From positions 64,001 to 128,000 of the forward strand of contig CBDCNQ010000004.1 of assembly GCA_965219445.1 (NCBI GenBank): DNA of 64,000 nucleotides, in the 5' to 3' direction. Of this stretch, positions 1 to 64,000 are shown one piece after another. The stretch comes from Longimicrobiales bacterium (lineage in GTDB: Bacteria > Gemmatimonadota > Gemmatimonadetes > Longimicrobiales > Gaopeijiaceae). Numbering within the stretch: the first letter of the stretch is position 1; each line of letters begins with the position of its first letter. Made by a program: the position numbers and the translations under genes. A model generated the notes under the pieces. That model saw only the letters and a list, made by a program, of their open reading frames with translations, was not told the origin of the DNA and ran no database searches.

Positions 1-1562
1 TCGGAGGCAGCGCTCACCATCGTTCCTGTGGCGAGGAACGCGAGATCGGAGCCCCGCCGAAGGATCTCCCACGTCCCGTACTCAACGTCCGGGATCTCGC
101 TCACGTGCGGGACGGCCTCGGGCACCGCGTCTCTCGGCCAGCGCACGGAGAACGGGCCGTCCTCGTGTCGAATCCCCAGCCGCACGAGCGCCATCATCTC
201 GGCCCCGTCTTTGGGGGCGGTCACCGTCATACCCGGAACGAGCAGCATGTAGGAAATGTCGAACGACCCGTGGTGCGTGGGCCCATCGGGGCCCGCGAGT
301 CCGGCCCGATCCATACAGAAAACAACCGGTAGTTCCTGGAGCGCGACATCGTGGATGATGCCGTCGAAGGCGCGCTGCAAAAACGTAGAGTAGATGCAGA
401 CGACGGGCCGGACCCCTCCGACCGCCGCCATTCCGGCAGCCGCCGTGACGGCATGACCCTCGGCGATACCCACATCGAAGAACCGATCTGGGAAGGCTTC
501 ACCGAAGATGTCGGTACTGGTCCCGTCCGGCATTCCCCCGGTGATCGCGACGATCCGGGAATCGAGTTCACCCAACTCTTTGAGTCCCTTGCCGAAAACC
601 TTTTGGTACCGAGGCAGGCCACCACTCTCTTTCTTCGCCTCCCCACTGATCTTGTCGAATGGCGAGGCCGCGTGCCACTTGTACGCGTTCTGCTCAGCGA
701 GGGAAAAGCCCTTGCCCTTCTGTGTGATCACGTGGACCAGAATCGGACCGTCCAGTCGGCGGACCCTGCCCAGGGTCTCGACCAGCGAGTCGAGATCGTG
801 TCCGTCGACCGGACCGATGTACCGGAAGCCGAGCTCCTCGAAGAGCATCCCAGGGACGAAGAGGCCCTTCACGCTCTGGTCCGTGCGGCTCGCAACGCGC
901 CTCACGATGCCTTTCGCGCCGCCCGGCCCCATTGAGAGCAAATCCTTCACCTCATCTCGAATCCGATTGTAGACCGGACTCGTCATCACGCCGGTCAAAT
1001 ACTTGTTCATTGCCCCAACGTTGGGCGCGATCGAATGGTCGTTATCGTTTAGGACGACGATGAGGTTCCGATCGGTGTGACCCGCGTTGTTGAGCGCCTC
1101 GTAGGCCAGGCCGCAGCCCATCGCCCCGTCTCCGATGACGGCCACGACACTGAAGTCGTCACCATTCAGGTCGCGGGCAATGACGGTGCCGAGCGCCGCT
1201 GAAATGGAAGTGGCCGCGTGGCCGGCCCCGAAGTGATCGTATTCGGACTCGTCACGCTGGAGGAATGGTGCCAACCCATCCTTCTTACGGATCGTCGGAA
1301 GTCGCTCGTTTCGGCCGGTAAGGATCTTGTGGATGTAGCCCTGGTGGCCGGTGTCCCAGATGAGCTTGTCCCGCGGCGTTTCGAACGTGTAATGGAGCGC
1401 CACGGTGAGTTCGGCAACTCCGAGGCTGGCTCCGAAGTGGCCCCCGACCTTGGAGATCACGTCGACGTGGCGTTCCCGGGCCTCCACGACCAGCTCGTGC
1501 AGCTCTTCCCGAGAGAGCCCTCGAACGTCTTCCGGTCCGTCTATTTGGTCCAAGATCGACAC
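1..1562 (-). CDS. dxs: 1-deoxy-D-xylulose-5-phosphate synthase (3' end runs off the window)
   Basis: Not in the ORF track because it has no stop in the window. Manual translation from GTG at 1562, after an AGGAG RBS, gives MSILDQIDGPEDVRGLSREELHELVVEARERHVDVISKVGGHFGASLGVAELTVALHY. TPP motif GDGAMG..NDN and FDVGIAEGH follow. Lies downstream of ispA/xseB as usual. Confidence 0.95.
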   Translation of the reverse strand, partial: MSILDQIDGPEDVRGLSREELHELVVEARERHVDVISKVGGHFGASLGVAELTVALHYTFETPRDKLIWDTGHQGYIHKILTGRNERLPTIRKKDGLAPFLQRDESEYDHFGAGHAATSISAALGTVIARDLNGDDFSVVAVIGDGAMGCGLAYEALNNAGHTDRNLIVVLNDNDHSIAPNVGAMNKYLTGVMTSPVYNRIRDEVKDLLSMGPGGAKGIVRRVASRTDQSVKGLFVPGMLFEELGFRYIGPVDGHDLDSLVETLGRVRRLDGPILVHVITQKGKGFSLAEQNAYKWHAASPFDKISGEAKKESGGLPRYQKVFGKGLKELGELDSRIVAITGGMPDGTSTDIFGEAFPDRFFDVGIAEGHAVTAAAGMAAVGGVRPVVCIYSTFLQRAFDGIIHDVALQELPVVFCMDRAGLAGPDGPTHHGSFDISYMLLVPGMTVTAPKDGAEMMALVRLGIRHEDGPFSVRWPRDAVPEAVPHVSEIPDVEYGTWEILRRGSDLAFLATGTMVSAAS

Positions 1563-1647
1563 GGGTCGACTCCTAACTTCGGTATTGACCACCATAACAT
1601 AGCCTGGAAGCGAACGTGCCCATACGCCCGACCCCATTCCATCTTCT

Positions 1648-2562
1648 CTACCTCTTACGCTCCACTACATAGGAGGCGAGCGCAATCAACGCCGGTGCGT
1701 CGAGCCGAGCGCCTCGAAGCGCCGTCACCGCCTCCTCTGCGTGTGCCCGGGCTCTGGCAATCGCCTCCTCCAGGCCATACAACCACACGTAGGTGCTCTT
1801 GTCGAGCAGGCCGTCGCTGGGGTGCTTTCCCAGATCGGCTGCAATCTGGGTCGCGTCCAGAATGTCATCGGTCACTTGAAATGCAAGTCCGATGCCGCGG
1901 CCGAAGCTCTCGAGCCCAGCGAGGGTCGCGTCAGTGGCACCGGCGGCGATGCCGCCGATCGCCAAGGAAGCGGTAAGCAACGCACCTGTCTTCATGCCGT
2001 GAAGACGATCGAGCGCCGTCGAGTCGAGACGCTTTCCCTCGCCCAACAGATCGAGCGCCTGGCCACCGACCATCCCGCCCGCGCCCGCAGCCCGATTCAA
2101 TTGGCTCACAATCCTCCGAGAAACCGCGTCGTCCGCACCCAGAGCGTTCGACGCGCGAAGAGCCCAGAGCGAGGCCGCCGGGACCAGCGCCAGCCCGGCT
2201 CGAGCCGTGGCTGCTTCTCCGAAGAGTGTGTGGGGGGTCGGCTGGCCTCTCCGAAGATCGGCGTCGTCCATGCACGGGAGGTCGTCGTGCATGAGGGAAT
2301 AGGCGTGAATCAACTCGGTCGCGGCGCCGAGGTCGTATGCCGCGGGCCCCATCGCCCCCCCGCATGCCCGGTACGCGACCACGCACAGGATCGGGCGAAG
2401 GCGTTTCCCCCCGCTGAGCACCGCGTGGCACGCAGGCCGGAACAGTTCATCGGGGAGCTCGTCACTCAACCAGTCACAGGCGCGTTCGAGTGCCCGCTCC
2501 ACCTCCGCCCTTTCGTCACGAAGAAGCCCTTCGAGGTCGAAGACGGAAGGCTCGGAGGTCAC
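1648..2562 (-). CDS. ispA: Farnesyl/geranylgeranyl diphosphate synthase (polyprenyl synthetase)
   Basis: GGKRLRP, HDDLPCMDDADLRRG (FARM), GQALD, KTGAL and FQVTDDILD motifs; xseB-ispA-dxs synteny. Confidence 0.93.
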   Translation of the reverse strand: MTSEPSVFDLEGLLRDERAEVERALERACDWLSDELPDELFRPACHAVLSGGKRLRPILCVVAYRACGGAMGPAAYDLGAATELIHAYSLMHDDLPCMDDADLRRGQPTPHTLFGEAATARAGLALVPAASLWALRASNALGADDAVSRRIVSQLNRAAGAGGMVGGQALDLLGEGKRLDSTALDRLHGMKTGALLTASLAIGGIAAGATDATLAGLESFGRGIGLAFQVTDDILDATQIAADLGKHPSDGLLDKSTYVWLYGLEEAIARARAHAEEAVTALRGARLDAPALIALASYVVERKR

Positions 2563-2897
2563 TCCGGCTCTTCCTCCAGTGGCCTGATAACGGGACCCTC
2601 CTCTGGGCCCAGAAGCTCTTCCACCTTGAGTTCCGCGACACGGAGCGTCGCTTCGGCTCCGCGCACATGCTCGACGCCCTCCTCGAACAAGCCGAGGGCT
2701 TCTTCCATATCGAGGTCGGCGGCCTCGAGGGATCGCACGATCTCTTCGAGGCGTTTCAGCCGCTCCTCCAGGGATGGAGCATCATCGCCCCCGGCATCCC
2801 CCACAGCATCGCCTCCCACATCGAAAGCGTCGTTTCCTCCGGAATCGGTCATGTCATCCCCCAAGGCGTCATGCGCCTCATCCTTCTTGGTGGTCAC
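2559..2897 (-). CDS. xseB: Exodeoxyribonuclease VII small subunit with acidic N-terminal extension
   Basis: SLEERLKRLEEIVRSLE..DMEEALGLFEEG..AELKVEEL core; directly downstream of xseA. Confidence 0.9.
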   Translation of the reverse strand: MTTKKDEAHDALGDDMTDSGGNDAFDVGGDAVGDAGGDDAPSLEERLKRLEEIVRSLEAADLDMEEALGLFEEGVEHVRGAEATLRVAELKVEELLGPEEGPVIRPLEEEPE

Positions 2898-4090
2898 GGT
2901 CCATCCCGTACTTCACACGGCACGGACCCGTCCGAGACACGGAGCACGAACCGGTCGCCTTGTTCGAAGGCTGCGACGGTCCGAAGGATCCTCCCGTCCC
3001 CACCCTGAGGGAGGGCGTACCCGCGTCGAAGCGTCGCCAGTGGTGAAAGCACGTCCATCTTGCCGGCGACTTCGGATAGGCGGGCTCTCTTGAGCGTCGC
3101 CAGCCCTCGGACCGCCGACTCCATACGGTCTCCCGCCCGACCAAGCGCCTCGCGCCGCGGTCGCACCAAGCCCACACCGGATTGCCCGAGTTGACTCAGA
3201 CGCATCGCCAACACCTCCCGCCGGCGGAAGGCAATTGTTCGTAGGGCCCCGCTCATTCGAGTTCGGGTCACCCCCAGTGCATCGCTCAGTCCAGCGCCGT
3301 CCTTCACAGCGGTTTCCGCACCGGCAGACGGCGTGGGAGCCCTGACATCCGCAACCAAGTCGGAGATGGTCACGTCGACTTCATGCCCCACGGCCGAGAT
3401 GACGGGGACCGGGCAAGCGATGATCGCGCGGGCGACAACCTCTTCGTTGAACGCCCAAAGGTCCTCGAGCGATCCCCCACCCCGTCCGACGATCATCACG
3501 TCCACCAGGCCGCTGCCTCCCAAGGCCCGGATCGCTTCGGCGACCTCCTCGCCTGAGCCCTCGCCCTGCACGCGCGCGCCCCGCACGATCACACGCGTCC
3601 AGGGGGCTCGCCTGCGGACCACCGTCAGAATGTCGGCGAGCGCCGCACCCGCCAGCGACGTGACCACGCCGACGGTCCCGGGTAAGTGGGGCAGCGCGCG
3701 CTTCCGCTCGGGAGCGAACAGGCCCTCAGCCTCGAGCTTCGAACGAAGCCGCTCGAAGGCCTGACGCCAAAGTCCCTCGGCTCCCTCCGCCTCGAGGCGC
3801 CGCACTACGAGCTGATACTCTCCCCGGGCCTCGTACAAGGTGAGCCCGCCGAAGGCCCTCACGGTCGTGCCCTCCTCCGGATCGGCCGGAAGGCTCGCCG
3901 CTTCGGTCTTGAACATCGCGCAGCGGAGTTGGGCTTGCTCGTCCTTGAGGGTGAAGTAGCAGTGTCCCGAGCGGGCACGAGTCCAGTTGGCGACTTCGCC
4001 GCTGATCCAAAGGCTCTCGACCGTGTCCTCGAGCAGGGTCCGCACAGCTCGGTTGACCTGTGTGACGCTCCAGACACGAGGCTCGGTCAT
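2894..4090 (-). CDS. xseA: Exodeoxyribonuclease VII large subunit
   Basis: WISGEVAN..SGHCYFTLKD OB fold, RGGGSLEDLWAFNEE, SAVGHEVD, RAPTPS. Confidence 0.96.
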   Translation of the reverse strand: MTEPRVWSVTQVNRAVRTLLEDTVESLWISGEVANWTRARSGHCYFTLKDEQAQLRCAMFKTEAASLPADPEEGTTVRAFGGLTLYEARGEYQLVVRRLEAEGAEGLWRQAFERLRSKLEAEGLFAPERKRALPHLPGTVGVVTSLAGAALADILTVVRRRAPWTRVIVRGARVQGEGSGEEVAEAIRALGGSGLVDVMIVGRGGGSLEDLWAFNEEVVARAIIACPVPVISAVGHEVDVTISDLVADVRAPTPSAGAETAVKDGAGLSDALGVTRTRMSGALRTIAFRRREVLAMRLSQLGQSGVGLVRPRREALGRAGDRMESAVRGLATLKRARLSEVAGKMDVLSPLATLRRGYALPQGGDGRILRTVAAFEQGDRFVLRVSDGSVPCEVRDGP

Positions 4091-4120
4091 GCTGGTCCAG
4101 TGTTCAGCGTGATGATCACG

Positions 4121-5044
4121 CTAGCCCTCGACCGCCGCCGACCGGACCGCCGCGGACCGGACCGCCGCAGACCGGACCGCCGCCTCGACCGTATTGAAGA
4201 GCAACATGGCGATCGTCATCGGGCCGACCCCCCCGGGGACGGGACTGATCGCGGAAGCCACTTCCTTGACCTCGTCGTAGGCCACGTCACCCGTCAAGCG
4301 GTAGCCTCCCTCTCGTGTGTCGTCGTCCACTCTGTTCACACCGACGTCGATGACCACGGCACCGGACTTCACCATGTCACCCCGGATCAGGTCGGGCTGC
4401 CCGATGGCCACGATCAGGATGTCCGCCTCGCGGGTGACTGCACCGAGGTCGGGCGTGCGGCTGTGTGCCACGGTCACGGTCGCGTTCCCGCCCGGTGCCT
4501 TGCGGAGCAGAAGGGCTGCCATCGGCCGTCCGACGATGTTGGAGCGCCCAACCACGACCACGTGCTTGCCCGCAGGGTCGTTCCCACTGCGCTGCAGCAT
4601 CTGGATGACACCGGAGGGTGTGCAGGGCGCCGGCGCGTCGGGATCCCCGGTCGCAAGCCGGCCCATGTTGACCGGGTGGAAGCCGTCGACATCCTTCGCG
4701 GGATCCATGGCCAAGAGGACGCTGGATTCGTCGATCTGATCAGGAAGCGGAAGCTGGACCAGGACGCCGTGGATCTCGGGATCCGCGTTGAGGCCCGCCA
4801 CGACCCCCAGAAGCTCGTCTTCCGACGTGTCCTCCGGCAACGTGACCTGCCGAGAGTAGATCCCGGCCTCGGTCGCGGCCTTGTTCTTCGATCTGACGTA
4901 CACCTGGCTCGCCGGGTCTTCGCCTACGAGGACCACTGCGAGGCCGGGCGTGAGCCCGGACTCCTTCAGATCGGCGACCCGCTTCTTGACCTCTTCGCGG
5001 ATCGAGGCGGCCATGTCCTTCCCCGATATGACTTCAGCGGGCAT
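4121..5044 (-). CDS. folD: Bifunctional methylenetetrahydrofolate dehydrogenase/cyclohydrolase
   Basis: YVRSK, VQLPLP, KDVDGFHP, GRSNIVGRP and PVPGGVGPMT motifs. Confidence 0.97.
   Translation of the reverse strand: MPAEVISGKDMAASIREEVKKRVADLKESGLTPGLAVVLVGEDPASQVYVRSKNKAATEAGIYSRQVTLPEDTSEDELLGVVAGLNADPEIHGVLVQLPLPDQIDESSVLLAMDPAKDVDGFHPVNMGRLATGDPDAPAPCTPSGVIQMLQRSGNDPAGKHVVVVGRSNIVGRPMAALLLRKAPGGNATVTVAHSRTPDLGAVTREADILIVAIGQPDLIRGDMVKSGAVVIDVGVNRVDDDTREGGYRLTGDVAYDEVKEVASAISPVPGGVGPMTIAMLLFNTVEAAVRSAAVRSAAVRSAAVEG
4130..4183. repeat. 15-bp tandem repeat (about 3.6 copies) encoding the (AAVRS)n tail of FolD
   Basis: gaccgccgcNgaccg units at 4130, 4145 and 4160, partial at 4175. Confidence 0.9.
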
Positions 5045-5060
5045 TCAGATCCCTCCCCAC

Positions 5061-6632
5061 CTACCGAGCGAAATCGACGGCGCGGGTCTCACGAATCACC
5101 ACCACCTTGATCTGCCCCGGATATTGGAGCTCACTCTCGATGCGTCGAGCCACGACCTCGGAAATCTGAGCCATCTCCTGGTCCGTCACCTTCTCCGGCT
5201 CGACCATGACGCGGATCTCCCGACCGGCCTGAATGGCAAAGCAACGCTCGACCCCCGGGTGCTCCATCGCCAGCTCTTCGAGCTTTTCGAGCCGCTTGAC
5301 GTACCCCTCGAACATCTCTCGGCGCGCGCCCGGACGTGAGCCCGAGATCGCGTCCGCGGCCGTGACCAGGAAGGTCTCCGGGAAGTGGTGGGGCTCTTCG
5401 TCGTGATGGGCCTTGATGGCGTTGAGCACGATCTCGGTCTCCTTGTGCTTCTTGCAGAGGCGATAACCGAGCTCGACGTGCGTGCCCTCGTGCTCGTGCG
5501 TGAGTCCCTTGCCGACGTCGTGAAGCAGGCCAGCGCGTTTGGTTTGCTGGACGTCGAGACCCATCTCCGCGGCCATGCTCCCGGCCAACCGCGCCACTTC
5601 CTTGGCGTGCTGAAGCTGATTCTGGCCGTAGGAAGTCCGAAACTTCAATCGCCCCAGAGTCTTGACGATCTCTTGGTGCACGTTGTGGATACCGAGTTCG
5701 TACAGCACCTCCTCGGCCGCCTGGATCATGGTCTGCTCAACCTCCTGACGGCTCTTGTCGACCACCTCCTCGATGCGACCCGGATGGATACGGCCATCCT
5801 CGATCAGCCGTCCGAGTGCGATGCGGGCCACCTCTCGGCGTATCGGGCTGAACCCTGAGAGGACCACCGCCTCGGGGGTGTCGTCGATGATGACGTCGAT
5901 CCCGGTGGCTTGCTCGAAGGCGCGGATATTGCGACCCTCCCGGCCAATGATCCGGCCCTTCATTTCGTCCGACGGAAGCTGCACGACCGAAACGGTCATC
6001 TCGGCGGTCTGGTCGGCCGCCATGCGCTGGATGGCCAACCCGAGAATCTTCTTGGCCTCGCGGTCGGCCGTGCGTTGGGCTTCTTCCTTCACTTCTCGGA
6101 GCGTGTTGGCTGCTTCGGCCCGGGCTTCGTCCTGCAGCTCCTCCAGGAGCTCCTTCTTAGCGTCGGCTTGGGACACTCCCGAAACAGATTCGAGTCTCGC
6201 GCGAACCCGCTCCCGCTCCCGCTCCAGATCCAGAGTTTGGGTGGCGAGTTCCGCCGTGCCGGCCTCCAACTCCTTCGCTCGCTTCTCCTGCGCGGACTCC
6301 CGGTCGTTCAGATTGTCGAAGCGGCGGTCGAGGGCGGTCGAGCGCTCCGCAAACCGTTCCAGGGCCTTCTCGATTTCCTCGCGTTGCTTGGCTTCTTCCC
6401 TCTCCCAAGACTCTCGAAGCCGGATGACCTCCTCTTTGCCCTCGAGCACACGAGAGGTCCGGAGGTTGTCCGCCTCTTCCCCGGCACCGGCCAAGATCCT
6501 GGAGGCCTCATCCGCGGCGGCTGCTACAGCTTTTTTTTGACGCGATCGCTCCACCAAACCGCGTCCAACATATGCCACGGCTCCGAAGAGCAACGCCACA
6601 GCCACCGCCAGTCCATCAACCAGCGGATCCAT
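5061..6632 (-). CDS. rny: Ribonuclease Y
   Basis: N-terminal TM, coiled coil, KH motif (KGRIIGREGRNIR), HD domain (LLHDVGK), ADAISGSRPGAR, YPGQIKV. Confidence 0.97.
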   Translation of the reverse strand: MDPLVDGLAVAVALLFGAVAYVGRGLVERSRQKKAVAAAADEASRILAGAGEEADNLRTSRVLEGKEEVIRLRESWEREEAKQREEIEKALERFAERSTALDRRFDNLNDRESAQEKRAKELEAGTAELATQTLDLERERERVRARLESVSGVSQADAKKELLEELQDEARAEAANTLREVKEEAQRTADREAKKILGLAIQRMAADQTAEMTVSVVQLPSDEMKGRIIGREGRNIRAFEQATGIDVIIDDTPEAVVLSGFSPIRREVARIALGRLIEDGRIHPGRIEEVVDKSRQEVEQTMIQAAEEVLYELGIHNVHQEIVKTLGRLKFRTSYGQNQLQHAKEVARLAGSMAAEMGLDVQQTKRAGLLHDVGKGLTHEHEGTHVELGYRLCKKHKETEIVLNAIKAHHDEEPHHFPETFLVTAADAISGSRPGARREMFEGYVKRLEKLEELAMEHPGVERCFAIQAGREIRVMVEPEKVTDQEMAQISEVVARRIESELQYPGQIKVVVIRETRAVDFAR

Positions 6633-6739
6633 TTATCGGCTCCAAAATCGGACACGAAGAACACGCATCCGAACGGTGAGCGTTCGTTGTACCGTGTGAC
6701 AATAGAATTTCGACTCCCGCGGACGCAAGGAGCGCCCGG

Positions 6740-7039
6740 TCAGTCGCCGGAAATCGTGTCCTCTAGGCGGGCCGCGAGCGCATTCACCCGCTCGGCGATC
6801 TGGGAGCCGCTCTGTTCCTGCGTATCCTGCGCCTGAAAAAGCTCATCCGTGATCGAAAGAGCAGCGAGGATGGCCACCTTGTGGCCTTCGAGGAGTCCGA
6901 CCTGCTTCTTGATTTCGTGGAACCGCCGATTCACATACTCGGCGCAGCGCGCCGTGTACTCCGGCTTGGCGCTCGAGCGAATCGTGTGCTCTTCGCCGGC
7001 GATCCTGACGGTCACCGACTCCCTTCCGTCGTCCGTCAC
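6740..7039 (-). CDS. zapA: Cell division protein ZapA
   Basis: VTVRIAGEEHTI..AEYVN..KVAILAALSITDEL; pheT-zapA-rny synteny. Confidence 0.88.
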   Translation of the reverse strand: MTDDGRESVTVRIAGEEHTIRSSAKPEYTARCAEYVNRRFHEIKKQVGLLEGHKVAILAALSITDELFQAQDTQEQSGSQIAERVNALAARLEDTISGD

Positions 7040-7362
7040 GGCTTCTCCTCCATAAATTTGACTCGCGCCAAGAGTCGGTCCACGCCGGCGCGCCCCTCGT
7101 CGAGGCGGCTTCGAAGTTCGCGATTTTCCTCTTCGAGGCTGTGGAGCTTTTCGAGCATTTCACGTGGACCCTCCGCGCCGGAAGTCACCCCCTTGAGCAG
7201 CCCCTCCAGTGCCTCACTCTCCTGGTGCATCCGGACGACCTCACCCTCGAGCCGCTCGACCCGCTTCAGCGCAGCGTCCACAGCATTTTCCAGCCGTTCG
7301 ACGGCCTGGTCCGGTGACACACCATCCGAAGCGGTTTTCTTCCTAGAGCCGCTGCTCGACAC
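7036..7362 (-). CDS. Small coiled-coil protein (ZapB-like)
   Basis: Heptad-rich 108 aa, translationally coupled between pheT and zapA. Confidence 0.65.
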   Translation of the reverse strand: MSSSGSRKKTASDGVSPDQAVERLENAVDAALKRVERLEGEVVRMHQESEALEGLLKGVTSGAEGPREMLEKLHSLEEENRELRSRLDEGRAGVDRLLARVKFMEEKP

Positions 7363-9784
7363 CCAGACCCTCCCGGAGACGATTCACGATTTTCTCCACC
7401 ACCCGATCCACTTCCTTGTCCGTCAACGTGCGATCCCACGCCTGCAGCCGAAGACGAAACGCCAACGAGCGATGTCCCTCATCCACGCCTTCTCCCCGGT
7501 AAAGGTCGAACACCGTAACCCGCTCCAGAAGCGCGTCGCCGACCTCCCACATTTCGTCAGACACGGCGGAAGTGGGGACATCATAGGGGACGAGCAGCGC
7601 CAGGTCACGATCCACGCCCGGGAACGGAGAGAGGGGCCGGTAGTGGGGCGTGGTCCCGGCCACCGGTTCAGCCGGAAGCGTCAGCTCCATGGCCCAAACC
7701 TCACCGGCCCAAGCGGGTGCGTCGACTAGCTCGGGCCTGAGCTGCCCCGCGGCTCCCGTCGGGGTGCCGTCTCCAGCCGTCAGGGCAACGGACGTCGAAG
7801 GCACAAAAAACTCCCTGGCCGAATCCACGGCGGAGTCCTCAGCAGCGGGCACCCTCACCGCCGGCTCGTCCCATCTCGACTCCTCGAGAACGGTCTCTGC
7901 GAGGGCCTTCATGCCCGAGAAGTCGACCGCCTCTCCGGATCCGGACCAGTGCTCGGGTTCCCTACGCCCGGTGATTACGAAAGCGACGTGGAGATCCTCC
8001 CGTGGCGGCTCCCCAGCACCGGCCGCGTGGAACACGGTACCGAGCTCGAACAGCCGCACGTCTCTCGCCCCTCGGGCGAAATTGTACTCGACGTTCCGAA
8101 CCAAACCGGGAATGAGATACGTTCGTAACCTACTCTCTTCCATGGAGATAGGATTGCTTATCTCCACTTCTCCTTCATGTTCTGGAGCAAACGCCGGATT
8201 GGTCGCTTCGAACAGCCCTCCGACCGAAAGTACGGTTCGGAGACGGTCTTCGAGTTGGAACAGCGGGTGGTCCTCGACGGTGGTTGGTCGGGCCGCGACG
8301 AGGTCCTCCGGAAAGCGGTCGTATCCGTGCGCCCGCGTGATCTCTTCGATCAGGTCGATCTCGCGTGTCACGTCGTAGCTGCGGAATCCGGGAACGATCA
8401 CGCTCAGGTCGCCGTCACCCCCTGCCTCTCCACCCCCGTTCTGGACCGTGAATCCGAGCGGCGTCAGCAGCGCCCCCAGTTCGGCGTCGTCGAACCGGAC
8501 GCCGAGCACCTGCTCGACCCTGGCCGGCCGAAGTGTTAGCACCGAGGCATTCCAGGGCCGCGGCAGAACCTCCATGATCGGACCATCGACTTCGCCGCCC
8601 GCTATGGCGAGGATGACCTCCAAGGCGCGCTCGACCGCGGGAAGGTGACCCTCCGGATCCACACCCCGCTCGAATCGGTAGCTGGCGTCCGTGGAGATCC
8701 CCAGCGCGCGGCAGGTGCGGCGGATCGACTTCGGCTCGAAGAGGGCACACTCCAGCAGAATGTCGGTGGTGTCGGACGTGACCGAGGAGTGCATGCCACC
8801 CATGATGCCCGCGATATCGTGCGGCACCGCCGTGTCGCCGATCAACAGCATCTCGCTATCGAACTTGTGCTCGAGGCCGTCGAGGGTCTGCATGGTCTCA
8901 CCCTCGGTGGCCCTCCGCACGATCAGGCTGGACCCCTCCAGCTCGCCCAAATCATAGGCGTGCATCGGGTTGCCCATCTCCAGCATGACGAAGTTCGTCG
9001 CGTCGACCACGTTGTTGATGGTTTGCTGGCCAACCGCCCGGAGCCGGGCAACCACCCACTGGGGCGAGGGTCCCACCTTCACGCCGCGAATGATCACGCC
9101 GAGGAACCGATAGCACTGTTCCGGCTCGTCGATGCGGATGGTCACACCCCCGTGGGACACCTCGCGCTCGCCGCTCTTCACCTCCAGGGCGAGCGGGCTC
9201 GCTCCGGGCACTGGCGCGAGAGCCACCCCGGCGACCCCTCCTGGAGCCACCTCCCTCGCAATCCCTACGTGCGAGAGCCAGTCACCCCGATTCGGGGTGA
9301 CCTCCACGTCCATCCGCACATCGTCGAGGCCGAGCGCTTCGATCAGTGATTGGCCCGCTGAGACCTCCCCGGACAAAAGCATGATGCCCGACGAATCCCG
9401 GCCCAACCCGAGCTCCTTCTCCGAACAGAGCATCCCGTTGGAGTACTCGCCTCGAATCTTGGCTCTCTTGAGCTCGAGTCCGCCAGGGAGCGTCGCGCCG
9501 ACGGGCGCGAACGGGTAAAAGCCCCCTGGGTCGACCACCGGAGCGCCACATACGACCTGGACCACCTCCTCGCCGTTGTCGACCTCGCACAACGACAGGC
9601 GATCCGCATTGGGATGGCCCCGCACGGTCTTCACCCTCCCAATGATCACTTCCTCGAGACCGGCGGACACCGGGGTGATCTTCTCGACAGGCGCCCCCAG
9701 AAGGGCGAGGCGTTCCGCCAGCTCGTCGGGGTTCTCGCTCAAACCCGGCGCGAGAGACTTGAGCCAGTCGTAGGAAATGTTCAC
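7343..9784 (-). CDS. pheT: Phenylalanine--tRNA ligase beta subunit
   Basis: MNISYDWL start, HPNADRLSLC, EVTPNRGD, DASYRFERG, DLIEEI, C-terminal anticodon-binding domain. Confidence 0.97.
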   Translation of the reverse strand: MNISYDWLKSLAPGLSENPDELAERLALLGAPVEKITPVSAGLEEVIIGRVKTVRGHPNADRLSLCEVDNGEEVVQVVCGAPVVDPGGFYPFAPVGATLPGGLELKRAKIRGEYSNGMLCSEKELGLGRDSSGIMLLSGEVSAGQSLIEALGLDDVRMDVEVTPNRGDWLSHVGIAREVAPGGVAGVALAPVPGASPLALEVKSGEREVSHGGVTIRIDEPEQCYRFLGVIIRGVKVGPSPQWVVARLRAVGQQTINNVVDATNFVMLEMGNPMHAYDLGELEGSSLIVRRATEGETMQTLDGLEHKFDSEMLLIGDTAVPHDIAGIMGGMHSSVTSDTTDILLECALFEPKSIRRTCRALGISTDASYRFERGVDPEGHLPAVERALEVILAIAGGEVDGPIMEVLPRPWNASVLTLRPARVEQVLGVRFDDAELGALLTPLGFTVQNGGGEAGGDGDLSVIVPGFRSYDVTREIDLIEEITRAHGYDRFPEDLVAARPTTVEDHPLFQLEDRLRTVLSVGGLFEATNPAFAPEHEGEVEISNPISMEESRLRTYLIPGLVRNVEYNFARGARDVRLFELGTVFHAAGAGEPPREDLHVAFVITGRREPEHWSGSGEAVDFSGMKALAETVLEESRWDEPAVRVPAAEDSAVDSAREFFVPSTSVALTAGDGTPTGAAGQLRPELVDAPAWAGEVWAMELTLPAEPVAGTTPHYRPLSPFPGVDRDLALLVPYDVPTSAVSDEMWEVGDALLERVTVFDLYRGEGVDEGHRSLAFRLRLQAWDRTLTDKEVDRVVEKIVNRLREGLGVEQRL

Positions 9785-10827
9785 GGAGCGCTTCCCGCTG
9801 TGAACTGCGAAAGGAAGCGGACGTCGTTTTGAAAGAAAATGCGGAGGTCGGGCACGCCGTACTTGAGCATGGCGATCCGAGCCGGGCCCATGCCGAAAGC
9901 GAAGCCCGTGTACCGCTCCGAGTCGTAGCCGACGTTATCCAGCACGTTCGGGTCCACCATGCCCGCGCCCATGATCTCGATCCAGTCGGACTCGACTCGG
10001 GTCCCGTCCTTCATGGTGATCATCCGCTTCACGTCGACTTCGGCGCTCGGTTCCGTGAACGGAAAGAACGAGGGCCGAAAGCGCACCTTCGTTCCCGGAC
10101 CCCAGAATCTGCGGGCGAACTCGGCCAGGGTGGCCTTGAAGTCGATGAAGGTGATCCCCTCGTCCACGACCAGCCCCTCGATCTGAGCGAACGCCGGCGT
10201 GTGAGTAGCGTCGTAGCTATCCCTCCGGTAGACCATGCCCGGCGCGAGGATGCGGATGGGCGGCTCGTGCTTTTCCATCGTACGCACCTGCACGGGCGAC
10301 GTGTGGCTCCGAAGCAGAAGCGAGTCCTTCAGATAGAGCGTGTCCTGCTCGTCCGCCGCGGGATGGTCGAGCGGGGTGTTCAATGCCAGGAAGTTGTACC
10401 ACTCGGTGTCCGCCTCCGGGCCACGGGCGCGCACGAATCCCATGGACTTGAAGATGCTCCAGATATCGTCGATGACCCGGTTGACCGGATGGACGCCCCC
10501 CTTCCAGCGGTGCCGCGCGGGAAGCGTCAGATCCTCGGCCCATGCGCCGGCCTGTCCTCCGGAGGGGGCCACCTCGGCTTCTCGAGCCCTCAGAGCCTCT
10601 TGAAGCACCTCCTTGATCCGATTCGCTTCGGCGCCTACGGGCGGTCGCTCATCCGCGGAAAGTTCGCCGAGACCTCTGAGGATGCCGGAGATTCGGCCTT
10701 CCTTGCGGCCGAGAAAGGAAATCCGCAGCGCCTCGAGCGTCTCACCCTCGGGAGCGGCCCGAATCGCGGACAGCGCCTCGGTCTCCAGCTCTTGGAGTGT
10801 TTGGATCAGGGAGTTCTGGTGGCTCAT
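9781..10827 (-). CDS. pheS: Phenylalanine--tRNA ligase alpha subunit
   Basis: LLRSHTSPVQ, RFRPSFFPFTEPS, GFAFGMGPARIAM. Start re-called to ATG 10827 (MSHQNSL); the ORF-track start overlaps rplT. Confidence 0.96.
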   Translation of the reverse strand: MSHQNSLIQTLQELETEALSAIRAAPEGETLEALRISFLGRKEGRISGILRGLGELSADERPPVGAEANRIKEVLQEALRAREAEVAPSGGQAGAWAEDLTLPARHRWKGGVHPVNRVIDDIWSIFKSMGFVRARGPEADTEWYNFLALNTPLDHPAADEQDTLYLKDSLLLRSHTSPVQVRTMEKHEPPIRILAPGMVYRRDSYDATHTPAFAQIEGLVVDEGITFIDFKATLAEFARRFWGPGTKVRFRPSFFPFTEPSAEVDVKRMITMKDGTRVESDWIEIMGAGMVDPNVLDNVGYDSERYTGFAFGMGPARIAMLKYGVPDLRIFFQNDVRFLSQFTAGSAP

Positions 10828-10849
10828 GGACCCCGGTAGACGCCGAGCG

Positions 10850-11212
10850 TTAGCCGACCCCGAGCCCCTCTTTAGCCCGGTCCGCCAACGCGCTGAAGGC
10901 CTCCGGACTATGGACCGCCAAGTCGGCCAAGGCCTTACGGTCCAGCTCCACGCCGGCCTGCTTGAGGCCATTCATGAATTTGGAGTAGGACAACTCGTTC
11001 TCTCTGGCCGCGGCGTTGATCCGCGTGATCCACAGGCGACGGAAGGTGCGCTTCTTTTTCTTCCGGTCCCGATAGGCGTGTTCCCAACCCTTCTCAACGG
11101 CGTCCTTCGCCGTCCGATAGAGATTCTTACGGCCGCCGAAATACCCCTTGGCCGCCTTGAGAATCTTCTTCTTCCGCTTGTTACGAGCGGGCGATGACGT
11201 TGTTCTCGGCAT
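10850..11212 (-). CDS. rplT: 50S ribosomal protein L20
   Basis: [39 protein letters not shown]. Confidence 0.98.
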
Positions 11213-11230
11213 CGAGGTATCTCCTTTCGC

Positions 11231-11428
11231 CTACGACCCTGGGAGGAGTCGCTTCATGCGCCCCATGTCCGCCGGACTCACCAGCGTCGCCGAGCGCAAA
11301 CGGCGCTTTCGCTTCGTGGATTTCTTGGTGAGGATGTGGCTCTTGTACGCCCGCATCCTCTTGATTTTCCCCTTACCGGTCCTGCGCAGACGCTTCGCCG
11401 CGCCCCGGTTGGTTTTCATCTTCGGCAT
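11231..11428 (-). CDS. rpmI: 50S ribosomal protein L35
   Basis: [29 protein letters not shown]. Confidence 0.98.
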
Positions 11429-11467
11429 ATCTAGTACTCCTGGGCCCCGTAGGGCCCTTGGCTACGT

Positions 11468-11980
11468 CTACTTTATCGGCGCGAGAACCATCGACATCAC
11501 CCGGCCTTCGAAGCTCGGGCGGGATTCGACTATGCCCACTTCCTTGAGATCCTCCGTGACCCGGAGGAGCACGTCCCGTCCCAACTCGGGGTGCGTCACC
11601 TGCCTTCCCCGAAACATCATGGTCAACTTGACCTTGTTTCCCTCTTCCAGGAATTTACGGGCGTGGCGGGTCTTGAAGTCGTAATCGTGCTCCTCGATCC
11701 CGGGGCGAAACTTCACCTCTTTGACCTGAACGTGGTGTTGCTTCTTCTTCGCCTCCCGAGCTGCCCGCTGCGCCTCGTACTTGAACTTCCCGTAGTCCAT
11801 GAGCTTGACGACGGGCGGACGAGCTTCAGGGGCCACCTCTACGAGATCCAGCCCCCGGTCGTCGGCTAGGTCGCGGGCCTCTTCGATCGAGACGATACCG
11901 ACCTGCCCACCCTCGTCGTCGATCAGACGAACCGGGCTGATCCGTATCTGCTCATTTATGCGAATCCTTTCCGTGCTAAT
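11468..11980 (-). CDS. infC: Translation initiation factor IF-3 (non-canonical ATT start)
   Basis: The ORF-track call 11468-11836 is truncated. The frame stays open to ATT at 11980, just after AAAAGGAGAGG, giving (M)STERIRINEQIRISPVRLIDDEGGQVG..GLDLVEVAP..MDYGKFKYE. Confidence 0.94.
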   Translation of the reverse strand: MSTERIRINEQIRISPVRLIDDEGGQVGIVSIEEARDLADDRGLDLVEVAPEARPPVVKLMDYGKFKYEAQRAAREAKKKQHHVQVKEVKFRPGIEEHDYDFKTRHARKFLEEGNKVKLTMMFRGRQVTHPELGRDVLLRVTEDLKEVGIVESRPSFEGRVMSMVLAPIK

Positions 11981-12040
11981 ATTCCTCTCCTTTTACGAGT
12001 TGCACCAAACGCTACCTCCTGACTTCTGGCATCTATTCAC

Positions 12041-12195
12041 AAAAAAACCCGGATCTCTCCGGGTCACGAGGGCATGGAAGCCGCAGTCGATGCCTACAGG
12101 CCTCCGTGTCCTGGACCCGGCGGTTTCCAACGTCGGCGTGGAACCGAAAGGTGGAGCCGTGTTTGTGTCGGCTCGCTTCCGTCTTGTCTGGCCCC
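12041..12195 (-). promoter_or_regulatory. Putative L20-leader-like cis-regulatory RNA with intrinsic terminator upstream of infC-rpmI-rplT
   Basis: Minus strand reads GAAGC, hairpin GAGCCG/CGGCTC, CACCT, hairpin, CCGGGTC, then terminator ACCCGGA-gaga-TCCGGGT followed by a T run (12041-12064). CCGGGTC (12114-12120) can pair with the terminator 5' arm. Confidence 0.6.
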
Positions 12196-12212
12196 ATACT
12201 CCGGGGTCTAGG

Positions 12213-12241
12213 AAAATCGGCGGGATGCGAGCTTCCGTCAA
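12213..12241 (-). promoter_or_regulatory. Putative sigma70 promoter for the infC operon
   Basis: TTGACG-17 nt-GATTTT on the minus strand just upstream of the leader. Confidence 0.4.
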
Positions 12242-12379
12242 GATATTGACTGCGTCCAGTTGAGGACTCTTCGGTCCGTAGGCGCGTGGGGGCTCCTTCC
12301 TACGGCGCGGACCGTTGAGGCATCGAGCCAACGATCACCACGCCTTCCGCGAAGACGCGAAGTAGGGGGATCTGAGCCT

Positions 12380-15028
12380 TCAATTGGGCACCAGGCGTTT
12401 CAGCTCCTCGAAGAAGTTGAGGACCAGGACGTATCGGCTCTCCCCTTCTACTCCCAGAGGAGGGCCACCAATGGCCAGGATGCGCTGGTCGTTGGGTGCG
12501 AGGTCCCATTCAGGGTGCGCTAACGCTCCGTTATACCCCCGCCAATCGAAGAGTTCTTCCCGTGACTCCACTGTGAATGCGGGGTCCGTTCGGAACGAGG
12601 CCACGGTCAAGGACCGGGGATTCGCTGCCAGGTAGAAGATCTCCTGCCCACCGTGTGCCCACACGGGATTGCGTCCACCGTCCGTGGAGATCTGTTGTCG
12701 CCCGCCGGGGCCGGGGAAGGGCCGGACGTAGATCTCGGGTTGGCCGGATTCGTCGGACACATACGCCAGCCAGCGTCCGTCCGGTGACAGCGATGGATTC
12801 AGCTCTGTGGCTGGAGTCTCCAAGATCACGGTAGCCGCGCTATCCAAGTCGGGAGCCGCTTGCCATAGGTCCAGGTTATCGTTCGCGAGGAAACTACCCC
12901 GACGGTACACGAGCCGTCTCCCGTCGGGGGTCCAGCTGCCCTCGGTTGAGGCAACGTCCGGATCAGCGAATAGGAGTCGCGTTTCACCGCTCAAATCCGC
13001 CGGGCGAGCGTAGAGCACAGAGAAGCCATAATCACGATCGGAGGAGAAACCGACTTCCCTGCCGTCCGGACTCCAGAAGGGGTAGCGATTGAAGGCTCCT
13101 TCAAACGTGCGCCGGGAGAACGTCTGCTGATCGAGATCGTAGACCCAAATGTCCTGGTTGCCGTCTCCGGGACTGTTGTACTCGAGCGCGATCTTCCTCC
13201 CGTCGGGAGAAACGGCCGGGGCTCCGAACGTCCCCGACAGCGCGGGGTCCAGAGCCTCCTCCGGCCCATCTCGGCTCAGCCATACCGGGGCACGCGACCC
13301 TGCCGTGGACCCACCCTCGGCATATAGCAGCGTTCCGTCAGCTGCGAGATGCATGTCCGCCGTCGGCCCCGTCGTACGCACGCCTTCGAAGAGCGGAATC
13401 GCGCTGCCGCTCAACTCGAGCGCATCGAGGTCGAAGGGCAAGGCAAAGAGCGCCCCGTCCTCACGGACATAGACCACGTGGCCCGTCGGCGTGTACCAAG
13501 CCCTTACGACCTCCTCCAGGATCACCTCGGAGGACAGGTCCCGCAGATCCACGACGTGAAGCGCATTGTCGGTCGTGACCACGAGCGCACCCCGAGCGTC
13601 GGGAAGGCCGTGTACCCAAAAAACCCTGAGATTCGGCTCGAAGACCACGAGGGGCTCCCCTCCGTCTTCGGGAATCTGCACGATCGTGATCGGGTTCACT
13701 GGCTCGTAGAGGATCGTCCCATCGTCGAGCCAAGTCAGGCCGACGCGGAGGGGGGCCGATTCCACATCCTCCGCCAGTCTCACCGGAGAGCCCCCCACCA
13801 GGGGCCGCTTGAAGACCTCCGAGCCTACGGCATAAGCGATCCACTGGCCGTCAGGAGAGTAGACGGGATTCCGCCCGCCTTCGGTTCCCGGGATCGGCGT
13901 GATCTCGGTCGAGTTCCGCATCTTGAGAGCCAATTGATCATCGACCGGAAGAATCATGCTCGATCCGTCGGGGGCGAGCGCCGCATACTCCCCGAACCTT
14001 GGTCCATCCAGGCCGGCCCAGCCTTCTGCGCTCAAGACCTGGCGCGAGACCGGCTCGGGTGGCTCGGGCCGGAGGAGCGACCAGCCGAAGCCGAGCCCGA
14101 ACAAACCAGCGAGAACGGCGAAGCCGACCGTAAGCCGCTTCCACGGCCCCACGGCCGCCGTGACTTCTGCCACGGCCACTTCCCCGTGCCGGAATCCCGG
14201 ATCCTCCAGCGCCCTCGCGAACTCCTGGACCGAGCCGAACCGGTCCGCCGGTAGCTTCTCGATCGCACGACGGATGGCTGCGTCCACGTTCGACGGGACC
14301 TGGGAACGATGCTCCCGCGCCGATACCGGCTTGCCCGCGATGATCTTGCCGAGCACAGCCTGGGTGGTCGTGCCGGGATAGGGCGGCTCACCCACGAGCA
14401 TCTCGTAGAGCACCGAGCCGAGTGCGTACGTGTCGGTCGATGATCCTACCGGCTGATCTCCGGTCGCCTGCTCGGGGCTCATGTAGTAGGGCGTGCCCAA
14501 GCTGAGGCCGGTCTCCGTGAGTCGGTCGCCTCCGCCGGCACCCACAGCCAGGGCGATTCCGAAGTCCGAGACCATGGGCTCCCCGTCGTGGATCAGGATA
14601 TTGGCGGGCTTGATGTCGCGATGGATGACCTTGTGGCGATGGGCGTAGTCGAGCGCGTTGGCCACGGCTGTAGCAATACCAACAGCCTCGTCCACGGGAA
14701 GCTGCTTCTCGCGTTTGATCCTATCCTGAAGGGTCTCGCCTTCCAGGTAGGGCATGACGTAGAAAAGGAAGCCGTCCGCCTCGCCGGAATCGTGGAGCGG
14801 CAGGATGTGCGGATGCGTGAGGTTGGCCGTGGTTTCGATCTCGGCCAAGAAACGCTCGGCACCGACCACGGCAGCGAGTTCCGGCTTCAGAACTTTGAGC
14901 GCCACCTTGCGGTTGTGCTTGAGGTCGTCGGCCAGGTAGACCGTGGCCATGCCGCCCTCACCGAGTTCACGCTCGATGGCGTAGCGGCCTTCGAGAGCCG
15001 CGTTGAGGCGGGAGACGGCATCGGACAT
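12380..15028 (-). CDS. Membrane Ser/Thr protein kinase (Hanks-type) with C-terminal TolB-like beta-propeller repeats
   Basis: LGEGGMATVY, VALKV, HRDIKPANIL, DFGIA, GTPYYMSPEQ; one TM; repeated SPDG/WSPDG motifs. Start re-called to ATG 15028 (MSDAVSRL). Confidence 0.93.
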   Translation of the reverse strand: MSDAVSRLNAALEGRYAIERELGEGGMATVYLADDLKHNRKVALKVLKPELAAVVGAERFLAEIETTANLTHPHILPLHDSGEADGFLFYVMPYLEGETLQDRIKREKQLPVDEAVGIATAVANALDYAHRHKVIHRDIKPANILIHDGEPMVSDFGIALAVGAGGGDRLTETGLSLGTPYYMSPEQATGDQPVGSSTDTYALGSVLYEMLVGEPPYPGTTTQAVLGKIIAGKPVSAREHRSQVPSNVDAAIRRAIEKLPADRFGSVQEFARALEDPGFRHGEVAVAEVTAAVGPWKRLTVGFAVLAGLFGLGFGWSLLRPEPPEPVSRQVLSAEGWAGLDGPRFGEYAALAPDGSSMILPVDDQLALKMRNSTEITPIPGTEGGRNPVYSPDGQWIAYAVGSEVFKRPLVGGSPVRLAEDVESAPLRVGLTWLDDGTILYEPVNPITIVQIPEDGGEPLVVFEPNLRVFWVHGLPDARGALVVTTDNALHVVDLRDLSSEVILEEVVRAWYTPTGHVVYVREDGALFALPFDLDALELSGSAIPLFEGVRTTGPTADMHLAADGTLLYAEGGSTAGSRAPVWLSRDGPEEALDPALSGTFGAPAVSPDGRKIALEYNSPGDGNQDIWVYDLDQQTFSRRTFEGAFNRYPFWSPDGREVGFSSDRDYGFSVLYARPADLSGETRLLFADPDVASTEGSWTPDGRRLVYRRGSFLANDNLDLWQAAPDLDSAATVILETPATELNPSLSPDGRWLAYVSDESGQPEIYVRPFPGPGGRQQISTDGGRNPVWAHGGQEIFYLAANPRSLTVASFRTDPAFTVESREELFDWRGYNGALAHPEWDLAPNDQRILAIGGPPLGVEGESRYVLVLNFFEELKRLVPN

Positions 15029-15150
15029 GGCGGTCAATATGCGTCCAATCTGTGCAAAGCTGCAAGGATCTGGAAGACTGGAAGCCTTTCTGGAATCTCT
15101 AGGGGAGGGTAGTTTCGCCACCCTGTCTCCAACCACCGGAGGTGAATTCT

Positions 15151-15663
15151 ATGACTCGAATCATTGAGGCCCTTCTCAGCGACTATGAGCGAGGAGCGAT
15201 CAACCGAAGAGAGTTGGTGAAGGCTCTTGCCTTGGGAGTTCTTCCGGCTGGGCTGGCGAGCCGCCCGGGAGTGTCTCGACGGCGGCCTGAGAGCCCCCAG
15301 CAGGCGGGAGTGCTGCGGGGAATCAACATAAATCACGTCAACCTGCAGAACTCCGACCTCGACAGGTCGGTCGACTTCTACCGAGAGCTCTTCAGCCTGC
15401 CCCCGAAGAGGGAGGTGCCCGGGCGCCCCTACGCGCTGGATCTCGCGGACGGGTTATCCTTTCTGAGTGTCCCTCAACGCGAGCCGAGCGGGGACATCGA
15501 TCACTTCTGCGTGGGGGTGGAGGACTTCGAGCCCGATCGCGTAGCGGCCGCAATACGCGAGGCCGGGCTGGACAACGATCTCCGTGTCGGCAGTGACAAC
15601 GTGTCCGTGCGCGACCCGGAGGGGATAAGGGTCCAGATCTCGTGGCCGGATTGGGATGGATAG
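15151..15663 (+). CDS. VOC/glyoxalase-family protein with twin-arginine-like N-terminus
   Basis: INHVNL..DLDRSVDFY..IDHFCVGV..RDPEGIRVQ; NRRELV motif; GGAGGT RBS before ATG 15151. Confidence 0.82.
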   Translation: MTRIIEALLSDYERGAINRRELVKALALGVLPAGLASRPGVSRRRPESPQQAGVLRGININHVNLQNSDLDRSVDFYRELFSLPPKREVPGRPYALDLADGLSFLSVPQREPSGDIDHFCVGVEDFEPDRVAAAIREAGLDNDLRVGSDNVSVRDPEGIRVQISWPDWDG

Positions 15664-15705
15664 CAGGACGAATGGTGGCCTAGCAAGCGAAAGGACGTTC
15701 GGAGT

Positions 15706-17631
15706 TCAGTCCAGCGCGCGGATCTCGATCTCGCCCTTCACCTGCTCGACAAACTCGGCGCGGTCGACTACCTCCTGCTTCTTCCCGGCGCCGCGCCTGC
15801 GGACGGCCACCGTGCCGGCCTCCGCCTCGCGCTCCCCGATGACCGCCATGTAGGGGACCTTGTGCATCTCGGCGTCGCGGATGCGGTAGGAGAGCGTTTC
15901 CCGGTCGGCCAGAACGGCACGGACGCCGGCGGCTTTGAGCTGGTCCACGAAGTCCGAGGCCGAATCCTGGAAGTGCTCCGAGATGGGAAGCACTCGGACC
16001 TGCTCCGGGGCGAGCCAGATGGGGAACGCCCCCGCATAGTGCTCGACGAGCCCACCCACGAACCGCTCCATCGAGCCCACCAGCACGCGGTGGAGCATGA
16101 CGGGGCGATGGCGCTCGTTGTCCTCGCCCACGTACTCCAGCTCGAAGCGATCCGGCAGGTTGAAGTCGAGCTGAACCGTCGGGCCCTGCCACTCCCGTCC
16201 GATCGCGTCGATGAGCTTGAAGTCCAGTTTGGGCCCGTAGAACGCGCCCCCGCCCTCGTCGTACTCGAACTCTGTGCCCCGTGACTGCAGCGTATCGGCG
16301 AGCGTTTGGACGGCCGAGTCCCACTGCTCGTCGGTGCCCAGCGCCTTCTCCTCCGGCTTGGTCGCCAACGCAATCGAGTAGGGATAGCCGAAGGTGCTCA
16401 GAATCTCGTCGACCAGATCCAGCAGGCGCTCGATCTCATCGGGGACCTGATCGGGGGTGCAGAAGACGTGGGCGTCGTCCTGGGTGAAGCCGCGCACGCG
16501 GAGCATTCCGTGGAGCACGCCGCTCCGCTCGTATCGGTAACAGGTGCCGAACTCCGCCATCCGGATCGGCAGGTCGCGGTAGGAGCGCTGCTGAGACTCG
16601 TAGATGGCGATGTGCCCGGGACAGTTCATAGGCTTCGGGCGGTACGCGCCACCCTCCATTTCGAAAGCGCCGAACATCCCCTCCTTGAAGTTCTCGAGGT
16701 GCCCGGAGATCTCGAAAATGCGCTCGCTCATGACGTGTGGCGTATACACCAGATCGTAACCGTGCCGGAGGATCAGTTCCTGCTCGAATTGCTCGATCTC
16801 GCTCCGAATGATCGCGCCCTTGGGGTGCCAGAGGATCAGGCCCGGGCCGACGCGGGCGTCGGTCGAGAAGAGGTCGAGCTCACGCCCCAAGACACGGTGG
16901 TCCCGCTTCTTGGCCTCCTCTAGACGCTCCAGGTGCTCGGTGAGATGCGCCTTCTTGAAGAAGGCAGTCCCGTAGATGCGTTGCAGCATCTGGCGCTTCT
17001 CGTCGCCTCGCCAATACGCTCCCGCCCCCGAAAGGAGCTTGAAGTGCTTGAGGCTGCCCGTCGACGGGACGTGCGGGCCCCGGCACAGGTCGAGGAACGG
17101 TCCGTCCTGATAGACCGTGATGATCTCGTCCTCCGAAAATTCTTCCAGGCGCTCCAGTTTCAGGGGATCGTCGGCGAAGAGCTCACGGGCCTCTTCCACG
17201 CTCACGACGCGCCGCTCGAACCCGTAATCCGCCTTCACGACCTCCGCCATCTTGGCCTCGAAAGTTTCGAGGTCAGCAGGCGTAAACGGTTCTAGTACAT
17301 CGAAATCGTAATAGAACCCATCGTCGATTGCGGGTCCGAATCCGATGCCGGCACCCGGTCGGAGCTCCCGCACGGCCGTCGCGAGGACATGCGCGGCGGA
17401 GTGCCGCAGAACGGCCAGAGCGTCGTCATCACGCTCGGTCAGAATGCGGACGGTGGCATCCCCGGAGAGAAGAGTGCCCAGGTCGACCGTCTCGCCGTTG
17501 ATCTGCCCTGCGACCGCAGCCTTGGCCAGGCCGGGACCGATCGCAGCAGCGACATCGCCGATTGAAGATTCGGGCGGGACTTCGAGGACCGTCCCGTCCG
17601 GGAGGGTCACGTTGATCATGGGGGCGGACAT
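15706..17631 (-). CDS. thrS: Threonine--tRNA ligase
   Basis: TGS domain, RHSAAH, DLCRGPH, RDHRVLG, KPMNCPGH, RVRGFTQDDAH, AFYGPKLD. Confidence 0.98.
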   Translation of the reverse strand: MSAPMINVTLPDGTVLEVPPESSIGDVAAAIGPGLAKAAVAGQINGETVDLGTLLSGDATVRILTERDDDALAVLRHSAAHVLATAVRELRPGAGIGFGPAIDDGFYYDFDVLEPFTPADLETFEAKMAEVVKADYGFERRVVSVEEARELFADDPLKLERLEEFSEDEIITVYQDGPFLDLCRGPHVPSTGSLKHFKLLSGAGAYWRGDEKRQMLQRIYGTAFFKKAHLTEHLERLEEAKKRDHRVLGRELDLFSTDARVGPGLILWHPKGAIIRSEIEQFEQELILRHGYDLVYTPHVMSERIFEISGHLENFKEGMFGAFEMEGGAYRPKPMNCPGHIAIYESQQRSYRDLPIRMAEFGTCYRYERSGVLHGMLRVRGFTQDDAHVFCTPDQVPDEIERLLDLVDEILSTFGYPYSIALATKPEEKALGTDEQWDSAVQTLADTLQSRGTEFEYDEGGGAFYGPKLDFKLIDAIGREWQGPTVQLDFNLPDRFELEYVGEDNERHRPVMLHRVLVGSMERFVGGLVEHYAGAFPIWLAPEQVRVLPISEHFQDSASDFVDQLKAAGVRAVLADRETLSYRIRDAEMHKVPYMAVIGEREAEAGTVAVRRRGAGKKQEVVDRAEFVEQVKGEIEIRALD

Positions 17632-17935
17632 CGCAGACCTTCCTCGGCGTCCGGAAGGAAGAGCGCCGGTCCCCTCCCCTACGGTAGGACGAGATCGGCT
17701 CGAACGGGGGGAAGCTACCGGTTCAGTCGCGGGGGATAAAGGGCATGAAGCTCATCGAGCCGTAGGTAGTCGCCGCGCTGGGTCAGCGAAACGCAGCAGC
17801 TGCGGCGAGTTCCGCGGAAACTGTGGTCGAGACCCATGGATCGAGCGCCTCATGAGCCGCTGCCTCGATCGCCCATGGGATGTCGCGATCCCGCTTCCAC
17901 TTGGGCGCTCCACTCCAGCCCGATGGGATCCATCT

Positions 17936-18098
17936 TCAGGGCAGAAGCCGTTTGACCGCGCGCCGTGTGTAGAAGAGCCCGACGCCGGTTCCCACTGCGC
18001 TCACAATGAACGCGGTGAAGAAGGAAACCTGCGCGCCGGAGCGCCCAGCCGATCCATCCACCTACCGACATCCCGAAAAGATTGAGGAACCCCTTCAT
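17936..18098 (-). pseudogene. Small hydrophobic protein gene with a +1 frameshift (or sequencing error)
   Basis: Removing one base at 18038-18039 gives MKGFLNLFGMSVGGWIGWALGAQVSFFTAFIVSAVGTGVGLFYTRRAVKRLLP*, a clean 53-aa two-helix membrane protein. Confidence 0.6.
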
Positions 18099-18266
18099 GA
18101 AGTCCGGCTCCGAGGTGTCTCGCGGTCGTTACTATTGCTCATTGGCTTCGGCGTCAGTGACGATCGACTGACCCCTTCGACTCCCCTACACCCCCACGCC
18201 CACGCGCCCTCACGCTCACGCGTTCACCAGCTTATACGCCCACCAGCTCACACGCCCACTAGCCCA

Positions 18267-18359
18267 CGCCCCGAGGCCCCTGCCCCCTCACGTTGACGGG
18301 CCGCGGCGAAGCCGTGGAGCGAAGCGTCGGCGGAGTGAGGGCGCAGGGGCCTCGGGGCG
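18267..18359. repeat. 93-nt long hairpin (REP-like or terminator-like) downstream of groEL
   Basis: 25-bp arms 18267-18291 and 18335-18359 match at 24/25; nested stems gttgacg/cgtcggc and ccgcggc-gaa-gccgtgg. Confidence 0.8.
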
Positions 18360-18402
18360 CCAGGAAGGTCCATCGCGCCTCAAAAAAGGGCTGTCCGGCT
18401 TC

Positions 18403-20037
<1,635 letters not shown>

Positions 20038-20096
20038 CTATTTACTCCTGTGTATGATGCTTGAGAATTCTGTTGTCTTCATTCGAACGCGGCGGA

Positions 20097-20402
20097 TTAG
20101 CCGAGAACGGCCAGGATGTCCGACTCGCGCAGGATGAGGTAGTCCTCGCCCTCTACAGTGACTTCCGTTCCACTGTACTTGCCGTAGAGAACCGTCTGGC
20201 CGACCTCGACGTCGGGCTCGATTCTCACGCCCTCCTCGGAGAGCTTGCCCGCCCCCACGGCGACGATCGTGCCGGACTGGGGCTTTTCCTTGGCCGTGTC
20301 CGGGATGTACAGGCCTCCACGCATTTGCTCCTCTTCTTCGAGGGGCGACACCACCACGCGATCCGCCAACGGCTTGACGTTGACCGCAGTCTTATTAGCC
20401 AT
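20097..20402 (-). CDS. groS: Co-chaperonin GroES
   Basis: [36 protein letters not shown]. Confidence 0.98.
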
Positions 20403-20451
20403 CCGTAACGCCTCCTACTAATTAGTTGATATTATTGGCTTTAGGAGATTA

Positions 20452-20478
20452 CCAGCACTCTACCTCCATGAGTGCTAG
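20452..20478 (-). promoter_or_regulatory. CIRCE operator (HrcA binding site)
   Basis: Minus strand CTAGCACTC-N9-GAGTGCTGG versus consensus TTAGCACTC-N9-GAGTGCTAA, between the promoter and groES. Confidence 0.9.
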
Positions 20479-20484
20479 CGCCCT

Positions 20485-20512
20485 AAAGTAGTCATCTGCC
20501 CACGCATGTCAA
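20485..20512 (-). promoter_or_regulatory. Sigma70 promoter of groESL
   Basis: TTGACA-16 nt-TACTTT immediately upstream of the CIRCE site. Confidence 0.7.
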
Positions 20513-20533
20513 CGGGAGTGTGACCGCGGATTT

Positions 20534-21310
20534 CTACCCGCGAATCGTCCTCCCCGCCAGGGCGAGGCCGAAGAGCGTGAGGAAGGGTTCGATGTGGTCG
20601 ACGGTCTCGGCGTGGGGGCCCACGATCGTGGCGTATCCGCCCGTCGCGACCACATAGACGTCTTCCCGCTCCCACTCCTTCAGGATCCGCCGAACGATCC
20701 CATCCACGGCATCGACCGCCGAGAAGAATACGCCGCTTTGGATGCATGCCTCAGTGCGTCGACCGATCACGCTCTCAGGCGGTGTCAGCTCGACCCGAGG
20801 GAGTTTGGCGGTCTTCCTACCGAGCCATTCGAGCCCGGACTGAAGACCCTGGGCGATCACACCGCCGACGAAGACGCCATCGGCGGTGATGCAGTCGAAC
20901 GTGGTGGCGGTCCCGAGGTCGACGGCGATCGTGTCCCGTCCATACATCTCCTTGGCCGCGAGCGTGTTTACGATGCGGTCGGCACCGACAGTGAGCGGCT
21001 CATCGACGTCCAGCTGAATCGGCAACGGGCTCCGCGCGTCTACCACGATGGGCGACTCTCCCACCATCTGCTCGAGTGTATCTGCGAGGATTCGCGTCGT
21101 AGAGGGCACGACCGAACCTAGGACGGCCATCGTCAGGTCGTCGGGGGAAATTCCGCCGGAGCTCAGTAGTGAGCGCAGCAGGAGCCCGTATTCATCGGAC
21201 GTGCGGGGAATCGGCGTGCTCAACCGCCAGTTGGCGCGCAGATCCAGTGTTCCGGGATCCACGACACCGAGCACGGTCTCGCTGTTTCCCACATCGATGA
21301 CGAACTCCAT
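20534..21310 (-). CDS. coaX: Type III pantothenate kinase
   Basis: IDVGNSET, SVVP, VGADRIVN, VDLGTATTFD, VATGG. Confidence 0.95.
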   Translation of the reverse strand: MEFVIDVGNSETVLGVVDPGTLDLRANWRLSTPIPRTSDEYGLLLRSLLSSGGISPDDLTMAVLGSVVPSTTRILADTLEQMVGESPIVVDARSPLPIQLDVDEPLTVGADRIVNTLAAKEMYGRDTIAVDLGTATTFDCITADGVFVGGVIAQGLQSGLEWLGRKTAKLPRVELTPPESVIGRRTEACIQSGVFFSAVDAVDGIVRRILKEWEREDVYVVATGGYATIVGPHAETVDHIEPFLTLFGLALAGRTIRG

Positions 21311-21351
21311 GTCACGCTCCTCCACGCCGATTCATTTTTCCTAGACTCGGT

Positions 21352-22203
21352 TCACTTGGACCCCGGTCCCGTACCTCTCCCGGTCTCGACCGCCGTCACA
21401 CCCCCCGCTCGAATCTCCTCGACTCGGTCCCCGACCTCGACCAAGAGCGCCCCGTCCGCCCCGATGCCGATGGCCTTCCCTGCGATCCCCAACTCGGTTT
21501 GCACCGTTCGGCCCGTCAAGGTATCGCGCTCTCGGACCTCCCGCCTCAACGGCTCGTCGAGCAGGGCCAGGGGTGGATCCACTAGGGAACGCGCGGATGA
21601 CAGGAGCTCACCGGCGACCCTCGATCGACTCACGCCCCTGCACCCGGCCATGTCCATCGACGCTGCACGTTCCTTCAAGTCGGGACTGAAGTCCTCGATC
21701 CCCTGCCGAAGGTTGAGACCGACCCCGACAACGACCACTCCGGTCCCCGCACCTTCGCAAAGGATTCCGCCGAGTTTTCGGCCCTCAACCTCGATGTCGT
21801 TCGGCCATTTGATCCCTGGCCGTAGCGACGGACAGAGCCGCTCAAGGGCGCGGCTGGCGGCCAAGCCCACGAGGATCGGGATGAGCGTCGGGGAAACGTC
21901 CGACTCACCCCGCACGAGAAAGGAGATCCACAGGCCCATCCCCCCCGGGGACTCCCAGCGCTTTCCGCCACGTCCCTTCCCCGCGGTCTGGGAGTCGGCG
22001 GTCACCACCGTGAAGTGGGCGGCGCCAGCCTCCGCCAGAGCGCGCAGACGATCGTTGGTGGAGGGAAGCTCCTCGTAGGCCTCAACGTGCGGAACGCCCC
22101 AGCGGCGCGCCCACTCCTCGACCGGTTTGCCCTCCCAGCGTTCGAGGGCGCCAGGAACTCTGGGACCTCCGGGCGCGGTGATCCCCCGCACGGGCCGAGT
22201 CAC
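21352..22203 (-). CDS. birA: Biotin--[acetyl-CoA carboxylase] ligase (no HTH)
   Basis: STND, QTAGKGRGGKRWES, IKWPND, KLGGIL.E; start approximate (GTG just after the uppP stop). Confidence 0.9.
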   Translation of the reverse strand: MTRPVRGITAPGGPRVPGALERWEGKPVEEWARRWGVPHVEAYEELPSTNDRLRALAEAGAAHFTVVTADSQTAGKGRGGKRWESPGGMGLWISFLVRGESDVSPTLIPILVGLAASRALERLCPSLRPGIKWPNDIEVEGRKLGGILCEGAGTGVVVVGVGLNLRQGIEDFSPDLKERAASMDMAGCRGVSRSRVAGELLSSARSLVDPPLALLDEPLRREVRERDTLTGRTVQTELGIAGKAIGIGADGALLVEVGDRVEEIRAGGVTAVETGRGTGPGSK

Positions 22204-22204
22204 T

Positions 22205-22993
22205 TTACCCGACCGTGACAAGGTAGATGAGGAAGGCAGTCCCAAGGGCCCAGCAGTAAATGGCAAAGCGGTGGAAGGTCTTGCGCAGCAACAGAGCCAC
22301 GAAGGCCTTGATCGCCAATACTCCAGTGACGGCAGCCACGATGGAGCCCGAGGCCAGAGCCGTGCCCGAGAGGGTCAGCCCCTGCGATGCGAGCTCCGGA
22401 ACCTGGAACACTGCAGCCCCCGCGATCGCCGGGATTGCCATGAGGAAGGAAAATGCGGCGGCCTCTTCGGCGGCTATCCCGAGCCACAGCGCCATCGCCA
22501 CTGTCGTCCCCGAACGGGAGATGCCGGGCACCAGAGCGAACGCCTGGGCGAGGCCAATCAAGAGGGCCATGGCCCAGGTTGGTGACTTCCAGACCTCCCG
22601 CCCGAGCACCCGGCGCGTGCTCCACAGGATCGCGCCGGTCACGAAGAAGGCGGTCGCCGGAACGAACGGACTCTCGAACAACCCCTCGATTGCGTCCCCG
22701 AAAAAAACGCCGACGATCCCCGCAGGAAGCGTTGCGAGGGCGAGCAGCCCGACGTAACGCCAAGCTTTTCCGTCTCGCCGAAGCGTACCGTACAACAAGT
22801 CGACGAGACGGCCCCGATACATCACGAGCACGGAAATCAGCGTGGCCACATGTACGGCGACCTCGAACTGCACGCCCCGAATTTCCAAGCCGAGCAGCGT
22901 CTGGCCGACCACCAGGTGCCCGGAGCTCGAAATCGGTAGGAATTCGGTCGCTCCCTGGAGAGCCCCGAGGAGGACCGCTTCCCAAACGCTCAC
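22205..22993 (-). CDS. uppP: Undecaprenyl-diphosphate phosphatase (BacA)
   Basis: QGATEFLPISSSGHL and PGISRSGTT motifs; polytopic membrane protein. Confidence 0.96.
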   Translation of the reverse strand: MSVWEAVLLGALQGATEFLPISSSGHLVVGQTLLGLEIRGVQFEVAVHVATLISVLVMYRGRLVDLLYGTLRRDGKAWRYVGLLALATLPAGIVGVFFGDAIEGLFESPFVPATAFFVTGAILWSTRRVLGREVWKSPTWAMALLIGLAQAFALVPGISRSGTTVAMALWLGIAAEEAAAFSFLMAIPAIAGAAVFQVPELASQGLTLSGTALASGSIVAAVTGVLAIKAFVALLLRKTFHRFAIYCWALGTAFLIYLVTVG

Positions 22994-24153
22994 CCGCGCG
23001 AGTCCAGTTTGAGCCGGTGCGTTTCGATGACGCGCCGGCAGTATTCCTCGTACACGGGCACCACGCGCTCCGCCGAAAAACGCTCGACGGCCACAGCACG
23101 GCCTGCCTCACTAAACGCCTTCCACCGGTCCGGGTCACTCAGGAGCTCCATGGCCCCAGCCGTCATGCCGTCCACGTCACCGGGCTCGAGGAGGTATCCG
23201 GCTTCGGCGTGTGGCACGACTTCGGGCAAGCCGCCCACGTTCGACGCCACGACCGGCGCGCCGGAGGCCATCGCTTCCAGTGCGGCGAGGCCGAAGGATT
23301 CGGACTCGCTCGGCAACAGAAACAGGTCGGCGCACGGCAGGAGCTCCTCTACCGCGCCGTGCTTGCCCAGGAAGGACACACGCTCCTCCACGCCGAGGGC
23401 CTGCGCCGCCTCGATGGCACGAGGCCGCTCGGGTCCATCGCCGATCATGATCAAGCGGGCAGGCATCCGTTCGGCCACGCCGGCAAACACCTTCACCACG
23501 TCCCAAACGCGTTTCACGGGCCGGAAGTTCGAGACGTGCATGATGATTTTCTCCCCCGGCTCGGCGAGCGTATCACGGCGGCAGGGCTCTTTGCCGGGCT
23601 CATATACGTCCGTGTCGAGAAAGTTCGGGATCACCTCGATGGCATCCGCCGCCACACCGAAGTCACGGACGGTCTCGTCCTTGAGGAAGTGAGACACGCT
23701 GGTGATCCCCTCCGACCGGAGGATCGAAAAACGAGTGATCGCCTGGAAAGACGGGTGGATCCCCACCAACGTGATGTCCGTGCCGTGAAGGGTGGTCACT
23801 ACCGGTGGCCCCTCGATACCGAGCATCTGTTGAGCGATCCAGGCCGACGTGGCGTGGGGAATCGCGTAATGAACGTGGATCAGGTCCAGGTCGTAGGTGA
23901 GCGCGGCGTCGTGCAGCGCGACCGCGAGAGCCAACGTGTACGGAGGATGCTCAAAAAGGGGATACTGCTCCATCTCCACTTCGTGGAAAAACACCCGCTC
24001 GTGAAAATGTCCCAGGCGGAAGGGCTGGGCGTAGGACACGAAGTGGACCTCGTGGCCCCGCTCAGCGAGCTCTATACCCAGCGCCGTGGCCACGGCACCG
24101 GAGCCACCGTACGTCGGATAACACGTCACCCCGATTTTCATGCGATCATTCAC
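22990..24153 (-). CDS. bshA: N-acetyl-alpha-D-glucosaminyl L-malate synthase (bacillithiol biosynthesis, GT4)
   Basis: KIGVTCYPTYGGSGAVAT, HVHYAIPHA, TTLHGTDITLVG, HVSNFRPVKR, ESFGLAALEAM. Confidence 0.92.
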   Translation of the reverse strand: MNDRMKIGVTCYPTYGGSGAVATALGIELAERGHEVHFVSYAQPFRLGHFHERVFFHEVEMEQYPLFEHPPYTLALAVALHDAALTYDLDLIHVHYAIPHATSAWIAQQMLGIEGPPVVTTLHGTDITLVGIHPSFQAITRFSILRSEGITSVSHFLKDETVRDFGVAADAIEVIPNFLDTDVYEPGKEPCRRDTLAEPGEKIIMHVSNFRPVKRVWDVVKVFAGVAERMPARLIMIGDGPERPRAIEAAQALGVEERVSFLGKHGAVEELLPCADLFLLPSESESFGLAALEAMASGAPVVASNVGGLPEVVPHAEAGYLLEPGDVDGMTAGAMELLSDPDRWKAFSEAGRAVAVERFSAERVVPVYEEYCRRVIETHRLKLDSRG

Positions 24154-24162
24154 CCTTCCCGT

Positions 24163-24213
24163 CGTGATCCGTCTATCGCTCAGGCCGTGATTCGTCTATC
24201 GGTCAGGCCGTGA
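24163..24213. repeat. 23-bp tandem repeat (about 2.2 copies) in the miaA-bshA intergenic region
   Basis: cgtgatccgtctatcgctcaggc / cgtgattcgtctatcggtcaggc / cgtga. Confidence 0.85.
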
Positions 24214-25155
24214 CTAGTCCATTGCACGTGCTCTGGTCTGCCAGGCCGCCACCACCCCGGCCACCTGCGTGTCCAAGGTTTGGGAAGTATCGACGTGCAT
24301 CGTGTCTTCCGGTAGTTGGTGCCGGAACCATGTGAGCTGCCGGCGCGCGTACTGTCTCGTTTGAGACCGCATCCGGTCGAGGGCCTCCTCCAGCGTCATG
24401 TCCCCGCAGAGGTGAGCGGTGACTTCCCGGTAACCCGTGCCACTCATCCCCGGATCGTCGGGCCCATACCCCTTCTCCAGCAAGCCCCTCACCTCATCGA
24501 CCAGCCCGTCGACCACCATCCGGGCTACCCGCGCGTCGATGCGCCGGTCCAGCTCCTCGCGGTCCCTGTCGAGTACGACGATCAGCCCGCTGAGGGACTC
24601 GTCGTCGGGCGTGCCCTTTGAGTGCCACCACGAGAGTGGGCGACCCGTGAGAAGCGCCACCTCGATGGTCCGGCCGAGACGCTGGGGACCTCCCTCACGG
24701 GCGAGATCCGTACGGTCGGAGTCCAGCGCCCCGACCCAGCGCTCCAATTCGGTCCTGGACCGCGTGGCCATGAAGCCGCGAAGAGCGTCCAGACGCGCCG
24801 CATCGATGTCCGGTTGCTCGAAGATCGGATCCGTCAGGGACCGCAGAAACAGACCCGTGCCCCCGACCAAGAGAGGAACGCGCCCTCGCTCGGAGATCTC
24901 TTGGATCCAGCGGCGGGCATCCCGGCCGAACTGCCCGGCGCTATAGAACTCGTCGGGGTCGCGGAGATCGAGGCCGTGGTGGGGCACTCGGTCTCGGTGT
25001 GCCGTCGAAACCTTGTCCGTGCCGATGTCCATCCCCCGGTAGATCTGTCGGGAGTCCATGCAAATGATTTCGCCGTCCAGAGCCTCCGCGACCGCGATCG
25101 AGAGCTGCGTCTTCCCGGAGGTCGTCGGCCCCGTGATCGCCAGGAAGTCTCTCAC
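24214..25155 (-). CDS. miaA: tRNA dimethylallyltransferase
   Basis: GPTTSGKT, DSRQIYRGMDIGTDK, VGGTGLF, TRQYARRQLTWFR; GTG start overlapping the mutL stop. Confidence 0.95.
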   Translation of the reverse strand: MRDFLAITGPTTSGKTQLSIAVAEALDGEIICMDSRQIYRGMDIGTDKVSTAHRDRVPHHGLDLRDPDEFYSAGQFGRDARRWIQEISERGRVPLLVGGTGLFLRSLTDPIFEQPDIDAARLDALRGFMATRSRTELERWVGALDSDRTDLAREGGPQRLGRTIEVALLTGRPLSWWHSKGTPDDESLSGLIVVLDRDREELDRRIDARVARMVVDGLVDEVRGLLEKGYGPDDPGMSGTGYREVTAHLCGDMTLEEALDRMRSQTRQYARRQLTWFRHQLPEDTMHVDTSQTLDTQVAGVVAAWQTRARAMD

Positions 25156-26873
25156 CGCCCGAATTTCCTCTCCAGCTCGCTCTTGCTCAGGCGGACGATG
25201 GTCGGGCGGCCATGCACGTCGTGGTATGGCAGCTCGGTGGCGAAAAGCTGGTCGCACAGGTCCTGCATCTCACCCTCACTCAACGCCTGGCCGGCCTTGA
25301 TCGCCCCCTTGCAGGCGAAAGTCATGGCAATCTTCTCGTGCTGATTCTTGGCGGAGCGGGTGAGATCCGATCCCTCGACCAGGTCGTCGATCATCTCGCG
25401 GAGGCATCGCTCCGGATCGAAGTAGGGATGTGGATCAGGAACGGCTTGGACGATGATCGTGTTGCCGCCGAAGCCCTCGATCTCAAAGCCCACGCGGTTG
25501 AGGATGCCGCTCAGGGCCTCCACCTGCTCGTACTCGCCCTTGGAGAGGCGAATGGTGAGCGGGAAGAGGAGCCTTTGGCCGGTCTGCCCGCTCTCCTCGA
25601 AGGCGCGGCTCAGGCGTTCGAACAGGATTCGCTCATGGGCCGAGTGCTGGTCGATGATGATCAGACCCTCGCGCGTCTCCGCTAGGACATAGGTGTTCAG
25701 GACCTGCCAGAGGCGGGGCCGCTCCTCGACCACAGGGATAGGCTCGACAGCCGCGTCCGCAGAAAGAAACAGGGCGGTCTGCCTCTCCGCGTCGGACTTG
25801 TCGGCGCGTGGAGGACTCGGCTCACGGACCACGAGCCGGGGCGACTCCAGCTGTGTGTCCAAGGTGGCCGCACTCGCCTCCGACGTGAGAGCCGCCCGAA
25901 CCGCTTCCTCGACCAAGGACTCCACCGCCGCGGCGTCCCGAAAACGCACCTCGGCTTTGGCGGGATGCACGTTCATGTCCACGGTGCCGGTTGGCATGTG
26001 CAGGTAGAGGAACGCCCACGGCCGGACCCTCTCCGGAATCGTAGTGCGATACCCGCGATCCACGGCCGCGAGCAGTGGACGGCTGCGAAACGGTCTCCCA
26101 TTCACAAAGAGGTGAGCCCGCCGAAATCCGCTCTTGGCCGCATCTGGCCGTTGGATCAGACCACGTACCTGGATGCCGTCGGGGGCGGTGGAGAGAGCGA
26201 TCAGCGTGTTGGCCGCTTCCCTCCCCCAGAGTGTCGCTACGCGCGCCGTCAAATCCGCAGCCGGAGGCAGCTCGAGCAGGATCCGTCCGCCGGAAGTGAG
26301 GCCAAAGCCGACCGACGCGTTCGCAAGAGAGAGAACGCTCACGACGTCACTCACGGCGCGAGCCTCCGCCCCGACCGCCTTCAAGAACTTCGACCGGGCA
26401 GGTGCGTTGAAGAACACATTGGAAACCTCGACGGTCGTGCCCCGCCTTCGAGAAACGTCATCCACGCCCGTGATCGTCCCACCCTTGACGCGAACCCGGG
26501 TGCCCAGCGGGTCTGACGCTCCCCTCGTCTCGAGCGTCATGCGCGACACCGCGGCGATGGAGGGGAGCGCTTCTCCCCGAAAGCCGAAGGTCCCCACCGA
26601 TTGCAGGTCCGTGGCAGCGCGGATCTTGCTGGTGGCATGCCTGTCAAGAGAGAGAAGCGAGTCCTCCCGGCCCATGCCGACCCCATTATCGGTCACGCGG
26701 ATGCGTCCCTTTCCACCGCGCTCGATGTCGATGTCGATGCGCGTCGCCCCGGCGTCCAGGGCGTTCTCGATCAGTTCCTTTACGACAGACGCGGGCCGCT
26801 CCACTACCTCGCCGGCGGCGATCTGGTTTGCCACCAGATCCGGAAGGACCTCAATCGTGCGCGGCATATTCAA
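25152..26873 (-). CDS. mutL: DNA mismatch repair protein MutL
   Basis: NQIAAGEVVERPASVVKEL.EN, GFRGEAL, NVHPAK, endonuclease motif DQHSAHERILFE, HGRP. Confidence 0.97.
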   Translation of the reverse strand: MNMPRTIEVLPDLVANQIAAGEVVERPASVVKELIENALDAGATRIDIDIERGGKGRIRVTDNGVGMGREDSLLSLDRHATSKIRAATDLQSVGTFGFRGEALPSIAAVSRMTLETRGASDPLGTRVRVKGGTITGVDDVSRRRGTTVEVSNVFFNAPARSKFLKAVGAEARAVSDVVSVLSLANASVGFGLTSGGRILLELPPAADLTARVATLWGREAANTLIALSTAPDGIQVRGLIQRPDAAKSGFRRAHLFVNGRPFRSRPLLAAVDRGYRTTIPERVRPWAFLYLHMPTGTVDMNVHPAKAEVRFRDAAAVESLVEEAVRAALTSEASAATLDTQLESPRLVVREPSPPRADKSDAERQTALFLSADAAVEPIPVVEERPRLWQVLNTYVLAETREGLIIIDQHSAHERILFERLSRAFEESGQTGQRLLFPLTIRLSKGEYEQVEALSGILNRVGFEIEGFGGNTIIVQAVPDPHPYFDPERCLREMIDDLVEGSDLTRSAKNQHEKIAMTFACKGAIKAGQALSEGEMQDLCDQLFATELPYHDVHGRPTIVRLSKSELERKFGR

Positions 26874-27634
26874 GACCGGAGTGCGTAAAAACGTTCGGCG
26901 TTCTCCGCCGTGGCTTCGGCAACAGCTCCAACATCCTCGCTCCGGATGTCGGCCAGCGCCGCCACCACATGCGTAACGAAGGCTGGCTCATTCCGCTTTC
27001 CCCGACGCGGAACCGGCGCCAGGTATGGCGCGTCCGTCTCGGCCAGCAAGCGGTCGCCCGGGACGGCCCGGACGGTGTCCTGACCGTCGAACTTGGAGAA
27101 TGTAATGATCCCCGCAAACGACACGTAGCAACCCTCCTCCAGCCCCACCTCCAACAGCTCCATGCTTCCCGTATAGCAGTGGAGCACCTTGCGAACCGAT
27201 GCAGGAGCGTTCCGGAGAACCGCAATCGTATCGTCTTCCGCTTCCCGCGTGTGAATCACGACCGGAAGATCGAGGTCGGCAGCGGCCTCCAGTTGTGCCT
27301 CGAACCATCGCCTCTGGAGTGGGCGAGGTGAGTGATCATGGAAGTAGTCCAGGCCGGTCTCGCCGATGGCGACGACTTCCGCGTGCGTGGCGGCGAGCTC
27401 CTGGACGGCCGCGAGGTCGCCGTCCCCGGCTTCAGAGACTTCGTGCGGATGGATGCCCGCCGTCGACCAGAGCGCCGGGTGACCCCCCGCCAGGTCCGCC
27501 GCGGCCCTGGCATCCCCGAGATTCGAAGCAACCGTGACTATCCGGGTGACGCCCGCATCCAGAGCCGCGTCGAGAACGGCCGCCCGATCTTCATCGAAGC
27601 GGCCGTCCGTGAGATGGCAGTGACTGTCGAACAC
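26870..27634 (-). CDS. tatD: TatD family nuclease
   Basis: DSHCH, GIHPH, IGETGLDY, HTREA, ETDAPYL, NEPA. Confidence 0.93.
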   Translation of the reverse strand: MFDSHCHLTDGRFDEDRAAVLDAALDAGVTRIVTVASNLGDARAAADLAGGHPALWSTAGIHPHEVSEAGDGDLAAVQELAATHAEVVAIGETGLDYFHDHSPRPLQRRWFEAQLEAAADLDLPVVIHTREAEDDTIAVLRNAPASVRKVLHCYTGSMELLEVGLEEGCYVSFAGIITFSKFDGQDTVRAVPGDRLLAETDAPYLAPVPRRGKRNEPAFVTHVVAALADIRSEDVGAVAEATAENAERFYALRS

Positions 27635-27642
27635 CGGCCGAG

Positions 27643-28602
27643 CTAAACGGTCGCCGGAGCCCCGCGCTTCTTGCGCCGCTCGCGGCCCGCAGAACCATCG
27701 CCGAACCGCTTCTGGATCTCCAGCAGGGCCGGCGAAGCCACGAAAATGGAAGAATATGTCCCGATCGTGACGCCCAGCATCAACACCATAGTGAAGTCGC
27801 GGATCACTGCGCCTCCCACGGCCAGCAGAGCCCCCAGGACCGCGAGCGTCGTCCCGGACGTGAGCACCGTCCGCGGAAGTGTCTCGTTGATCGAGCGGTT
27901 CACAAGTTCCATCGGGTCCTGCCGCCTGCCGCCCTTGGCGTTGAGATTCTCTCGCACGCGATCGAATACGACGATGGTGTCGTTGAGTGAATACCCGACG
28001 ATCGTCAGGATGGCCGCTACCGTGGGCAACGCGATCTCGACCCTGAATAACGCCAGGAAGCCGAGTGTGATCAGAATGTCGTGCACCGTCGCGATCACGG
28101 CAGCCATGCCGAAGCGAAGCTCGAATCTCATCGCGATGTAAATCAAGGTCAGGGCAAAGGAGAACAAAATGGCCAGGGCCGCGTTCCGCTCCAGCTCGGC
28201 TCCGATCTTCGGTCCCACTGTCTCGGTCCGCACGATGGTGAAAACGTCACTCCCGAACGCGGTCGCGAGTTGACCCTCGAAGCTCGCCCTTATCGTCTCC
28301 ACGCTCTCCGTCCCGAGCGGTGCGCGGATCGTAAACTCGTTCTCCTCTCCGAAGCGCGTGATGGGGGGCGCCTGCGAGCCACCGAGAGCCGTCCTCAGCT
28401 CCGCGGCCGTGGTGGGCTGGTGGAATTCCACCTGAATCAGCGAGCCGCCCGTGAAGTCCACCCCGTAGTTCTGCCAACTTCCGAGGCTGACCAGGTTGGA
28501 GATCACCGCCCCGAACCCGACGAGAATCAGCATAGAGGAAAACCCGTATGCCCACCGGCGCTTTTCGATGAAGGTGAACTCGGCTTTGTCGAACAGTCTC
28601 AT
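27643..28602 (-). CDS. secF: Protein translocase subunit SecF
   Basis: GVDFTGG, VGPKIG.EL, HDILITL, GYSLNDTIVVFDRVRE. Confidence 0.96.
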   Translation of the reverse strand: MRLFDKAEFTFIEKRRWAYGFSSMLILVGFGAVISNLVSLGSWQNYGVDFTGGSLIQVEFHQPTTAAELRTALGGSQAPPITRFGEENEFTIRAPLGTESVETIRASFEGQLATAFGSDVFTIVRTETVGPKIGAELERNAALAILFSFALTLIYIAMRFELRFGMAAVIATVHDILITLGFLALFRVEIALPTVAAILTIVGYSLNDTIVVFDRVRENLNAKGGRRQDPMELVNRSINETLPRTVLTSGTTLAVLGALLAVGGAVIRDFTMVLMLGVTIGTYSSIFVASPALLEIQKRFGDGSAGRERRKKRGAPATV

Positions 28603-28612
28603 GGAATCCGTC

Positions 28613-30250
28613 TCAGATGCTGATCGGGTCTGATGCCTTCTTCCCCGACAGGTAGATGAGGAAGAGGGTTCGGGTCACGTACAGGGCCGAGAAGAACGAG
28701 GCCACGATCCCGATCGAAAGGGTTACCGCGAAGCCCTTCACGGGGCCCGTCCCAAACTGGAAGAGAATGAGCGCGGTGATGAGCGTCGTAATATTCGCGT
28801 CGACGATCGCGGACAACGCGTTCGCGAAACCCTCGTCCACCGCTGTCCGGGTAGCCCGTCCAAGATTCAACTCTTCACGGATCCGCTCGAAGATGAGTAC
28901 GTTCGCGTCCACGGCCATGCCGACAGACAGAATCAGACCTGCCATCCCCGGAAGCGTCAGCGTGAAGCCGAACCCCGCAAGAAGACCCAAGACCAAGGTG
29001 GCGTACACGCCCAGCGCCAATATGGCCAAGACCCCCGCCATGTGGTAGTAGAGAGCCATGATCAGGACCACGAAGACCATTCCGATGATGCCGGCGACCT
29101 GGCCCCGGTCAATGGAGTCTTGCCCGAGCGACGGTCCCACCGTCCGCTCCTCCATGATTTCCAGACGGGCGGGCAACGCACCCGCCCTGAGCACCAACGC
29201 GAGGTCGCCCGCCTCGACCATGTCGGCATTACCCATGTTTATGACGCCGGCGGCACCGATGCGATCTTGGACCACCGGCGCGCTCACGATCTCATCGTCG
29301 AGCACGATCGCGATGTAATCGCCGATATGCTGTGTGGTGAAGTTCGAAAAGCGCCGGCCTCCTGCCCTATTGAACTGGAAGGCCACCTGGGGCTGGTTGA
29401 ACTGCGGATCCCGCTGTGCTGTGGCCGTCTCCAGCATCTCTCCGGTCACGAACGGATCTTCTTCCGTGATCATTAGGCGGCGGTAGGTTCTCTGCCCGAG
29501 CCCGATCGGGACCACTTCCCAGTGGAGGGACGTATTCCTCGGAAGGGCTCGCTGCACTTCGGGCAACGCGAGGAATAGCTCGGCCACCTCAACGTCCTCG
29601 GTCCCTACCAGATAAGCGCCCTCGATGTCTCCCGAAGCAAGGAGCGACGTCAAGGGCCTGAGATTAACCGACTGATCCTCTTCTGGGGGTGCCTCTTCCA
29701 CCCCAGTGCTGTCCGCCTGGATGGAGTCCGTCGGAGTGGACTCAGCGCCCTGGCCGCCGAAAATGAGGTCCTGAATGTCCTGATTTGCGCCTTCCTCATC
29801 TCGACCGAGCGCCCGAATAGAGTCGACGCCCAACGCACCGACAATCTGGCGGTCGATCCGGGCAAGCGCAGACTCGAGCTCCGTGACCGGAAGCACGAGC
29901 TTGAACTCGAGGAACGCGGACTGCTGAATGAGGTCCTTCGCCCGACTCTCGTCGTCGAGTCCGATGCCCGGTAGCTCTACGATGATACGGTCGGATCCTA
30001 CCTTCTGGACGAGCGGCTCCTCAACGCCGAACTCGTCGATGCGGGTACGCAGGATGCGCTCGGCCCGATCGATGGCGTCGGCACGGGCCTCGGAGGTCAT
30101 CGTGCCCTCGGGATCGGCCACCTCGAGGACGAGGTGCATGCCACCCTGGAGATCCAGGCCGAGCTTGATCTCGTTGGCGACCAGATATCCTATGCTGGCC
30201 CCGACCAACGCGAGAATGACGATGATCCGGCCTCGTAGGGATGTGAACAT
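28613..30250 (-). CDS. secD: Protein translocase subunit SecD
   Basis: LGLDLQGG, RIDEFGVEEP, LRAGALP, VGPSLG, AVDANVLIFERIREE. Confidence 0.96.
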   Translation of the reverse strand: MFTSLRGRIIVILALVGASIGYLVANEIKLGLDLQGGMHLVLEVADPEGTMTSEARADAIDRAERILRTRIDEFGVEEPLVQKVGSDRIIVELPGIGLDDESRAKDLIQQSAFLEFKLVLPVTELESALARIDRQIVGALGVDSIRALGRDEEGANQDIQDLIFGGQGAESTPTDSIQADSTGVEEAPPEEDQSVNLRPLTSLLASGDIEGAYLVGTEDVEVAELFLALPEVQRALPRNTSLHWEVVPIGLGQRTYRRLMITEEDPFVTGEMLETATAQRDPQFNQPQVAFQFNRAGGRRFSNFTTQHIGDYIAIVLDDEIVSAPVVQDRIGAAGVINMGNADMVEAGDLALVLRAGALPARLEIMEERTVGPSLGQDSIDRGQVAGIIGMVFVVLIMALYYHMAGVLAILALGVYATLVLGLLAGFGFTLTLPGMAGLILSVGMAVDANVLIFERIREELNLGRATRTAVDEGFANALSAIVDANITTLITALILFQFGTGPVKGFAVTLSIGIVASFFSALYVTRTLFLIYLSGKKASDPISI

Positions 30251-30415
30251 CAGAGCGATCCGTCTCCGGTTATGGCCGTCTCAAAGCCCAGTAACCTCGC
30301 AGGGGCGGGGCACGCCTGTCAATCTACCGTTCCTGGCCTCGGAAGGTTCGGCACATGGGCTGTTACGCGGGCTGAGGAGGGGCGCGGAAGGGTGATTTCC
30401 GGATCCCGGAAAACC

Positions 30416-32647
30416 CTACATCACCGCACGGCGGAGGACGGCTCTGACCCTCGCGAGGTACCGCTTGGAATCTGCGGTCTTCTCGAGAAAGTCGTCTGCG
30501 CCGGCTTCGAGAAGCTCCGCTTCCACCTCGTCCCCTCCGAAGGCGGTGCTGATCAGCACCGGGATGGCCGCCGTGTCCTTCGACCCCCGAATGCGATCGA
30601 GCACTTTGCGGCCGTCCATACCGGGCATCTTCAGATCCAAGATCACCAGGCTGAAGCTCGGGTCGGCTTTGAGCCTCTCTACGGCCTCGTACCCGTCCTT
30701 GGCCAGCGACACCTCGTAGCCCGCCGTCTCGAGTATCTTCGCCGCCATGAGCCGGGCTTCCTCATCGTCCTCGACCACGAGGATCCGGCTCGGGCCGCTG
30801 TCCACTTCCGGTTCGTCTTCCGCCTTTAGCTCCCCGAGCGCCCTCTCGACCTCAACCAGCGTAGTCTTGCCTTGGGTTACCCACTCGAGCGCCACCTGAT
30901 GGATCGGGCGCATCCCGCCCTGGATCGCGATACGTTGGAGCGTCTGCCAACCCTTACGAGCTTCCACCGCGGTCTGGAAGCGTGGCCCGGCAAGCATGAC
31001 TTCGTTCACCGGGATGCGGCCCTTGTAACCGGTGAACCCACACTCACCGCAGCCCACGGCCCGAACCACCGGCTCGACCTCATGCTGGTCGGTCAGTCGC
31101 TGCTCTTCGGGCGTCAAATTGCCTTGTACTGGTTCGGCGCAGGCTGCACAAACCCGCCGCAAGAGACGTTGAGCGATCGCGCCCCTCAAGGTCGAGGCGA
31201 TCGTGCCGAACGGCAGGCCAATGGTGGCCATCCGCCCAACGGCGCTCACCGCGTCGTTCGCGTGTACGGTGGCAAGCACCAGGTGGCCTGTCATCGCGGC
31301 GTGCGACGCCGTTTCGGCGGTCTCCTGGTCCCGAATTTCTCCGACCAGGATGACATCGGGGTCCTGCCTGAGGATGGCCCGAAGAGCGGCGCCAAAAGTG
31401 ACCCCCTGCTTCGTTTCCACCTGGGTTTGTGTGATTTTCGGCAGTTCGTACTCGATCGGATCCTCAACCGTCATGATGTTGACCTTACCGTCGGCCATCT
31501 CGCGTAACGCGCCGTAGAGGGTCGTCGTCTTTCCCGACCCGGTGGGGCCCGTCACCAGAACAATGCCTTCCCTCTGCTTGAGGAGCTGCCGTAAGCGGTC
31601 CAGCTCGTGGGGCGGCAGCGACAGATCGTCGAGGGTCTCCTGAGCGTTGGAGTCCAGAATACGGATGACGCACTTCTCATCGGACCTGCCTGCCGGGATC
31701 GTCGATACGCGCAGATCGTAGGATAGATTCTGGATTCTGACATGCGCCTTTCCGTCTTGGGGGCGAAGCCGGTCCGCGATATCGAGTTGGGCCAGGATCT
31801 TGATCCGCGAAATCACGCGGTTCATCGCCGCCATCGGGAGGTCCATGTGCTTTCTGAGGACCCCGTCGACCCGGTAGCGAATCACGCCGACCCGGCGGCC
31901 GGGCTCCACGTGGATGTCAGAAGCTGACTGAGCGATGGCGTCGCGAATGATGAGATTCGTGAGCTTCACAACCGGGGTCGCAGCAGCGTCTTCGGAAGAG
32001 ATGGACTCGGGCCCCATCTCTTCCACGAGCTTGACAGCGTCATCGTCGAGATCATCGACATCGAAGTCGTCAAGGAGGGATTCAATGGCCACCTCAGGCG
32101 AAAACTGGTTATTCAGGAACTCCTGGATGGCACTAGGAGAGGCCACCTGGAAAACGGTGGTCTTTCCCGTGCTGAATCCCAACGCACGCTCCGCTTCTAC
32201 TTGAGTGGGGTCACACGTGGCGACGAGGAGGTGCCTATCGGTCTCGTAGAGGGGATAGACGTGGTGCCTTCGTGCGAGCGCTTCCGGCACGAGAAGAGGC
32301 GCATTCGGGTCACGTGCCGTGAAGTCGGCCACCTCCAGCCGAAAATAGGTGGCCACCAACTCGCAAAGGCGCGAGTCCCCGATCTTGTACGCTCGGGTCA
32401 CGGCCCGCCACGCTTCCTTCGCCTCCGTCTCCGGCGGAACGGACGGACTCTCTCCCTCGAGCCCTGCCCGTTCAGCAACGCGAGTCAGCCAATGGGTGGT
32501 CGCGATACCGCCGACCGCGCTGGGCTTCACGTCCGTCTTCACGTCCGTCTTCACGTCCGTCTTCTCATTCGGCTTCGGCTGGGGCTTGGTCTTCGTCTTC
32601 GAAGTCGAGGCTCGGGGGGGGGGGATCCACCGTCCCTCTCTTGGCAC
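30416..32647 (-). CDS. GspE/PilB-family secretion ATPase fused to a C-terminal receiver (REC) domain
   Basis: ASDIHVEP, RLRPQDG, Walker A GPTGSGKTT, EDPIE, LRQDPDVILVGEIRD, CAAC..CGEC zinc motif; C-terminal ILVVEDD..ILDLKMPGMDG REC. Start uncertain. Confidence 0.9.
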   Translation of the reverse strand: MPREGRWIPPPRASTSKTKTKPQPKPNEKTDVKTDVKTDVKPSAVGGIATTHWLTRVAERAGLEGESPSVPPETEAKEAWRAVTRAYKIGDSRLCELVATYFRLEVADFTARDPNAPLLVPEALARRHHVYPLYETDRHLLVATCDPTQVEAERALGFSTGKTTVFQVASPSAIQEFLNNQFSPEVAIESLLDDFDVDDLDDDAVKLVEEMGPESISSEDAAATPVVKLTNLIIRDAIAQSASDIHVEPGRRVGVIRYRVDGVLRKHMDLPMAAMNRVISRIKILAQLDIADRLRPQDGKAHVRIQNLSYDLRVSTIPAGRSDEKCVIRILDSNAQETLDDLSLPPHELDRLRQLLKQREGIVLVTGPTGSGKTTTLYGALREMADGKVNIMTVEDPIEYELPKITQTQVETKQGVTFGAALRAILRQDPDVILVGEIRDQETAETASHAAMTGHLVLATVHANDAVSAVGRMATIGLPFGTIASTLRGAIAQRLLRRVCAACAEPVQGNLTPEEQRLTDQHEVEPVVRAVGCGECGFTGYKGRIPVNEVMLAGPRFQTAVEARKGWQTLQRIAIQGGMRPIHQVALEWVTQGKTTLVEVERALGELKAEDEPEVDSGPSRILVVEDDEEARLMAAKILETAGYEVSLAKDGYEAVERLKADPSFSLVILDLKMPGMDGRKVLDRIRGSKDTAAIPVLISTAFGGDEVEAELLEAGADDFLEKTADSKRYLARVRAVLRRAVM

Positions 32648-32680
32648 CGGGTTTAGAATCGGTGGCGGTTTTTTCTCGAG

Positions 32681-33583
32681 TCACCGCATCACCTTCTTTC
32701 TCTTGCTTCGCTTTTCCTCGTACATCGCTGCGTCGGCCCGCCTGAGCAACTCGTCGAGGTGCAAGGCACGATCACCATCGTTCCGGGCCAAACCGATGCT
32801 AACGGAAAGCTGGAACCGTTCCCGCGTGGTCTCGTTCAGCTCCGTGAACTCCATCCTGAGTCGCTCGACGAGCGTCTCGGCGTTCTCCTCCGAGGTCTCG
32901 AACGCTAGAACGGCAAACTCATCCCCGCTCATTCGGGCAACAATGTCGGACCGGCGGAACGTATCCCGAAGCGTGTCGGCCACACACAGCAGGGCTCGAT
33001 CACCGACATGGTGGCCAAGCGTGTCGTTAATGCTCTTGAAGCGGTCGATGTCGAGGTAGATGAGGGAGACCGGTCGAGAGGACCGGAGGGCAAGCTTGAG
33101 GTATTGCTCGCCGAGGTCATTGAATCCCCGCCGGTTGTACAAGTCCGTTAGGCCATCGATCAGCGACAAGCTCCGAAGCGCATCGAGTAGACGGTGACGC
33201 TCGATGGCGTAGCTCATGGAGCGAAGTAGGACCGCTGGGGCTGCCTCTTCCTTTCGCATGCAATCCTGAGCACCCCCCTGGACGGCACGGACCGCAAGAT
33301 CGTCCTCCCCCTCATTCGTCAGTACGATGACCGGAACGTTCGGGGCAAACGCGTACATGCGCTCGAAGCTCACGATGCCGTGGCTATCCGGCAGATCCGG
33401 GTCGAGGATCACGGCGTCCACTCCGCCGCTGGACAGCCGCTCCAACGCCCCAGCCAGTTCGCCCGCCTCAAGCAGCTCGGTGTCCCCATCCGCGCCCTGG
33501 AGATGCTCCCGAAGGGCGTCCAGATAGACGGGCTCAGCCTCTACCACAAGTAGCCTTGTGGGTCGGTGTGCAGAATCGCTCAT
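32681..33583 (-). CDS. REC-GGDEF diguanylate cyclase (SGDEF variant, RxxD I-site)
   Basis: N-terminal REC (ILDPDLPD), DGLTDLYNRR, DIDRFKSINDTLGHHVGD, RRSDIVARMSGDEF, ADAAMYEEK. Confidence 0.92.
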   Translation of the reverse strand: MSDSAHRPTRLLVVEAEPVYLDALREHLQGADGDTELLEAGELAGALERLSSGGVDAVILDPDLPDSHGIVSFERMYAFAPNVPVIVLTNEGEDDLAVRAVQGGAQDCMRKEEAAPAVLLRSMSYAIERHRLLDALRSLSLIDGLTDLYNRRGFNDLGEQYLKLALRSSRPVSLIYLDIDRFKSINDTLGHHVGDRALLCVADTLRDTFRRSDIVARMSGDEFAVLAFETSEENAETLVERLRMEFTELNETTRERFQLSVSIGLARNDGDRALHLDELLRRADAAMYEEKRSKRKKVMR

Positions 33584-33588
33584 CTGTA

Positions 33589-33956
33589 GAAGGCTGTTGA
33601 AGAAGTACAGTGGGCCGCGTTGCGGATGCCACGGCCCCAGACCCTAGGCGGAGCGACGACGCCATAGCCGTAGCTACGGTTAGGAGCTCCAACAACGGAG
33701 ATGGGGTCGGGCCACCGCAACCCTTCAACTTGTAAGGTCATGTCATTCATGGTCGTGGGCACAGGGCGGTTGTGCGGTTGATCCTGTGTCTCTCCTCCTC
33801 GCCGTAGCGCTGCTACGCCTCGTCGTCGTTCGTTCTTCGCCTTCGGCTCAGGTGCCGCGGAAACCATTGCTCGACGTCGTACACCACGTCCGCGACGTTG
33901 TCTGAACGCGCACAAGCGCCCTGTGCGCGACCCGCTGTACTCCTTCAACAGCCTTC
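33589..33956. mobile_element. MITE-like non-coding element with 31-bp terminal inverted repeats
   Basis: gaaggctgttgaagaagtacagtgggccgcg (33589-33619) matches the reverse complement of 33926-33956 at 28/31; no transposase inside; extensive internal palindromes. Confidence 0.72.
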
Positions 33957-34295
33957 ATAGGACCAACTCGCGGCTTCGCGTCCCCGCTGAGGACGCACCT
34001 ATGAAGACGACATTCGACCCAACTTCACGGTCCCTATGGGGTTGCCCATCGGGGGGGGAAATTGGACCACGACAGCTAAGCCAAACATAGGAGAACCCTG
34101 ACACGCGCGCCAAGGTTATTCTTGTGGGGAGCCCGGTGGGAAGCACATCCCCTGCCTTCTCTTCGATCGATTCACCGCATGTCCTTGAGAAGTGTATTGA
34201 ACGCGGCTATCTCGAGGCAGAATCTGGACAACGACATGTATTCTTCAGGTAGGTGGGCCGGTGATACGGTGAGGCCCAGTTTGGGGACACCTCAG

Positions 34296-34682
34296 ATGAG
34301 GCGTCTGCTGGTCCTTTTCTTGACCGTGGCCCTGCCCATGACCGGATGCCTGGCCTCTCCACCCGTGGCTCCGTTTCAAGTCACGCTCCGCCTGTCACCG
34401 ACTCCCGCGCTGATCGGTCCGACTCGCCTCATCATCGACGTGGCGGACGTTGCAGGCGATCCGGCTACGAACGTTGTGGTGTCCGTTGAGGGCCTCCCGG
34501 AGGAGCGCACCAATAGGAGGGCCACAATGAGGATGGCCACAGAGGAGGGCGCCGGCCGTTATGTCGTGCCTGACTTCGATTTGGACGTCGGAGGCCCCTG
34601 GACGATCGCCGTCACGGTCACCGACAGCACCGGCGTTTCGATAACCAGAGCCTTTCCCATCTCCGTGTTCGGAGGGTCATAG
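34296..34682 (+). CDS. Lipoprotein, FixH/YtkA-like Ig-fold domain
   Basis: Lipobox-like MTGC after a hydrophobic signal; EEGAGRY..GGPWTIAVTV. Confidence 0.65.
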   Translation: MRRLLVLFLTVALPMTGCLASPPVAPFQVTLRLSPTPALIGPTRLIIDVADVAGDPATNVVVSVEGLPEERTNRRATMRMATEEGAGRYVVPDFDLDVGGPWTIAVTVTDSTGVSITRAFPISVFGGS

Positions 34683-34762
34683 ACCGGGCACGCTTCCTGC
34701 AATCCTTTGAGGCCTCTATCTTGGCGCGGCATGCCGACCCCAACCGGAGCGATTCCAGGACG

Positions 34763-35707
34763 ATGTCCATCGAGGAAGCCCTTCTCGAGCTCGATGAGCG
34801 CCTCGGTCCAAGAAGGATGGAGGTCGATGTTCCACTCGCACCGCTGACTACGTTTCGCGTCGGTGGCCCGGCCGACAGACTCTTTCACGCCCGTACACCG
34901 GACGATCTGACCGAATCCATCTTGGCGGCTCGGGAAGTCGGTATCCCCCACTTCCTGCTCGGTAAGGGTGCCAACGTGCTCGTCGGGGATCGAGGCTTTC
35001 GCGGCCTGGTGATCCGCTGCGAGGTAGGCGGCACGGACTTCTTCGAAAACGGCCGCGTCCGGGCGGGGGCGGGTGTGGAGACTCATCCCGACCTCATCGA
35101 AGCGACCGTATCTCGCGGACTCGGTGGCCTACACCACTTCGTCGGGATTCCGAGCACCGTGGGTGGTGCGATGTGGCAGAACCTGCACTTTCTCTCACCC
35201 GCGCCGAAGAGAGCGCGCACCGTCTTCCTCGAAGAGGTGGTCGAATCCGCCGAGATCCTTTCGGAGGAGGGAGAGCGCCGCACGGTGGATCGGGACTACT
35301 TCCGGTTCGGCTACGACTACAGCATTCTGCACGAGAGGGATGACGTCGTCCTCACGGTGGAGTTCCAGTTGACCCCTGCTCCCTCCGAGGAATTGCGCCG
35401 GGTGATGGAGGAAAACCTCATTTGGCGGAAGGATCGCCATCCGGACCTGACCGTGTCCCCAAGCGCGGGCTCGATCTTCCAGAAGATCGAGGGGATCGGC
35501 GCCGGACGGCTCATCGACGAATGCGGCCTCAAGGGGCACATCGAGGGAGGCGCCCAGATCTTCCTGAAGCACGCCAACATCATCATAAACCGCGGGAACG
35601 CGACCGCTTCGGACATCCGCGCCCTCATCGACCTCGCTCAGACGCGGGTCGCCGACGAGCTCGGATACGAATTAGTGCCCGAGATCACCTTCGTGGGGGA
35701 CTTCTAG
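34763..35707 (+). CDS. murB: UDP-N-acetylmuramate dehydrogenase
   Basis: TTFRVGGPA, LGKGANVLVGD, GIPSTVGGA, PSAGSIF, KHANIIIN. Confidence 0.93.
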   Translation: MSIEEALLELDERLGPRRMEVDVPLAPLTTFRVGGPADRLFHARTPDDLTESILAAREVGIPHFLLGKGANVLVGDRGFRGLVIRCEVGGTDFFENGRVRAGAGVETHPDLIEATVSRGLGGLHHFVGIPSTVGGAMWQNLHFLSPAPKRARTVFLEEVVESAEILSEEGERRTVDRDYFRFGYDYSILHERDDVVLTVEFQLTPAPSEELRRVMEENLIWRKDRHPDLTVSPSAGSIFQKIEGIGAGRLIDECGLKGHIEGGAQIFLKHANIIINRGNATASDIRALIDLAQTRVADELGYELVPEITFVGDF

Positions 35708-36379
35708 TCAGTTCGCCACACCTGCGATCTGCCGAAGTAGAGTCGGATCGAGCTCGTGGCCCCCGGCGTGCGTGAGGGTCTTGAAGGGGATCCCCAGCTC
35801 TTCGAGTCGTGCCTCCTGGGAGGCGTGAGCCTCTTCGGAGACGTATTGATCAACAAGTCCCCGTACCAGAATGAGCTCGGCCGATCCCAACCGGTCGGGC
35901 CCTCGGTCTGGATCCAAGTCGTCGGGAAGATAGGCTCCCCAAAGGACGAGCCGCTCTACGGCGGTATCTCCCGCCACCACCCACCGACACGCGGTGTGGG
36001 CACCCTGTGAGAACCCCAACACCGTGAGGCGCGTGACCTCTCCGCCCGACTCTTCGGATATTTCGTCGAGAACCGCGTTGAGAAGCCCTACATAATCCGT
36101 GATCTCGTTCTCCCGATCCTCTCGCGTCATCCATGTGGCGCCGATCGGGACTTCCTTGCCGTGGCTACCCTCGGAATCACGCAGGTAAAAGCGGGAGAGA
36201 CCCTCGGGCGCCACGATCAGCCGCGTTCCATCGTCCAGATCGGAGAAGCGAGACAGAAAGCGCCGTGCCAGTTGCCGATACCCATGGCATACGAGCCAGA
36301 TTTCTCCTAGACGTGGGCCGACCGAACCAAGAGTGTAATAGCGCGCCGTTCGGGCAACCCGGACGTGCCGCTCCCTCAC
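35708..36379 (-). CDS. Alpha/beta hydrolase (phospholipase/carboxylesterase family)
   Basis: HGY, APEGLSRFY, nucleophile elbow GFSQG, GGHEL; GTG start overlapping the rfbC stop. Confidence 0.85.
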   Translation of the reverse strand: MRERHVRVARTARYYTLGSVGPRLGEIWLVCHGYRQLARRFLSRFSDLDDGTRLIVAPEGLSRFYLRDSEGSHGKEVPIGATWMTREDRENEITDYVGLLNAVLDEISEESGGEVTRLTVLGFSQGAHTACRWVVAGDTAVERLVLWGAYLPDDLDPDRGPDRLGSAELILVRGLVDQYVSEEAHASQEARLEELGIPFKTLTHAGGHELDPTLLRQIAGVAN

Positions 36380-36936
36380 TGGCCGTATTGGAACGGGCTG
36401 ATCAGGGGATCGAGACCCGGTAGCGAGAGGTCCCTCTCGGACAGGGTAGGATTTTCCATGGGCCACGGAATCCCAACCACCGGATCGTCCCAAGCGATCC
36501 CCCCGTCGAGCGCGGCGTCGAATTCGTTCGTGACCTTGTAGACCAAGTCGGCCTGGTCACTGAGGCACAGGTATCCGTGAGCGAAGCCCACGGGAATGTA
36601 CAAGATCACCCCGTCTTCTCCCGAGAGAGCTCCGCCGGCCCACTGACCAAAGGTGGGGGAGCCCACACGGAGGTCCACCGCGACGTCGAATACGTCTCCT
36701 TGCACGACCCGAACGAGTTTCGCCTGCGCCCGGGGGGGTGCCTGATAGTGTAGTCCGCGGAGCACACCACGAGTTGAACGGGCATGATTGTCCTGATGGA
36801 ACGCTTCCCGGATCCCCGCCTCTTCGAACGCGGAGGCGCGGTAGGTCTCCGAGAAGAAGCCTCGGTGATCACCGTGACGGGAGGGAGTGATTCGGATCAC
36901 GTCCGGGATGGCGAGAGGCTCGAAATGGAAGGACAT
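36376..36936 (-). CDS. rfbC: dTDP-4-dehydrorhamnose 3,5-epimerase
   Basis: DHRGFFSE, QDNHA.S..GVLRGLHYQ, DVAVDLRVGSPTFG, GFAHG. Confidence 0.96.
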   Translation of the reverse strand: MSFHFEPLAIPDVIRITPSRHGDHRGFFSETYRASAFEEAGIREAFHQDNHARSTRGVLRGLHYQAPPRAQAKLVRVVQGDVFDVAVDLRVGSPTFGQWAGGALSGEDGVILYIPVGFAHGYLCLSDQADLVYKVTNEFDAALDGGIAWDDPVVGIPWPMENPTLSERDLSLPGLDPLISPFQYGQ

Positions 36937-37095
36937 AGAACTGTAGGCTGGACGCGGTCGCGGTATTAGTGTCGAAGTAGGAGCCTCGAGCCATGTGCAC
37001 GAGCGAACTCCGCCGAAAGTTCATTGCGGGCCGCTCAGCCGGCAACCGTGAGGCGGACTGCGGCCTCGATTCCGCATCCGTTTGGAGAGAAAGCC

Positions 37096-39562
37096 ATGAC
37101 GAACGTCGCTCCGGGGATCAGGCCCGGCATTCGGTGGGCGGTCCTCTTCGGGCTGGTCCTCTTCGGGTCACTCGCACCACGGACTGTCTGGTCCCAGACC
37201 CCTGACTCCCTGGCCCAGGACTCGCAGACCCCAGCCTCGCTGGCTCCTCCGCCGAGCGCGGCGAAGGCAAACCCCTTCGCCGGATTCGAGACACACTACC
37301 TGTCGAACGGACTGAAGGTTTGGTTCAAGCGACTGCCGGAGGCTCCCAACGTCTCTATCAGCGTCGGTGTGCCGTATGGATGGGATGCGGATCCTCGCCG
37401 AAAAGAGGAGCTCGCACACCTCACTGAGCACATCCTCTTCTCCGATCATGAAGGACGCTCCGAGGAGGAAATCAAAGACGCGATCGACGCCATCGGGGGC
37501 CGAAGCAACGGATTCACGACCCCCGACCACACCTGGTACTACGTGACCGTTGCGAAGGAGCACGGGGGGTTCGCTCTGGAATGGCTGTCTCGAATCGTGT
37601 CCCCGCACACGGTGGATGCCGACGTATTGGAAAGGAATCGCGTCCCGGTGGCGCTGGAGATCGACGCACAGCCGCGTGAGTTCTTCGAGAGCGTCTGGGC
37701 GCTGCTCAATCCCGCTTGGCTCGTCCCCTCTGATTTCTGGGAGCGTGAGTTCGGCATGGAGACCCGAAATGCTCGCCAATACGATCGCTGGGCCAGCCTC
37801 CAACGCATCACGCCGGAGGACGTCGCCGATTTCTACGACCGCCATTACGTGCCGGAAGCGATGACGCTCACCGTGATCGGGGACCTGGACCCGATCGAGG
37901 TCCTGGCGATCTCGGAGCGCACATTGGGGTCCCTCGTCAAGAGACCCGTGCCCCCCGAGGGACGTGACCGTAGAAGACCCCGCCCGACGGCGGGCCACTT
38001 CCTACTGGGGCTTCGGCCCCAACGTGCGATACACGGCTCGGTACAAGCTCTTCAACAGTGATGCCGAAGATGACTTGATGCTGATGTTCGTTCGGGATCT
38101 GCTGAGGCGTCGCCTGAATCAGCGCCTTCGGTACGGAGAACAGAAGGCGGTGTACGGACTACAGGTTGCCACGAGGCAGAGAGGGCCCGGCGGATTCCTG
38201 GAAATTGAAGGCTCCATCGCGGAGAACGAATACGACTTCGCCCAGGCGGTCATCCAGAACGAAATCGCAGCACTCGTGGGGGGGACGCTGCCGCCCGAGG
38301 AATTCGAGGCGGACCGAACGGCCCTCGTCGAACGGCTTCGGGGGGAAAACTCGACGGCACAATCCCTCAACTTCTGGGTGCTTCGCAGCTTCTACGATCC
38401 CTCCAAGCATGCGGACTTCCCGGATCTGCTTTCCTTCTTCGCGGGTGTGACCCAAGACCAGGTGGCAGCGTTCGCCGCCCGCACCTTCGTGCCTGAGCGA
38501 GAAGTCAGGACGCTCATCGACGTGCAGCCCATGAGCCAAGGGATGCTTGCCATCGCCGCCCTCGTGCTTGTGCTCCTCACGGTTCGGGCGGTCGCCTGGA
38601 CACTCACGCGCCCGGTGACGATGACCGGGATCCTCTATGTGGCCCGGTTCCGTTTGCCCGTTCTGCTCATGATCGCCGCGGTGGCCGTCTTCGGTGGTGC
38701 CGGATTGATCATGGGTCGGCTGATCGTGTTCGTTGTTCAGTCCTTGGCACTCGCCTACCTCGTGACCATCGACGAATACGGCGTCCAAATGATGCTCTAT
38801 GGAGCCATGCTCAGCGCGGCCGTCATGCTCTCCATCCTCTATCTCTCGCAGTTCCCCCGTAAGATTATCGTGTTTCCGGACTATCTCCTCATCAAATTCC
38901 TAGCCTATCGGTCTCGCAAGTTTAAGCCCGGCGACTTTCTAGAAATTTCGACACGCCGAGGTTACCAGGTATGGTTCAGGAAAGACCTGTTCCGGTGCGT
39001 ACCGCTCGCGTGGGGCCTGGTCGGCCCGGGAATCTACCTGCGGCCAACCAAGGGAAGAACCTACTTTTTCCGCACGAGAGACACCGGGGAGCTGATCGAC
39101 GTGCTGGGCGGTTGGCGGGGAGCGTCGGTGTCACCGGCCGCTCGCAAGAAGAAGCCCGCGGATTTCGCCAGAGACCCCTTCCAGGAGGCGATGGACACGT
39201 CGGATTGGATCTCTTCGATCGCCCCGGACACGCCCCCGAAAAACGAGGCGTCATCGGCTTCCATCGCTTCTGACCCGCTCCCGGAACTTGAGGGGTCGTC
39301 GGCGTCGATCACTCTGGACCCGCTCCCAGAGATCGAGGAGCCATCGGCTTCGATTGCTTCGGACCCGCTCCCCGAACTTGAGGGGTCATCGGCGTCGATC
39401 GCCCGGGATCTGCTCCTGGGGGACGAGGGAGAGGGAGAGGGAGAGGGAGAGGGAGAGGGAGAGGGAGAGGCGACTGAGCACGACAACGACGGGATGGACG
39501 AAGGCGAAATCAAAGACCTGCTCGGCGATTCCTACAAGTCCCACGTGGAGAAAAAATTCTGA
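37096..39562 (+). CDS. M16 (insulinase) family zinc peptidase with C-terminal membrane domain and acidic repeat tail; split by a +1 frameshift near 37951-37956
   Basis: Signal peptide, HLTEH (HxxEH), NGFT, FYDRHYVPEAMTLTVIGD. Removing one C from the C6 run joins ORFs 37024-38061 and 37964-39562 (..KRPVPPRDVTVEDP..). Confidence 0.78.
39251..39469 (+). repeat. 45-bp x4 repeat (SSASIASDPLPELEG-like) followed by (GAGGGA)x7
   Basis: Units at 39251, 39296, 39341 and 39386; hexamer run 39425-39466. Confidence 0.9.
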
Positions 39563-39588
39563 GGGACTAGAAGGGTGATGAGGATCTG

Positions 39589-40947
39589 CTAGAGTTGAAT
39601 GTGCGTCAGATCTCTCCCGAATCGGATGCGCACCCGAATGAGCAGAAACAGGGCCACGGCAGCCAGTCCCGCAGCCATCCCCCACCAGAGGCCCAGCGGC
39701 CCGAGCCCTCTCGCAAAGGCCAAATAGATGCTGATGGGAAGCCCGATTAGCCAGAATCCGACCAGGTTGATGAACATCGGTGCGAACGTATCGCCGACTC
39801 CTCTGAGAACGCCCGACCCCACGGCCTGGAGTCCGTCGAAGATCTGGAAAATTCCAGCCACCGGAATGAGCGTGGCGGCGAGCGCCCAAACCTCCAGGTC
39901 CGGCGTGTAGAGGCGCGCCAAAAGACCCGGAATCGACAGGAACACGACTCCAGTCAAAGCCATCAGCGTCCCCACGACCAGCAGACCCGCCCCGGCCGAA
40001 CGCCTCGCCCGCCGCGGGTCCCCAGAACCCACCGCCTGCCCGACGAGGACCGTGGTCGCCTGGGTCACGCCAAGCGCCATCATGAAGGTGACGCTCGCCA
40101 AGTTGATCGCGACCTGGTGACTCGCCATCGGTATGGTCCCGAGAAGTCCCATCAGAATGCCGATCACACCAAAGACCCCGAATTCCAGGAAAAACTGAAT
40201 CCCGATGGGAACCCCGAGCCGGCACATGCTGAGGAGCGGCTCGAGATCGAGCGCTTCGGTCCGAAGGGGCCGCAAATAAGGTCTGATGAGCGGCCAAGCG
40301 ATGCCCGACAACGCAAAGAGCATGAACCATCGGCTGAGTGTCGTCGCCCAGCCGGATCCGACGGCACCCAAGGCGGGAGCGCCCAGGTTCCCGAAGATGA
40401 GCACCCAGTTGAAGAAGACGTTGGCGAGGTTCGCTAGAAGGACTACGACGACGATCGGCGCCACCCGACCCATCGATTGGAGACTCTGCCTAAGCACGAC
40501 GAAACAGTAGAAGGGCAGCACGCCTGGTATGGACACCAACGCATAGTCCGCGGCCACCGGGATTACGTCCGCCGGCTGGCGTAGAAAGGTCAGTAACGGA
40601 CGTCCGGGCGTCAAAAGGAGCGAGCTGAGCACCGTGAGGCCAACCGCGATCACGAAGCCCCGTTGAAACGCCCGCGCGATCCCGGAACGATCGCCGGCGC
40701 CGAAGGCCTGAGAAACGAGGGGATCCAAGGCAAACAACGTGCCCAGCCCGAAGCTCGTCGTCATGAAGAAGTAGAGGTTCCCGAGGGCTACCGAGGCGAG
40801 ATCCCTCGGTGAAACGTGCCCCACCATGACCGTATCCACGGCCCCCATGAGGATGAAGCCCACCTGGACGGTAGCCACGGGCAATGCCAAGCGGAGCAGT
40901 GAGGCGATGTGGTCCCGCGAGGGAACCATTTGGCGAATGACACGCAT
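39589..40947 (-). CDS. MATE family efflux transporter (NorM-like)
   Basis: [50 protein letters not shown]; start approximate. Confidence 0.92.
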
Positions 40948-41058
40948 GGGCGCAAAACGATTATCGTGGTACACAAGAGGACCGCGCCGGGCCCCGGGGG
41001 GTCCGGCGCGGCATGGAAGCATAATACAGACCTCGTAGCCCCGGGAGCGCATCACAAC

Positions 41059-41541
41059 ATGGCTGGATCCGCCGGATCACCAGAGACATCCCTCCGCCGA
41101 CTGTGGAAGAGACTTTCGGGCCTCCCGGGCGGAAAGTGGATGTTCAGCCAGGCCATGCGTTTCATGGTTCCCTACAGCGCCACGATCCGAGCACGTGTTG
41201 AAGTGCTCGAGCCTGGGTACGCCCGTCTGTCCCTTCGGGATCGCCGCCGGGTTCGGAACCACCTTCGGTCCGTGCACGCCGTGGCACTCGTCAACTTCGG
41301 TGAACTGACGAGCGGCCTCGCAATGCTTTTGGGCCTACCGCCCAGTGTCCGCGGCATCGTGACCGAAATATCCACGGACTTCGTGAAGAAGGCGCGAGGC
41401 CGTCTCATAGCCGAGTGCAGGTGTAACCCTCCGGCCGTATTGGAGCCTACCGATTACAGGGTGACGGCCGAGATCCGGGATCACACTGAAGACGTCGTGG
41501 CGCGTGTGGCGGTATTGTGGCGGCTGGGGCCCAAGCCATGA
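41059..41541 (+). CDS. Hotdog-fold thioesterase-like protein (DUF4442/PaaI-like)
   Basis: [36 protein letters not shown]. Confidence 0.8.
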
Positions 41542-41605
41542 CCGGACACCGACTTTGACGGCTCATGAGGCGTGAGGGGCCACGAGGCGTGACCGAGCGC
41601 TCGCC

Positions 41606-42640
41606 ATGACGGATCAAGGGTCCACGTCCTTCCTGCCGACGCCGCTCACTTTGGACGCGGGGGTCGCCGTTCCCATCGTGTGTGGCGCCATGTACCCCTG
41701 TTCCAACCCCGAGCTCGTCGGGGCGGCCTCACAGGCGGGCGCTCTCGGCGTGCTCCAGCCGATCTCTCTTACGTACGTCCACGGGTACGAATTCCGGGCC
41801 GGCATCCGCAAGATCCGTTCCCTCACGGACCGACCGATCGGCATGAACGCGCTCATCGAGCAGTCCTCGAAGCTGTACCGGCGGCGGATGGAGGAGTGGA
41901 TCGATACTGCACTCGAGGAGGGTGTGCGGTTCTTCGTGACCTCATTGGGCAAGCCGGACTGGGTGGTCCAACAGGTCCAGCCGGTAGGCGGTCGCGTCTA
42001 TCATGACGTCACCGAGCGCAAGTGGGCGCAGAAAGGGGTCGACGGTGGAGTCCATGGCCTCATCGCCGTCAACAGCCGGGCGGGTGGACACGCCGGGCCG
42101 CTCGACGCCCGGGCCCTCCTGGATGATGTCGGCGACCTCGGGTTGCCGGTGGTGTGCGCGGGTGGCGTTGGGCGGGAGGAGGAGTTCGTCGCTGCCCTGC
42201 GAATGGGATACGCCGGCGTTCAAATGGGTACGCGCTTCATCGCGACCACGGAGTGCTCCGCGAGTCCCGAATACAAGCAGACCATCATAGACGCTGAAGA
42301 GGAGGACATCGTGCACAGCGAGCGTCTCACCGGCGTGCCGGTAGCAGTGATCAACACTCCCTCGGTCCAGAAGCTGGGTCTGAATGCCGGGCCCCTGGCC
42401 CGCTGGATGCTTCGAGGGCGGCGCACCAAGCACTGGATGCGCACGATCTACGCCCTGAAGTCCCTCTGGCAACTTCGCCGGTCTCTTCACGCGAAGAGCG
42501 CTCGAGGGGACTACTGGCAGGCCGGTAAGAGTGTGGCCGGAATTCGGAGCGTAGAGCCCGTCGCCTCCATCGTCCGCCGCTTCTCCGAAGCGGCTCGCTC
42601 CGCTGGGATCACAGCCATCGATGAACGGCCGACCGAGTAA
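41606..42640 (+). CDS. Nitronate monooxygenase / FabK-like FMN oxidoreductase
   Basis: PIVCGAM, RAGGHAG, PVVCAGGVG, GVQMGTRFIAT.E. Confidence 0.88.
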   Translation: MTDQGSTSFLPTPLTLDAGVAVPIVCGAMYPCSNPELVGAASQAGALGVLQPISLTYVHGYEFRAGIRKIRSLTDRPIGMNALIEQSSKLYRRRMEEWIDTALEEGVRFFVTSLGKPDWVVQQVQPVGGRVYHDVTERKWAQKGVDGGVHGLIAVNSRAGGHAGPLDARALLDDVGDLGLPVVCAGGVGREEEFVAALRMGYAGVQMGTRFIATTECSASPEYKQTIIDAEEEDIVHSERLTGVPVAVINTPSVQKLGLNAGPLARWMLRGRRTKHWMRTIYALKSLWQLRRSLHAKSARGDYWQAGKSVAGIRSVEPVASIVRRFSEAARSAGITAIDERPTE

Positions 42641-42865
42641 GCGGTAGGGCCGCTACGCCAGAGGCCGAAATAATTGCTAACGGTGTCCTCGGCGATAGCT
42701 TACCCTTGGAAAAGGGGGAGGAGGCCTCGCTCCTGCTCGCGCTGCCGTCGCGAGACTCCGACACCAGACCAAACCGGCGCCCTATGCCTTGGAACCAGCA
42801 CCAGAGACGTTGAGGAGGTCACGATTACAAGCATGACTACGTCATTCCAGTCCTGTTGGAAGAAC

Positions 42866-43975
42866 ATGTGGCTTCGTGTCTCAGTCCTGCTGGCTGCTTC
42901 TAGTCAATTGGTGCTGGCCGAGTTGGCGTTGGCCCAGACGCCCATAGAAGGAGCCCTCGCAGCCACGGTGATCATCGAGACGTCCGGCGCGGATGGACAG
43001 GGACTGGGACACGGGAGTGGCTTTGTCACGTCCAGTGACGGCATCATCGTCACCGCTGCTCATGTAATCCAGGGAGCGACATCGGCAACGGTGCGGTTCC
43101 AGAATGGAGACGAGCTTGACGTCGAAGGCGTGATCCAAGTCGACTGGGCTAAGGACTACGCCATCGTGCGGGTTGCAGGATTTGATTTACAGACGGTGGG
43201 GTTGGGGAATGCAGACGAGGTATCGGTTGGCCAGAGAGTCATCGTGATAGGTGCTCCCATGGACCCCACCCTGGCGGGAACCGTGTCGGATGGGTTGGTG
43301 GCCGCAAGCCGTATGTGGGATGGGACCAGGCACATCCAGATTAGCGCGCCCACATCGCCGGGAAATTCCGGTGGCCCGGTGATGACGGAAGAGGGTGAAG
43401 TCATCGGACTGGTCGTGAGTGGAATTAACGCGGAGGGAGCAGAGAACCTCAACTTTGCTCTGCCGATAAACTATGTGCGGGGGCAGCTTTCCCTCGCCGC
43501 TACCAGACCCTTACAGCCGCTGGCAGAAGTCCAGGAAACGATAATTGCAGAGACAGCCGGCTCCTCGACGGGTCGGCCGACGTACAGCAACCCGCCGACG
43601 TACGGCGACGTCAACCTCGATGAACGCTTCCTGCCGGATCCCTATGAGGTCTCGCTGACCGCGGGCGGCGGCATCGATGTCGACATCGGTGAGTGCAACT
43701 ACGGATACGTGGCCGAGTCCCCTGACGTAGATTTCTACTACGCGACCTCCGGCGACGCCGACCTATACGTATACGTGAACGGCACTGAGGATACCACGTT
43801 GCTGCTCAATCAACCGAACGGTAGCTGGGTGTGCGACGACGATGCTCTCGGCGACAGCAACCCGGTGGTGGTCATTCCTGCAGCAGCGGCCGGCCTGTAC
43901 AACATCTGGGTGGGTACCTTCGACCCCGCCACCACTGCCGCGACCCTCTTTATCTCCGAAAGAGATCCGCGTTAG
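42866..43975 (+). CDS. Secreted trypsin-like (S1C) serine protease with C-terminal beta-rich domain, no PDZ
   Basis: Signal peptide, GSGF, TAAHV, KDYAIV, PGNSGGP, NFALP; C-terminal DTTLLLNQPNGSWVCDDD domain. Confidence 0.85.
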   Translation: MWLRVSVLLAASSQLVLAELALAQTPIEGALAATVIIETSGADGQGLGHGSGFVTSSDGIIVTAAHVIQGATSATVRFQNGDELDVEGVIQVDWAKDYAIVRVAGFDLQTVGLGNADEVSVGQRVIVIGAPMDPTLAGTVSDGLVAASRMWDGTRHIQISAPTSPGNSGGPVMTEEGEVIGLVVSGINAEGAENLNFALPINYVRGQLSLAATRPLQPLAEVQETIIAETAGSSTGRPTYSNPPTYGDVNLDERFLPDPYEVSLTAGGGIDVDIGECNYGYVAESPDVDFYYATSGDADLYVYVNGTEDTTLLLNQPNGSWVCDDDALGDSNPVVVIPAAAAGLYNIWVGTFDPATTAATLFISERDPR

Positions 43976-43988
43976 CCGGAACTGTGTT

Positions 43989-44735
43989 TCAGCGATAAGC
44001 CGGGTTCTCGAAATCGCTCCGGCAGCCGGCGTCCCATGAAGTGCGCTGGTTTCCGTGGGCCGGAATCCCACCCGTGTCCTTAAGCGCCCGGGCCAGATGC
44101 ATCAGGTTCCACGTCATGAACGTCGTGTTGCGGTTCGTGAAGTCGTTTTCCGGCCCGCCCGACCCGGGGTCGAGGTACGATGGTCCGGGCCCGGCTTCAC
44201 CCAGCCAAGCCGCATCCGCCTGCGGCGGTATCACGTATCCCAAGTGCTGGAGAGAATAGAGGATGTTCATCGCACAGTGCTTCGCGCCGTCCTCGTTACC
44301 GGTGATGAGGCATCCTCCGACACGTCCGTAGTAGGCGTATTGACCCGCTTCGTTTAGAAGATGGGAGCCCGCGTAGAGACGCTCGATGACCCGGGTGCAG
44401 ACCGAAGTTTTTTCTCCCAGCCAGATCGAGGAGCCGACCACCAGGATGTCGCTCGCCATCACCTTCTCGGAGATCTCGGGCCACTCATCCTCCGGCCAAC
44501 CGAGCTCCCTCATGTCCGGCCACACGCCGCTAGCGATTTCGTAGTCGACTGGCCGTAGGACTTCGACCGAAATCCCACTCTTCTCCATGATGGTCTTGGA
44601 GATCTCGATGAGGCCCTCGGTGTGGGACATCTCCGGAGACTTCTTGAGCGTGCAGTTGAGAAAGATCGCCCGCAGGTCTGAGTAGTCCCACGGGCTCGAA
44701 GTACAGAGCTGCTCCTGTTGTTCGGTCAGGGCCAT
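43989..44735 (-). CDS. Multimeric flavodoxin / NADPH-dependent FMN reductase family protein
   Basis: NCTLKKSPEMSHT, SDILVVGSSIWLG, ITGNEDG. Confidence 0.82.
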   Translation of the reverse strand: MALTEQQEQLCTSSPWDYSDLRAIFLNCTLKKSPEMSHTEGLIEISKTIMEKSGISVEVLRPVDYEIASGVWPDMRELGWPEDEWPEISEKVMASDILVVGSSIWLGEKTSVCTRVIERLYAGSHLLNEAGQYAYYGRVGGCLITGNEDGAKHCAMNILYSLQHLGYVIPPQADAAWLGEAGPGPSYLDPGSGGPENDFTNRNTTFMTWNLMHLARALKDTGGIPAHGNQRTSWDAGCRSDFENPAYR

Positions 44736-44768
44736 CTGAGATCTCCACTCTTGACGGTTCGTCGAACG

Positions 44769-46403
44769 CTATATGGGGCAGACCAGGTTCCCCAGTTTCT
44801 CGGTCAGCTTCATGTTCTCCGAGTAATCCACCGGGCAGTCGATGATTACCACCGTGTCGTCGGTAATGGCCTGCTTGAGCGTGGGGACCAGTTCGTCGGC
44901 GGCCTGCACCCGATAGCCCTTGGCCCCGAAGCTCTCCGCGAACTTGACGAAGTCGGGATTGTTGAACGTGATGTGGCTGGGTCGCCCGAAGTGACGAAGC
45001 TGATGCCAGTGAATCAGTCCATACTCGGCGTCATTCCAGATGAGAATGATGATGGGGGTTCCGATACGAAGGGCGGTCTCGATCTCCTGGCAGTTCATCA
45101 GGAATCCCGCATCGCCCGTCACGGTTACCGCGGTATGCTCAGGATGGGCCAGCTTCGCCGCGATGGCACCCGGCACGCCGATCCCCATGGCGGCGAAGCC
45201 ATTCGAAATGATGCAGGTATTGGCGCGCTCGGCCTCATAAAGCCGGGCGGTCCACATCTTGTGGGCGCCCACGTCGCTTATGACGATGTCCTCCGGCTCG
45301 AGCACCTGGCGAAGGTCCCAGAGAATGCGTTGGGGCACCATGGGGAACGCCGGACTCTCCGCGTGCTCGGAGTGCTCCCGGAGTACGAAATCGCGCAGTG
45401 TGCCAAGTTTCGGCTCGTGGTGAGGCTTGGCCAGCTCTCCGATCCGCCGCAGGGACTCACCGACGTCGCCAATGACACCGGCGGCCAGCATGTAGTGCTC
45501 ATCCACTTCGGCCGGCGTTTCGTCGATGTGTAGAAGCTGCGCGTGCTTTTCAGGATGCCATAGGTACGGATGGTACTCGATCATGTCGTAGCCCACACAG
45601 ATGATCACATCGGCCCGGTCGAACCCGCAGTCGACGTAGTCGTGCGCCTGTAGGCCGACCGTGCCGAGACTCAGCGGGTGCGAAAACGGTATCGCGCCCT
45701 TGGCCATGAACGTGGTCGCCACAGGAATCTGGAGCTTCTCGGCAAACGCCTGAAGCTGCTCCGTGGCTCGGGAGCGGATGATCCCGTTCCCAGCCATGAT
45801 GATCGGGTGCTCGGCACTCGAGATGACCTCGGCCGCCTGCTGGACCTTAGCGCCGGGGGGCTCCGGGGTCGCCGCCGCCTGTACCGTGAGAGGCTCCTTT
45901 CCTTCGACATCGGCCCCGGCAATGTTTTCAGGAAAGTCGATGAAGCTGACGCCGGGTTTTTCCGCTAGCGCTTGCTTGAACGCCTTACGAACCACCTCCG
46001 GAATGATCTCCGGCTCCCGGATCTGGGTGCTGTACTTGGTTATGGGCGCGAAGAGGCTGACCAGATCGAGGTGCTGGTGGCTCTCCTTGTGCATCCGCGT
46101 GGTGGCCGCCTGACCCGCGATGGCAACGACCGGCGCCCGGTCCATGTTCGCGTCCGCTACCCCCGTCACCAGATTGGCGGCGCCGGGACCGAGGGTCGAC
46201 AGGCAGACCCCCGCTCTGCCCGTCAGCCGTCCGTACACGTCGGCCATGAAGGCGGCACCCTGCTCATGGCGCGTGGTGATGAAAGCAATCTTGCTGTCGA
46301 GCAAGACATCCATCATGTCGATGTTCTCCTCGCCCGGGATGCCGAAGATGTAGTCGACGTCCTCGTTCTCAAGGCACCGGACGAGGAGCTCGGCGGCTTT
46401 CAT
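44769..46403 (-). CDS. Acetolactate synthase large subunit-like TPP enzyme
   Basis: IFGIPGEEN, TRHEQGAAFMA, STLGPGAANL, TPP motif GDAGF..WND. Confidence 0.92.
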   Translation of the reverse strand: MKAAELLVRCLENEDVDYIFGIPGEENIDMMDVLLDSKIAFITTRHEQGAAFMADVYGRLTGRAGVCLSTLGPGAANLVTGVADANMDRAPVVAIAGQAATTRMHKESHQHLDLVSLFAPITKYSTQIREPEIIPEVVRKAFKQALAEKPGVSFIDFPENIAGADVEGKEPLTVQAAATPEPPGAKVQQAAEVISSAEHPIIMAGNGIIRSRATEQLQAFAEKLQIPVATTFMAKGAIPFSHPLSLGTVGLQAHDYVDCGFDRADVIICVGYDMIEYHPYLWHPEKHAQLLHIDETPAEVDEHYMLAAGVIGDVGESLRRIGELAKPHHEPKLGTLRDFVLREHSEHAESPAFPMVPQRILWDLRQVLEPEDIVISDVGAHKMWTARLYEAERANTCIISNGFAAMGIGVPGAIAAKLAHPEHTAVTVTGDAGFLMNCQEIETALRIGTPIIILIWNDAEYGLIHWHQLRHFGRPSHITFNNPDFVKFAESFGAKGYRVQAADELVPTLKQAITDDTVVIIDCPVDYSENMKLTEKLGNLVCPI

Positions 46404-47010
46404 GGGTTGCGTCCTTTCGTTTCAATGCCCGCGAGCGCTTGCAGTGCCCTCGAGGTGGTGGAGGTGATGACGATGCATCGACGTAGCTGAATTGCCAAGA
46501 GCGAGCAGGTGGAGCTTCCTTACCCACCATGGCGTGCCTCACGATTTTCGTGATATCGACCCTTGACAGCGAAGCAAAGGCTCGCTTTCCCGTCTTCTTG
46601 CGTGCCGGGGTACCCCCGGTGAGCTTGCCCAATCCCTCAACTGACCATCGAAGGGACACTCGAATGATTCCGGTTTTCCTTCTTAGCAAGGAGATCACAC
46701 CATGACGAGCAAAGCCAGAATTCTGGTGACTGGAGCGACCGGGAATACCGGAGGTGCGGTCGCGCGTCAGCTCCTTCATGAGGGCCACCCCGTGAACGCC
46801 CTCGTGCGGAGGCAGGATCATAGGGCGGACGCGCTCGCCAAGGGAGCTAGGATCAAAGGCATCATAGGGGCATGGCGACCGCTACCGGTACCGATCAGCA
46901 GCGAAGCAGCCCGAAGACGAAGAGGCGTTCTCCTCCGGGAACGGGTGCGCGTTCATCATTATTCGCGCAAGCAAGCAACCCAACCCGTCCTATCCAAGAG
47001 GAGAACGCCC

Positions 47011-48066
47011 ATGGAGAGATATATCGGACTCGACGCACACGCGTCGAGCTGCACGCTGGGGATTGTAGGCCCCAGCGGCAAGCGCTTGGGCTCGCAGGTG
47101 GTGGAGACGAACGCGCGGGCGCTGATCGAGGTGCTGCGAGGGATTCCGAGGAACCGGCACTTATGCCTGGAAGAAGGGACGCTGTCGGGGTGGCTGTACG
47201 AGGTGCTGGAGCCGCACGTGGAGGAGCTGACGGTGGCGGGGGTCGGCAAGAGCCGGGGCCCGAAGACCGACAAGCTGGACGCGTTTGCCCTGGCGGAGAA
47301 GCTGCGGATCGGATCACTGGAGACGAGGGTCTACAAGAACCGGGGCCAGTTCAGGCGGCTGGGGGAACGGGCGAAGAGCTACGACTTCCTGGTCGGCGAC
47401 ACGGTGCGGGTGAAGAACCGGCTCAAGAGCGTGCTGCGCTCGAGAGGAGTGGCCTACGGCGCGGGGCGCTCGGTCTACTTAAAGCGCGACCGGGAGGAGT
47501 GGTTGGCCAAGCTGCCGGAAGCGAGCAGGACGACGGCCGGGTTGCTGTACGAGGAGCACGACGCACTCGTGGCATTGAGGGCGAAGGCCGAGAAGGCGTT
47601 GCTGGCGGAAGCACGCAAGCATCGAGAGTGGCATGTGCTGAAGACGTGCCCGGGTCTGGGTCCGATCCGGACGGCGGAGCTCCTGCCGGTGGTGGTGACG
47701 CCGTACCGGTTCCAGAGCCGGAGCAGGTTCTGGGCGTACTGCGGACTGGGCGTCGTGATGCGGAGCTCGTCGGACTGGGTGCGGGGTCCGGGTGGGCGGT
47801 GGGTAAGGGAACCGGTACAGCAGACGCGGGGGCTGAATCGGAACTTCAACCACACGCTGAAGCGTGTGTTCAAGGGCGCGGCGACGACGGTGATCGGTCG
47901 GGCCGAAAACGAACCCTTGTACCGCCACTACGAGCGACTCCTGGAGGGGGGCACGAAGCCGAATCTGGCGAAGCTGACGATCGCGCGTCAGCTCGCCTCG
48001 ATCGTGCTAGCGGTGTGGCGCACGGGCGAAGCGTACGACCCCAAGAGACTGGAAGCGACGGAGTAA
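47011..48066 (+). CDS. IS110-family DEDD recombinase (transposase), 351 aa
   Basis: GAGGAG RBS; YIGLDAH (D), CLEEG (E), KTDKLDA (DD); C-terminal PGLGPI..YCGL..RSSS domain. Confidence 0.93.
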   Translation: MERYIGLDAHASSCTLGIVGPSGKRLGSQVVETNARALIEVLRGIPRNRHLCLEEGTLSGWLYEVLEPHVEELTVAGVGKSRGPKTDKLDAFALAEKLRIGSLETRVYKNRGQFRRLGERAKSYDFLVGDTVRVKNRLKSVLRSRGVAYGAGRSVYLKRDREEWLAKLPEASRTTAGLLYEEHDALVALRAKAEKALLAEARKHREWHVLKTCPGLGPIRTAELLPVVVTPYRFQSRSRFWAYCGLGVVMRSSSDWVRGPGGRWVREPVQQTRGLNRNFNHTLKRVFKGAATTVIGRAENEPLYRHYERLLEGGTKPNLAKLTIARQLASIVLAVWRTGEAYDPKRLEATE

Positions 48067-48139
48067 ACCGGCCTGGGATCGGCGAGCGTGGGGTCGAAAG
48101 CGGTCACAACATGGGGTCCGACGAAACGGAAGCGAACCG

Positions 48140-48330
48140 GTTACAGGGGACAGCATCCATACACACCGTGGGCCGGGGCAGAGAGCCCAAGCCCCCACTC
48201 AAAGGCTATGCACCCCTGGAGAGCCGAACGAAGCGATGGGCCACAGAGTCCCAGATAGAAGGATGGTTCCCGCTCCAGAGCGGAGAACGCGACGGCTGTG
48301 AACGTCTTCCGGACTGCGATGCGGACCCTG
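48140..48330 (+). ncRNA. Putative bridge/seek RNA of the IS110 element (boundaries approximate)
   Basis: Stem cagggg/cccctg encloses an internal loop with tacacacc (48160-48167) and tcaaagg (48199-48205), matching the insertion site; atagaagg (48255-48262) matches the element right end plus core. Confidence 0.75.
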
Positions 48331-48551
48331 CGAGCGCACCCCTCCCCACCCTGAGTCGTCGACCGGGCAATCCAAACCATGCGGACGCCGACGGTCAAAA
48401 AATGAGCCGACGGCGCGTGGGGAAGGTGCGTCTTGACCGCCAGCCCCATAGAAGGGTGTGTAAAAAAAGAGGCGACGTACCTTTCCGCTAGGTAGTAAGA
48501 AGTTAACCAGCGAATCCCGGGTGAGCGCCCGGGGGAAAGGAACGATGCCTC

Positions 48552-49797
48552 GTGAGGAAGAATATGGTGGGACCCGAGAGTGAGTCCAGCACGCCGACGT
48601 GGGAGTGCTTGGAAGCGCTGGTTCGTGAGAAGGCCCAGGAGATGGTCCAGCGGATTCTGGAGGAGGAAGTGACGGAGTTGCTCGGCCGGGAGAAGTCGGA
48701 GCGGAAGACGGTCGTAGACCCGGCGCCAGGCTACCGCAACGGCTACGGCAAGGCTCGGCGGCTGGCGATGAGCTCGGGCACGATCATGCTCCGACGGCCC
48801 CGGGTTCGAGGCATTGAGGAGCGGTTCGAGAGTCGGGTGTTGCCGTTGTTCGCACGACGGACGAAGGAGGTGGGTGCTCTGCTTCCGGAGCTGTATCTGC
48901 ACGGGCTGGCGGAGGGAGACTTCGAGCTGGCGATGCGGGGCCTGCTGGGCGAGGGGGCCCCGTTGTCGAAGTCTTCGATTCGGAGACTGCGGGCGGGATG
49001 GACGGCGGAGTTCGAGGAATGGAGCCAGCGTCGCCTGGAGGGCCGTGAGGTCGTCTACGTATGGGCGGACGGGATCTACGTGAAGGCAGGGCTCGAGCGG
49101 GACAAGGCAGCGCTGCTGGTGGTTCTCGGTGCGATGCGAGACGGGACGAAGGAGGTGTTGGCCCTGAGATCGGGCTACCGAGAGTCGGTCGAGTCCTGCT
49201 CCGAGGTGTTGCGGGATCTGAAGGCACGCGGCATCGAGGCGCCCCGGCTTCTGATGGCGGACGGCAACGCGGCGATCTGGGGCGCAGTACGGGCAGGTAT
49301 GGCCTGAGGCGGGCGAGCAACGGTGCTGGAACCACAAGATGAGGAACGTGCTGGACCGGCTGCCGCAGCGGGAGCAGAGCGAGGCGAAGGATCTTCTCAG
49401 GACCGTGGTCTACGCACCGAGGCGGTCCGAGGCGCTGAAGGCCCGTGAGGCGTTCGCCAGGCGCTACAGACCGTGGTATCCGAAGGCGGTGGATGTACTC
49501 GAGGACGACTGGGAGCGGATGGTGGCGTTCTACGACTTCCCCGAGGATCACTGGAAGCATCTACGCACGACGAACGTGGTCGAGAGCCCGTTCGCTGCGC
49601 TACGGCTCAGGACGACGGCGGCGAAGCGATTCAAGCGGGTCGAGAGCGCTACGGCGCTGATCTGGAAGTTGCTCTTGGTGGCCGAGAAGCGGTTCCGAAG
49701 GCTCGACGCTCCTCACCTCCTCAAGGACGTGTTTGAAGGAAGGAAGTTCGAAGACGGAAAGCCCGTCTCAACCCAACAGCGGAAGAATGCCGCCTGA
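48552..49797 (+). pseudogene. IS256-family (Mutator) transposase with +1 frameshift near 49291-49293
   Basis: YRNGY, LYLHGL..GDF, WADG, MADG. Removing one G gives AVRQVWPEAGEQRCWNHKMRNV, continuing to LRTTNVVES. Confidence 0.88.
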
Positions 49798-50985
49798 TAC
49801 GTTTACACACCTATTGACCCAACCTCCGCCAAGGCGGGGGCCAAGGTAATCGTGGGGGACCTCCTCGAGCCCGAGGACCTCCGGCACGCCATGACAGACG
49901 CGCAGAGGGCCTACTACATGGCGCCATGGGCTCCAAACCAACTTCACGGGGCGATGAACTTCGCCGTGGCCGCGGCGGATTCCCGCTTGGAAGTGGTGGT
50001 CGCCATCACGCAGTGGCTGGCGCAACCGCAGCACCCGTCCGTCGCCACGCGGCAGAGCTATCTGACCGATCGAGTCCTCGACTGGATGCCGGGCGTCGAT
50101 TCGATCAGGGTGAATCCCGGATGGTTTGCGGACAACTACATGGCGGTGCTGGGCACCGTCGCGCAGCTCGGGATCTTCCCTTACGCGCTCGGCGAAGGAA
50201 AGGCCGCGCCGGTATCAAACGAGGACATCGCCCGCGTCGCGGTAGGGGCGTTGGTGAACCCCGGGCCCCACGTCGGCAAATACTACCGACCCAGCGGTCC
50301 CGAGCTCCTCGATCCCCATCAGCTCGCGGCGATCTTCGGCAAGGTGCTTGGGCGCTCCGTCACCTACCGGGACATGTCCCCTCGGATGTTCAACAAAGCA
50401 CTAAAGGTCGTGGGCATGAGCCCCGTGCTCATCAGTCAGCTCCAGCACTACCTGGAAGAGTATCGTCGCGGAGGCTTCGCTGCGGGGGCGCCCAACGATG
50501 TGGTTCAGCGCGTCGGCGGTTCCGCCCCCGAGGACTTCGAGACGATCACACGCCGGTACGTGGCGGCGAACCCCATGACCCGTCGTAGCTTGGCGAACAA
50601 GCTCCGCGCCATCGCGGAGTTCGCGAAGATCGTTCTGGCCCGGACACCGGACGTCTCTGCATACGAACAGAGGCAGAATCATCCCTTGCTAAGAGACCCG
50701 AAGTACGGCTTGGACTACGCGCCTTGGCGTAGATCACATGCCGTCCCGAACGCGTACGGGCTCGAGGGGGTTTTCAACCAGGGACACCTCCACCCGTCCG
50801 ACCAACGTACGTCCGGGATCCAGGACTCCATGGAGGCTGCTCAATGAAGATGGCTATGCATGCCCCTCCATCGATTGGAGGGCCGGGGGCGGACCGCGGC
50901 TGATCACCTTGCCCGGACAACGTCGACAGGTTCTGATGCTGAGAACCCTGGCCTTGGGCTTCATCCGAACAGCGAGGACGTAGCC

Positions 50986-53427
50986 ATGAAGCATCGCTCC
51001 CTGTATGTCGTTCTAGGCGTGGCGGCGATGGTCGCCTCTGGGTCAGATCCGGCGCGCGGGCAGGACCGCGAGGTCGTGGGCATCGGCGTCGTCGTTGACG
51101 GCCCGTGGGATCGAAACGACGAGATTCAAGATCGCTTCGAGCAAGAAATCATCGCGCTTCTTTCCGGCGATTTCGACGTACGGTTTCCTGACCAGGCACA
51201 GATCGACGGCGCCTGGACGATGGAGGGCGTGCGGAACGCGCTCGACAGGTTGCTCGAAGATCCGGATGTGGACCTGGTCCTCACCGTCGGCGTGCTCGGC
51301 TCGGTAGAGGCGGGACGTCGCGCGGTTCTCCTGAAGCCAGTCATCGCTCCCCTCGTCTGGAGCGCGAGACTGCAGGGGTTGCCCCTAACGGATAGCGGCA
51401 CGAGTGGCGTCACCAACTTGAACTACCTTGAACATCCCTCGTCATTCCCGAGGGACGTCGAGCTCTTCAGGGAGGTCGCACCGTTTCGGACGCTCGGCGT
51501 CCTGCGTGGTGAGGCGTACGTCTCGGGTGCTGCAGAGCTGTGGACGGGATTGGAGCAGGTCGCGGACAGCTTGGGGCAGGTCGCGGACAGCTTGGAGCTC
51601 GAGTTGGTGTCGGTCCCGGTATCGGCGTCGGCCGATTCGGCCCTCGCCGCGATTCCGCCGGACGTTGAGGCCGTGTATCTCTTCCCGTTGACCCAGCTCG
51701 ACCCGGGCCAGTTCGACGTGCTCGTCGAGGGCCTCATCGAACGGCGGCTGCCGAGCTTCTCGTTCTTGGGCGTCGAAGAGGTGGAGCGGGGCATCCTCCT
51801 CGGGCTCAGTCCCGAAACGTTCTGGGACCGGCTGGCGAGGAGAGTCGCCCTGAATGCTCAGCGAATCCTCCTCGGCGAGGACGCAGGGACTCTCTCCGTC
51901 GGCATTACATATGGCGAACGGATGACACTGAACATGCGGACGGCTGATGCGATCGGGATCTCGCCGTCGTGGGAGGTAGTCACCGAGGCCGATGCGATCG
52001 ACGACGCACCCGAAGAGGGGCCCCGGTTGACGCTTGCCGAAGCGGTACGTGGGGCGTTGGACGCCAACCTGGATTTGGAGGTCGAGGACCATGTGGTGGC
52101 CGCCGGCTCGAAAAACGTTGGATTGGCTCGTTCTCAACTCCTACCACAGCTCGACGTGTCCGCACTCACAACCTTCATCGACGCGGACCGAGCCGAGGCC
52201 AGCGTTGGCAGCCAGCCGCAGCGAGCCCTCGTTGGCGGCGTCACTGCGACGCAGCTCCTATTTTCCGAGCCAGCATGGGCGAGCCTGGCTATCCAAGATG
52301 ACGTGCAGCTCTCCCGGGAGGCTCAGCGGGATGCGCTCCGGCTCGACGTCATCTCCGAGGCGGCCACGGCGTACTTGAACGTGCTGCGCGCCAACACCTT
52401 CGAGCGGATCCAGCGGGAGAACCTCCGGCTCACACGCGCGAATCTCGAACGGGCTCGAGTCCGCCGGCTCATTGGGGTGGCGAGCCCGGCAGAAGAGTTC
52501 CGGTGGGAAAGCGAGATCGCACGGGGACGCAGCGCAACGATACAAGCGAACTCACACCGCAATGTCGTGGAGATCGCGCTCAACCAGGTGCGACATCGGC
52601 CGCTCGAGGAGCCGTTTTCGACGATGGAGGTGGGACTGGAGGATCCCTCCCTGCTCACGGCTGACACGCGCTTTTTCGACTACTTCGGCAATCGGGCCAT
52701 ATTCCGTGTTTTCCGCACTTTCATGACTCGTGAAGCCTTGGCCGCGGCACCCGAGCTCGAGGGCCTAATGGCGGCGATCGACGCACAGCGCCGCGTGCAA
52801 AGCTCCGCATCCAATAGCTTCTGGGCGCCCACCGTGGCGCTTCAGGCAAGCTTGACCGGCCGCCTGGCGGAGGGAGGAGCCGGGACGCAATTCAGCCCGC
52901 AGCTACCGCCGGGATCGCCCGATCTCTCCGGGTTGTTTCCCCAGGCCAACGACGTGAATCTGAGCCTGGGGCTCAATGTATCGTTGCCCGTCTTCTCGGG
53001 TGGAAGGCGCTTCTTGGAGCGCTCGCAGAGTTACGAAGAGGTCACCCGACTCGAGGTCCAGCAATCGGCAGTCGGCGAACGTGTCGAGCAGCGGATTCGT
53101 ACCGCTCTTCATTTCGCGGGCTCGAGCTACGCAGGCATCGGGCTTGCCCGCGAGGGAGCCGACGCCGCGCGCAACAACCTCGAGCTGGTGGGTGACGCGT
53201 ACGCGCAGGGCCTCGTTTCGATCATCGACCTTATCGATGCCCAAAACGCCTCGCTGGTAGCCGATCTCGGAGCCGCAACGGCGGTATACGATTTCCTCGT
53301 TGATTGGGTCGAAGCGGAGCGTGCCGTCGGGCGTTTCAGTCTTTTCATGACCGCCGCCGAAAAGGACGATTTCTTCGATCGGCTGGAGGCCTTTGTCGCC
53401 GCGAGCGGTGGCGACACGCAACGTTGA
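50986..53427 (+). CDS. TolC-family outer membrane efflux protein with N-terminal ABC substrate-binding-like domain
   Basis: Signal peptide; about 330-aa periplasmic-binding-type region (IGVVVDG..LPSFS..VERGILLG..LNMRTADAIG); then OEP repeats (LTLAEAV..ARSQLLPQL..YAQGLVSIIDLIDAQ). Confidence 0.85.
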   Translation: MKHRSLYVVLGVAAMVASGSDPARGQDREVVGIGVVVDGPWDRNDEIQDRFEQEIIALLSGDFDVRFPDQAQIDGAWTMEGVRNALDRLLEDPDVDLVLTVGVLGSVEAGRRAVLLKPVIAPLVWSARLQGLPLTDSGTSGVTNLNYLEHPSSFPRDVELFREVAPFRTLGVLRGEAYVSGAAELWTGLEQVADSLGQVADSLELELVSVPVSASADSALAAIPPDVEAVYLFPLTQLDPGQFDVLVEGLIERRLPSFSFLGVEEVERGILLGLSPETFWDRLARRVALNAQRILLGEDAGTLSVGITYGERMTLNMRTADAIGISPSWEVVTEADAIDDAPEEGPRLTLAEAVRGALDANLDLEVEDHVVAAGSKNVGLARSQLLPQLDVSALTTFIDADRAEASVGSQPQRALVGGVTATQLLFSEPAWASLAIQDDVQLSREAQRDALRLDVISEAATAYLNVLRANTFERIQRENLRLTRANLERARVRRLIGVASPAEEFRWESEIARGRSATIQANSHRNVVEIALNQVRHRPLEEPFSTMEVGLEDPSLLTADTRFFDYFGNRAIFRVFRTFMTREALAAAPELEGLMAAIDAQRRVQSSASNSFWAPTVALQASLTGRLAEGGAGTQFSPQLPPGSPDLSGLFPQANDVNLSLGLNVSLPVFSGGRRFLERSQSYEEVTRLEVQQSAVGERVEQRIRTALHFAGSSYAGIGLAREGADAARNNLELVGDAYAQGLVSIIDLIDAQNASLVADLGAATAVYDFLVDWVEAERAVGRFSLFMTAAEKDDFFDRLEAFVAASGGDTQR

Positions 53428-53449
53428 CCCGGACTGAGTGGGTAATGCT

Positions 53450-54562
53450 ATGAGACTACCAAACCGGTTGCTTCGGATCTGTGGGACCGCAGCTATGGTG
53501 CTGCCCGTCGGCTGTGGCGGTGATGCACCGACCGTCGAGGTCCTACGTCCCGTGCGGTACGCCCAGGTCTTCTCTACGGGTGGCACTCGCGAGCGCACCT
53601 TCTCGGGTACAGCCCAGGCGCGCGTCGAGTCGCGTTTGAGCTTCCGGGTTGCTGGGGCGATCCAGCAGATGCCGGTGGACGTGGGCGATGCGGTGGAGGT
53701 AGGGCAGCTCATTGCTGAGCTCGACCCGGCGGACTATCGGCTACAGCGCGAGGAGGCGGATGCCGCCGTTGACCGCGCCAGTGCAGAGGCGCGCAACGCC
53801 GAGGCCAACTTGGAGCGGGTTCGACAGCTCTACGAGAACGGCAACGCTTCCCTAAACGATCTGGATGCCGCGCGTTCTGGGTCCGAAACGGCGGCCGCGC
53901 AAGTGCAGGCCAGCGTGAACCGGCGGGACGGGGCGCGGCTGCAGTTGAGTTACACGCGGCTCGGCGCACCTGCAGAAGGTCGCATCTCTTCGGTCGACGT
54001 CGAGGTCAACGAGAATGTGAGGGCCGGTCAGATCGTTGCGGTGCTCACGTCGGAATCCGAGCTCGAGGTGCAGGTCGCCGTCCCCGAGGTGCTCATCTCG
54101 CTCGTCCGTGAGGGGGCCAACGTAAGCGTCACGTTCGATGCGCTGCCCGACCGCTCGTTTGTGGCGGTGGTAACCGAGGTGGGCGTTACCGCGGGTGGGT
54201 TGGCCACCACGTTCCCAGTCACTGTCCGACTCGACCGCACGGTGGAGGGGCTCAGACCTGGGATGGCGGCCGAGGTGCTGTTCCGATTCGAATCCACCGA
54301 CCGACGGGGGCGGGTGATTGTGCCTCTCGTGGCAGTCGGAGAAGATCGAGATGGCCGGTTCGTTTTCGTGGTTCAACGTTTCGACTCCATCACGGGTGTC
54401 GTGTTGCGGCGACCGGTGACTGTAGGTGAGCTCACGACGGACGAGGGCTTCGAGATCATCGAGGGACTCGTCGATGAGGAACTCGTTGTGACGGCCGGCG
54501 TCACCCGCATTAGGGACAGTATGCGGGTCAGTCTGCCCCTCCCCGCGGGAGAGGGATCATGA
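53450..54562 (+). CDS. RND efflux periplasmic adaptor (MFP) lipoprotein
   Basis: LPVGC lipobox, LSFRVAG, DVGDAVE.GQLIAELD, LRPGMAAEV. Confidence 0.93.
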   Translation: MRLPNRLLRICGTAAMVLPVGCGGDAPTVEVLRPVRYAQVFSTGGTRERTFSGTAQARVESRLSFRVAGAIQQMPVDVGDAVEVGQLIAELDPADYRLQREEADAAVDRASAEARNAEANLERVRQLYENGNASLNDLDAARSGSETAAAQVQASVNRRDGARLQLSYTRLGAPAEGRISSVDVEVNENVRAGQIVAVLTSESELEVQVAVPEVLISLVREGANVSVTFDALPDRSFVAVVTEVGVTAGGLATTFPVTVRLDRTVEGLRPGMAAEVLFRFESTDRRGRVIVPLVAVGEDRDGRFVFVVQRFDSITGVVLRRPVTVGELTTDEGFEIIEGLVDEELVVTAGVTRIRDSMRVSLPLPAGEGS

Positions 54563-57500
54563 ACGTCACCCGGGCAGCCATCGAGCGGAACCGCGTCACG
54601 ACCGCGCTGCTCATTCTGCTGCTGGTGAGCGGCGGATTCACCTACATGACCATGCCGAGGGCGGAGGATCCGGGTTTCGTCGTCCGCACGGCGGTCGTCA
54701 TTACGTTCTTCCCGGGCGCCAGCCCGGAGCGCGTCGAGCTGCTGGTCACCGACAAGATTGAGAAGGTGGTTCAAGAGATTCCCGAGCTGGACTACGTCAC
54801 CTCCCAATCGACGACGGGCACGTCGATCGTGTGGGCGGAGATCCAACCGAGCTACAAAGAGATGCGCCCGATCTGGGACGACCTCAGACGGAAAGTGGAA
54901 CGGGCGGCTCCTGATCTGCCGGAGGGTATCATCGGGCCGGTGGTGAACGACGAGTTTGGTGACGTCTTCGGAACCATCATCGCCATCACGGGCGATGACG
55001 AGGACTACTCCTACGCCGAGCTCAAGGATGTCGCCGACGATGTGCGCGACGAGCTGCTCAGTATCGGCGAAGTGGCCAAGGTCGAGATCTACGGTGCGCA
55101 AGAAGAGCGCGTGTTCGTCGAATACAACAACGCGCGATTGGCGGAGGTGGGCATTTCGCCGTTTCAGCTGCAGGCGATTCTCGAATCCCGCAACATCATC
55201 ATCCCGGGTGGCGCCATCACAACCAGCGCCGAGCGGATTGCACTTGAGCCTTCCGGTAATTTCGAAAGCGTGGACGACCTCCGGAGCAGCGTCATTCACC
55301 TGCCGGGAAGCAACGACGTCATCGCCCTGCAGGACATCGCCACGGTGCGCCGCGGCTATGTAGATCCACCGCAGACCATGACGAGGGCGTCCGGGCTCCC
55401 CGCGCTGGCGTTGGCGATCTCGCTGCGGGAAGGCGGCAACATCATCTCGCTGGGTGAACAGTTCATGCCGGTGTTCGAGCGTGTGAAGGCCTCGTATCCC
55501 ATCGGGATCGAGTTCGACCTCGTCGCCTACCAGCCGGACGTCGTCGACCGGAAGATCAACGAATTCGTACAGAATCTGCTCCAGGCCATCGGCGTGATCA
55601 TTTTGGTCATGCTGATCACGTTGGGAATTCGCACCGGCCTCGTCGTCTCGACACTGATCCCCATGACGATCCTGACCTCGCTTCTGATCATGCCGGTATT
55701 CGGCGTCGGGCTTCACCAGATGTCGCTGGCGGCGTTGATCATCGCCCTGGGCATCATGGTGGATAACGCCATCGTCATGTCCGAGTCGATCATGGTGCGA
55801 CTGGCTGAGGGTCGGAATCGCCTCGAGGCGGTCGTGGAGTCTGCCACGGAGCTCCGGATCCCGCTCCTTACCGCGTCGCTCACGACGGCAGCAGCGTTCC
55901 TGCCGATGTATCTCGCCGAATCGACGGCCGGGGAGTACGTGGGATCAATCTTCATCGTCATCACGATCACGCTGCTCAGCTCATGGGTGCTCTCTCTGAC
56001 GATGATTCCGATGTTCAGCTTCCTGTTCCTCAAGGTGAAGAAGGGGGAATCCGCAGACAGGTACGAATCGGGCGTCTACCGGCGATACCGAGGGTTGCTG
56101 GTGGCGGTGCTCAAACACCGCACGTTGAGTCTTGCCGGGACGGTCGGTTTGTTCGCGGTGGCGATGTTCATGTTTGGGTTCGTACCGAACATCTTCTTTC
56201 CCCCCTCCGACCGCCTGATGGTTCAGGGAGAGATCAAGCTTCCGGTGGGCACGCCCATCGAGCACACCGAACAAGTGGCTATAGAGGTGGAGCGCTTCAT
56301 TCAAGACTCGCTCATCGCGACGGCGGACCGCCCAGGAGGCGTCACCAACTGGGCCACCTTCGTGGGCGAAGGCGCGCCCAGGTATATGCTCCCGTACAAC
56401 CGCGAGTTGGCCAGTCCCGAGTACGCGTTCATGATGATCAACGTGAATGGGCTGTCGGCCATCCCAACGACGATCTCGCGTTTGGAGCAGTTTGCGCAGC
56501 GAACGCTTCCGGATGCGATAACGAAGTTCGCAGCTCCACCCCTCGGTCCACCTGTGAACTCACCCATCGAGGTTCGGATTTCGGGACGGGATACGGATGT
56601 GCTCTTCGGGCTCGTGGATCAGGTCAAAGCGCAGCTGGCCAGCGTCGGCGGCACTCGGAACATCACCGATGATTGGGGACAACGCACCAAGAAGCTGCTG
56701 GTAAACGTCAACGAGCCGCGTGCGCGGCGTGCGGGTGTCTCGAGTCGTGATGTTGCCGTGTCCCTTCAGACAGCGTTTTCCGGCTTCCCCACCACCCAGT
56801 ATCGGGAAGAAGACAAGATCATCCCAGTTACTCTTCGCTCGGTGGAAGCAGATCGGAACGATCTGGGGAAGATCGAGAGCCTGAACGTCTATGCCCAAGC
56901 GACCGGCCGGACCGTGCCCCTGAAGCAGGTTGCCGACGTCGAGGTGGTGTGGCAACCGTCCAAGATCCTGCGGCGGGATCGCTTTAGGACGGTGGCGGTG
57001 CTGGCGGACGTAGAGCGTGGCGTAACCGCCGCCGAGGTGAACGCCCAACTCGTGCCGTGGCTCCAGGACGAGAGCGCGGAATGGGCTCTGGGGTACCGCT
57101 ACGAGATCGGCGGTGAAGCGGAAGAAGCCCGCACGTCACAGGCCTCGATCAATGTGAAAATGCCCATCATGATGCTCATCATCGTGCTCCTGCTGGTCGC
57201 CCAATTCAACTCATTCCGACGGCCGTTGATCATCCTGCTCACGATTCCGCTCGGACTGATCGGCGTGGTATTCGGATTACTCGTGACCCGCTCGTACTTC
57301 GGGTTCATGACCCTTCTTGGGGTCTTTGCGCTTGCAGGCATCGTGATCAACAACGCCATAGTGCTCATCGATCGTATTCGGATCGAGATCGACGAAAACG
57401 GCCTCCATCCCGCACGCGCCGTGATCGAAGCGGCGCAACGCCGACTGCGACCGATTCTGTTGACGACGGCGACCACAGCGGCGGGGTTGCTTCCGCTCTG

Positions 57501-57669
57501 GTATGGAGGTGGACCCATGTGGAAGCCCATGGCCATCGCGATCATCTTCGGGCTCTTGTTCGCCACCGTGCTAACGTTGGGCTTCGTGCCGCTGCTCTAC
57601 TCTCTTTTCTTTCGTGTGAGCTTCAAGGGATTCGCGTACGATGCGGTGGAGGCGTCGGACGCACACTGA
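54559..57669 (+). CDS. RND efflux permease (AcrB/AcrD/AcrF family)
   Basis: 1036 aa, FPGASPERVE, IALGIMVDNAIV, RRLRPILLTT. Confidence 0.95.
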   Translation: MNVTRAAIERNRVTTALLILLLVSGGFTYMTMPRAEDPGFVVRTAVVITFFPGASPERVELLVTDKIEKVVQEIPELDYVTSQSTTGTSIVWAEIQPSYKEMRPIWDDLRRKVERAAPDLPEGIIGPVVNDEFGDVFGTIIAITGDDEDYSYAELKDVADDVRDELLSIGEVAKVEIYGAQEERVFVEYNNARLAEVGISPFQLQAILESRNIIIPGGAITTSAERIALEPSGNFESVDDLRSSVIHLPGSNDVIALQDIATVRRGYVDPPQTMTRASGLPALALAISLREGGNIISLGEQFMPVFERVKASYPIGIEFDLVAYQPDVVDRKINEFVQNLLQAIGVIILVMLITLGIRTGLVVSTLIPMTILTSLLIMPVFGVGLHQMSLAALIIALGIMVDNAIVMSESIMVRLAEGRNRLEAVVESATELRIPLLTASLTTAAAFLPMYLAESTAGEYVGSIFIVITITLLSSWVLSLTMIPMFSFLFLKVKKGESADRYESGVYRRYRGLLVAVLKHRTLSLAGTVGLFAVAMFMFGFVPNIFFPPSDRLMVQGEIKLPVGTPIEHTEQVAIEVERFIQDSLIATADRPGGVTNWATFVGEGAPRYMLPYNRELASPEYAFMMINVNGLSAIPTTISRLEQFAQRTLPDAITKFAAPPLGPPVNSPIEVRISGRDTDVLFGLVDQVKAQLASVGGTRNITDDWGQRTKKLLVNVNEPRARRAGVSSRDVAVSLQTAFSGFPTTQYREEDKIIPVTLRSVEADRNDLGKIESLNVYAQATGRTVPLKQVADVEVVWQPSKILRRDRFRTVAVLADVERGVTAAEVNAQLVPWLQDESAEWALGYRYEIGGEAEEARTSQASINVKMPIMMLIIVLLLVAQFNSFRRPLIILLTIPLGLIGVVFGLLVTRSYFGFMTLLGVFALAGIVINNAIVLIDRIRIEIDENGLHPARAVIEAAQRRLRPILLTTATTAAGLLPLWYGGGPMWKPMAIAIIFGLLFATVLTLGFVPLLYSLFFRVSFKGFAYDAVEASDAH

Positions 57670-57762
57670 CGTGAGACGGTCGCGGGGGAAGTCTTGGTCC
57701 CTTGGCGACGATGGCGAGTTACCGTGCAAGGGAGTTTCGTGAGCTAGGAAGGAGTCAATCGC

Positions 57763-58647
57763 ATGGCCGACGACACGAAAATCTCAGCGACGTTCCCGTT
57801 CGAGTCGAAGTTCATCGAGGTCGAGGGATCGAAGATCCACTACGTCGAGGAGGGGACTGGCGACCCGATCCTCTTCCTCCACGGCAACCCGACATCGTCC
57901 TACCTCTGGCGAAATATCATCCCGTACGCAGCCGAGATAGGCCGGGCGATCGCGCCGGATTTGATCGGGATGGGGAAGTCGGACAAGCCGGACATCGAGT
58001 ACCGCTTCTTTGACCACGTGCGGTACATCGAAGGCTTCATCGAGGCGCTCGGCCTCCAAAGCATCACGCTTGTCATCCACGACTGGGGATCGGGCCTCGG
58101 CTTCCACTACGCGAGTCGACACGAGGGCAACACGAAGGGCGTCGCCTTCATGGAGGCGATCCTGCCGATACCGAGCTGGGACGCTTTCCCGGAGGCAGGC
58201 CGGGACATGTTCAAGTCGTTTCGCACGAAGGACGTCGGCGAGGACTTGCTGATGAACAAGAACATGTTTGTCGAGAACGTGCTGCCCGCCTTCGTGGTAC
58301 GGCCGCTGACCGACGAGGAGATGGACTACTACCGAGAGCCGTACAAGGAAGAGGCCTCGCGCAAGCCGGTCTGGCGCTGGCCCAATGAGTTACCAATCGA
58401 GGGCGAGCCGCCCGACGTCTGGGAAGCGGCGGAGGCGTATCACGAATGGCTCCAGCGGACCGAGCTGTCGAAGATCCTGTTTCACGCCACGCCTGGCGCG
58501 CTCATGTCGGCAACGTTGGTGGAATCGTTAACATCGACGCTGAAGAACCTGAAGACGGTGAACATTGGCCCGGGCACGCATTTCGTGCAGGAGGACAACC
58601 CGCACAAGATCGGCCGGGAGCTGGCCAAGTGGTATCAAGGCCTGTAG
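57763..58647 (+). CDS. dhaA: Haloalkane dehalogenase (DhaA-like)
   Basis: LHGNPTSSYLWRNIIP, APDLIGMGKSDKP, nucleophile IHDWGS, FMEA, WRWPNELPI, HFVQED. Confidence 0.9.
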   Translation: MADDTKISATFPFESKFIEVEGSKIHYVEEGTGDPILFLHGNPTSSYLWRNIIPYAAEIGRAIAPDLIGMGKSDKPDIEYRFFDHVRYIEGFIEALGLQSITLVIHDWGSGLGFHYASRHEGNTKGVAFMEAILPIPSWDAFPEAGRDMFKSFRTKDVGEDLLMNKNMFVENVLPAFVVRPLTDEEMDYYREPYKEEASRKPVWRWPNELPIEGEPPDVWEAAEAYHEWLQRTELSKILFHATPGALMSATLVESLTSTLKNLKTVNIGPGTHFVQEDNPHKIGRELAKWYQGL

Positions 58648-58675
58648 AGCAGCTACATCTTCACGGAGGACTACC

Positions 58676-59218
58676 ATGGCTGACGTGCTAACCCTTGTCG
58701 ATCGCAACCTCGAGTTCGCCGGCAGCTTCGACCAGGGGGACTTGGCCATCCTGCCCCGCCTGTCGACACTGGTCCTGACCTGTCTCGACTCCCGAGTCGA
58801 CCCGGCGCACTTTTTCGGTCTCGAGTTGGGCGATGCCGTCGTGATGCGTAACATCGGTGGGCGAGTTACCGACGAGGTCATCGAGCACATCGCGATTCTC
58901 CGGGCGCTGGCCGGGCTCGTCGGGGGCGGTGCCCTCGAGGTGGCGATCGTCCATCACACCGATTGTGGGGCCAGCCGCTTCGCCAACCCTGAGGTTAGAC
59001 AGAGGTTGGGCCAAGCCGCCGGAACCGCCGAGGCAGCGATCGAGAGGCTTGCCATCGCCGACCCGCACACCAGCGTAGCCGAGGACCTCGACCGGCTCCG
59101 GGCGGCGCCGATCCTACCGGACGACCTCGTCGTTGCTGGCTACGTCTATGACGTCACCGACGGGCACCTGCACGAGGCCTCCGGGCCGGGCTCGCTGCGC
59201 GAAGGGGCACGATCATGA
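58676..59218 (+). CDS. Beta-class carbonic anhydrase family protein
   Basis: Zinc motifs CLDSR and HHTDCG, RNIGGRV, GYVYDVTDG; GGAGG RBS before ATG 58676. Confidence 0.88.
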   Translation: MADVLTLVDRNLEFAGSFDQGDLAILPRLSTLVLTCLDSRVDPAHFFGLELGDAVVMRNIGGRVTDEVIEHIAILRALAGLVGGGALEVAIVHHTDCGASRFANPEVRQRLGQAAGTAEAAIERLAIADPHTSVAEDLDRLRAAPILPDDLVVAGYVYDVTDGHLHEASGPGSLREGARS

Positions 59219-59269
59219 AGGCCACGACGGGCCGCGTTTCTCCGAAGGGGGCCCGCCGGCCCGTCTCTC

Positions 59270-59781
59270 TTAGTCGGCCCCGACCGCTTCGTACGCGTCT
59301 CCGGACTGTTCGATCGCCTCAACGGCTTCCTCCGTTGTGACCACCGCATTAGCGATGAACTTGAAGTTGGTTATCGCAGCAGCATAGCCATCGCCCAGAT
59401 CGGGCGTGATCGCAGCGGCGGTGGCGTCCCTCACGACCATCACTTCGAACCCCTGCTCCAAGAGCTCCCGCAGGTGGGACTCGACACACAGGTTGGCCGA
59501 CATGCCGCATAGGACCAGCCTTCCGATGCCGCGCTTGCGGAGCTGCAGGATCAGGTCGTTGTTCTCTGGCCCATAGACCTTGTGGGGACTCGCCACAACG
59601 GTTTGGCCGTCGTTGATGTAGGGTTTGTAGACCTCCAGCCAGTCGGCCCCCGAGCCGTCGAAGTCCCGTTCTCGGTCACGCTCTGGCCGACGATGTCCCA
59701 GGTCGCCCCTTCGGGACTCAGAAAGTCGTTCTGGGGATCCGTGATCAGCAGTGCCGTGTCTTGTGGGTTGATCTCAATCAT
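59270..59781 (-). pseudogene. Isochorismatase/cysteine hydrolase gene with frameshift and probable internal deletion
   Basis: 5' part TALLITDPQNDFLS..SVTENG and 3' part FDGSGADW..PHKVYG..GMSANLCVESH lie in different frames and join near 59662. Confidence 0.78.
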
Positions 59782-59983
59782 TGTCCACCTCCTGTCCGGT
59801 TTGACTGCGTCGTTGGCGTCCCCAGCCCGTAAGAATGACACCTAGAGGGAAGGACCGTGATCCTCGATCGTCCCCCCACCTCTCGCCATTATCATAAGCC
59901 TCACGGTCGCCAGCGCCATATTTGCATCGCGCCCCGGAGTCGCACGCTGACCGAGTTGCCTACGCAGCCAGCGTGCAGTTCCT

Positions 59984-61390
59984 TCAGCTGGGTTCGGGAG
60001 AGCTTCTGCTGACGGGTAATCGTACGCACATGACCGTCTCCCCGGGTTTCGACTTGACCTCGATGTGACCCTGGTGGGTCCCCACGATTCGCATCGCGAT
60101 CCCAAGGCCGAGTCCGGTGCCGACGCCGACCTCCTTGGTCGTAAAGAATGGCTCGAAGACATGGGAGCGGATCTCCTCCGGAATACCCGGCCCGTCATCG
60201 ACGACCTCGACCTCGACCCAAAGATCCTTGAGCCTCGTCTCGAGGATAAGCTCGCCACCCTCGTCCATCGCGTCGATCGCGTTGTCGATGATGTTGGTCC
60301 ATACCTGGTTGAGCTCGCCGGCGTTGGCCGGTACTAGGGGTAAGTCCTCTTGGTATTCGCGTACCAACCGGATCGACTTCTCTTTGAGCTTGTGGCTGAG
60401 CATCTGGATCGTGTTATCGAGGCCCAGACGCACGTCGGTGGGCTTGTGCTCATGGGACCGGTCCATGTGGGAGTAAGTCTTGATGGATGCGACCAGGTCG
60501 GAGATGCGTCCGGCAGCCGCCTTGATCTCCTCCACGATCCGGTCGGAATCGATTCCCCCACTCAACCACGCAAACACATCCGGTAGCGCCGCTTCGGGCA
60601 CGTCGCTGGCTACGTCCTCGAGGTCTCCGAGGCTCAGATTCGCCTCGCTGAAGGTCGCGGCCACCTCCCAGGGTTCGGCCACGCCGCGATCCTCCAACCA
60701 TGCGAGCATATCGTCCTCGCGCTCGCTGCGCTCGAGCGCCGTGGCCGTGGATACCTCACTCTGCCTGCCCAGGCTCCGAAGCTGCTCAAGCTTCACCAAT
60801 CCCTGCTCATTCACGTGGTGGCGCACGAGCGCGGTCACGAGCGCGGGAAGCTTCGCCCGGTGCTCGGAGAGCATGGAGGCCGCCCGGCGGACCGCCGCCG
60901 CCGGATTGTTCAGCTCGTGCGCAAGGCCGGCCGACAATCGCCCCAGGGCTATCATCTTTTCGCCCTGCTGTTCTAGCCGCACGTCGCCACGCACTCGATC
61001 CGACATCTGGGCCACGAGCCTACGGCCGAGCTCTGGGCTGACATCGAGCAACTGCTTGAACAGCGACGCCTCGAGTCGAAGAACCTCAGTGGGCTCCGCG
61101 GAGACCGTGTGCCGAGGATAGTGGGTCATCCTCGAGAACGGGAGCATGCCCGTTACCTTCCCTCTGACGGTGGTCGCCACGAGCAGCCACTGGCCTCCGA
61201 TCTCCTCGAAGCCCTGGATCACTCCTTTGACCACGATCCAGAGCGCGTCCGCAGGCTGACCACGATCGAACATGCGATCCCCGGACCCGAGCGTAATCCT
61301 CTCACCGTGCTCGCAGAGCCAATCCAGCTCCTCATCAGAGAGGCCCTCGAGAATGGTCAGCGGCCGTAACTCGTCCCTGATGAACTTCAT
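59984..61390 (-). CDS. Soluble sensor histidine kinase with N-terminal cNMP-binding domain
   Basis: cNMP-like [20 protein letters not shown]-box [36 protein letters not shown]. Confidence 0.92.
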
Positions 61391-61426
61391 GCTCGTGGCG
61401 TTGAGCGCATCGCACTTAAGCGGGGT

Positions 61427-63079
61427 TCACCGTTCGGCGAGAATCTGATGCATGAACGACACGGACACCGAACCCTCCCCCACGGCCGAGGCGACCCTCT
61501 TCACGGAATCGTGGCGGGCATCCCCGCACGCGAACACACCCGGCACGTTGGTCTCCAGCATGAAGGGCTCTCGCTCGAGGGGCCAGTCCCGAAGATGGAC
61601 CTTGGGATCCAGGTCCGGCCCCGTGAGGACAAAGCCCCGCTCGTCACATGCGACGAGCCCGTCGAGCCACTGTGTGTGCGGCGCCGCTCCAAGGAAGGCG
61701 AAGAGGTACTCCGCCGGAACAGACTCGACGGCCCCGCTCGCCTTCGAACGGAGGTCCAGACCCTCGAGCCGTGTCAATCCCTGACACTCTGCGATTTCCG
61801 TGTTGAGGCGCACCTCGATGTTTTCGGTCGACTCGATACGACGCACCAGGTAGTGTGACATCTTGGCGCTGAGCGAATCACCGCGGACCAGCATGACCAC
61901 TTTGCTCGCGTGATCCTTGAAATACATCGCTGCCTGGCCGGCCGAGTTCCCCGCGCCCACCATGAATACCGTCTGTCCGCTCGCGAGCATCGCTTCTGTC
62001 ATGGCCGCGCCGTAGTAGACGCCCGCCCCGACGAAACGATCGGCGTTCTCTGCTGGGAGCAGCGTCCAGGACACGCCCACGGAGAGCATGAGGACGTGGC
62101 AGGAGAGCTCGGATCCATCGGCCATTGTCAGATATTTGTAGGGACCGTCGATCCGGAGTCCGACAGCCTCCTGGGGCGTGAGGACCTCGACACCGAACCT
62201 GCGGGCCTGGGCCACAGCGCGGCGGGCCAGGTCGCCCCCCGACAGCCCCGAAGGGAACCCTAGATAGTTTTCGATATAACTGCTCGTACCCGCCTGCCCT
62301 CCCGGTGCCTCCCTCTCAATGAGGACCGTCCGAAGGCCCTCCGATCCACCGTACACGGCCGAGGCGAGTCCGCCCGGACCCGCTCCGACGATCACCAGGT
62401 CATAGAAATCCTTCTTCGCTTTTGTCTCGAGTCCGATATGCTCCGCGAGGGTCGTCGGGTCGGGCCTGATGAGCCGCTCCCCGCCTGGCAGAATGACCAG
62501 AGGCAACTCCTCCGTGTCAACCGAGTCGCCAAGCTCACGGGCCTCCTCCGAGGTTTCGATGTCGAGGAATTGGTATGGAACCTGATTCCGGGCGAGGAAA
62601 TCCCTCACGGAATGACAGCGCGCCGACCACCGATCCCCAACCACACGCAGCCCGCCGTACCCCGGCCGATAGGACGCCCGCCACTCCTCCAACATGTCGT
62701 CGAGCACCGGGAAGAGCTTCTCTTCCGGAGGATCCCACGGCTTCACCAGGTAATAATGGACCTGAGACTGGTTTATTGCGGCGATCGCCGCCTCCGTGTC
62801 TGCATAGGCGGTGATCACGACGCGCTTGGCTTTCGGATAATCTTCCGCGGCCCGGGAGAGGAAGGTCACCCCATCCATCCCGGGCATTCGTTGGTCCGAA
62901 AGGAGCAGGGCTACCGGCGTACCCCTCTCCTTCAATTCACGTAGAACCTCCAGGGCAGCCACGCCCGATTCGGCACGCAATACGCGGAAGTCCTGTCCAT
63001 ACTTGGTGCGCAGGTCTCGGGCGATCGCGTTCAGGACGTCGCTGTCGTCATCGACAGCGAGAAGGATTGGCTTGGCCAT
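61427..63079 (-). CDS. Response regulator receiver fused to a thioredoxin reductase-like flavoprotein
   Basis: REC (VDDD, SDQRMPGMDG, KPW), glutaredoxin-like linker, GAGPGG FAD motif, IENYLGFP, GAGNSA NADPH motif, FACGD; no CxxC (GVYYGAAMTE). Confidence 0.9.
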   Translation of the reverse strand: MAKPILLAVDDDSDVLNAIARDLRTKYGQDFRVLRAESGVAALEVLRELKERGTPVALLLSDQRMPGMDGVTFLSRAAEDYPKAKRVVITAYADTEAAIAAINQSQVHYYLVKPWDPPEEKLFPVLDDMLEEWRASYRPGYGGLRVVGDRWSARCHSVRDFLARNQVPYQFLDIETSEEARELGDSVDTEELPLVILPGGERLIRPDPTTLAEHIGLETKAKKDFYDLVIVGAGPGGLASAVYGGSEGLRTVLIEREAPGGQAGTSSYIENYLGFPSGLSGGDLARRAVAQARRFGVEVLTPQEAVGLRIDGPYKYLTMADGSELSCHVLMLSVGVSWTLLPAENADRFVGAGVYYGAAMTEAMLASGQTVFMVGAGNSAGQAAMYFKDHASKVVMLVRGDSLSAKMSHYLVRRIESTENIEVRLNTEIAECQGLTRLEGLDLRSKASGAVESVPAEYLFAFLGAAPHTQWLDGLVACDERGFVLTGPDLDPKVHLRDWPLEREPFMLETNVPGVFACGDARHDSVKRVASAVGEGSVSVSFMHQILAER

Positions 63080-63120
63080 GGGGGGCAAGCTGTCGATTTA
63101 AGCCGGTGCCGGGCAAGGGG

Positions 63121-64000
63121 CTAGTCTTCCAGCCGGGAGCCCGGCGTCGCATCCCCGTCCTCGAGACCGAGCGCCCACCGGATCCCGCCCACCACGTGGG
63201 CCCGAAAGGTCGGATTGGTACTCCAGATGTCGTCACGGTGGCCGAGCGCCGTATAAAATGAGCGACCATTGCCGAAATCCTGTACCCAGGACTGAGGATA
63301 GTCGCCGCCCTGCTCGATCTCCTCGAGCCCCTCGAGGTCCGTCGCACGCGTGTCGATGCTCAGCAGAACACGAACCCGATCCCGAGAGAAGCCCAGGGGA
63401 ATCCGGTTGCCGAACAGTACGTCGACGTTCTCATCGGGTCTGTCGGCGCTCCACGCCGCGGTGCCGAACTGATAGAACTCGTCGACCACGGTCCAGCTCC
63501 CGCCCAACATCCTTGTCGCCGGATGTTGGCGGTCTTCGACGTTCAGGACGAAGACGTGGTTCTGCTGCACCGCGCGCCTGAAGTACGCACCGAGCATCTC
63601 ACCGAAGTCGGGATAGTTGTAAAGCGTCAGCGCCGCGCAGTGAACGCCGATGAACGCACCCCCCTGCCTCACGAAGTCCACGAGCGCCCGCTTCTGCACC
63701 TCGTCGAGCGGCAGGTTTCCGTTGGTCATCATCATCACGCCATCGAACTGAGCGAGGTACTCCGCCGTGATGATCGACAAATCGAGCTCCTCGCGCTCCT
63801 GCAGGTAGCCCTGAAGGGCGGTAAGCTCGTAGCCGGCGTCCGGTCCCCATGATGCGACAGCCCGCTCCGCGGGACCGAGGCTCGTGTGCTTGTAGAGCCC
63901 CGCGTGGGTCAGGAAGAGAAGCTTCTTCGGCGTTTGTTGTTCCGGCGCGGCGACCCGACTCGGCTCTGTGACTCGGGCCCCCGACGACGAGACCAACCCG
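63121..64000 (-). CDS. ThuA-like domain protein (5' end probably outside the window)
   Basis: GLYKHTS, GGAFIGVHCA, DEFYQF, GRSFYTALGH, GGIRWALG. Confidence 0.82.
   Translation of the reverse strand, partial: GLVSSSGARVTEPSRVAAPEQQTPKKLLFLTHAGLYKHTSLGPAERAVASWGPDAGYELTALQGYLQEREELDLSIITAEYLAQFDGVMMMTNGNLPLDEVQKRALVDFVRQGGAFIGVHCAALTLYNYPDFGEMLGAYFRRAVQQNHVFVLNVEDRQHPATRMLGGSWTVVDEFYQFGTAAWSADRPDENVDVLFGNRIPLGFSRDRVRVLLSIDTRATDLEGLEEIEQGGDYPQSWVQDFGNGRSFYTALGHRDDIWSTNPTFRAHVVGGIRWALGLEDGDATPGSRLED

Follow-up and report, generated by a model that had tools for sequence, protein, structure and literature searches.

The 64,000-nucleotide window (i.e., the whole stretch of DNA analysed here) carries a nested arrangement, in which an IS1111-type element of the IS110 family lies within the left inverted repeat (IRL) of an IS256-family element, and the latter lies within an nmrA-like gene. 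Very probably, the IS1111-type element is RNA-guided and inserts separately into many left ends of one IS256 lineage. The argument is built on the position and orientation of the insertions, a census of copies, the match of guides and target, the covariation of guides with flanks and the independence of the insertions. The preliminary description of this locus had proposed the IS256 left end as an RNA-guided, multi-copy landing site, which is strongly supported by the census, the guide match and the flanks of relatives.

All features given below are on the forward strand unless stated otherwise. The nmrA-like gene is divided into a 5' part (46702–46843; Pfam NmrA 35.9 bits, above the cut-off), whose 3' limit is the left target duplication, and a 3' part (49835–50847), which stays below the NmrA cut-off. 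As described earlier, the IS256 element interrupts this gene between two 8-bp copies of CGCCAAGG (46836–46843 and 49827–49834), and excision of the whole IS256 with one duplication copy gives an NmrA-like frame of 384 aa, free of internal stops. The outer 13 bp of the IRL (46844–46856), found in intact form in other genomes, contain the left half of the IS110 target; they are followed by the 1596-bp IS1111-type element (46857–48452, ends set by the 7+3 rule) and by the inner 12 bp of the IRL (48453–48464), which hold the right half. Once the 1596 bp are removed, the IRL is again 25 bp long and can be aligned gap-free with the uninterrupted right inverted repeat (IRR; 49802–49826, reverse strand), matching it at 20 of 25 positions, and this reconstruction occurs uninterrupted, letter for letter, in 40 of the 42 inner-IRL matches in genome G044, and intact in 16 of 19 metagenome matches. 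The repeats, together with the 8–9 bp duplications seen across copies, are those of the IS256 family. The split of the IRL had been placed at AAGG; the split itself holds (1596 bp either way), but the shared core is AG (AAG at this site), as the right junction in G042 has AAG followed directly by A and the left end in relatives invariably begins with GCATC. An intact nmrA allele, sought in 12 genomes of the genus, was not found there; the one homologue, in G005, is 45% identical. In contigs from 4 of the 24 runs, compared with positions 46000–50600, no intact nmrA joint and no empty IRL at this locus were listed, and among the loose contig ends listed, those before 48452 terminate in a perfect IRL tip in all four runs. 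The split repeat and the duplication were absent from the best rows listed by a generic repeat finder.

The recombinase of the inserted element (351 aa, 47011–48066) has the DEDD residues D8, E54, D87 and D90 of a RuvC domain and S253 as the serine of a C-terminal Tnp domain. Both PF01548 (39.3 bits) and PF02371 (32.5 bits) exceed their cut-offs, NF033542 is matched with 112.8 bits (below the cut-off of 140), and in a weak alignment to IS621 (E 0.019) S253 falls on the catalytic serine. Imperfect subterminal inverted repeats of 12–14 bp, with one substitution and indels, are located at 46864–46877 and 48438–48449 (reverse strand). Their spacing fits the rule for IS1111 ends, i.e., 7 bp to the left and 3 bp to the right of repeats expected to be 11–13 bp long. 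The non-coding stretches around the recombinase gene (154 bp upstream and 386 bp downstream) also match the IS1111 group, and insertion is target-specific, in a single orientation and without a true target duplication, leaving only the short shared core. Judging from these sequence features, the element is of the IS1111 type by its downstream non-coding region, its subterminal repeats and the order of its guides. Joining of the element ends in silico yields a predicted circle-junction promoter, TTGACC-17-CATCAT, composed of a −35-like hexamer from the right end (48433–48438) and a −10-like hexamer from the left end (46860–46865). A promoter scan of the linear element gave no sigma-70 site, and no circle joint was listed in the contigs of the four runs.

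The 3' non-coding region folds with two loops, and its guides match both halves of the target. In the predicted target-binding stem-loop of the bridge/seekRNA (48144–48218), whose scaffold is conserved in relatives, the guide TACACACC (48160–48167) is complementary to the top strand in the right half of the target, and the guide TCAAAG (48199–48204) is identical to its left half, including the core; both are situated in the unpaired sides of a single internal loop. The top-strand match thus comes 5' of the bottom-strand match, which is the order given for IS1111 seekRNAs in PMC11187229. Within the predicted donor-binding stem-loop (48221–48269), GATG (48235) and ATAGAAG (48255) match the joined element ends. 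The guide motifs co-occurred in 0 of 20,000 shuffles. Moreover, guides and flanks covary among relatives, on the left (64 matches vs. 42.1 in permutations, 15 guide pairs; 0 of 20,000) and on the right (115 vs. 75.9, 19 guides, taking the best of three registers in data and permutations alike; 0 of 20,000). Fold, motifs and covariation thus agree on non-coding loops that match target and donor, as in the IS110/IS1111 group. A single fixed register for the right guide was also tried and rejected, as it fits only part of the relatives. The two-loop structure derives from a sub-region; the fold of the whole 392-nt 3' region does not clearly outperform shuffles (z −1.54), and an Rfam scan of positions 46000–51000 returned no matches. 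In G086, a T to C change in the guide coincides in position with a T to A change in the target ends and is not compensatory.

Tabulation of the flanks of the copies, as had been suggested, revealed an IS256 IRL tip ahead of 23 of the genome's 24 left ends. The target is a 14-bp sequence, TCAAAG-GGTGTGTA, in the middle of the IRL of one IS256 lineage, and 23 of 28 IRLs are occupied vs. 0 of 29 IRRs (Fisher p = 2e-11). The earlier statement that only the IRL fits the guide therefore stands for this genome; in one relative of 94% identity, whose guides are altered, the left junction is at an IRR tip. Three off-target copies (C2:336726, L119 and L245) keep a partial guide match without any IS256 end. 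For a single bridge/seekRNA element, this natural data set is unusually complete: it comprises 24 insertions in one genome and a defined 14-bp target, off-target sites reveal the tolerated mismatch, and relatives carry reprogrammed guides. Recruitment by a protein or a DNA structure at IS256 ends, instead of RNA base pairing, is most improbable. It would fit an empty non-IS256 site (C1:205750) at which 12 of the 14 target bases are matched, but the off-target insertions track the guide even where no IS256 end is present, relatives at 76–84% protein identity have different guides and different flanks, and the IRRs, which are bound by the same transposase, stay empty.

Insertion into IRLs is also seen in seven other genomes: of the 28 left junctions that belong to copies with at least 91% identity, 24 are IRL tips (counted without duplicates and two distant relatives). 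The presence of the element does not amount to saturation, because G044, with one apparently intact element copy, retains 41 perfect empty targets and G132 retains five alongside six occupied ones; saturation in every element-bearing genome was rejected on these grounds and on perfect empty targets in G007 and G086. The 10 empty IRLs of G042 all belong to non-matching types, one of which is present in eight copies. The IRL core region varies among IS256 lineages, including those in genomes without an occupied junction (G159, G138, G135, G053, G180 and G233), and the idea that non-matching ends arise only under pressure from the IS110-family element was consequently discarded. IRLs with the tip studied here are perfect in 31 of 31 cases among the matches listed in genomes without an occupied junction.

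Separate insertion into each copy fits the data better than joint movement. The right end of the element is joined to more than one IS256 haplotype, each of 11 IS256 bodies with identical sequence contains an IS110 sequence of its own (mean of 16 differing columns), and one IS110 haplotype pattern is present in two IS256 haplotypes (C4:1173281 and C5:524091). Furthermore, IS256 amplifies without a passenger, as seen in the 41 empty copies of G044 and in G132, where three near-identical recent copies with intact duplications are all empty and the occupied copies differ mutually. If a single founder composite had been amplified as a unit by the IS256 transposase, the host would not be immobilised, and eight occupied composites indeed have a matching duplication pair at their own ends (one mismatch allowed); such pairs are, however, expected under both models. 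In G042, a variant with A following the core is common to all five occupied IRLs and absent from the empty IRLs listed, and the IS110 copies in the occupied ones differ by just 0–6 bases. Recombination could also have scrambled the IS110 haplotypes later: the four-gamete test fails for 189 of 300 site pairs and copies have exchanged flanks, which blurs any test of independence. On balance, we consider amplification of one composite improbable.

For independent insertion, the following course is very probable. IS256 would spread first, with 8–9 bp duplications, here into nmrA; the two-loop RNA from the 3' non-coding region would find TCAAAG-GGTGTGTA in the middle of the IRL, and the IS110-family element would then enter each left end separately, at one base and in one orientation. 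As every left end would be entered separately, IS256 would supply many landing sites whose use disrupts no further gene. Circle formation, activity of the junction promoter and expression of the RNA are presumed by analogy with the known biochemistry of IS1111/IS110 elements. The 1.6-kb gap between the IRL tip and its inner part would stop that IS256 copy from moving, and immobilisation of the host IS256 by the split IRL, as we infer it, is plausible.

The IS256 copies that have stayed empty deserve separate consideration. All five empty IRLs of this genome (among them C4:199262, C4:1221680, C5:267938 and C5:483712) are altered inside the target, each differently, vs. none of the 41 in G044 (p = 7e-7). 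Four are situated on bodies identical to an occupied copy, and the fifth belongs to an older, diverged element and is changed on the right side. Three changes add a G, the base that the element's own right end has beside the core, and one is a homopolymer shortening. Among 15 copies of the same haplotype, three events fall in 210 target bp vs. one in 20430 body bp (P = 4e-6). In addition, one empty IRL that is altered at the core in G043 has a perfect orthologue in G044.

Tentatively, these changes may be read as scars of imprecise excision or aborted insertion of the IS110-family element, after which the changed site would be immune. The contrast with G044, the identical bodies, the density of target changes, the added G's that mirror the right end and the G044/G043 pair all argue for scars, as does IS621, whose products carry core-adjacent mismatches that need repair (PMC13626964, PMC11208158). 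Against this, a single event may account for the G043 change, and the P of 5e-5 computed for it overstates the case, both for this reason and because the same alignment contains another cluster of four mismatches. Contigs of the runs examined cover the unique flanks thinly; the loose ends listed from the four runs gave no evidence of scars either way, and no flank shared with the five empty copies was found among the loci retrieved. For ISEc11 and CazIS110-1, regeneration of the empty target was not observed (PMC11187229; 10.1101/2025.10.25.684509), which disfavours excision scars and leaves aborted insertions unaffected.

It is possible, if somewhat doubtful, that the changed IRLs are instead errors of consensus building or polishing, at loci where filled and empty states coexist in the population or which attract reads from the 23 filled copies. 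The three changes that bring the base of the right junction and the homopolymer shortening resemble junction noise, and odd junctions exist at occupied copies too (C5:1030810, one base short, and C7:95741 of G007, with three extra bases). Nevertheless, hardly any other errors occur in the IS256 bodies or at the 23 occupied junctions, and such errors do not readily explain an older, diverged copy altered on the right side. Finally, the empty IRLs could be ordinary IS256 variants that never matched the guide and merely survived, without additional mutagenesis, which we find unlikely. This would suit the variable IRL core, also seen without an occupied junction, the G042 ends, and C5:635832 in this genome; yet the 31 perfect IRLs among the listed matches speak against it, and it fails for the four private changes on identical bodies because the background rate is far too low.

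If the changes are real, they form a natural record of by-products of bridge recombination and bear on the question of cut-out vs. copy-out movement and on precision as editing tools. One may speculate, with less than even confidence, that the recombinase mutates the ends that it does not keep, through imprecise excision or aborted insertion that introduces small changes, mostly copies of the element's junction, and so leaves immune ends; together with the non-matching ends that are amplified in G042 and the guide variants in variant ends of G086 and G041, this would represent an arms race between two insertion sequences, readable like resistance alleles against a gene drive.

The preliminary description had regarded IS256 ends as belonging to an undescribed target class, which is too strong, since targeting of other elements' ends is already known for the IS110 family and published cases exist of IS1111-type elements situated in another element's end repeats (IS4321/IS5075, and IS1383 in IS1384). 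Partridge and Hall reportedly described in 2003 that IS4321/IS5075, of the IS1111 family, lie in the terminal inverted repeats of a Tn21-family transposon. The element studied here is likewise of the IS1111 type and enters one position of the terminal inverted repeat of another transposable element, but its host is an IS256-family insertion sequence, entered at the left end only. IS1384 belongs to a different host family, IS5. Its inverted repeats are said to be the target of IS1383 (Muller et al., in 2001), which so resembles the present IS110-family element in having the inverted repeat of a simple insertion sequence as a specific target. No published case with IS256 as target was found in a search of literature and supplements, with subscription papers, ISfinder and bioRxiv supplements mostly outside its range. 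The present data extend the end-hunting IS1111 elements to the IS256 family.

According to PMC11187229, ISEc11, ISKpn4 and ISPa11 share with our element a non-coding region on the 3' side, 7+3 bp extensions of the subterminal repeats, the top-strand match first, a junction promoter (predicted here) and naturally reprogrammed relatives; they differ in target, and our element has imperfect subterminal repeats and SS, not SG, at the catalytic serine. The same source presents ISEc21 (IS110 group) as an RNA-guided insertion sequence that also hits a conserved sequence of another IS family, but its RNA region is upstream and, rather than an end repeat, it targets the DDE codons in transposase genes of the IS3 family. 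IS621 (PMC11208160, PMC11208158 and PMC13626964) has the same DEDD and serine catalytic residues, target and donor loops and a 2-nt core; it differs in an RNA located in the left end, the reverse guide order, a REP target and a protein of only distant similarity.

The IS256 copy in nmrA carries a Mutator-type DDE transposase gene (48552–49797) that is broken by a frameshift near 49291 into two frames (48552–49307 and 49339–49797) of 251 and 152 aa. The first part exceeds the NF033543 cut-off (158.3 bits) and PF00872 is matched on both parts. Sibling IS256 copies mostly have an open frame of 423 codons, and at position 49291 one base is missing in other samples.

The nested arrangement of an IS110 element within an IS256 copy is real and very well supported. 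The IS256 element is bounded by the 8-bp duplication of the preliminary description (46836-46843 and 49827-49834), and removal of 1596 bp restores a 25-bp left inverted repeat (IRL) aligning without gaps to the right one (IRR) at 20/25 positions. The interruption of nmrA was also confirmed, as excision in silico of the IS256 with one copy of the duplication gave a 384-aa open frame, and profile searches found NmrA-like matches on both halves of the gene. The inner gene product is a DEDD recombinase of the IS110 family (PF01548 and PF02371 above the cut-off, NF033542 below it), and the outer transposase, of the IS256 family, is frameshifted in the window copy. A circle promoter created by joined ends is a trait of the IS256 family; a predicted promoter of this kind could arise from a -10-like hexamer (46848-46853) within the IRL tip (the outer 13 bp of the repeat) and an outward-facing -35-like hexamer (49814-49819) within the IRR. 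The IS110 insertion point lies just downstream of the -10-like hexamer.

The ends of the IS110 element were placed at 46857-48452 on the basis of the IS1111 rule, by which 7 bp on the left and 3 bp on the right lie outside the subterminal repeats (passages of PMC11187229), and joining these ends in silico produced a predicted junction promoter, TTGACC-17-CATCAT. The cut had been assigned to AAGG; a shared core is indeed located there, but junctions of relatives define it as AG (AAG here), the last G being the element's own on the left and the target's on the right. RNA folding of 48140-48285 predicted two stem-loops, each with an internal loop. In the first, TACACACC on the 5' side is complementary to the right half-site and TCAAAG on the 3' side equals the left half-site, which is the guide order given for IS1111 seekRNAs in the same passages of PMC11187229; the second matches the element's own ends. 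Both target motifs occurred jointly in 0/20000 dinucleotide shuffles. Relatives with as little as about 50% protein identity keep the RNA scaffold, whereas the two guides vary. Among loci fitting the scaffold pattern, with one representative per guide set and kin being non-independent, left guides had 64 non-core matches to their own left flanks vs. 42.1 after permutation (15 pairs, 0/20000), and for right guides the figures were 78 vs. 52.8 with the register fixed (20 pairs, 1/20000) and 115 vs. 75.9 when the best of three registers was taken (19 guides, 0/20000). Relatives with 76-84% protein identity have different guides and flanks without relation to IS256, and therefore the targeting of IS256 is a recent specialisation of one sub-lineage.

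The IS110 has 24 left ends in the genome containing the window (G000; 4.56 Mb in 5 contigs, 92% complete), and a distant relative contributes one further, short end. In agreement with the proposed targeting of IS256 ends, 23/24 follow an IRL tip; the remaining one lies at an unrelated site, still matched in part by the guides. On the right side, 21 copies adjoin the exact inner IRL, one is truncated, one is the off-target copy, and in one the inner IRL is interrupted after 3 bases by a group II intron. Occupancy of IRLs was 23/28, compared with 0/29 for IRRs (Fisher p 2e-11). The intron (1.9 kb, with a reverse-transcriptase frame; G000:C4:1169767-1171666, within the composite at C4:1173281) directly follows the IS110 end and has 13 near-identical copies in G000.

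Within the family sample of 301 genomes (some handles are synonymous by coordinates: G157=G044, G137=G042, G099=G043, G088=G041), an empty IRL of the relevant type was present in 26 and an occupied junction in seven. For close copies in seven other genomes, 24/28 left junctions are IRL tips, three are other sites, and one is an IRR tip; the last (L102, the same as L029; G041:C1:4813432) belongs to a variant of 94% identity in which both guides are altered, and all five inner-IRL matches of G041 are empty. The reconstructed IRL is how intact IRLs are commonly found (40 copies in G044, 16/19 metagenome matches); this answers the check proposed in the preliminary description, by which intact IS256 copies with an IRL unlike the reconstruction would have counted against it.

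Insertion of the IS110 elements separately, after the spread of IS256, is favoured by the sequences, since the IS110 directly adjoins several IS256 haplotypes, 11 identical IS256 bodies hold 11 different IS110 sequences, and in G132 the occupied copies differ among themselves, the three nearly identical IS256 copies whose duplications are intact being all empty. Joint movement as an IS256::IS110 composite seems unlikely to us, although the certainty of separate insertion is weakened by mosaicism of the IS110 copies (189/300 pairs fail the four-gamete test) and by flanks swapped between copies; moreover, five occupied ends of G042 have a common variant absent from the empty ends among the matches listed. 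The tip is parted from the inner repeat by 1.6 kb, and the predicted immobilisation of IS256 is plausible from this anatomy.

Target duplications are swapped between IS256 copies on contigs C2, C3, C4, and C5 of G000 (e.g., C2:416881 with C2:467815), which suggests that inversions or translocations occurred through the repeats, or that sequences were misjoined. The same 9 bases form the left flank of the window composite (46835-46843) and of a second composite (at G000:C4:1173282-1173290), their right flanks being different; right flanks are similarly common to C2:600543 and C3:149204.

All five empty IRLs of G000 are altered within the target, each differently (one added G, two A-to-G, one lost A, and one right-side change), and the IS256 bodies of four are identical to that of an occupied copy. 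Among 15 same-haplotype copies, the 210 target bases had 3 events and the 20430 body bases had 1 (P 4e-6), and in G044, where the IS110 is present as a single copy, 41/41 empty ends have a perfect target; therefore, these changes are not background mutations. They may be either products of the IS110 recombinase or consensus errors at mixed loci. For the former, passages of PMC13626964 and PMC11208158 describe IS621 products with core-adjacent mismatches needing repair, and an orthologous empty end (99.2% identity over 2616 bp), perfect in G044 and core-changed in G043, weakly agrees, though this is perhaps a single event. The results argue against a general arms race between the IS110 and IS256 ends, as perfect empty ends persist alongside the IS110 in G044, G132, G007, and G086, and genomes lacking it also contain IRL types that do not match.

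Partridge and Hall in 2003 reportedly described IS4321/IS5075 as targeting the ends of other elements, as Muller in 2001 is said to have done for IS1383. Targeting of IS3 transposase genes by ISEc21 is mentioned in a part of PMC11187229. The window element functions like IS1111-type RNA-guided elements and, by the features tested, belongs among them, the grouping being feature-based. The mode of end-targeting is already known, and no report of IS256 as an IS110/IS1111 target was found in the open-access literature searched. The significance rests mainly on the copy census and the unexplained changes at empty ends.

Several further loci deserve mention. The insertion at G000:C2:603203 is also present, occupied, at L100 (G044:C13), with 2.1 kb of flank and the element 99% identical; as G000 and G044 belong to different genera, DNA transfer can bring in the element. 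Three G086 loci (L249, L252, L255) carry a variant with one changed left-guide base, and their host IRLs differ at the same position, not in a compensatory manner. Three IS256 ends on G007:C7 (L150, L153, L156) have a perfect empty target and an outer tip replaced by one common sequence, which is probably a further element inserted there. At G000:C2:661602 lies a single left end, without its gene, of a related element type with GGATAG as its target. Tandem duplications of the IS110 3' part, including the guide RNA region and joined at short core matches, were found at G000:C5:1612733-1613241 (two right ends) and in L025 of G043 (three RNA regions).

Follow-up and report, generated by a model that had tools for sequence, protein, structure and literature searches.

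An IS1111-layout element of the IS110 family in IS256 left terminal repeats and the RNA guides that probably direct it there

What directs one insertion sequence into the end of another? In the window, by which we mean the whole 64,000-nucleotide stretch of Longimicrobiales bacterium DNA that was analysed, an IS110-family element lies within the left terminal repeat of an IS256 insertion sequence, and it is very probable, judging from sequence comparisons across its relatives, that this IS1111-layout element homes into that repeat by RNA guidance. Comparison shows that the first loop of a predicted downstream RNA carries two variable guides and that a second loop reads the element's own right end. 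To the right of the core the 5' guide is complementary to the top strand, and the 3' guide is identical to the 6-7 bases that end in the core, which is A[G/A]. We propose that copies entered IS256 ends singly and were not carried as one composite, and that an active element would fill nearly every matching repeat, the empty ones carrying mismatches.

The nested elements and the recombinase

The IS256 copy (46844-49826) splits an NmrA-like gene and is flanked by a duplication, CGCCAAGG, at 46836 and 49827. Its left repeat has its outer part from 46844 and resembles the right repeat ending at 49826, and the uninterrupted left repeat occurs 42 times in the related genome G064, all of which upholds the initial annotation in naming an IS256 terminal repeat as the target (Table 1). 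The window's IS256 transposase is frameshifted, its longest open stretch being 260 aa as against 423 aa in 17 of the 22 copies compared. The IS110-family element (46859-48454, 1596 bases) begins 15 bases into the repeat and has 388 bases of non-coding DNA downstream of its recombinase gene versus 152 upstream. Its subterminal repeats share 12 matching bases with two single-base gaps, and their extensions vary with the register chosen. Joining the two element ends gives the arrangement TTGACC-17-CATCAT; by analogy with published IS110/IS1111 work, a junction copy bringing these motifs 17 bp apart would drive the recombinase and the downstream RNA, and the DEDD and serine sites would exchange strands. 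A linear sigma-70 promoter scan returned no sites, Rfam returned no matches over 46700-49900 at E up to 1, and no circle junction was found among the joints listed in four runs of contigs. One contig of run X17 (labelled sponge metagenome) spans 46844-48481, and the contigs of RNA runs X19 and X20 cover only 47094-47379 of the recombinase gene, outside the guide-RNA region, a gap that does not speak against expression.

Table 1. Features of the nested IS256 and IS110-family elements, in window coordinates.
Feature	Position	Strand	Basis or remark
5' part of NmrA/NAD(P)-binding gene, broken by IS256	46702..46843	+	Pfam NmrA, E 7.6e-09
Left copy of IS256 8-bp target duplication, CGCCAAGG	46836..46843	.	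sequence
Outer part of IS256 left terminal repeat (left target half)	46844..46858	+	AG core at its end (46857-46858)
IS110 element left end	46859..47010	+	152 bases
CATCAT, predicted -10 of circle-junction promoter	46860-46865		putative promoter
Imperfect subterminal repeat, left	46864-46877		in IS110 element left end
DEDD recombinase, 351 aa	47011..48066	+	D8, E54, D87, D90; S253 in GLGVVMRSSSD
Guide-RNA scaffold, conserved (predicted)	48144..48297	+	
Right target guide slot	48160..48168	+	TACACACC pairs with top strand of right target half
Left target guide slot, CTCAAAG	48198..48204	+	6/7 match to left target half, core included
Second module, layout like first	48223..48267	+	left donor guide ATAGAAG at 48255-48261
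IS110 element right end	48433..48454	+	second AG core 48453-48454
TTGACC, predicted -35	within 48433..48454		in IS110 element right end
Subterminal repeat, right	48438-48449		in IS110 element right end
Right target half, GGTGTGTA (inner part of IS256 left terminal repeat)	48455..48464	+	
IS256 transposase in two frames (48552-49307, 49339-49797)	48552..49797	+	Pfam PF00872, NCBIfam NF033543
Right-hand terminal repeat of IS256, ending at 49826, with the right copy of the duplication at 49827-49834	49802..49834	.	
3' part of broken NmrA-like gene	49835..50847	+	E 0.0004, below curated cut-off

The recombinase belongs to the IS110 family: PF01548 and PF02371 both score above their curated cut-offs, and the DEDD residues D8, E54, D87 and D90 are invariant in 35 sequences. 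NCBIfam NF033542 scores 112.8, under its cut-off of 140. Among 37 plasmid records at E up to 1e-5 the best full-length match is 27.6% identical, the named elements attain no more than ~24% over their full length, and the names ISEc11, ISKpn4, ISPst6 and ISPa11 do not appear among the plasmid hits; with at most 28% identity to plasmid records over its length, the protein sits on a poorly catalogued branch, in line with the earlier suggestion of a possibly uncharacterised subfamily. A PDB sequence search gave IS621 as its single hit, and the nearest folds to a predicted model (pLDDT 72.7) are IS621 and ISCro4 (PDB 8wt6, 9t56; E 3.8e-10, 18% identity), with S253 aligning with the IS621 serine. 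The serine motif GLG[IV]VMRSSSD is found in 85 homologs and generalises to GLG[IV]xxRSSSD, with SS where SG is usual; P or SG occurs in none (116/120 parsed), and the protein thus lacks the IS1111 motif GL-P----S(t)G. Searched against clusters at 50% identity, the protein profile picks up 719 with E up to 1e-30, a count that describes the reach of the profile and not the size of the branch. We place the recombinase on a distant branch not yet described, one that lacks the IS1111 motif yet, by its sequence features, would work like IS1111. A relative of 40% identity with a similar right-end layout has 15 matches clustered in one genome (G005; L006, L018, L027).

The guides, their flanks and the covarying RNA

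The eight strings on which the initial annotation was built all lie where it placed them: CAGGGG (48144), CCCCTG (48213), GTGGG (48168) and CCCAC (48194) in the proposed stems, and TACACACC (48160-48167), TCAAAGG (48199-48205), ATAGAAGG (48255-48262) and GATG (48235) in the proposed loops. First-order Markov resampling of the 384-nt region brings the two target guide words together in only 5 of 20000 trials. Their matches hold, with the correction that TCAAAGG and ATAGAAGG each end in a G that belongs to the scaffold, being invariant or nearly so (54/54 and 53/54 sequences). The predicted RNA is structured, with loops matching both target strands as in the IS110 family, and the long non-coding region downstream together with a top-strand complement lying 5' of the bottom-strand match gives the element its IS1111 layout.

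Do the guides vary with the DNA into which the elements are inserted? The family comprised the best 80 of 566 metagenome loci, 79 genome loci (best 80 of 479 confirmed) and 30 loci from relatives, 189 in all; 181 gave a hit, 165 passed a filter that asked for 45% identity or more and a match extending to residue 325, and of these 134 parsed while 31 did not. Element ends were located by end motifs and the donor guide, independently of the target guides. Agreement between right guide and right flank was 0.785, against 0.445 +/- 0.016 expected (79 distinct guides at the 118 loci with a right flank; reached in 0 of 5000 permutations), where the score is the best of three registers and the null was scored by the same rule. 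Similarly, the left guide, core excluded, agreed with the left flank at 0.800 against 0.348 +/- 0.033 (40 distinct guides, 83 loci; 0 of 5000 permutations), and its positions -7 to -1 match the flank in 23, 35, 31, 33, 38, 40 and 40 of 40. Kinship of the loci inflates both tests, and the informative part lies in the departures from the modal base of the left guide, which the flanks follow at 76 of 102. The match is poor at some parsed loci, for example L140, L167, L052 and L176. Both target guides thus vary together with their flanking insertion sites, and this agreement across relatives argues for what had been proposed from one locus, a natural RNA-guided IS110-family recombinase with readable target guides. 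No relative was confirmed among 23 pattern hits in viral contigs.

At L112 (whose junction is the same as that of L017), L127, L041, L146 and L148, the right junction carries three extra bases that copy the element end. Removing such bases restores the guide match (7 of the 118 loci start so, and 6 improve).

Folded singly, the sequence has a slight advantage over shuffles, with z at -1.30 over 390 nt and -1.70 over 91 nt, and structural support therefore comes from the family. In an alignment of 54 sequences, one per guide pair and at least 55% identical, the guide slots are variable columns within a conserved scaffold, and the structure tested, an RNAalifold consensus with three hand-made additions, has a covariation score of 0.273 versus 0.137, with 0 of 500 shuffles as high and slid controls at or below 0.073. 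The stems first proposed hold up in that the structure covaries across the family, and the inner stem needs shifting by two bases: the family register, 48170-48173 with 48191-48194, keeps its pairs in 54, 53, 31 and 53 of the 54 sequences, and the original register keeps them in 13, 32, 53, 54 and 13. The two modules are similar in layout, which suggests an old duplication. At L052:1972-2158 the outer stem of the target module is lengthened by an insertion of 21 bases.

The 4-nt AAGG core that had been read from the window does not survive comparison with the family. Left and right junctions agree at its four positions in 7, 58, 47 and 45 of 61 distinct guide pairs, and these counts are the ground on which we reject it; the core is A[G/A], often followed by G, and AAGG is a coincidence of the window's target. 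In one subgroup the target ends in AA and the donor in AG, and the left guide follows the target.

The second module reads the element's own right end, as first supposed, since the left donor guide follows that end across relatives (e.g., TCAGGAG 8/8 and TTAGGAG 2/2, the end being located with the donor guide and one mismatch allowed). When the end is instead placed at a set distance from the -35 motif, it matches the donor guide at 7/7 bases in 72 of 124 loci and at 6 in 5, and the rest are mostly mis-picked motifs. The GATG segment, first taken as a weakly visible right donor guide, occurs in seven variants although the left end hardly changes, being mostly GCATCAT; it shows no covariation and was rejected. 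Nothing in the candidate slot is clearly complementary to the left end of the element; the slot could pair with GCT at 48295-48297, columns that are nearly invariant. An IS621-type bispecific bridge RNA with four guides was set aside on the same ground, and we infer that the left end would be recognised mainly by the protein and the imperfect subterminal repeat.

Filled and empty IS256 repeats

In the element's own genome (G000), the outer IS256 left repeat precedes 23 of the 25 left ends of the element; of the other two, one is a diverged remnant and one an off-target copy with a flank that agrees with the left-guide region at nine bases. The off-target copies C2:336726 and L211 still resemble both guides. 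Not one intact empty 14-base target was found in the assembled genome, and every one of the 29 exact right-repeat sites, whose core region is different, is unfilled. All five IS256 copies without the element have a changed target; in four, the change falls on the third or the fourth base to the left of the junction.

Left repeats were counted by exact pattern as filled, intact empty or altered empty in relatives of 95-100% identity, giving 5/0/10 in G062, 2/0/1 in G063, 6/1/2 in G065, 1/42/1 in G064 and 0/3/0 in G061. The filled and empty IS256 bodies of G062 are intermixed, as little as 1 base apart (14 copies), and a C-to-A change in the G062 left guide brings it to 7/7 matches. The 42 unfilled perfect targets of G064 count against saturation, as does the single intact empty target beside six filled ones in G065. 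For G064, the only account we have is the putative inactivity of its one filled copy, which carries R49Q and G101R at columns invariant in A1 and, by this reading of its sequence, may be dead. In G061, a copy of 95% identity has a changed left guide that matches the right repeat at 6/7 and the left repeat at 2/7; its left junction is the outer right IS256 repeat, and all 8 of the IS256 left ends read there are empty. The right junction of this copy is unrelated, non-IS256 DNA, and the retargeting event is therefore half-read. The filled and empty sites suggest two elements in competition, with a pattern of escape and counter-adaptation.

How else might the altered empty repeats have arisen? 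It is quite possible, though we do not favour it, that targeting is real and that these repeats are ordinary IS256 variation or assembly-polishing errors, and not escape variants or excision scars. Reads from the 23 filled sites could have pulled the element's G into the empty ones, and three of the five changes add such a G; intact empty repeats are present as loose ends in run X1; and the left and right IS256 repeats already differ at the altered positions. Against this reading, all ten G062 empties have a non-AG core, in two recurring forms, and three G000 empties that are otherwise identical to the common IS256 each carry a different change at one spot, for which P is ~1e-5 if three changes may fall anywhere in the 14 bases at background divergence. 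This excludes random mutation as the source of the altered G000 empties, and polishing errors may still account for them.

A bolder extension of the preferred reading, which we regard as rather unlikely in its entirety, is that a large undescribed bridge-recombinase branch, marked by the SS motif, a two-module RNA and a one-armed donor loop, contains one lineage that was retargeted to IS256 ends and entered an arms race. Plugging of the left repeat would immobilise IS256, core variants would escape and multiply, the guide would counter-shift (even to the right repeat), and rare excision would leave an immunising one-base scar.

That one or a few ancient insertions in an IS256 end were afterwards spread by IS256 transposition as composites, the guides being relics, we consider improbable. 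Several composites do have perfect 8-9 bp duplications, and recombination between copies, to which the mosaic haplotypes testify, could erase linkage. Yet 13 host IS256 copies are near-identical and the others differ by 21-270 bases of ~1370, so that the element sits in several IS256 types; identical IS256 bodies hold different element haplotypes; off-target copies exist; and the 21 copies read, which represent 21 different mosaic haplotypes, all have the same guides. Element haplotype shows no linkage to host IS256 (Mantel r -0.11, p 0.89, 16 pairs), a test of low power given the 13 near-identical hosts, and this weakly favours repeated independent homing. Finally, the idea that protein or DNA structure chooses the target and that the loops have merely captured flank sequence, which the weak single-sequence folding would allow, is very improbable, because the matches lie within a covarying scaffold, at two fixed slots that are hypervariable, and do so across dozens of distinct relatives, as in the tested seekRNAs described in PMC11187229.

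Several observations concern the IS256 copies and the genomes that hold them. Both ends were found for 25 IS256 copies, 9 of which scored as having an 8-9 bp duplication, and the flanks of several others match another copy, which suggests rearrangement between copies or misassembly. At L297 (G000:C4:1169767-1171668), a group II intron (Rfam RF02001, RF01998; 500-aa frame) lies in the inner IS256 repeat directly behind the IS110 right end as a third nested layer. Tandem repeats of the element's 3' part (the end of the recombinase gene, the whole RNA and the right end) occur at G000:C5:1612735-1613246 and at L193 (G063), the right end being joined to a site inside the gene; there is one extra copy in G000 and two in G063, at different sites. 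They could be assembly errors, and they recall the RNA-only circles of ISPpu9 (PMC12288879).

IS256 targeting is seen only in the group of 95-100% identity: among 90 flanking frames from 66 loci there is no IS256 transposase, and 3 are IS91 transposases. Of 60 guide pairs, 34 have in common a related target that is like an IS91/ISCR oriIS (L122, L136, L161, L040, L170, L145-L150 and others), and the right flanks of several such loci are homologous for 45-190 bases where the left flanks are not, as expected at the ends of mobile or repeated DNA. This commonest target of the relatives may be an IS91 oriIS, and the target of L189, as read from its left and right flanks, looks like the start of an integron attC site. 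The relatives' consensus resembles the ISCR1 oriIS printed in PMC13023784. A target profile scored against IS91 genes gave nothing above shuffles behind any of 17 scorable genes; 22 of 30 loci had been supplied, of which 5 were too short, and a script assigned the orientation.

Relation to known elements

Much of this layout has precedent. In PMC11187229, the IS1111 group is defined by a top-strand complement 5' of a bottom-strand match, and a downstream RNA, reversed guide order, a junction promoter and natural retargeting are described, together with the motif G--P----SG and an apparent 4-bp duplication once claimed for ISEc11. The order of right guide before left guide (48160 before 48198), which the initial annotation pointed out, is present but not unusual, having been reported there for all IS1111 seekRNAs tested. 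The element shares with ISEc11, ISKpn4, ISPst6 and ISPa11 of that paper the downstream non-coding region, the guide order, a predicted junction promoter, natural retargeting among close relatives and, with ISEc11, the apparent 4-bp duplication. Unlike these four, it has imperfect subterminal repeats, the motif GLG[IV]xxRSSSD instead of GL-P----S(t)G, and an explicit, covarying guide for its own right end; the subterminal repeats of the IS1111 group are perfect or near-perfect over 11-13 bp, with 7 and 3 bp extensions. ISEc21, from the same paper, is likewise guided by RNA into another insertion sequence, but its target is an IS3 transposase gene and its RNA lies upstream.

With IS621 and ISCro4, as treated in PMC11208160, the element shares a RuvC-like DEDD and a serine domain, a two-loop RNA and a short core, and it differs from them in its downstream RNA, its reversed guide order, its A[G/A] in place of a CT core and the lack of support for a right donor guide. 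For 93% of IS1111s that paper also predicts a bridge RNA at the right end, where the bases that bind the donor often lie within a multi-loop. PMC13626964 and 10.1101/2025.10.25.684509 describe routes of excision and of top-strand copy-out, and the latter states that target regeneration was not detected.

The literature searched, which covered few subscription papers and no supplements, yielded no report of targeting to IS256 ends. The closest parallel in choice of target is IS4321 and IS5075, for both of these and our element are IS1111-type insertions into the terminal inverted repeat of another transposon; as their descriptions set them apart, theirs is a Tn21-family repeat and ours an IS256 repeat. 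Partridge and Hall are said to have described the targeting of Tn21-family terminal inverted repeats by IS4321 and IS5075 in 2003. The mechanism is thus already known, as is landing in transposon ends. What is new is the distant protein branch that fails the IS1111 motif, its IS256 target and the pattern of occupancy.

The element provides an IS1111-layout recombinase that is far from the characterised ones and ready for testing. Its guide code, read from about 80 natural variants, gives the positions of the slots, their reach and the registers tolerated, indicates that the second base of the core need not match between donor and target, and bears on how IS1111-type elements recognise their own ends. 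Finally, six genomes hold IS256 repeats that are filled, empty or altered, which makes the competition of two insertion sequences directly measurable.
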